Assembly (NCBI GenBank): GCA_002269645.1
Contig: NIVC01001955.1
Location: 68,123-132,122, forward strand
Source: Macrostomum lignano
Taxonomy: Eukaryota
Length of the DNA: 64,000 nt
Reading direction: 5' to 3'
Shown here: in pieces, positions 1 through 64,000 of the stretch
Layout: the number at the start of each line of letters is the position of its first letter
Position numbering within the stretch: the first letter of the stretch is position 1
The notes under the pieces: generated by a model
The model's input: only the letters and a program-made list of their open reading frames with translations
What the model was told of the DNA's origin: nothing
The model's database searches: none
Position numbers and translations under genes: made by a program

Positions 1-3000
1 TACCTGGCCGAGGTGCAGAGCCTCACGGATGCCAAGCTCAGCCTGGAGCTGGAGATCCACGCCTACAGAAAACTGCTGGAGGGCGAGGAGATCCGGTGAG
101 GACAGGCAGCTGGCTTCACTGCATCCTCTGCTCACCCCATCCTGCTCACCCCATCCTGCTCACCCCATCCTGCTCACCCCATCCTGCTCACCCCATCCTG
201 CTCACCCCATCCTGCTCACCCCATCCTGCTCACCCCATCCTGCTCACCCCATCCTGCTCACCCCATCCTGCTCACCCCATCCTGCTCACCCCATCCTGCT
301 CACCCCATCCTGCTCACCCCATCCTGCTCACCCCATCCTGCTCACCCCATCCTGCTCACCCCATCCTGCTCACCCCATCCTGCTCACCCCATCCTGCTCA
401 CCCCATCCTGCTCACCCCATCCTGCTCACCCCATCCTGCTCACCCCATCCTGCTCACCCCATCCTGCTCACCCCATCCTGCTCACCCCATCCTGCTCACC
501 CAATTCTGCTCGCCCCATCCTGCTCACCCCATCCTGCTCACCCCATCCTGCAGCTCACCCCATCCTGCTCACCCCATCCTGCTCACCCCATCCTGCTCAC
601 CCCATCCTACAGCTCATCCCATCCTACAGCTCACCCCGTCCTACAGCTCACCCCATCCTACAGCTCACCCCATCCTACAGCTCACCCCATCCTACAGCTC
701 ACCCCGTCCTACAGCTCACCCCATCCTACAGCTCACCCCATCCTGCTCACCCCATCCTGCTCACCCCATCCTACAGCTCATCCCATCCTACAGCTCACCC
801 CGTCCTACAGCTCACCCCATCCTACAGCTCACCCCATCCTACAGCTCACCCCATCCTACAGCTCACCCCATCCTACAGCTCACCCCATCCTGCTCACCCC
901 ATCCTACAGCTCACCCCATCCTGCTCACCCCATCCTGCTCACCCCATCCTGCTCACCCCATCCTGCTCACCCCATCCTGCTCACCCCATCCTGCTCACCC
1001 CATCCTGCTCACCCCATCCTATTTCTAAGCCTTGCAATACTTCAGTACATCTATTGAGCAGACAATAAGCATTAATCTGCATCCGAACACACAAACCTGA
1101 GCCAGCCTGAACAATGAAAGACTCAGCCGAGAGTCAGTCTCCACCCGGCTGATGGAGCGCGAGCAGACAGTGAGCACCACTGAGCAGCGCAATCAAGGTA
1201 TCCCAGCAACTGCGAGGCAGACAGAGACTAACCATAGCTAAGCTAAAAAACCAAAACTCACTTGCTGATGGGCACATTTATAAACTTCTAACACAACTGT
1301 CTTCCTTCTTCCTAAATCTCCCCTAGAATTTTTATCCTCGTCGCGCCCCCGAAACCCCAGACTGAAGCCCGAGGCCAAGGCGGAGGCGGAGTCGCTCATG
1401 AACGATGTCACTCATGCCACCGCGGCTGAGCTGCCAGAGCCGCCACCGCCGCCGCCACTGTCGCAGACGCAGCAGCAGCAGACTCCGAAGTCACCTTTGA
1501 AGTCGCCGACTCAACCGTCGCTGCCTCCGCCGCCGGAGCCGAAGGCTTTGAAGTCGCCGAAGAAGACGCCGCCTCCACCGCCTCCGCCGCCGCCACCGCC
1601 GCCTCTGCGGCAGGCAGATGGAGACGGCGCCTCCGCCGCAGGTCTCTTGCAGAGTGGCTCTCTAAAAGCAGAAATTTCTGTGTCGTGTCTTGCCTGCGCC
1701 TTCTTCACATTCTATTAACTGCTTTGGTCTGCTGCTCATTCCTTCTTGTTACTTTTAGTAGCATGAAATGCTGATTTTATATTCATTTGCTTTTGAGAGA
1801 AAACGTTTTGATAACTATTGATGCTTGGTCTTATGAGCATGCGACTGAGTAACTGATTGAGTTTACCCGTCCTGCATTCTCCAAGGTTCTGCGAGGCAGC
1901 AAAGTGAGTCCAAGGCATAACTTATAGCTCGTGTCCTCTGTTCCATGCTGCTTCATTTCGGCTCGCGAGTTTTAACCGTGTTGCTGCGATTGTGGCGTAG
2001 ATGGGTAGTTTGTGACGTAGATGGATAGTTTGTGATGTAGATGGGTAGTTTGCGATGTAGATGGGTAGTTTGTGATGTAGATGGGTAGTTTGTGGTGTAG
2101 ATGGGTAGTTTGTGATGTAAATGGGTGGTTTGTGGTGTAGATAGGTAGTTTGTGGTGTAGATGGGTAGTTTGTGGTGTAGATGGGTAGTTTGTGATGTAA
2201 ATGGGTAGTTTGTGGTGTAGATGGGTAGTTTGTGGTATAGATGGGTAGTTTGTGATGTTGATGAGGAGTTTGTGATGTTGATGAGGAGTTTGTGATGTAG
2301 ATGGGTAGTTTGTGGTGTAGATGGGTAGTTTGTGATGTAAATGGGTAGTTTGTGATGTAAATGGGTAGTTTTTGGTGTAGATGGGTAGTTTGTGGTGTAG
2401 ATGGGTAGTTTGTGGTGTAGATGGGTAGTTTGTGATGTAGATGGGTAGTTTGTGGTGTAGATGGGTAGTTTGTGATGTAAATGGGTAGTTTGTGATGTAA
2501 ATGGGTAGTTTTTGGTGTAGATGGGTAGTTTGTGGTGTAGATGGGTAGTTTGTGGTGTAGATGGGTAGTTTGTGATGTAGATGGGTAGTTTGTGGTGTAG
2601 ATGGGTAGTTTGTGGTGTAGATGGGTAGTTTGTGATGTAGATGGGTAGTTTGTGGTGTAGATGGGTAGTTTGTGATGTAAATGGGTAGTTTGTGATGTAA
2701 ATGGGTAGTTTGTGATGTTGATGAGGAGTTTGTGATGTTGATGAGGAGTTTGTGATGTGGATAGGAAGTTTGTGATTTTGATGGGTAGTCTGTGATGTAG
2801 ATGGGTAGTTTGTGGTGTAGATGGGTAGTTTGTGATGTAAATGGGTAGTTTGTGATGGAAATGGGTAGTTTTTGGTGTAGATGGGTAGTTTGTGGTGTAG
2901 ATGGGTAGTTTTTGGTGTAGATGGGTAGTTTGTGATGTAGATGGGTAGTTTGTGGTGTAGATGGGTAGTTTGTGATGTAAATGGGTAGTTTGTGATGTAA

Positions 3001-4727
3001 ATGGGTAGTTTGTGGTGTAGATGGGTAGCTTGTGATGTAGATGGGTAGTTTGTGATGTAGATGGGTAGTTTGTGATGTTGATGAGGGGTTTGTGATGTTG
3101 ATGAGGAGTTTGTGATGTGGATAGGAAGTTTGTGATTTTGATGGGTAGTCTGTGATGTAGATGGGTAGTTTGGGATGTAGATGGTTAGTTTTGGTGTAGA
3201 TGGGTAGTTTTGGTGTAGATGGGTAGTTTTGGTGTAGATGGGTAGTTTTTTATGTAGATGGATAGTTTGGGATGTAGATGGGTAGTTTGTGATGCGTTAG
3301 GCTTTTTATGTTGTAGATAGGTAGGTTGCTAACAGTTCTAACTAACATCTGCGATAAACAGTTTTATAGCTGAACTTATAACACAAGCATAACAAGTCTT
3401 TTAGAACCGCAATCTGCTACCAAACAAGTTAAATGCGCACGAATAACAGGTCGCATATCAGGCGTTTAACCTGCTTAACCTACTTTGCATATTGCTGCTC
3501 AGAGCCAATCCAACATTCTAATTCGAACTTCCACCCCACCCCGCATGGCAGTCAACATTCTCAAGGGCGAGATGTCGGCCAAGACCACCTACCAGCGCAC
3601 AGCCAAGGGCAGCACCAGCATCCAGGACTGCGGCTGCGATGGCAAGTTAGTCACCCTCGAGTTCACGGGAAAGAAGGTGAAAATTATTTAATCAGACATT
3701 GCAATCGAGGTACTTCATATGTAAAGCTGTTGTGTCTTTCCCGATTTTAGAAGGAAGACTTGAGCGACTGGACACTCGTAAGGAATATCGACAATGGCCG
3801 TCAGGTGGTGAAGTACACCTTTCCGAAGGGCACCGTGTTGGACACGACCTGCAAAACTATTAAGGTTGGGGGTGTATTATCGTATTGATGTCAACTGAAG
3901 ACCCTCCGTCACCTCAAAACTCAAGCCCTTACCCTCCATCACCTCAAAACTCAAGCCCTTACCCTCCGTCACCTCAAAACTCTAGCCCTTACCCTCCGTC
4001 ACCTCAAAACTCAACCCCTTACCCCCCGTCACCTCAAAACTCAACCCCTTACCCTCCGTCACCTCAAAACTCAACCTCTTACCCTCCGTCACCTCAAAAC
4101 TCAAGCCCTTACCCTCCGTCACCTCAAAACTCAAGCCCTTACCCTCCGTCACCTCAAAACTCAAGCCCTTACCCTCCGTCACCTCAAAACTCAAGCCCTT
4201 ACCCTCCGTCACCTCAAAACTCAACCCCTCCATCACCCACGCAATCACGCAGATCTGGGCCGCCGGTCAAAAGCCGCCCCCAGCGGAGTCCTCAGCCGCA
4301 TCCGGTGGAACCAACACCGGCATCAAAGAGCTGGAGGCAGCCGAGCCCTCCTGGGGCATCGGCAGCAACATCCTGACCACCCTGGCTAACGCCGATGGAG
4401 AGGTAGGGAGTGACGCAACCGCCTGGCAGACTGGGAGATTAAATTAAATCGTTTGGCAAGATAACAGGCCGCAAGAATAATAGGGATGGCTGGCTTCGCA
4501 TTGCGCAGCCATCAATCATTCAAGATTGAGCTCTATGAACGCTAAGGATTTGCTAGAATTGTTTAGCAAGTTTTGTAGCCGCCGACTTTTCTTTTTAACT
4601 GGTCTGCTTTTAAGTGTTAGTCAGTTGATGAGGCACAGAGTCTGGCATAGGCGCTATTTTACACACAACAATATTTTTCCAGGAGCGCGCCACCCACATC
4701 CAGAAGACAACTTATTCGGCCAGCTGA
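1..4727 (+). CDS. Cytoplasmic intermediate filament protein with lamin-tail domain (3' part, 5' end outside window)
   Basis: Exons 1-95 ([32 protein letters not shown], coil-2B end motif), 1106-1197, 1327-~1680 (Pro-rich; donor unresolved), 3503-3676 ([15 protein letters not shown]...DGKLVTLE), 3751-3864 ([12 protein letters not shown]), 4253-4402 (IWAAG...[18 protein letters not shown]), 4683-4727 ([14 protein letters not shown]). Phases match at all junctions except the Pro-rich exon donor. No CaaX box, so cytoplasmic IF rather than lamin. Confidence 0.92.
125..1020. repeat. 14-bp minisatellite (CTCACCCCATCCTG)n with 17-bp variants, intronic
   Basis: Directly visible tandem array starting ~30 nt after the donor at 96. 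Confidence 0.97.
1995..3292. repeat. 20-bp minisatellite (GTAGATGGGTAGTTTGTGAT)n, intronic
   Basis: Visible array; a variant block recurs at ~2715 and ~3075. Confidence 0.97.
3897..4230. repeat. 30-bp minisatellite, intronic
   Basis: Unit CCTTACCCTCCGTCACCTCAAAACTCAAGC, ~11 copies. Confidence 0.96.
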
Positions 4728-4949
4728 AGATGGCTATCTCGGCAGCTGAAATGAACTAACTATATTGATTACTGAATTTGGTCATTACTAATAGTATAAC
4801 GACCTGAAATAATTTTCACGCACGTAGGCTTGGACCTTTAGGTTGCTGCACAACTAATAATTATTTACAGTTGAGTTACTCGTACTTCTACGAAGTTTCT
4901 AATGATAGTTTAATTTCGTTAGCAATCACTGATAAACAAATCACAGGTC

Positions 4950-5390
4950 TGGAGGCGGTTGGGTTCTAGAGCGTACATTGAGAGATGATTGGGGCGGGGG
5001 TTCCAGAGCGTAGATTGGGAGAGGATTGGGGGCGGGGTTCCAGAGCGTAGATTGGGAGACGATTGGGGGCGGGGGTTCCAGAGCGTACATTGAGAAAGGA
5101 TTAGGGCTGGGGGAGGTTCCAGAGCGTACATTGAGAGAGGATTGGGGCTGGGGGGAAGGTTTCAGAGCGTACATTGAGAGAGGATTGGGCTGGGGGAAGG
5201 TTTCAGAGCGTACATTGAGAGAGGATTGGGGCTGGGGGGAAGGTTTCAGAGCGTACATTGAGAGAGGATTGGGCTGGGGGGAAGGTTTCATAGCGTACAT
5301 TGAGAGAGGATTGGGCCGGGGGGGGGGGTTCCAGAGCGTACATTGAGTGAGGATTGGGGCGGGGGGGGGGTTCGAGAGCGTACATTGAGT
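4950..5390. repeat. ~40-bp G-rich minisatellite
   Basis: Unit ~CAGAGCGTACATTGAGAGAGGATTGGGGCTGGGGGAAGGTT. Confidence 0.93.
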
Positions 5391-6211
5391 GAGTCCCTAC
5401 CCGGTGTACACAAGTTGGGGCAGGGAATGTTTGCGGCCGCTGATTGGTGTCTTGTGTCGGACCTACATGCGATCTGATGCAGTGTACAATTAGTAAACAA
5501 GGTCCATTGTACTTCGATTTCTGGTGGGAAAGTGTTGAAGCACAAAATGTACTTCTGAATATAAAACAACAACACTTAATAAACACTTGAAAATAAGTAT
5601 ACTCGCTAGTTTTAAAAAAATATTTTATTATATAGAATATAATTTTTATGTCTGCTAGTGTTTTTTCTTTTGCTAGAATTTTTTCTTCCGCGCATTCTAT
5701 TAATTGCTTTTTTGTTATACTGTCACGCTATTGTCAACTTTATTTAACTTTAATCTATTAGTTAGCTCGTACAGCTATAAATTAATCAATGCGCAGTTTC
5801 ACTACATCACTACATTCAAATTGGATTGCATGAATAAAATCTGCAAAAATATAACGAACTTTAATTTCGAAGTTTATGATAATACGAAGTATTTCTATTG
5901 CTGAAAATGAATCCAAGACCTTGTCAGCCAATAGGATTCGCCCTGGCCGCTGATTGGCTGGCTGGCTGGCTGGAAGAGATCGCTAGGAGTGGTTTGGGTT
6001 AAAAAACTGCTGCTATACGATTGAAACTTGGACTAAAAGTGGCGAAGTTGGCTGAGAAATAGGCTTTGCTGTTATCTGGCTAGCCAATTAACAGTGTCTA
6101 CTAGCAAAGAAGGAAAGAGGTTCAGAGATATCCATATATGGAAATAAAATCCATTGAACATAACAAAAGACCAGCCTGAAAAACTGAGCACAACTTTAAT
6201 TCGGAAATCAG

Positions 6212-6572
6212 AGAAGCCTCAATTCGGAAAACACAGAAGCCTCAATTCGGAAAACAGAGAAGTCTCAATTCGGAAAACACAGAAGCCTCAATTCGGAAAA
6301 CACAGAAGCCTCAATTCGGAAAACACAGAAGCCTCAATTCGGAAAACACAGAAGCCTCAATTCGGAAAACAGAGAAGCCTCAATTCGGAAAACAGAGAAG
6401 CCTCAATTCGGAAAACAGAGAAGCCTCAATTCGGAAAACACAAAAGCCTCAATTCGGAAAACACAGAAGCCTCAATTCGGAAAACAGAGAAGCCTCAATT
6501 CGGAAAACACAGAAGCCTCAATTCGGAAAACAGAGAAGCCTCAATTCGGAAAACACAGAAGCCTCAATTCGG
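6212..6572. repeat. 23-bp minisatellite
   Basis: Unit GAAGCCTCAATTCGGAAAACACA, no unique spacers. Confidence 0.96.
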
Positions 6573-7544
6573 AAAATTCGCGGAACTGTTCGGAAATTTG
6601 GGTAAACGCCTCTGCAGGTGAGAGCTTAAGTAAATTCCACACTATATATGCATTATGAGTTATAGAAAATAGCAAAGTGTTCTGTCTTGTTGCAGCTTGT
6701 GACGGCCTGTTTCTGGGGGGATGTTGAGGATGCCACTGAGTTCTGCAGGGAGTACAGAGATTGTTGTTGCAGCGCACTTTCGCCTCATTTCTCCATTGTC
6801 CCGAAAATTGGAAGCTGCTAGGAAGCTGAAGTCTGAGTTTATAGGCTTTTGGCAATTTTCCTTGGCTGGGGGAGAGATGATGTATGGCCCATATAGCTTT
6901 CATTCATTCTCCCGATCTCTCTGTGCCCGTCACCTGTCAATCGGCAGTGTTGGACCAAGCAGTTGCCCTGCGCCATCCAACCTGTCTCACCTCATCTCTA
7001 GGACTCTCCGCGCGTGGCTTCAGGAAAGCTGTTAAAAATGCTATTTACTTTTTCTGTCAACGGGGGGGTGACTTGCTGTGTTATTTCTATAACTGGCTTC
7101 CATTCATTGCTGTTCTTCACGGCGATGTATCAAACAAAATAAATATTCGCTGAGCACGCTGCTCTCTGACTTCGGCGACATTGTCTCTGCAATTCTGGCC
7201 CTTCAGCTGACTCCAGTCGAGAAAATAAGATTAAAAACTAGAAGTTGAACTAGATGTTGAATACTGTTGAAAATTGAATACTAAGATAAGCCAGTAAGTG
7301 GGCGCAGGGCCCAAACAAGTATATTTATACCAGACATTAACTTTGGGGGTTTGAATTGCAGATAATAAAGAGAGGGGTGGAGTGCGCGACTAAATAGAGA
7401 GGCGAGAATGGAGAACCAATCAGAAGGCAGCAAGGGAGAGAGAGATAAGAATAACAAGATTGAGCTAGACACAGAGAGAGAGAGAGAGAAAACAGTAAAC
7501 AGAGACAAGTGAAGGTGAACTAAAGAAACGACTAGGAAAGTCGC

Positions 7545-8125
7545 AAGCGCGCCAATGCTGTACGCAGGCACCATTCCACTGACTCCTGAGCACACAAGCG
7601 CGCCAATGCTGTACGCAGGCACCATTCCACTGACTCCTGAGCACACAAGCGCGCCAATGCTGTACGCAGGCACCATTCCACTGACTCCTGAGCACACAAG
7701 CGCGCCAATGCTGTACGCAGGCACCATTCCACTGACTCCTGAGCACACAAGCGCGCCAATGCTGTACGCAGGCACCATTCCACTGACTCCTGAGCACACA
7801 AGCGCGCCAATGCTGTACGCAGGCACCATTCCACTGACTCCTGAGCACACAATCGCGCCAATGCTGTACGCAGGCACCATTCCACTGACTCCTGAGCACA
7901 CAAGCGCGCCAATGCTGTACGCAGGCACCATTCCACTGACTCCTGAGCACACAATCGCGCCAATGCTGTACGCAGGCACCATTCCACTGACTCCTGAGCA
8001 CACAAGCGCGCCAATGCTGTACGCAGGCACCATTCCGCAGACTCCTGAGCACACAAGCGCGCCAATGCTGTACGCAGGCACCATTCCGCAGACTCCTGAG
8101 CACACAAGCGCGCCAATACTGTACA
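7545..8125. repeat. 51-bp minisatellite (~11 copies), unit homologous to a SINE segment
   Basis: Unit AAGCGCGCCAATGCTGTACGCAGGCACCATTCCACTGACTCCTGAGCACAC; a similar single copy lies at ~45040-45095. Confidence 0.95.
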
Positions 8126-10006
8126 CAGGCACAGAACTCATACAGACGCAAACTTTGAGCTTGGCCGGATCGCTGTTGTGAAGTTTGAAAGGACCCAAAA
8201 GCCGAATAGAGAGGCTTCGGGTTTGCTGACCCCAGATTTAGAGAGATGAGAAGCCATCGCGGACCAGCCGGGCACAGTGTTAGAGCTGTGAGGTTGCGAG
8301 AATAAGAAAATGATGGGGATAATTCTCCCAGGCACTGGGGCAGTTGTCCTGTAGTCCTACAACCTGCATGAAGGGCCTAGATTAGTCGCAAACGGCTGAT
8401 CGCGCGCAGCTCCAGCTAAGTGGTGGCGGCGTCAGGGGTGCTGCTCGAGGTCCGCCTCACCTATTCGCACCCCCCGCCACTCGAGTAATCCGCCTACGAC
8501 CCCACTCGCAATTATTGATGAGGCGCGCAGGGGGACCATCGGTTAGCCGCGAGGCCATCTAATTGCGGCCTGCATGAGGGGATCAGCGAGACTGGGGGAT
8601 GGCCCTGGCTCCTGGGAGAAAAGCTTTCGCAAGGCCCCAGATGGGAATGAAACTTTGCCGTGGCCTTTCTTCAAGTCGAAGGCCTGTCACTGGGCGGTGT
8701 TTTCACAGTGGCCTGCCCCAGCTTCCCAAGGCCTCATCATCGGCCACCTGCCGGTGCCAAAGTTGGCAAGGAGGCTGCAGAGGATGGGCATTGGGAAAAA
8801 CTAGCAGTTTCTTATCCCCATCCCCTTCCTGCGTAGGGCTTTTTTGAACTTGAAATGCGCTCGATAAAGCCTAACGCCTGTCGGTCACCCTCAACTGCCT
8901 GTCTGTCTGTCTTCTGCATCACCAGCCTCCCAGTTTAAGCGGACGATTGTCGCTATACAGCCATTAAAATGAAGCAGCTTTTGCTACGCAAGTTCCCAGA
9001 TGCTTGAACCAGATGGTTGTCCTATGAATTCCCGTACAATCCGAGATGTTGCAGCTGCTGCTGAGACACAGTCTTCTCTATTTGCAGCTCGCTTTTTTAT
9101 TTATCCCCGCTGGGCTGGGAGAATTTCTGAGGTTGAGGCGGTCGGCTTCACAGTCTGCTTTCGCCTTCTCTCTTTGGCTTGGAAATTTCAGTCCCCAACT
9201 CTCAAACCTGGGCCGCGCGGAGCTCCTGTTGCTCCACGTGCCCCAAGTGTTGCAGTTTTTTTTGAGTCGCGAATGCGCTCTGCAATCGATTGATTCACCG
9301 CTCCAGAGCTCTGACCCTCCCCATGTGCGGTGCGGTTCCGCTCGCGCCTACCCAATTTTTCCTCTCGAGTGGCGAAATCCGCAGTTAACTTTTATGACAA
9401 CTCTCGGCATTTCCTTCCGCAAAAATCCAACCCGAGCAGGAACAGTTTAGCGATTCGGACATTCCGACCGTACCCTAGCAATGCAGCTCCGTGTGACGCA
9501 ACTTCGCCTTCTTGGTTAATTGGCGGGTTTCCCCCTGCCCAGACGGGAGCCTCCCGCTGGGGCAATTGCTATCAACGGAATCGCCTCGGGGTTGGGACGG
9601 TGGCTCAGCCCGTGTTTTTTAAGCTTTGAGCTGCTGCAGTTTGGGGAAACGATGGAGAGGAGGGAGAGAGAGAGGCAGAGCATGAGGCCTGGAAGCTCTC
9701 GAGAGGAAGCCGCGCGGCGGTGGCGTGTGAAACGCAACTGGGATCCCCCGCTCCGAGGAAGAGAAGTCGCGACTTCCCCGACTCTGAAAGTGGAGGCGCC
9801 GCAGTTGCCAGCACAGCCGCTCCTGGAGATCCTCTTCTCCCCCCTCTGTCGCCTTCCCAGCAGCAGCCCGGCGCCCCCCCCCGGGCTGCTTTAACCTGGT
9901 CTGTGCGTTCCTGCAAGCCCCGGTATGTCTCTGTGTGCGCATGACTCACCTGACTGACACTTCAGTAGCGAATTCCCACGAGGCCATGAGGGGGGAGCGG
10001 TGAGTG

Positions 10007-10062
<56 letters not shown>

Positions 10063-10339
10063 GTGTGTGCGTGTGTGCCTGTATCGGCAGCCAGCGAGAG
10101 CTTTTGGTAACAATAGCTACTCACTTGTGAGCAGAGTTCTGTTCTCACCCGGCATCCGCCAGCCATCTCGGCAGAGAAGTTGATACACCTGTAAAGCAGA
10201 AAAACTCTCTTTTCCTTTCTGGCTGCTCAGCCGCTGCTCAGCCGCTTGTCTACGCTGTTTTAAGTGAATCAGAGCTCGCTTACACATTCTTTTTTCCTAC
10301 ATTTTTTCAGGACTGCCGACGGAATTGAAATTCAGCCGA

Positions 10340-35972
<25,633 letters not shown>

Positions 35973-36999
35973 TGCTCATTTACCCTCGTCAGGGGCCTCT
36001 GCGTTCGAGATTTCCTCAGCCAAATTTACTTTGCGCTCACTGGTACTTAGTCCAATATTGTCGCTCATTGGCCAGTTGAGATGATTCTCTGTTCTTGCGC
36101 TTGCTGCTCTCTCATTGGCTGAGAGGATTTGCTTTTCTATGCGCTTGCTTTTCTCCCATTGGCTGAGAGGATTCATGTTTTTCACTAGTTTCTTTTCTGC
36201 CCGATGTTGTCTTTGATTGGCTAAAACAATTCTTGATTCTCTACCCCTAGCCGCTCTCTAATTGGTTGAAACATTGTTGATCCACACTCAATTATTCTCG
36301 GTCTAAACTAATAGTTCTCAGATTGTAAATTGCTTGACAACATTTTGCACTGCATCACGAAATGGAAATCTGTAGATTAGCACTGAACATTATTTATTGT
36401 AGCACTTTCAGCTGACTAACCCACGTACTCGTAGCTGTAGATTTCTGAGTACATTTTTTGAGTAGTTAATACGTTTTTAATACTAATGCATTTATTATCT
36501 TAAATGCTTGTGTCTAAACCTTTTCCCAAGCTGGAAGGCAATCCGTGACACCCCTTTGTGACTAATTTCATCTCACTGGTCAGATCTTTGTTTTCATTGG
36601 CATTTTACAGTCCTAAATCCACGCAACTCTCTGACAGCTGAAACCGACACCATTAAAATTGGTGTGTTAGTAGTTGGGATCTTAGGGAGCTCTAATCTAC
36701 CTGCAGATCCAGTGCCTTAATCAAGCAGCTGTATAAACTTTAATCAGATGTGAAAGAGAAATCGATGAGTCATCGGACGACGCAGGTTTGTTTTTTGCCC
36801 CAATCTTAGTCTGTCGCGTTTTACCTGCTGATAATGTATAAAAACTATTGATTGAGTCAAACATTTGCTTTTTGTATAAATTTGAAGCTGCACAGGGCAC
36901 GATTTTTATTTAAAATACACAGGCAATCAACTTGTCGATTTATAATAGCCCTATGAGCATGAATTTATTAATTGGACCACGCTTGATGGTATGGCTGCA

Positions 37000-37250
37000 C
37001 TAGAGCTACACTAAAGCTACACTAGAGCTACACTAGAGCTACACTAGAGCTACACTAGAGCTACACTAGAGCTACACTAGAGCTACACTAGAGCTACACT
37101 AGAGCTACACTAGAGCTACACTAGAGCTACACTAAAGCTACACTAGAGCTACACTAGAGCTACACTAGAGCTACACTAGAGCTACACTAGAGCTACACTA
37201 GAGCTACACTAGAGCTACACTAGAGCTACACTAGAGCTACACTAGATCTA
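37000..37250. repeat. 11-bp repeat (CTACACTAGAG)n
   Basis: Visible array. Confidence 0.96.
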
Positions 37251-37598
37251 CAGCTGATTCAACTGCCAGTGACGCAGTTCGCTCATGAGTCCAAAGTCTT
37301 CAAACCCCATCAAGCGTGAGGTCAAAAGGCCATGGCACAATAAAAATCCCTATTGACAAGAAGTTCAAGGCCAATTTTGCCTGACTGGCATACTGACAGA
37401 CTTGAGTTGGTATCTCGATACCCTTGAGCAGTCTTGCAGCTGCCTGACAATAGCTATTGGGGAACAAATCGATTCTTGAGCATACCAGAGCCCCATTTCT
37501 TACTCAATAGATCCTCAATAAAATGCATCTTCTGGAAGCTGTCACACACTAGTATTTATTCTAGAATTTCCAGGCAGTTCCCCAGCGACAAAGCCGAG

Positions 37599-38357
37599 AT
37601 GAAGTTGTTTTCCGCCATTCTGAAGCTTCTGTGGGTGACAGCAAAGTCCTGCAGTCCTGCGGAAAAGCTCAAGTTCCACCCAGTAACCGGAGTTGACTGC
37701 GTGAGCTGGAAATTCACCCGAACAGTGCAGGGCCTGTGCGACACCCTGAGCTGCGCCATCCAGTGCGGCGATGCAAACAGCTGCCAAGCCTTCAGGCTGC
37801 TGACTGATGGCGCCTGTCAGTGCAAACTGTTCCTGTTCGATGCGTGCAGCCACCGAGTGCAGTCGGTGCCGAACTGCACCAACCAGGTCACTGTGTACAT
37901 CAGGTCTCCGCCAGGCGTGCCTCTGGGCCGCCTGTGCCCGCCCGGCTACCAGCACGCCAGATACGGCACCTCCTACAAGCTGGTGGCAACTCCGAGACTC
38001 AGCTGGGCCGAGGCCAACCGGACCTGCAGCTCAGAGCCGGGCCGACTGGCCAAGTTCGCTGACGCCACCGACCAGGACGAGGCTCTGTACCTCAGGCAGC
38101 TAAAGGAGCGGCTCGGCAGCAGGAGCGACCACTTCCTCGGCGGCAAGCTGAACAGCGGCCAGTCGGCCACTTCGAAGGACGCCTGGAGGTGGACAGCCTG
38201 CAATCTGGCCATCGCCCACGATGCCTGGCGTAGCGGGCAGCCAGATGGGTCGACCGACTGCGCCAACCTGTGCTCCAGCTATTCTGATGGAGGCATCGAC
38301 AATCATTATTGCAGCTTCACGCAGCGCTACATCTGCGAGTGCCAGAGCGTGTTCTGA
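37599..38357 (+). CDS. Secreted protein with PAN/apple-like Cys-rich domain and C-type lectin domain (252 aa, intronless)
   Basis: ATG at 37599 (MKLFSAILKLLWVTAKSCS, weak signal peptide). C..C..C.AF..C module, then CPPGY..YK..LSWAEA..C..GRLA..FLGG..WRW..WRSGQPD..C..C..YICE. High exon-like GC content. Confidence 0.9.
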   Translation: MKLFSAILKLLWVTAKSCSPAEKLKFHPVTGVDCVSWKFTRTVQGLCDTLSCAIQCGDANSCQAFRLLTDGACQCKLFLFDACSHRVQSVPNCTNQVTVYIRSPPGVPLGRLCPPGYQHARYGTSYKLVATPRLSWAEANRTCSSEPGRLAKFADATDQDEALYLRQLKERLGSRSDHFLGGKLNSGQSATSKDAWRWTACNLAIAHDAWRSGQPDGSTDCANLCSSYSDGGIDNHYCSFTQRYICECQSVF

Positions 38358-38524
38358 AGCTGTTCTCCTGCCTGCAGACGAATAACTCACTTCTATAGCA
38401 AGTTTATTCATTTTTAGCAGCTGAAATTGACTGTGAACTTAAAATAAAAATATACCTTCGTTAATATAATCGTTCTATCGCAAGCATTCATGAGTTCATG
38501 TGTGACTGAGTAAGTTAATATTCA

Positions 38525-39105
38525 TGAGTGAGTGAGTGAGTGAGTGAGTGAGTGAGTGAGTGAGTGAGTGAGTGAGTGACTGAGTGACTGAGTAAGTTAA
38601 TGTTCATGAGTGAGTGAGTGAGTGAGTGAGTGAGTGAGTTAGTGAGTGAGTGAGTGAGTGAGTGAGTGAGTGAGTGAGTGAGTGAGTGAGTGAGTGAGTG
38701 AGTGATGAGTGAGTGAGTGAGTGAGTGAGTGAGTGAGTGATGAGTGAGTGAGTGAGTGAGTGAGTGAGTGAGTGAGTGAGTGAGTGAGTGAGTGAGTGAG
38801 TGAGTGAGTGAGTGAGTGAGTGAGTGAGTGAGTGAGTGAGTGAGTGAGTGAGTGATGAGTGAGTGAGTGAGTGAGTGAGTGAGTGAGTGAGTGAGTGATG
38901 AGTGAGTGAGTGAGTGAGTGAGTGAGTGAGTGAGTGAGTGAGTGATTGAGTGAGTGAGTGAGTGAGTGATTGAGTGAGTGAGTGAGTGAGTGAGTGAGTG
39001 GGTAAGTGAGTGAGTGAGTGAGTGAGTGAGTCAGTCAGTCAGTCAGTCAGTCAGTCAGTCAGTCAGTCAGTCAGTCAGTCAGTCAGTCAGTCAGTCAGTC
39101 AGTCA
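38525..39105. repeat. (GAGT)n followed by (CAGT)n microsatellite
   Basis: Directly visible. Confidence 0.97.
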
Positions 39106-40024
39106 GTCTGCAGGTGAGGTCCCGGCTAGCTGTCGAAGAGCCATTGAGTTCTTGTGAGTTCTTTTGTGTTGTGAGCAATGTGCATAGCTAGGTATACATT
39201 GATACAAATAAACTATTAAAAGTTGAAAGCCTTGTCGGGTTGGCCAGCACCAGTAAGTTAAGCTGCTACGGCCGCGGTTAGTACACAGAGCCACCTCGCA
39301 AGCAGACAGCCAGCGTAAGCGAGCGGTAAGTCAATCAAAAGGACAGAATTCTTAAAATCATTAAGTAAAATAAATTTATAAAGAAATTTTTGAGCCAAAC
39401 ATTCATGCAGAGCAGCTCTGTGATATCATTTTTTTATTTTGTTATTTATTAGGTACAGAACTAATTTAGAAACCCGCAAAGTCCTCAAATTTTTATTTAT
39501 CGAACAGGAAAAATAAGTTTAGAAACGATAGAGCAAAATATTACTTAGAGTAGAGTATTGAGAATGGATTTTCCAAATCTATACGGGGATCAACAAATTC
39601 ACAAATCCGGAAAATAAAGCATTATAACAAAAAACTGTTTTCAAACTTGAACGCACAGCAGCAGTACAGGACTTCGAACACCGCTCATGAGCAGGGTGCA
39701 CTAAACATACGGCATGTCATCAGAGTACTGGACGGACTGGTCTTGGTTCCTAGCTCTAGCGGCTAAAATAATTTGAAAAAAAGTCTTAAAGCAGATGATA
39801 AACAAAGATAAACAAAAAGAAAGCGAGGAAAATTATTTAATTAATTTGTACTCGACAGTCAGTCTCAATGTGAAAATTTGGTTGAGTCAAAGAGCGCTGC
39901 TTTACTTAGTAATTTACGCTTTCTGAAGGGTCCCGTAGGGTGCGTGGCCGGAGAAACAGACAGAGAGATGAGGCTGGTTCAGTCGGAGATGGCCAAGTCA
40001 TCAGGCGGCCGGGTCCCGCAGTGC

Positions 40025-42057
<2,033 letters not shown>

Positions 42058-42859
42058 AATTGCTGCTTTTAGAGGGATGGTTGGACAATCATGAAGATGA
42101 AAGATTTTCTGAAAATCAGCATATCCATTGAAAACTCACTTCCTTTTATAAAATTAGGCATATTATTTTGCCTTAGACAAGTTTTGACTAAAAAAATTTA
42201 ACTTGAAATACATTAAAAACGAAGCAATATTGTTCCTGGCACTTGAACTTTAAAATAAATACTTTAACCAATAATTTATTGTATTGTTCCACCACAATGC
42301 CATTGCATAAAGAAATGTAAAACAAATACTGATTAACGAGGTGCTATATGTAATTCCTATGTTAATGAAAGAATGGTTAAAAAAGAGACATGAATTTAAT
42401 TTTTTTCTGTATACAAAAGTATCCAAAAAAGATGGCAACTAGCTTTCTGCAGATCCATATTCTAGATACAGTATCCAAAATTGTCCTAAATTGTAGAGGT
42501 ACTTGTCTAGCTAAGTTTCTTTACAACAAATATTTTTTAATATGCTTAGTTTAAGCTGGTTACTCTTATATTGCTTTCACTCGGTGCAAAAAATGAAAAG
42601 GACGGGCTTAGCAACGAAATTTCAGATATTATTTGATTAGGAAAGAAGTTTTTGGATTTATTAGAAGTAGAAGAAATTTTGGTTTGCAGGGAACCTAAGA
42701 CTCTTTACAGAACTGATTGTAACGCTTTCGGTTCGGTCACAACAACACTCGGCTACTTCAGTTATAAAGTAGGGTTGTAAAGTAGTAGTAGTAAGTTGGC
42801 TCAGGCAAGAAGGGTTGTAAATGCAATCCCTCTCAGCATTTTGAAATTCGCGGTGACGT

Positions 42860-42873
42860 GTTGTCATGGCGCC
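42860..42873. promoter_or_regulatory. Possible RFX X-box upstream of tektin
   Basis: GTTGTCATGGCGCC versus consensus GTTNCCATGGNAAC, ~800 bp upstream of the ATG. Ciliary genes are known RFX targets. Confidence 0.3.
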
Positions 42874-44523
42874 AGAAACTGTCAGAAGGAAAAAACTATA
42901 ACAATATAATTTGTAAACTCCTAAAAAGGAACGCAATAATTGTGCTTACCGTCTATACTAAGGAGCAGCTTACGTTTTAAGAATTCTAAGAGTTGTAAAA
43001 TATAAATAAATAAAGAGTTTTGCTGCAGTCTCATTTTAAATACATAAAATTCTGCGAAAGTAGTGACTAGGATCGTGAACCTACAATCAAAGGTGAAACC
43101 GAATGCTTTAAAAGATATTAAAATGTTCAATCGTATTTCACAATCTTACTTGTCTTTCGCATTTTTACATTTTTTAATCCTAGCTAAATCCCAACTATTT
43201 TTTAATTCTTAATAATAAAGAAAAGATTTATATTACAATAGCTGTGAAAATTAAAGTTGCTATCGAAAATTAATTTAAAACCAGTATTCTTCAAGAAAAT
43301 TAGCTGATGAGATAATATAAAAATAATTAACTATACAATAAGTAGATGATTAGGCCCTACTAAGATTTATAATAAAGCAGGGTGAAATCATAATAGAAAT
43401 GTTAGCAGTAGCCAGGTAGGCAAATTGACAATTGTTCACAAAATTTCTTGCTACTATGTAGGATAACTTAATTAATAGCTGGTATTACTAAATTATTAAA
43501 ATAGCAACTGGATTTTGTGACTACTAACTGGAATTGACATTAGAAATTGTAAAATTTTCCTTTGTAATCAACACTGCTAAAATTATATTATATATTGTAT
43601 TATGATAGTCATTATTAATACATAGTTTCTTGCTTTAACATTTTTTATGTATATATTTTTTATATATATTGAAGTTTGAAATATGTTAATACTATAGAAA
43701 GTAAGAACATTAAAACAATTATAGTTTATTAAGCAGTTATTGTTTGCTTTTAACAAAGGCATACTATAGGATATAGTAAACTATATAGCCTATTAGCAAT
43801 CAAGAAATAACCCTCTTTCTATTAACATTTGAACATACACACACACATATGCACAAGTTGTATAACAGCCTACTTTGGCAGTTAGCTCTCATGGGCTAGA
43901 ATTATATAAAAACATTATATGGTAATAACAATTAATTTTTCTTCCTGTTGAACTACCAGAGGGGCCAATATTCCCTTCTAACAAGTTTTTTTGCTATGCT
44001 AGAATGGAACTTTCAAGATTTACAAAAATTCAAGAATATGACTTCAATTTTTATTGCATACCTCAAACAAGAATAAATTGCCAGCCCCTAACAATTTGCT
44101 ATCTATAGTCACCTGGTGCCACTGCCACCTGTTGAAGGTCCAGAAGTTCTGTCTGTCTAGGTGAAGGTCAGTCGCAGCTGATACAGACTTACGTAGTTAA
44201 AATGCTGATGAAGTTTGGAGGCTTGGAAAATCTGCACAGAGGCGCAGTGCTAATTGGCGACCTGGGGTGTACTGAATACACTAGCGCTTATGGGAATAAT
44301 CCGACCTTCTGGCAGATTTTTTAATATCCCGACAGTCTAGAGGGCTGGCGACTTGATTTTTGTTTGAGAAGGGTGTGCAACAAAATTTTAGGCCTTGTTC
44401 TTCAGCTTTGTATGCAAAAAATTGTCAGGGTGGATGATTTTGCTGTTTATGTCACCGCACTGCGCGCAGAATCGAGTCTGAATACTCGTGACTTATTATT
44501 AGACAATCTTGACTCAACTCCAG

Positions 44524-45908
44524 GATGCCGCCGAGCTTCACTCGGGCCAGCGCAGCCTGGACTCCCCCTTCCTGCTGTCTGGCCGGGTTGTCCCTGGCTT
44601 TCGTCGCGGCCGGGCGCTCGGCTGTCCGACTGCCAACATGCCGGCCGAGACGCTGGCGCCTGGCGGCAGACCCTCACAGTTCGGCGTCTACTGCGGCTGG
44701 GCGGCCCTGGCTGGCGAGGGCGACGCTGATTCGATAGGAGAGCCGCACCGGGCCGTGCTCAGCTGGGGCGTCAATCCGCAGTTCGGCTTGGACAAGCCGC
44801 TGTTCGAGGTGCACCTGATAGGACTTCAGTGCGAGGTGGGACCTTCGCTTGTTTATAATGCTGCTAATTTGAACCTCCTCGCCTCAAGCAGCTTAAGAAT
44901 TTACTTATATTAAATCACCATAAGCATTGATAATACGAAATTATTTTGCGATTTTTTTTTATTAGAGGCAGGGGGTTTGTGTGCACCCTGGCGCACTTTA
45001 AGCGACATAGGCACACAACCGGCGAGAGGCATTACTGCCCATTCCGCCGACTCCCCTGAGCAGGCACACAAGCGCGCGGATACGTACGCAGGCACACACT
45101 CACACAGGAGTGTACAGCGGCCCTAACTTTATATTATCATTAGGCATGTACACTTCACTGCGCCTTGGGGGGGTTGGCTCTCAAGGCCGTTAATTGCACG
45201 AGCAGAGCCAAGCCGAGATTCCAATTCAGCCCCAAATTAATGTGACTGCACTTGGAATCGAGCCTGGGTCGCTGGCACACCAGAGCCTGCGCTACCGCTG
45301 GGCTACGGCCCCCCTGTGCAAAACCTTGTGATAGGAATTTATTTTGCGATTTTCTCCTAAAATAACCTGAAAATCGCCCCTTGATACCATAAGAATCTCT
45401 TCTTCATAAAATTAAGATTAGCCCCTAAGCCAGTCGTCCCTAGTCCCCCCTCGCCTCTAAGCCCCCTAAGCCAAGTCTAAATTCATCAGCCCATAAGCCC
45501 CCCCCCCAAAAAAAAACACTCGCCTCTAAGCCCCGTCTAAGCCATGCAGTTGCCCCAAAGCCCCGCCTAAGACACTCGCCCTTAGCTGACAAAGGCACTC
45601 ACCCCTAAGCCCCCCACCACAGACACGCCCTTAAGCTGACAAAGGCACTCACCCCTAAGCCCCCCACCAGACATGACTCCAGCCTGCAAGCTGCTCTCCC
45701 CCTGCAGGGCGACCTGTACGGCAGGCGGCTGCTGTGCCTGGCCACCCATCGACTGCGCGACGAGCGCAACTTCCCCGGCGGCCTCGACGAGTTGCGCCGC
45801 GCCATCGAGCTGGACATGGCCACCGCCTGCCGGCTGTTGGCTGACCGGACACCCGCCGAAGCGGCCGAACTCCTGGCGCAACGAGTGGCCGCCTGCGGCA
45901 AGCTGTAA
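44524..45908 (+). CDS. RFK: Monofunctional riboflavin kinase (two exons; start unresolved)
   Basis: Exon 44524-44835 (PFLLSGRVVPGFRRGRALGCPTAN...GVYCGWA...SWGVNPQF...FEVHL) and exon 45708-45908 (GDLYGRRL...RLRDERNF..LDELRRAIELD). Phase-0 GT-AG intron. Contains the PTAN motif and the catalytic Glu of EVH. Confidence 0.9.
44950..45314 (-). mobile_element. tRNA-headed SINE with poly(A) tail, in the RFK intron
   Basis: Minus strand begins GGGGGGCCGTAGCCCAGCGGTAG (A box) ...GGCTCGATTCC (B box) and ends AATAAAAAAAAA near 44955. Confidence 0.72.
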
Positions 45909-46701
45909 TCTCATCGACTTAATCCCCCACATCATTCGATCTCAATCTCTTCAATACAACTGGCTGTTGTTCATTAGCGAATAAAAAAATTCTCAAGCCT
46001 CAGCTTCTCTCGTGCAATTATTTAAATCGTTCGAGAATGTTTTTTTCACTTACGATGCAAAAGTTCAGCTGCAGTAGCGGGTCACTGCGGATCTCCGTCT
46101 ACTTTCTTCCACATTGCTTTTCCCTGTGTGCGACCCTGTTTTTGTTATTTGTGTGTTTATTGAGAGCATACATTGATGCAAGCAACGAATTAGACTAATT
46201 GATTTGACGAGAGGCGCCCACTAAGTAACTCAGCATGTGAATTGCTCAACTTGTTGCATGCCATTATGCCGATAAACATTCTTAGTTTTTTTTCTCTCTG
46301 AGTGAATCCACTTCTCTGGCACTTTAGCTAGCAACTAAGACACTTGCGCACTATCCACGAAGCAAAGTTTTGTTTTAGCAAAACAATATTTTAGTTTTTA
46401 TATGCAATTATAATGAGCGATTTGTTATAATCTTGACGCCACCTTTTAATATAAACAGAATAAATTAAGCAGACTTAAAAGATTGTTGATGATTTTAGCA
46501 CTATACTTGGTGCAGCAAAATAAGTGTATGAAGTTGTTACCTAGCTGTATATTTAATTAATTTTGCCACCTGATTAGTCATCAAGTCACCGGCTGTTGAC
46601 AATTTCAAACAGACTGAACAAAATGCCAAAAAGGTATTTGCTGTTTGTTAAATAAAAAGTACAAAGCGGACAGGAAAAAGAATGCAGATACGCTAGACAG
46701 A

Positions 46702-46974
46702 CTACTGAAGGGCCTCCTGAATGAGTGTTATGGTGTCGCCTTTGAGCAGAATTCGCCCGATGCGCTTTCGACCTCTGCTCTTGAGGTGCACCTCTTCGGC
46801 GTCATCCATCACGATGTTCATGAACTCGTCGAAACCCAGGATGCGGCCCTCGATGCGCACGTTCACCTGTTCATAGAGCCACACCTGGACTCTGGCCTGG
46901 CTCTGCAGGAAGCGGAATATCAGCGAGATTGGCAGCACCTGCGTCTTCTGCACTCGTTGAGGGCGGTAGGCCAT
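46702..46974 (-). CDS. SNRPE: Small nuclear ribonucleoprotein E (SmE), intronless and divergent (90 aa)
   Basis: [24 protein letters not shown]...[31 protein letters not shown]...[14 protein letters not shown]; Sm1 and Sm2 motifs. ATG at 46974 is preceded by CCCAG/TTAAC. Confidence 0.93.
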
Positions 46975-47474
46975 GTTAACTGGGCAGCGGGTTTCGGTGA
47001 ATGAAATTGGCATAAATAAACAATCAACCAAGGACAACTAAAGCAATTTATATACAAGACGCAACACTTTTGTTTTATGAAAAAGTTTTGAAGGCCACTT
47101 TTCGCCAAAAATACACTACAGAGATAGGAAGATGTCATTTTTCAGCACAAAAAGCTTTATGAAGATCAATAGAGCTATAAGAAAGGCACAACATAAGAAA
47201 AGATGAACCTTGGGTCTGCTTCCAATCGAAAGCAATAACAATATTTCTACTGAAAAATGAAAACTTTCTATCTCTGTTTTATATTTTTATAGCATAGCAA
47301 AAATGGCCATTAAAACATTTTCCATGGATTTTGAATGTTGCATCCTTCTTTAATAGTCTATGCAATCAACTCAATGCACAGCTCTAGATTCAAAGCACTT
47401 AAAATTTGCAATAGTAATGCATTGAAAATGAACTTCTTTGGAGGTTTGTTTTGGTATCTGATTCATTTCTACTA

Positions 47475-49400
47475 TCTACCATGTCGAACATTAAAGAGCC
47501 ACCATGTCAAACATTAAAGAGCCACCATTTCGAACATTAAAGAGCCACCATGTCAAACATTAAAGAGCCACCATTTCGAACATTAAAGAGCCACCATGTC
47601 AAACATTAAAGAGCCACCATTTCGAACATTAAAGAGCCACCATGTCAAACATTAAAGAGCCACCATTTCGAACATTAAAGAGCCACCATGTCAAACATTA
47701 AAGAGCCACCATGTCGAACATTAAAGAGCCACCATTTCGAACATTAAAGAGCCACCATGTCAAACATTAAAGAGCCACCATGTCGAACATTAAAGAGCCA
47801 CCATGTGGAACATTAAAGAGCCACCATGTCGAACATTAAAGAGCCACCATGTCAAACATTAAAGAGCCACCATTTCGAACATTAAAGAGCCACCATGTGG
47901 AACATTAAAGAGCCACCATTTCGAACATTAAAGAGCCACCATGTCAAACATTAAAGAGCCACCATGTCGAACATTAAAGAGCCACCATTTCGAACATTAA
48001 AGAGCCACCATGTCAAACATTAAAGAGCCACCATGTCGAACATTAAAGAGCCACCATGTGGAACATTAAAGAGCCACCATTTCGAACATTAAAGAGCCAC
48101 CATGTCAAACATTAAAGAGCCACCATGTCGAACATTAAAGAGCCACCATTTCGAACATTAAAGAGCCACCATGTCGAACATTAAAGGGCCATCATGTCGA
48201 ACATTAAAGAGCCACCATTTCGAACATTAAAGAGCCACCATGTCGAACATTAAAGAGCCACCATTTCGAACATTAAAGAGCCACCATGTCAAACATTAAA
48301 GAGCCACCATTTCGAACATTAAAGAGCCACCATGTCAAACATTAAAGAGCCACCATGTCGAACATTAAAGAGCCACCATTTCGAACATTAAAGAGCCACC
48401 ATGTCGAACATTAAAGAGCCATCATGTCGAACATTAAAGAGCCACCATTTCGAACATTAAAGAGCCACCATGTCGAACATTAAAGAGCCACCATTTCGAA
48501 CATTAAAGAGCCACCATGTCAAACATTAAAGAGCCACCATGTCAAACATTAAAGAGCCACCATGTCAAAAATTAAAGAGCCACCATGTGGAACATTAAAG
48601 AGCCACCATGTCAAACATTAAAGAGCCACCATTTCGAATATTAAAGAGCCACCATGTGGAACATTAAAGAGCCACCATGTCAAACATTAAAGAGCCACCA
48701 TTTCGAACATTAAAGAGCCACCATGTCAAACATTAAAGAGCCACCATTTCGAACATTAAAGAGCCACCATGTCAAACATTAAAGAGCCACCATTTCGAAC
48801 ATTAAAGAGCTACCATGTGGAACATAGAAGAGCCATCATGTCAAACATTAAAGAGCTACAATGTCAAACATTAAAGAGCCACCATGTGAAACATAAAAGA
48901 GCCACCATGTCAAACATGTACACGACTAGATGTTAAACATTAAAGAGCCACCATGTCAAACATATATGTGACTCCATGTCAAAAATTAAAGAGCCACCAT
49001 GTTGAACATTAAAGAGCCACCATGTCAAACATTAAAGAGCTATTATGTCAAACATACTCATAGAGCTACCAAGTCAGACATAAAAGAGCCACCATGTCAA
49101 AAAATAAAATATCCACCATGTCAAACATATATGTGACTCCATGTCAAACATTAAAGAGTCACTATGTCAAACATTAAAGAGCTACCATGTCAAACATAAA
49201 AGAGCCACCATGTAGAACACAAAAGAGTCACCATGTCAAACATTAAAGAGCCACCATGTCAAACATTAAAGAGCCACCATGTCAAACATTAAAGAGCCAC
49301 CATGTCAAACATTAAAGAGCCACCATGTCAAACATAAAGGAGACATCATTTCAAACATAAAAAGAAGCATCATGCCAAACATAAAGGAGCCACTATAAAG
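47475..49400. repeat. 23-bp minisatellite (GAGCCACCATGTCAAACATTAAA)n, ~1.9 kb
   Basis: Homogeneous on the left, degenerate on the right. Confidence 0.97.
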
Positions 49401-49439
49401 CTAAGGATATTGTTGCACTAGCTACTTGTTGTCTGGTGG

Positions 49440-50115
49440 ATGCTTGCTATCTAAGGATAGATAATTGCTATCAGGGAGATGCTTGCTATCTGAGGGATGT
49501 TTGCTATCTGAGTGATGCTTGCTATTGGGTAAGATGCTTGCTATCTATCTAGGGTAACTTGCTATTGGGGGATGCTTGCTATCTAGGGTAACTTGCTATT
49601 GGGGGGTGCTTGCTCTTGGGGAATGGAGGGTACTTGCTATCTAAGAAGGGTTTGCTAGCTATCTATAAGGATTCTTTGTATCCAGGGATGCTTGCTATCT
49701 AGGGGATGCTTGCATGCTGTCTGGGAATGCTTGCTATCTGGGGGATGCTTGCTATCTAGGAGATGCTTGCATGCTGTCTGGGGATACTTGCTATCTAGGA
49801 GATGCTTTCATGCTGTCTGGGGATGTTTGCATGCTGTCTGGGGATTCTTGCTATCTGGAGGATGCTTGCTATCTAGGGGATGCTTGCTATCTGGGAGACG
49901 CTAGTATACTGTCTGGGGATGCTTGCTATCTGGGGGATGCTTGCTACCTAGGGGATGCTTGCTATCTGGGAGATGCTTGCATACTATCTGGGGATGCTTG
50001 CTATTTGGGAGGCAAGAGGCTTACTCTTGGCAGGAGGGTATTTGCCATATTGGGGGGAGAGGTTTTGCTATCTGGAGAGTGCTTGCTATCTGGGAAGATG
50101 CTTGCTGTCTTGGGA
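49440..50115. repeat. ~18-bp degenerate minisatellite (ATGCTTGCTATCTGGGG)n
   Basis: Visible array. Confidence 0.9.
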
Positions 50116-51334
50116 TGTTTTCTTTTTAGATAGAATGTCTGTTATCTTTGTGAAAGCTTTATTTTGCTATCTTTTGTTACTTTTAGAGAACAGATATTCT
50201 ATCTAGATATCCCCTATGGGGGGCCAAAGATTGCTAGCTAATAACAAAAAATAATTTTTTAGTTGGTTGATTAATGCTTGCTAGTTTTCTTAGGTCTATA
50301 CCAATAGAAAAAGGAAGTGATTATATGCATGGTACAATGTAAATATTGCCAATATTATTTACATAATAACTGAAATAAGTATTTGTACTATAATTAATTT
50401 GCAAAGTATAAAAAGAATTAGAATATGAAGTTTACTTATTTATGATTAAAAGGAGATTTGCAATTAAATGTAACTAGACAATAGCTATAAGTACAATACA
50501 ACACAGTATATAAAAGAATAAAACTAATCTTTATTTTAGTTACTGTGTAAATAATGACAGTAGGCCTATACAGATTATTTACATAGTGTTATGGGAATAA
50601 TGAGTACCATGGGCATGAAAAGAAGCTAGGCCCTAAAAAATGCAATATTGTTGTAAAGACAATGCCATCCATTAGCAAAATTATACTATTGTATTTTTAA
50701 ATTAATATTTGGCCTAATAATAAAAATAGGATAAATAGGCCAGTTCTCCAAGTTTTACAATTGACAATTGAATTTTACAATATACAATTGACTTTTTAGG
50801 CTAGGACTTAGGCGAAATCATAAAACAAAATGGGCCACCCCCAGATTTATAGCGAGCCCTAAGGCTAGGCTATAGGCCCTATTGTTATAATACTCATGTA
50901 TTTTTCTAGTTCGGAACTAAGTTTAAAACTGAATTCATTAAAATATTTGCAAACAAACATAAACGTTCTGTTCCCTATTCCCATGCATTAGTTTTCTAAA
51001 ATGTCTTTGAATCCTGACTGTCAGTGGCAGTTAAAAACTGTTAATGCCTAATGAAAAGTCTAAGAGCCCGGCTCAATCCTCAGTGGTTTGTTCTTTAGAC
51101 TTAAGCCTAGGCCTGTTTTTTCAAATCTTCAATTGTTTGACAATTGAAAGTTGGATTGGATTCACCAGCTTTGACTTATTCTCATCACTTAGGCACTCCT
51201 AAACTTAAGACAGGAGCCAGGTTATCTTTACCAAAGCATGGCCGAAGTAAATAATAAATTTATCTTAATTTAGACACTAACAGACACCTATAAATAATAA
51301 AGTAAAGTACATGCTGCGATACACGTCGTCATCA

Positions 51335-52005
51335 TCTCTACCTATAAAAATCAAAACTCTGTCTGTCTGTGGACAAATTACTTCGCTATGGACTCCCAAA
51401 CCGCTCAACCAAATGACACCAAACTTTACACCCACCCTAAACTTACTACGGAGAATGTCTTAGGCTACCTTTAAATTTCCTAGACTCAAGTCTTCCTACC
51501 TAAAAGTACAAAAAACTGCTCAAAATGCGCGATTTTTTCACTTAATCCTCCATAGCGCCGCTCCACTTCTACCGATTCTCTTCAAATTTGACACAGATAA
51601 TCTTAAACTATTTTGGCACAATCATGTAAAATTTCGAGTCTCAAAGTTAATCCTGAGCGGTGCTGTGCACTTTTAAAGTTAGTCTGCTTTTTTCAGCGAG
51701 ACAGCCACCCCAACCTCCGGCCGCCTGCCTCTCTTTCCCGATCCCAATCTGGGCCCAGATGTGTAAAAGGGTTTCAAAATTGACTAACTTTCAGCTGCCA
51801 TAAGTTTGCTCCACGTAAAGCGATTGACTTCAAACTTGACACAATTCTTCATTGACCCATTCTCTATCTAAATGTAAAGTTTCAACTCTGTAACTCAACC
51901 GAAAAAGAAACTGTAAGCATGTGAAGTTTGTCTGCTTTTTCTGTTGTTTGTGCCACTCACTCACTCATTCCCCAGAGCCAGACGAAGGGTCAGGCGATAG
52001 GACTG
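51335..52005 (+). mobile_element. Non-autonomous Helitron/Helentron-like element (DINE/HINE type)
   Basis: 5' A|TCTCTACCTATAAAA followed by (CTGT)n. Three internal CGATT..CTTCAAA.TTGACAC-like subrepeats (~51410, 51570, 51820). 3' hairpin GCCAGACGAAGGGTCAGGC at 51977-51995. Confidence 0.55.
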
Positions 52006-52549
52006 AATGTACATAGCAAATGTACAGTGTTTTGGAATAACTTTATTTATAGCCTTCTCTGCACCCCCATGAGTGGAGAGGCGTGGAGAGGAGAGACAGT
52101 TTCAGCAAGAGATTCAAACCACTGTCCTCTGTATAGACACAAGTCTGCAGCAGTTTAACAGTAGATGGCAAACAGGCAAATCAAGGCGATGCGGGATGGT
52201 TTGTAAAAATAGCGAAAAATTAATGAATAACTTATTACAATGCAATCCTACTAAATTAGTTACACCATGAAAATTTTAACATTAAGATTCGCATAAGGTA
52301 CTTTAAAATTTAAATGGCCTCCTAAGAAATGCGTATTTCCTTGGTTGTTAGACTGATGCAGACTGCAGTGGAGCTGAAGATACACAAATTCTCTTCAGGG
52401 CTTGCAAATTGGCAAGAAAGATGACATGATCAAAGCATGAGAACAGCCATGAGAGTACTATGTCCCACAAACTGGCTTTCCAAGCAGGAATGGGCAGACT
52501 TTTACCTCAAAGGCCAGAAAAGAATCCAGCTTATGGCTGAGGGGGCAGT

Positions 52550-53262
52550 TGAGAGTGGAGAGAAGGAATAGACTATTCGAAGAGAGGAGAAGCGACAGAG
52601 GGGATAAAAGAAAAGATAAAAGATAATAGGAGAGATGAGGGGCTGAGGACGATGAGAGAGAGGGGGAGAAGAGGGGAGAGAGGAAAAGCGAGAGGAGAGA
52701 GTAGAGATAAGAGAGCAGAGAGCTGCAGATGAGAGGAGAGAGGAGACAGCAGAGAGGAGAGCAGAGAGGAAACAGGTGAAAGAAGAGATGAGAGAGTAAA
52801 GGGAAGAGAGAAGAGATAAAGATACATCTCTACATCTCTAAGGTTGTAGAGATGAGAGAGGTGGAAGGAGAGATGAGAAATGAGAGATGAGAGATAACGG
52901 AGAGAGGAGAGTGGAGTGAAAGAAGAGAGGGAGACAGAGTATAGAAAAGGGAAGAGAAGAGAAAAGAAGAAAGGAGAAAGGAAAGTGAGGAGTCAAAAGA
53001 GGGGAAAGAAAAGAGTACAGAGGAGAGAGGTGAGAGAACATATAAGACAGAGATGCCAGATTAAAGAGGGGGGATGAGAGAGCAGAGACGAGAGTGAACA
53101 GATAAAAGATGGGAGAGTAGAGAGAACAGAGGAGAGGTTACAGAGACGAGAGGAGAGAGGAGAGACAAAGGTAGAGAAGTGAGTGAGGAGAGAGGAGAGG
53201 AAAGAGGAGAATGGAGAGGGGAGAAGAGAGTAGAGAGAGGAGGAGAGATAAGAGAGAAAGAC

Positions 53263-53324
<62 letters not shown>

Positions 53325-53700
53325 CAGACAGAAATGAGAAGAGATAAGAGAGAAAAGATAAAAGAAGAGAAAGGAAAGATGAGAGAGCAAAGACGAGAGA
53401 GAAAAGAGGTGAGGGAAGAGACGAGAGAAGAGGGGAGAGATGAGAGAGTAGAGGAGAGAGTTAAGAGAAGAGAGAAAAGAATAGAAAGGAGAAGGAAAAT
53501 AAGAGAGAAGAGGGGGTGAGAGGAGAGAGGAGAGGGGGAGAGAGGAGAGAGGAGAGGAGAGAGGAGAGGAGAGAGAAAAGAAGAGACAAGAGATGAGATA
53601 AGAGAGAAGAGAGAGAAGAGAGATGAGGGAAGATACGAGAGAAGAGGGGAGAGAGGAGAGACAAGGGATGAGAGAGATGAGAGGAAACAAAGAGACGATA
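52550..53700. repeat. AG-rich low-complexity region including (AG)n
   Basis: Directly visible; source of many Leu/Ser ORFs. Confidence 0.92.
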
Positions 53701-54929
53701 GTAATTTTAAAGGATCCAAGGGACATAGGGAAAGTCAGGGAGAGACCAGAGTTTAGCAATATATGTTTTAGAGTCAGACAGACATTGCCTGACATTATGC
53801 GCAGTACCCCAGCCAACAATGTCTCAAACCCTAATTTTACACGAATGTGCTCCATTTTATGTCTACCTCTATCCTACTAACTATTAACAAGTTTTTGTTT
53901 GTGTATGGCCTTAGATTTCAGAATACATGCAAAAGTAGTTCCGGGTATTGGAATTCCCCGGGTTTAAAATCCGCGGGTTTCAACAGCTTGTCGACATTAT
54001 AAAAATAGCCAATTTGTGCTATTCAATTTTGTGAATTTTCTATTTACTGATTATAACAATCAATTAGCTAAGGTGATGATTAGCTATGCAATCGCAAACT
54101 TGTGTCCTTGTATCCTTGATATATTTTTTCTTAAAATCTTTTAATCCTTCAAACTTTTTAAAATAAGATATTAGATCTTTCCAACGCAAATCTTTGAAGG
54201 CCATAGCTTTGTTTATTAAACCTAAAGGCGCGGATCAGCCAAGCTAACGGCTCTACCCCTGAATAAAGGAGTGTGACCTCCAGCAGCGTATGCTAGGGTC
54301 TTTTGAACATTGGATCCTTATGGGTTAGGTTTGCTTCAGAGAAGGCTGTCTTTACGCGAAAAATACACCACTGAAACAACGTTGTATGGACGTCGTCCTT
54401 CTAAGAAATACAACAGAGGCAATTGTTTACAAAAACTTCAAAATAAAGGCAGCTCTGAACATTTTTATGTCGTTTTTTATACTTTGAGTCATTTTTCTAA
54501 ATGTCTTTAATTTTTTTAAAAGGATGGGGAGGCCGATATTTATATCCTTTAATTGATGAATTTTTGGGCGATGCCCTAGCCAAAGAAACACGAAAAGAAA
54601 ATCACTAACGCTGCTACTTTTAAACATAAAAGTCTCATAAACATATCTCGAAATATTTTCGCCTAAAGCCAGCCTTCTAAGAAAATAATTTTCTACTACT
54701 AAAAGTCTTCTAAAGCCTAGGAAGCGGTAAAGAAAGAAAATGAGAAACAAAAGCTTAAAGTTTGGACACGCGTTTTACAGTGTGAGAGGAGGAGATATAG
54801 CGGACTGAGGGCTGAGTCGCATGGCCTGCCATTTTCACTCAAAGTCACGGTACGGCCTCAAGGGTCTTGACTTAGACACACGGATGACTTTAACGGCATT
54901 TATGTAGTCCGTGCTCAGACAGTGTCAGA

Positions 54930-55830
54930 GCAGCATCTGGAGACGTTTGCGGATTATGAGCTTGCCAAACGTTACGCACTTCAGTCTCGGATGCGTTGAT
55001 CACCAGTCCGACGCCATTGCCCTCCTTCCCGGCAGCAATCCGACGTTGACTGTCGTTTCCGATGTCTATCGACGTCGCTGACAAAAAATGTACTTTTTAA
55101 TAACATCGACGGACAACGGCTTCAAACGTCGGTTGAACGTCGGTGTAATTTGTAAAAGTACGATACAAATTTTTCAGCGACGTCGGGAATTCGGGAATGA
55201 AGACTCTGGAGAGAACGTGCTAAGCGCGACAGCCGGATGGTGACACACAAGGGCCGATATCTTCAGCGTAGTTCTATTTGTAAAGGAGAGCACGCAGCAA
55301 TAAGGCAGGATGCCGGGAGCTTCGGTGTGGAACCATAACATCACCATCGTTTTCACTCTGGCACCAGCGTCCAGTGAAGCATGTAGTTCATAACTACGAT
55401 GAAGAGCAGAGGGGGTAGTGATAGCTTGTCGCCAGACACCTGAAGTTTAGCCGTGGCTGGACTGGACAAACGCAGTGCATCGGATCGCTGTACTGGTCTA
55501 TTCAAGAGGCTACACCTAAGGGAAAGATTCAATGTAAACGCCAGGCACAAAGTAGAGACAAACCCACAAAAAATTACAGGCATGTAAACAGAAAAGACTG
55601 CGAAAGTTGATCGCTACGGAGCGCTTGGCATCTTTCAAGCTTCGATAACGACCTGAATGGCCAGTGCTGGACCAGACAAGCCGAAAAACATTTCTGGCTG
55701 AGAAGCAGAAGATTTAGCCGTTCAGCAGTTTAGACTTTAGACTTTTTCGGAGTGCATGGAGATTACGATATTGAATGTGCGTCATTTGGCAGGTGACGTA
55801 AATGCATCGTATTGGGTCAGTTCCGGAAAG
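54930..55830 (-). mobile_element. Decayed RTE-clade non-LTR retrotransposon, reverse transcriptase fragment
   Basis: Broken frames give, in RT order: ISMHSEKV..LLNRL, NVFR..SST (cf. NGFR..RST), VAINFR (cf. FIDF), GDKLS.PLLFIVVMNYML (cf. QGDTLAPYLFIIVMDYVL), RSSRHPA..NYAEDI (cf. RSSRHPA..DFADDI), GVGLVINASETE (cf. VGL.IN..KTE). Stops and frameshifts throughout. Confidence 0.78.
55070..55185. repeat. Imperfect palindrome (MITE-like) interrupting the RTE fragment
   Basis: CGACGTCGCTGA.AAAA..TGTACTTTT versus AAAAGTAC..ATTTTTCAGCGACGTCG. Confidence 0.7.
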
Positions 55831-56303
55831 TTCAAAAGCGTTTGCTATTGAGTCTGCCCCGGAAGCGGCATCCAAACGCTCTTCAGAGCTTAACTGACCT
55901 CGCCCGTGGTGATCGGACCTGAGCTGGGTCGGAAACCGGAATCAAAACAGAATGAGGCAGGGGCGATGAGCACCTTGTGGTGGTTAACCATCAGAGCTTA
56001 TCTAAGTAAAAGTACAGCTTATAGTGTACATGGTGTTAACAGTATATTTGCCAATTGTTAATACACAGAGAAAATCATACATTTCACTTCGTAAAATACT
56101 AAATCTTTTCTGTATTATATTTATCGGTATAGGTCCGTGGTAACTATAAAAAATCAGAATAACCGAAGCGATATATATCGTAACTTTTACTTTCATGCAT
56201 TTTTAATTAACGAGATACAAATTGGTTGTGTTTGTCCACCATTCGAAAGCATGGCATAGTGCGTTATTTGATGCAATTTTAATCTGAGAACCGGATAGCA
56301 GCA

Positions 56304-57711
56304 TTAGATCTCCACACCCTCACGTCTGCCGTGTCCTCCACCGCGGTGACGTCTGCCGCGACCTCCACCGCGGTGGCGACGCGAGCGATGCCTGCCTGAA
56401 CGACGCCAGTGGTCGTGGCCGCTCTCAGCGCCGCCCATTGCCTGCTCCATGCTGCCGTCAATCAGGTCCATCATCTGCGCCAGAAAGTCGTCTTCGACGA
56501 GACTCGCCACTTCAACATCTGACTTCATTTCTTTGGCCTCCAGTCCGACGTAGTTCTGCAACAAATTATCAATAGAATCGTAGGTCCTTTCGTAACATTT
56601 ATATACATACGGTAAACTTATGTGCAACTCGCAATACAAACTCAAAAGGAAACGCCTAGCCTTGTTCAGTCTCAGTCAAAAATACTGGATTCTGAAGAAG
56701 CCAGGCCGCAACGTATAAAGTACATTTCATTGGCGCATGGTACGTAACTTCAAGAACCTGAAAGTTTCGAAAATCGATTAGAGAGTGATGAGCCGGTACC
56801 TTGAACTTGCGCCACAGCCTGCGACTTCCTGACGTCTCCTCGGCAGTGCTCGAGTTGTTCTTGCAGAAGTCCGGCACATTGTACAGCTCCCTGTCTTTGA
56901 TGCCCGAGGTCACGTTGTAGTACTGGTAGTTGCCCATCATGCTGCGGAATCGCCTCTTCACTCGGTAAGCGCCCTTAATGGGCACGCACGAGCGGCTGGT
57001 GACAACGGAGAACACCTCGGTGGTCAGCGCGCGGCTGGCGTTGCGGTAGCCGTAGGCCGTCACTGGGAGGCTGTTTTGCCCGGCTCCGTAAAAGTATGGC
57101 GAGTACTGCCTGAAGTAGTCTGTAAGAGTTCGGAATTTTTTACATAGCGGTACTCATCTATGCTCTACTCTGTCAATCAGCCTCATTCTGGCGGATTCTG
57201 GTGGGGATGGATTCTTACCTGGGATGCAGGGTCTTCTCATCGACCGCCTCAGCTTGAATGTCTTGCACTTGTCCTTGTAGATGAAGTACGCCTTCTTGGC
57301 ATTAAAGTCGGCCACGGTTCGGGTGTGGTAGACCCGCTTAGTCTTCTTGCAGTAGGACATTGTGCGGGCGGCCACCTTCTTGCCAGGGTAATCAAGACCG
57401 ACCTTGCTGTCGGACTGCGGGGCAGGCGGAGCGATTCTACGTTAAACTAACACATCAATGAATGAACGGGTACTTCTTTTCCATTTATTGTATTTATAAA
57501 TCTCCAATTTACATTCACTTACGGCTCGAAATTTAGGGATCAGAAATTTCTTGCTAATGTGGAAGGCGCCCACGCGTCCCTCCCACTGTGTGGGCAGACA
57601 GCAGCCTTTGCCGAGCTCGCCCTTGTCGTCGGCGTAGTCGCCCATCCAGAAGAGGCTCTCCATCGCGCTGGCAGTCGCCAGCACAGTCAGGAGAAGCACC
57701 AGAGTCTTCAT
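56304..57711 (-). CDS. Ependymin-related protein, copy A (318 aa), with acidic and Arg/His/Gly-rich tail
   Basis: Exons 57711-57523, 57414-57219, 57119-56800, 56555-56304. Signal peptide MKTLVLLLTVLATASA. Ependymin motifs CCLPTQWEG, C..F.L, PCIP, SCVP, GIKDRELYNVPDFC. Confidence 0.88.
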
Positions 57712-57712
57712 G
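56322..57712 (-). repeat. Left arm of 1391-bp inverted duplication
   Basis: Reverse complement of 59711-61101; no mismatch seen in the segments compared by eye, introns included. Confidence 0.93.
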
Positions 57713-57794
57713 GCTGTTGCTTGGGTTAAACTTGCTTGAATTTATGAGAGCTCAGCTCGTTGAAGTTGGAAGAAGTTCCTATTTGCGTTTCAAG

Positions 57795-57802
57795 TATTTA
57801 TA
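57795..57802 (-). promoter_or_regulatory. TATA box of ependymin copy A
   Basis: TATAAATA on the minus strand, ~91 nt upstream of the ATG. Confidence 0.5.
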
Positions 57803-58507
57803 AAGGGCCATAGGTTGTTGTTGAAGATTCTTATCGCTCCAGGCAAGCCAACTTTGCTACTTTCATAAAGTTGCAGCTGACCTGGAGACGCGGATAAATC
57901 AGATTGAGAGCGAGCCACGCAGAGTTTACGTTTGCATGGCTAATAGCATGTGACTTTTACTGATTATAAGAGAACGTAGAGGGTCAGAATTCGGCGAAAA
58001 TTTATCGAGACAATTTTTAGACGTGGCGCGATACGTGAACTGTAACAGCATGTGTCACTGGCTGCCTGATGAGGTCTGTGTAGTATATGAAAACCTGAGC
58101 TGTCAAGATTGAGAAGTTTTCCAATGACGCATCTGCTGTATCGGCACACGACGTTAGCAACCTCGCTACTTTGATAAAGTAGAAAAGGGTTCAATGTACA
58201 TGAAATTTGCATGCAGCACGATAAGCACTATCAATTTTTTAAAGCGTTTCTAAGTTAAATTTTACTGGGTTTTCCAGCGCTTTAGATTGTTAATTCAATC
58301 CATGACAACATAATGACAAAGTTAATGTCCCTTGGATTTTTAAAGTAAGATGCACTGTTTATAGACAATTTTTTAGCCGATTTGCTACCAAGATTATCCT
58401 CTCTTAAGGCCAATAAGATAGTGTTTTATCTGAAAATGATTTGTATTACATGTAACAAACATGGGTGTCGATACAAAATGCGCCACTCCAAAAAAGTAAG
58501 TCAACCA

Positions 58508-58560
58508 GGGGACTATAGATCCGACGAGAGTCCCTAGGTTCGATTCCTCGCGTGCGGTCC
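58508..58560 (+). other. tRNA-like relic (anticodon arm and B box), D-arm absent
   Basis: GGACTATAGATCC...GGTTCGATTCC (B box 58537-58547) resembles tRNA-Tyr GGACTGTAGATCC...GGTTCGA. No full cloverleaf. Confidence 0.35.
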
Positions 58561-59629
58561 ACAGAATGTGAAATTCGTACAAGGAAATCATTCGTACAAG
58601 GAGGTTGTTAAACGATTCTTGCCCAATGTAGGCCAAGGCAGCTAGCTGAGCATGATGAAAGTAAGGAGGGCTGCATGTCTTGTTTACCCGTCTGAGTTAG
58701 GCGAGGTAATGTAAGCTTTCATTCTCTACTCGCGTCGTGCAGCGATACAATGTATTGATTTCAGCCAAACCAATTAACTGTTCAGGCGCACATTTCGGGC
58801 TGAAAAATCGGCCTGCTATGAAATTTTCGGCTTGCCCAAGTAGCCGTCTGCTAGCTCGTAAATCAACAGTAAAACACTGTAAATGGTGTTAATTAAATGC
58901 AATAAAGCATAATTTATGCTCTCTCAGCTCGAAATACAAGGTCCCAAAAAATTTATTTTCGATACTTTTGGCCCCAAGAAATTGTGCAGTGACAGAGAAA
59001 AATGAATAATAAAAAAGTATGGGTCTCTGCTAGAGACTAAAAAAGTTCTTTTTCAATTCGGATTAATTCATTAGACGTTTGCCATCGAGCCAATCTGCTT
59101 ATAATATGCACCCGAACAGAGACAGCGCTATAACTTCCTTCAAGGCATAATTATCAATTTTTTATCGCACTGAAGTCTGTCAGGCTGAAGTGGAATGAGA
59201 AAGTTATCACAGTCAATACGGACCCCAAATACGTGACACTTTGGTACCTCGTACATAGAAACGCTGTGTGTTTAACTTGAGAATAGAAAATGTAGAAAAT
59301 CTAAAACCTTCCCGAGAAATTAAAGGATTTTTCATGCGTATTAAACATTTGTTTACCGGTATTGAAGACTTCTGAATATGTGCTCGATCTTCGTCCGATA
59401 GACAAAAAATTACCTGGCAAATTGCTTAGCCGCTGGAGACCTCGTAAAAAATTGTAAGAAAGTTATTTTGAATTTGATCTGAAACTGTTTTTCTACGCAC
59501 TAAAAATTCAAGCCGCAGGTTTTAATAAATGTCATGTCATCGAGACCTACGAATACTAAAATTAGAACGGAAAACGCTTTGACAGCGGGTGCAAAGTTTT
59601 GACCTTCGTCTGTCAGATATGCAAAGCAG

Positions 59630-59637
59630 TATAAAAG
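59630..59637 (+). promoter_or_regulatory. TATA box of ependymin copy B
   Basis: TATAAAAG ~82 nt upstream of the ATG at 59712. Confidence 0.5.
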
Positions 59638-59710
59638 ACAGTCATTTGTAGCATAACTTTTCCGACGATAAAAATTGGTCAAGCTAAATTTGCAAAACAG
59701 ACAACAAAAT

Positions 59711-61101
59711 CATGAAGACTCTGGTGCTTCTCCTGACTGTGCTGGCGACTGCCAGCGCGATGGAGAGCCTCTTCTGGATGGGCGACTACGCCGACGACAA
59801 GGGCGAGCTCGGCAAAGGCTGCTGTCTGCCCACACAGTGGGAGGGACGCGTGGGCGCCTTCCACATTAGCAAGAAATTTCTGATCCCTAAATTTCGAGCC
59901 GTAAGTGAATGTAAATTGGAGATTTATAAATACAATAAATGGAAAAGAAGTACCCGTTCATTCATTGATGTGTTAGTTTAACGTAGAATCGCTCCGCCTG
60001 CCCCGCAGTCCGACAGCAAGGTCGGTCTTGATTACCCTGGCAAGAAGGTGGCCGCCCGCACAATGTCCTACTGCAAGAAGACTAAGCGGGTCTACCACAC
60101 CCGAACCGTGGCCGACTTTAATGCCAAGAAGGCGTACTTCATCTACAAGGACAAGTGCAAGACATTCAAGCTGAGGCGGTCGATGAGAAGACCCTGCATC
60201 CCAGGTAAGAATCCATCCCCACCAGAATCCGCCAGAATGAGGCTGATTGACAGAGTAGAGCATAGATGAGTACCGCTATGTAAAAAATTCCGAACTCTTA
60301 CAGACTACTTCAGGCAGTACTCGCCATACTTTTACGGAGCCGGGCAAAACAGCCTCCCAGTGACGGCCTACGGCTACCGCAACGCCAGCCGCGCGCTGAC
60401 CACCGAGGTGTTCTCCGTTGTCACCAGCCGCTCGTGCGTGCCCATTAAGGGCGCTTACCGAGTGAAGAGGCGATTCCGCAGCATGATGGGCAACTACCAG
60501 TACTACAACGTGACCTCGGGCATCAAAGACAGGGAGCTGTACAATGTGCCGGACTTCTGCAAGAACAACTCGAGCACTGCCGAGGAGACGTCAGGAAGTC
60601 GCAGGCTGTGGCGCAAGTTCAAGGTACCGGCTCATCACTCTCTAATCGATTTTCGAAACTTTCAGGTTCTTGAAGTTACGTACCATGCGCCAATGAAATG
60701 TACTTTATACGTTGCGGCCTGGCTTCTTCAGAATCCAGTATTTTTGACTGAGACTGAACAAGGCTAGGCGTTTCCTTTTGAGTTTGTATTGCGAGTTGCA
60801 CATAAGTTTACCGTATGTATATAAATGTTACGAAAGGACCTACGATTCTATTGATAATTTGTTGCAGAACTACGTCGGACTGGAGGCCAAAGAAATGAAG
60901 TCAGATGTTGAAGTGGCGAGTCTCGTCGAAGACGACTTTCTGGCGCAGATGATGGACCTGATTGACGGCAGCATGGAGCAGGCAATGGGCGGCGCTGAGA
61001 GCGGCCACGACCACTGGCGTCGTTCAGGCAGGCATCGCTCGCGTCGCCACCGCGGTGGAGGTCGCGGCAGACGTCACCGCGGTGGAGGACACGGCAGACG
61101 T
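59711..61101 (+). repeat. Right arm of 1391-bp inverted duplication
   Basis: Mirror of 56322-57712 (x maps to 117423-x). Confidence 0.93.
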
Positions 61102-61140
61102 CATCGCGACTCAGAACGCTACGATGAGGTGGAGGCTTGA
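59712..61140 (+). CDS. Ependymin-related protein, copy B (325 aa), with acidic and Arg/His/Gly-rich tail
   Basis: Exons 59712-59900, 60009-60204, 60304-60623, 60868-61140; phase-compatible, 978 nt. Identical to copy A until ...GHGRR, then HRDSERYDEVEA*. Confidence 0.9.
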
Positions 61141-61453
61141 TAGCATTCGATATCTGAGTTGATAAACTTCGCTCTTACCATCGTTTTGAGCAGAAAGATT
61201 TTTTGTAGTGAGTTTTATTGAACTTTCGCACCGGAATATCCTGCACGTAATTTGCACCCTAGGGTACAGACGGAGCTGTTGTAAACCAAGAAAAAAGTAC
61301 ATACTGAACGTTGGTTGTTAATTTAACAATCCAGAGACCAGAATTCTATCTCCAAGCTTAACTTGATGTTTTGAGTAATTTTAATTTATTTTGACGATGG
61401 CTATAGCAAACGAAATAATTCAAATGTTTCCAAAACCAGCAATGACTCCTGGA

Positions 61454-62685
61454 TTAAAGAGGCTGTGTCACTAGAGGCATGTCATGGAATGAACTCAGCC
61501 GCAGCCGCACAGCCTCAGAAGCGGCAATATCTGACGGCAGCTCAGCAGCGAAAGCTTCGCAATCGAAGGGTCGCATTAGAAAGTGGGCGAATTCTGCACT
61601 GGCAAGAAAATCAGCCTCGTGACGGCGCTCCGACGAGCAGGCAAACTCGTCCACCGGGTCGCCGCCGCAGCCAGGCTCTCCGGGCAGGCAGGGCTCGCCG
61701 GGGTGCACCATCCACTCGCACCAGAGCTCGGCGGGCTCGTCTGACATGCTCCGCTGAAAGGCAGTTATGGGAAAAAAGAATGCTAAGTGCATGACAGCGT
61801 GTGGCATAATAATAGTTGTGAAGCAGCAAAGTATGTTTGTTGGCTTATATATATTCTTGTCCCTCATTTTCTCGAAGCATCACTTGATATTTATGAGCTT
61901 TCTTCGTGAAGCTTTAGAAAATATTTACTACACACCAGCTTAATCAGCGCTGGGCTCAGCTGCCTGGCCAGCTGCCGGGCCACTCTGTCCAGCCGCATCT
62001 CGGCCCCATGCTGGACAGGCCCATGAAGGCACCGGCCAGGTGAGGCCAGCCGAGGCAAACTCTTGCTTGGCCGCGATAGCCGCGTCGTTTGATACGTCAG
62101 TCAGGAAGCGTCGCCGTTGGCTTTGGGCCTCTCCGTCAGTTTCAACAGTCTTGTTGTTGTCCTCGTCGCCGACATCCAGCCAGGGCAGGCGGCACTCGGC
62201 CGGCACTCGACGCGATGGACACCAGCAGCCGCGGCGGCCTCGGCGAAGGCGGACGCGGCCAGGCCGGGCAGCGAGTGCGCGTGCTGGTGCCCGTCGGCGT
62301 GACCGGCCGGCCGTCCGTCGAAGAGCTCGGCGAATCGGGCAAACTGAGCGCCGGCCTCGGCTAGGATGTCCGACCGGGACACCTGTCCGGCTGAAAGGGC
62401 AGCGCGAAAGCCGAGCTTGCCCAGGAACCGGCCAGTGTCCGGGTTCACCAGGCTCGGCACTGGCCAGGCGGACAAACCGGCCGGCCCTCGTCAGGTTCAG
62501 ATGAAGCCCGGGCGTCGGTCTTGAAGCAAAAAAGCTGCGAAGCTCGGCGGAGCGCAGGCCGAACCGGTGACCATGAAGGAGGCGTCCGTCACGTGACCGT
62601 CGGCCAGGAGCCGCAGGATGGCCCGGTCGCGCCTGGCCGAGTAGCCGAGATCGTCAGCGTTGATAATAAGGTTCAGCAGCAGAGG
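61454..62685 (-). CDS. YDJC: YdjC-family carbohydrate deacetylase with six apparent 1-bp deletions (probably sequencing errors); start exon unresolved
   Basis: Exon 62685-61936: LIINADDLGYSARRD..GLHLNLT(E)GRP..GRFLGKLGFR..HADGHQHAHSLPG..AFMGLS. Exon 61753-61454: EWMVHPGEP..GCGGDPVDEFACSSERRHE. Metal-binding DD and H motifs are present. Confidence 0.85.
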
Positions 62686-62915
62686 CTGCGGGAAGAAGAG
62701 CTTAAATAATTGTTGAAAATTGAAAATTGGTTTGTTTGGCTCAGGTGTTCCTCCATCTCTTGGCCTTAATACAACAAGGATGCAAGATATAGAACATGAT
62801 GTGCGTTCAAATCAAATTTATATTTATCATACGTGGTCTTGTTAATTAACAAGCGTCTGAAATGTTTTTAACGTCTGAGATATTAGAGAAAAGCTCAGTA
62901 AATCTGAGCAGACGT

Positions 62916-62929
62916 GTTGCCATCGCAAC
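62916..62929. promoter_or_regulatory. RFX X-box-like palindrome upstream of YDJC
   Basis: GTTGCCATCGCAAC, 13/14 match to GTTGCCATGGCAAC. Confidence 0.45.
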
Positions 62930-63487
62930 TCCTACACTGCTAATCCTTCTCAGGTTGAAACTTCAATACAGCAAAACAACCTCAGTACACGGAGGGCAGA
63001 GCATAGGCCATAAATACGCTGCCTGTGGCCAGCCAGAGATAAGAAGCTTCAGAACACTCCTGACCAAACTAACAGAGACTTTCGAAAATACAAAAAACAA
63101 TCTGAAAATTCTGAGATCGAAATTGGCTGGCTAAACAGCTAAACGTTGATAAGCGGAATCGAAAAGCTTTGATCGAGCAAGTTAGAGGCCGGTTTAAAAA
63201 GATTTAGCGAGCTATCTCTGCATGCAGTCCAGTCTTAGAAGACGCAGCTGCTATCTCTCTGCTCAAGCCAGTGGACTCATACAGGAATCTTACAATTGTT
63301 AACTGGATTTACCTTAAGTAAATTACTTATTTTAAGTAAATGTGAAACCATAATGGAGCTACAAGTCTTTATAGGCTAGCCCGAGGGGCATACGAAAGCA
63401 CCATAAATGAGTGTGAAGATGTCACTTAGTCTCATGTTTCTTTCTTATTTTGTGTCGTGCAGCATATAAAATGTATTCAAATCTATT

Positions 63488-63488
<1 letters not shown>

Positions 63489-63554
<66 letters not shown>

Positions 63555-63598
63555 TCTCTTTCTTTCTCTCTCTCTCGCTTTCTCTTTCTCTCTCTTTT

Positions 63599-63652
<54 letters not shown>

Positions 63653-63815
63653 CTCTTCTCTCTCTTCTCTCTCTCGTCTCTCTCTCTCTCTCTCTCTCTC
63701 TCTTTTCTCTCTCTCTCTCTCTCTCTCTTTTCTCTCTCTCTCCTCTCTCTCTTCTTCTCTCTCTGTCTCTCTTCTCTCTCTCTCTCTCTCTCTCTCCTCT
63801 CTTTCTCTCTCTCTC
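63489..63815. repeat. (CT)n microsatellite and low-complexity sequence
   Basis: Directly visible. Confidence 0.96.
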
Positions 63816-64000
63816 TAATCAGCGAGAGAGAGACTAATCAGCTAAACCTTGAGATTGGCGGGCGACCGTTCGTTGGAAATGCCAACAGGCAAGTCAAGCA
63901 ACCCCCCCCCCCCGAGTGAAAATCAAGCGCTAACTTCCTACCGCCAACGTTGAGGAAAATTTCTGCGCTGAGCCGCAGCTTTCCGCTCCATCTCCGGCAG

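Follow-up and report, generated by a model that had tools for sequence, protein, structure and literature searches.

How can two neighbouring genes be identical to the base through exons and introns, and at the same time begin at different promoters and end in different tails? The question is raised by two head-to-head ependymin-related genes in a stretch of 64 kb (the window), which coincides exactly with the end of contig NIVC01001955.1 in Mlig_3_7, an assembly of the Macrostomum lignano genome. In the initial annotation, it had been proposed that older paralogs were homogenised by gene conversion between the arms of an inverted repeat. The comparison of four loci suggests, with a probability of about 0.8, that the pair evolves in concert through gene conversion running both ways between the arms, and that the structure is real and older than the divergence of the subgenome copies.

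A mirror-image pair of ependymin-like genes

With GT-AG splicing, each copy has four exons, and the reading frames are 318 aa (left gene) and 325 aa (right gene) long; both products exactly match annotated M. lignano proteins (Table 1). The assignment of the pair to the ependymin family was confirmed. The Pfam model PF00811 (ependymin) matched residues 92-214 with 56.9 bits, above its curated threshold of 32.3 (E=3e-15), along 124 of its 128 positions, and PDB chains of the mammalian ependymin-related protein 1 (EPDR1) matched residues 36-216 (E=1e-4 to 2e-3), a segment that contains the C-x-x-P-x-QWEGR motif. By inspection only, the hydrophobic N-terminal leader MKTLVLLLTVLATASA is signal-like, and the protein has seven cysteines and the sequons NAS, NVT and NNS. 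Both copies are predicted to be secreted ependymin-like proteins. The ependymin domain is common to the flatworm protein and EPDR1 (PDB 6jl9, 6e7o) or PF00811, with low sequence identity to EPDR1. Unlike these, the flatworm protein carries an extra C-terminal exon of ~90 residues with an acidic stretch and 9-residue repeats of Arg, His and Gly, to which no Pfam model matched. No more ependymin copies were found by tblastn in the window, and a literature search for these locus names or for ependymin in Macrostomum returned nothing.

Table 1. Features of the ependymin-related gene pair (positions in the window).
Feature	Position	Strand	Details
Left ependymin-related gene	56304..57711	-	exons 57523-57711, 57219-57414, 56800-57119, 56304-56555; 318 aa; identical to P0005 (PAA46891.1)
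Right ependymin-related gene	59712..61140	+	exons 59712-59900, 60009-60204, 60304-60623, 60868-61140; 325 aa; identical to P0006 (PAA46890.1)
Left copy-specific tail	56304..56321	-	EGVEI, then stop
Right copy-specific tail	61102..61140	+	HRDSERYDEVEA, then stop
Left arm	56322..57712	-	318-aa gene from ATG-1 to codon 313, with introns; reverse-complementary to 59711-61101
Right arm	59711..61101	+	325-aa gene from ATG-1 to codon 313, with introns
Unique spacer	57713..59710	.	1998 nt; carries both divergent 5' regions; same orientation in all four loci
27-nt tandem repeat	61048..61108	+	TRF: period 27, 2.3 copies; encodes RRHRGGG[R/H]G
Left TATA box TATAAATA	57795..57802	-	91 nt upstream of left ATG; kept in L002, L003 (at -88) and L004
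Right TATA box TATAAAAG	59630..59637	+	82 nt upstream of right ATG; kept in L002, L003 and L004
Putative conversion patch	56343..56740	-	left (318) arm, arm positions 973-1370; 9 of 11 differences from L004 in 4.5 kb

Exact alignment of the arms revealed an inverted repeat of 1391 nt with 100% complementarity and 1998 nt between the arms, which is the sole large inverted repeat within the 64 kb. The mirror copies, in which no mismatch had been seen by eye, were thus verified. Their limits also proved to be as first described, as judged from alignment, splicing and TRF. Identity begins one base 5' of each ATG (left 57711-57709 on the minus strand, right 59712-59714), all three introns of each copy lie inside the arms, and the right arm stops at 61101, the exact end of unit 2 of the 27-nt repeat. 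Two full units are mirrored in the left copy (56322-56375), and the repeat also yields the inverted pairs I2 and I3, offset by 27 nt. Directly beyond both arm ends, base matching was at chance level.

The separate TATA boxes described for the two genes are both present in the spacer, of which a second copy was not found elsewhere in the window. A B-box-like motif (GGTTCGATTCC) near 58540 prompted a search for a tRNA or SINE in the spacer; this candidate was rejected, with none found by ARAGORN and no Rfam match at E<=0.1.

The same pair on four contigs

The head-to-head pair was also found on contigs NIVC01004661.1 (L002), NIVC01002675.1 (L003) and NIVC01002189.1 (L004). Each locus consists of a 325-aa gene and a 318- or 313-aa gene around a spacer of ~2 kb that is collinear across L001-L004; a flip of the spacer, as expected from crossing-over between the arms, was not seen among the four. 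In every locus, the homology block begins at ATG-1. Its other end is at arm position 1391, except in L003, where it lies near 1364 (~27 nt earlier). Flanks are conserved between loci for the same gene type and unrelated between gene types, and the unique flanks differ between loci by up to several percent. The arms of one locus differ from each other by 0 sites in the window, by 4 substitutions and 2 indels in L002, by 23 substitutions and a 15-nt deletion in L003, and by 25 substitutions in L004. Since the pair is present in four loci with shared boundaries as well as diverged arms and flanks, the duplication is, judged from these alignments, not recent but older than the split of the subgenome copies.

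These observations bear on two simpler explanations. Perfect arm identity, sharp ends and the lack of detectable flank homology would all fit a very recent inverted duplication, raised as an alternative in the initial annotation, whose arms had no time to diverge. However, the pair is shared by all four loci with these common boundaries, some of them with flanks several percent diverged from the window and arms that differ by 23-25 substitutions, and four independent identical duplications are not credible. The alternative is refuted by the occurrence of the pair on contigs with diverged unique flanks, and we regard it as highly improbable. There is almost no chance that the whole palindrome was produced during assembly, be it by a read that is chimeric or folded back or by the mis-joining of haplotypes. 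False inverted duplications do occur in draft long-read assemblies, and the locus lies 3-8 kb from the contig end beside a CT microsatellite. Fold-back artefacts, however, are palindromes that lack a spacer and remain homologous up to the joint, whereas in this pair a unique spacer of 2 kb separates the arms, the flanks are unique and different, the two C-termini are intact and differ, and each type has its own TATA-bearing promoter, conserved across loci. Moreover, the architecture is repeated on four contigs, and the proteins of the earlier ML2 assembly include both protein types.

The proximal TATA-bearing promoter of each gene type is conserved across loci. Because a distinct promoter of this kind accompanies each type in all loci, two regulatory regimes for the pair are plausible, and both copies are presumably expressed. 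Exact-protein look-ups of P0001, P0005, P0006 and P0012 in Logan and NCBI for independent read or transcript support gave Mlig_3_7 contigs only, or nothing. Two Logan transcripts (L005 and L006), from other species, were found with 73% and 53% identity.

Site patterns and probable conversion between the arms

The distribution of variants over the arms was analyzed by partitioning 52 two-state variable arm sites among the six arms of the window, L003 and L004. Fixed differences between the 318 and 325 gene types were absent (0 of 52). Derived states present in both arms of one locus occurred at five sites in L003 only, at three in the window locus only and at one in L004. At nine sites between arm positions 260 and 817, both window arms (318 and 325) and the 318 arm of L004 stood against the 325 arms of L004 and L003 and the 313 arm of L003, i.e., the arms were split independently of gene type. 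Gene type was followed by only three sites, which lie near the arm ends (13, 1036 and 1370).

Differences within a locus were compared with those between loci for the same gene type. They amounted to 0 vs. 9-30 for the window, 4 vs. 5-30 for L002 and 23 vs. 25-30 for L003, and only in L004 did the arms of one locus not prove more alike (25 vs. 9-29). Conversion is episodic rather than constant, because the arms of L004, without any excess of mutual similarity, differ about as much as arms do between loci. On the 318 side, the window and L004 showed 11 mismatches in 4.5 kb, nine of which fell within a 398-nt stretch inside the arm (Table 1); none of 200,000 random placements in a scan-statistic permutation was as tight. 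The arms of the window and L002 differed by four substitutions, all located at sites where the two arms of L002 differ from each other. Since its differences from L002 fall only at these sites, the window represents the homogenised version.

These patterns are what would be expected if the shared block (1391 nt in three loci) has been homogenised repeatedly by non-reciprocal recombination, i.e., gene conversion, between the inverted arms, a break in one arm probably being repaired with the other arm as template. The spacer promoters, the C-terminal tails and the 3' UTRs would be beyond the reach of conversion, since they lie outside the homology. In the window locus, conversion would have gone to completion, leaving zero differences. 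We infer that the 318 gene was the donor over the 5' and central part, and that the 325 gene was the donor over the 3' part.

All four loci derive from one draft assembly, Mlig_3_7, which was built with Canu at an errorRate of 0.04 and polished by Pilon with multi-mapping short genomic reads (Illumina, mapped with Bowtie2) and RNA-seq reads (mapped with STAR) (PMC5730564). The three subgenomes of M. lignano are only ~2.2% apart, most four-copy blocks were judged to be really three-copy, and 93% of read pairs are reported to map to more than one locus (PMC10733133). Due to multi-mapping polishing and the closeness of the subgenomes, a few variants could have been introduced or removed where the consensus mixed near-identical arms. 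The structure might then be real and the perfect arm identity partly an effect of assembly or polishing, with a few true differences, as kept in L002, overwritten. We consider this unlikely. It would agree with the restriction of the differences between window and L002 to the four sites mentioned, with the possibility that the two contigs are one locus assembled twice, given that four-copy blocks are mostly three-copy, and with the 325-type protein P0001 of ML2, an assembly of the same PacBio data, which combines L70 with F130, a combination absent from Mlig_3_7. By contrast, arm site 13 lies only 13 nt from the leader, whose unique sequence anchors the majority of short reads over this site, and RNA-seq polishing offers no explanation for the erased site, one of four, that lies in an intron. 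PacBio consensus errors are, moreover, chiefly indels rather than substitutions (L002 has 42 gap openings vs. 6 mismatches in 10 kb). The conversion signal across loci is left untouched. Collapse during assembly or polishing may apply to the last four sites, but it cannot explain the overall pattern.

Origin of the pair and comparison with known systems

The 5' and 3' flanks of the two copies were aligned locally over 40-999 nt (Smith-Waterman) and, for leaders of 35-95 nt, globally with the ATG as anchor; 500-2000 dinucleotide shuffles served as controls for each comparison. The residual similarity that had been reported outside the arms, in leaders and tails, did not withstand these controls (p=0.07-0.98), and with it fell the argument for older paralogs drawn from leader homology, TATA spacing and tails. 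Flank homology between the copies was not significant in any of these alignments, the best value being p=0.066 for 50-nt leaders, with low power for stretches below ~40 nt. The left and right tails were unrelated by alignment against shuffles, and both leaders, compared with the 5' UTRs of the congener transcripts L005 and L006, gave p=0.10-0.74. The initial annotation had held that absent flank homology would favour simple duplication; the conversion model is retained nevertheless, because of the data across loci. Arm-to-arm homogenisation of copies that each keep their own promoter and C-terminus was thus upheld by the four-locus comparison, whereas the reasoning from residual flank homology behind it was not.

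The copy may have arisen as a partial duplicate, spanning only ATG-1 to codon 313, that acquired a new promoter and a short tail, or the pair may be an old full duplicate with flanks diverged beyond recognition. The partial duplicate is given somewhat less than an even chance. In keeping with it, flank homology is not significant, the 318 tail consists of five codons and a stop, as in read-through into new sequence, and the 325 tail carries the 27-nt repeat on for another 7 nt. However, a random breakpoint precisely one base before the ATG is improbable, and conversion tracts that erode inward until they meet the selected coding sequence would be expected to come to rest at just this position. 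Three further likenesses speak against a partial duplicate: a TATA box at a similar distance in both copies, the leader end AACAGCC-ATG of the 318 type, which is also present in the distant congener transcript L006, and the tail of the 313 type, which resembles that of congener transcript L005 (11 of 15 nt by eye). No argument in this group, the breakpoint included, is statistically secure.

Comparable pairs are known from other animals. The palindromic pairs Hsp70Aa/Hsp70Ab and Amy-p/Amy-d of Drosophila are likewise tightly linked mirror-image genes older than the lineages compared (PMC3924832). Paralogs within a lineage are more alike there than orthologs and have polymorphisms in common, as the account in PMC3924832, citing Bettencourt and Feder 2002, has it, and in Amy only the coding block is homogenised, between flanks that differ (PMC3924832). 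The M. lignano pair differs in that subgenome copies within one neopolyploid genome are compared rather than species, that three introns are homogenised as well, and that the copies end in different C-terminal tails. In Caenorhabditis elegans, the modules or ORFs plus intron of the hsp16-1/hsp16-48 inverted repeat and of col-12/col-13 are 100% or 99.5% identical and the flanks fully diverged, which was read as gene conversion rather than recent duplication, the head-to-head orientation being permitted (PMC3966223). That inference came mainly from the contrast between flanks and ORFs, whereas M. lignano offers four replicate loci with direct site patterns and stages of 0, 4, 23 and 25 differences.

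Palindromes of the mammalian Y and X have arms that surround a unique spacer and are >99% identical through intrachromosomal conversion, which has been proposed to protect genes lacking ordinary recombination (PMC3403216, PMC8600007, PMC8981503). Their arms measure 10 kb to over 1 Mb and include whole genes with promoters, whereas the M. lignano arm of 1.4 kb covers the coding block only, with the promoters in the spacer. Beside these palindromes, a GC bias is not visible in M. lignano, in manual counts too small to judge (3 vs. 3 weak-to-strong among the nine central two-state sites; G or C fixed at three of the four window sites that lost their difference). The C. elegans genes fog-2/ftr-1 arose by partial duplication with a novel C-terminus recruited from neighbouring sequence, plus conversion (PMC3966223). 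Here, too, homology spans most of the gene including introns and stops inside the last exon; however, fog-2/ftr-1 are tandem, with ~170 bp of upstream homology and ~28% synonymous divergence, whereas the M. lignano pair is inverted, starts at ATG-1 and is 0-1.8% diverged.

The pair might also be a selected arrangement, in which an ependymin-like core kept uniform by conversion is combined with two promoters and two alternative C-terminal ends, and the small palindrome might in addition serve as a self-repair template on the large chromosome copies, for which genetic isolation has been suggested. We consider such a reading quite improbable. Locus L004 carries a nonsense allele; if the arrangement were selected and self-repairing, this allele would be a lesion awaiting correction.

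For the understanding of gene conversion itself, the pair is a clear but ordinary example of a well-known process and leaves existing knowledge unchanged. For work on M. lignano, it means that reads, probes, RNAi and guide RNAs placed inside the 1.4-kb block cannot distinguish the two genes. Copy-specific sequence is confined to the leaders, tails and UTRs, and several subgenome copies carry each gene. Within a single genome, the four versions of this small palindrome form a natural series of homogenisation stages, with conversion both ways and with tract ends that come to lie at the ATG and within a repeat of low complexity.

Architecture and products of the gene pair

The two genes of the pair lie head to head on arms that are exact reverse complements over 1391 nt, with 1998 nt between them. 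Arm identity begins one base 5' of each ATG, includes the introns, which are canonical (GT-AG) in both copies, and stops past codon 313, where the second unit of a 27-nt repeat is complete. Directly beyond both arm ends, position-by-position matching is at chance level, and the tails past the shared block read EGVEI-stop in the left gene versus HRDSERYDEVEA-stop in the right gene. Thus, the mirror arms, introns and tails had been described accurately in the initial annotation. The 64-kb window contained no further inverted repeat longer than about 150 nt, the other inverted pairs being microsatellite matches.

The gene product is ependymin-related (Pfam PF00811, 56.9 bits; cut-off 32.3), and EPDR1 crystal-structure sequences match its residues 36-216. 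The roughly 90 residues of the last exon had no match among Pfam models. At 100% identity, the window corresponds to the final part of NIVC01001955.1 (Mlig_3_7, GCA_002269645.1), and its two proteins are exact matches of the annotated M. lignano proteins PAA46891.1 (P0005) and PAA46890.1 (P0006). In UniRef, the ependymin-like proteins P0001, P0004, P0012 and P0013 of the ML2 assembly carry the apparently mistaken names 'Protein virilizer' and 'PIPK domain-containing protein'; the P0004 model is a garbled, frame-shifted version of the same gene. Single transcripts without introns from other species, L005 (SRR28338165) and L006 (SRR13614416), encode ependymin-like proteins 73% and 53% identical, respectively, which also have the extra C-terminal exon, with a basic stretch without the 27-nt repeat. 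Since their 5' UTRs (at least 44-54 nt) have no leader in common, these mRNAs do not look trans-spliced.

Comparison of four loci

M. lignano is a recent hidden polyploid: the DV1 line carries three subgenome copies that differ by about 2.2% in SNPs (PMC10733133). Its assembly is redundant (PMC10733133, PMC5730564). The same head-to-head pair is present on three further Mlig_3_7 contigs: NIVC01004661.1 (L002), NIVC01002675.1 (L003) and NIVC01002189.1 (L004). The two gene types are named 318 and 325 after protein length, the 313-aa copy of L003 counting as 318 type. Since collinearity with the window extends across the spacer in all three further loci, no spacer inversion by crossing-over between the arms was found among the four loci.

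The eight genes were aligned together with their flanks (700 nt upstream, 500 nt downstream). Homology between the types begins at the same base, ATG-1, in all four loci and ends at arm position 1391 in three of them; in L003 it ends about 27 nt earlier because the 313-aa copy lost 15 nt of the repeat. The flanks are conserved within each gene type across loci and unrelated between types. Each type has its own TATA-bearing promoter, conserved in all loci, with TATAAAAG at -82 (325 type) and TATAAATA at -91 or -88 (318/313 type). A palindrome fabricated in assembly is excluded by these promoters, the unique spacer and flanks, the two intact and dissimilar C-terminal tails, the same architecture on four contigs and the occurrence of both protein types in the earlier ML2 assembly. 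A very recent inverted duplication, which had been offered as another explanation of the identical arms, is likewise excluded, since the pair is present in four loci and the structure is older than their divergence.

The arms of the window do not differ from each other (0 differences), while those of L002 differ by 4 substitutions and 2 single-base indels, those of L003 by 23 substitutions and a 15-nt deletion, and those of L004 by 25 substitutions. In the 325-type gene of L004, GGA is changed to TGA at codon 299 (arm position 1347), giving an annotated 298-aa product (P0009) without the last 27 residues. Codon 299 is GGA in the partner arm and in all other loci; the TGA has remained uncorrected.

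Several features were observed around the pair. L002 and L004 carry the 23-nt satellite at the equivalent position as well. Of the four contigs of the locus, three (NIVC01001955, NIVC01004661 and NIVC01002189) terminate no more than a few kb from a long imperfect CT microsatellite, which therefore probably breaks the assembly. A YdjC-like gene convergent with the 325-aa gene is called in L002; in the window's contig, the identical stretch shows its ORF pieces but has no such gene among those called. A block of about 3.5 kb, comprising half of the spacer, the 325 gene and 0.9 kb downstream, is 2-4% diverged between the window and L004; on either side of it the two contigs are identical (more than 2 kb to the left, about 1.2 kb to the right). 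This block is a local haplotype patch, produced by homeologous exchange or by an assembly mosaic.

Coordinates of the gene pair and neighbouring features (window positions unless another locus is named)
Feature	Position	Strand	Remarks
Left arm	56322-57712		carries 318-aa gene
Right arm	59711-61101		carries 325-aa gene
Left gene, CDS	57523-57711, 57219-57414, 56800-57119, 56304-56555	-	4 exons; 318 aa
Right gene, CDS	59712-59900, 60009-60204, 60304-60623, 60868-61140	+	4 exons; 325 aa
27-nt repeat	61048-61108		encodes RRHRGGG(R/H)G; TRF
L004 325-type gene	L004:2771-4161	-	nonsense codon, window equivalent 61057
Mismatch cluster versus L004	56343-56740		398 nt, arm 3' end
Diverged block versus L004	58500-62000		about 3.5 kb
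23-nt satellite	47478-49393		83 copies of ACCATGTCGAACATTAAAGAGCC, 88% matches
18/39/57-nt arrays	49439-50000		after the satellite
YdjC-like gene	61454-62723	-	PF04794
YdjC-like ORF pieces	61454-61867, 62101-62475		
YdjC-like gene in L002	L002:5031-6267		
CT microsatellite	63450-63816		
Insertion in L003	L003:1755-4794		about 3 kb, 318-gene side, versus window ~54719 and other loci

Site patterns and probable arm-to-arm gene conversion

Across six arms, 52 variable sites with two states were compared; their patterns contradict descent by gene type. None of the 52 sites separated all 318-type from all 325-type arms, and gene type was followed at only three sites, near the arm ends (13, 1036 and 1370). 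Derived states were shared by both arms of one locus only: at five sites in L003 (127, 406, 409, 945 and 1206), at three in the window locus (1139, 1229 and 1286) and at one in L004. In the interval of arm positions 260-817, nine sites set both window arms and the 318-type arm of L004 against the 325-type arms of L004 and L003 and the 313 arm of L003. In the simplest reading, L004 would represent the less-converted state. In the lineage of the window and L002, the 325 gene would then have had its central block overwritten by the 318 gene, and in L003 that of the 318-type gene would have been overwritten by the 325 gene. Conversion tracts starting inside the shared block would least often reach the three sites near the arm ends.

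On the 318 side, the window and L004 differ by 11 mismatches in 4.5 kb, nine of them clustered at the 3' end of the arm, with near-identity outside it; 0 of 200,000 random placements were as tight. Between L002 and the window, 6 mismatches and 42 gaps, mostly in homopolymers, were found in 10 kb, and within the arms L002 departs from the window only at positions 13, 973, 1229 and 1230. There, the L002 arms are unlike each other and the window has a single state on both arms, namely the 318 state at 13 and the 325 state at the other three. Therefore, the window is the fully homogenised version, with tracts in both directions. Arm-to-arm gene conversion fits all the patterns, and its earlier proposal was largely right, although the support comes from cross-locus site patterns and not from the grounds first given.

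It is unlikely that assembly inflated the perfect identity of the window arms. All four loci come from one draft assembly (Canu errorRate 0.04; Pilon polishing with short genomic and RNA-seq reads). For 93% of read pairs, the M. lignano genome offers more than one mapping locus, and the majority of its four-copy blocks are considered three-copy (PMC10733133). Hence, L002 and the window contig may represent a single locus that was assembled twice, and the last four differences may have been lost technically. Moreover, the same PacBio reads yielded, in ML2, a predicted 325-type protein (P0001) with L70 and F130, a discordant mosaic of two arm haplotypes that is absent from Mlig_3_7. However, unique sequence begins just 13 nt from site 13, an intron holds one of the four sites, and the errors in L002 are indels, not substitutions. 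The cross-locus signal is much harder to obtain as an artefact, since its variants lie close enough to unique flanks for one long read to link them.

Boundaries, origin and known systems

Residual similarity of leaders and tails, from which older paralogs had partly been argued, did not withstand formal testing against shuffles: local alignment of flanks of 40-999 nt gave p = 0.21-0.98, and ATG-anchored alignment of the leaders gave p = 0.066 at best. The pair may have arisen long ago as a complete duplication, its flanks eroding since, or as a partial copy that acquired a promoter and a tail of five codons, as in C. elegans fog-2/ftr-1. The hints are weak and point in both directions: AACAGCC-ATG closes the 318 leader and also that of a distant congener transcript, the 313 tail is similar to the tail of another congener, and the 325 tail carries the 27-nt repeat onward. 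A boundary exactly at the ATG would be expected if tract ends erode inward to the selected coding sequence, and the slippage-prone repeat is a natural terminator for the boundary inside it.

The homogenisation of mirror-image gene pairs by conversion is a classic phenomenon with known cases. In Drosophila Hsp70Aa/Ab and Amy-p/Amy-d, homogenisation can be confined to the coding block (PMC3924832); in the inverted hsp16 modules and col-12/col-13 of C. elegans, introns are included and the flanks are fully diverged (PMC3966223). Sex-chromosome palindromes of mammals are a larger-scale parallel (PMC3403216, PMC8600007, PMC8981503). The M. lignano locus shows those of the defining features that are open to test. 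Particular to it are an arm whose extent matches the coding block exactly and a spacer that contains both promoters, the unlike C-termini of the two copies, four replicate loci at different stages in one genome and the uncorrected nonsense codon in one replicate. While no surprise to the specialist, the locus is of use for the annotation of M. lignano and as a clean example.
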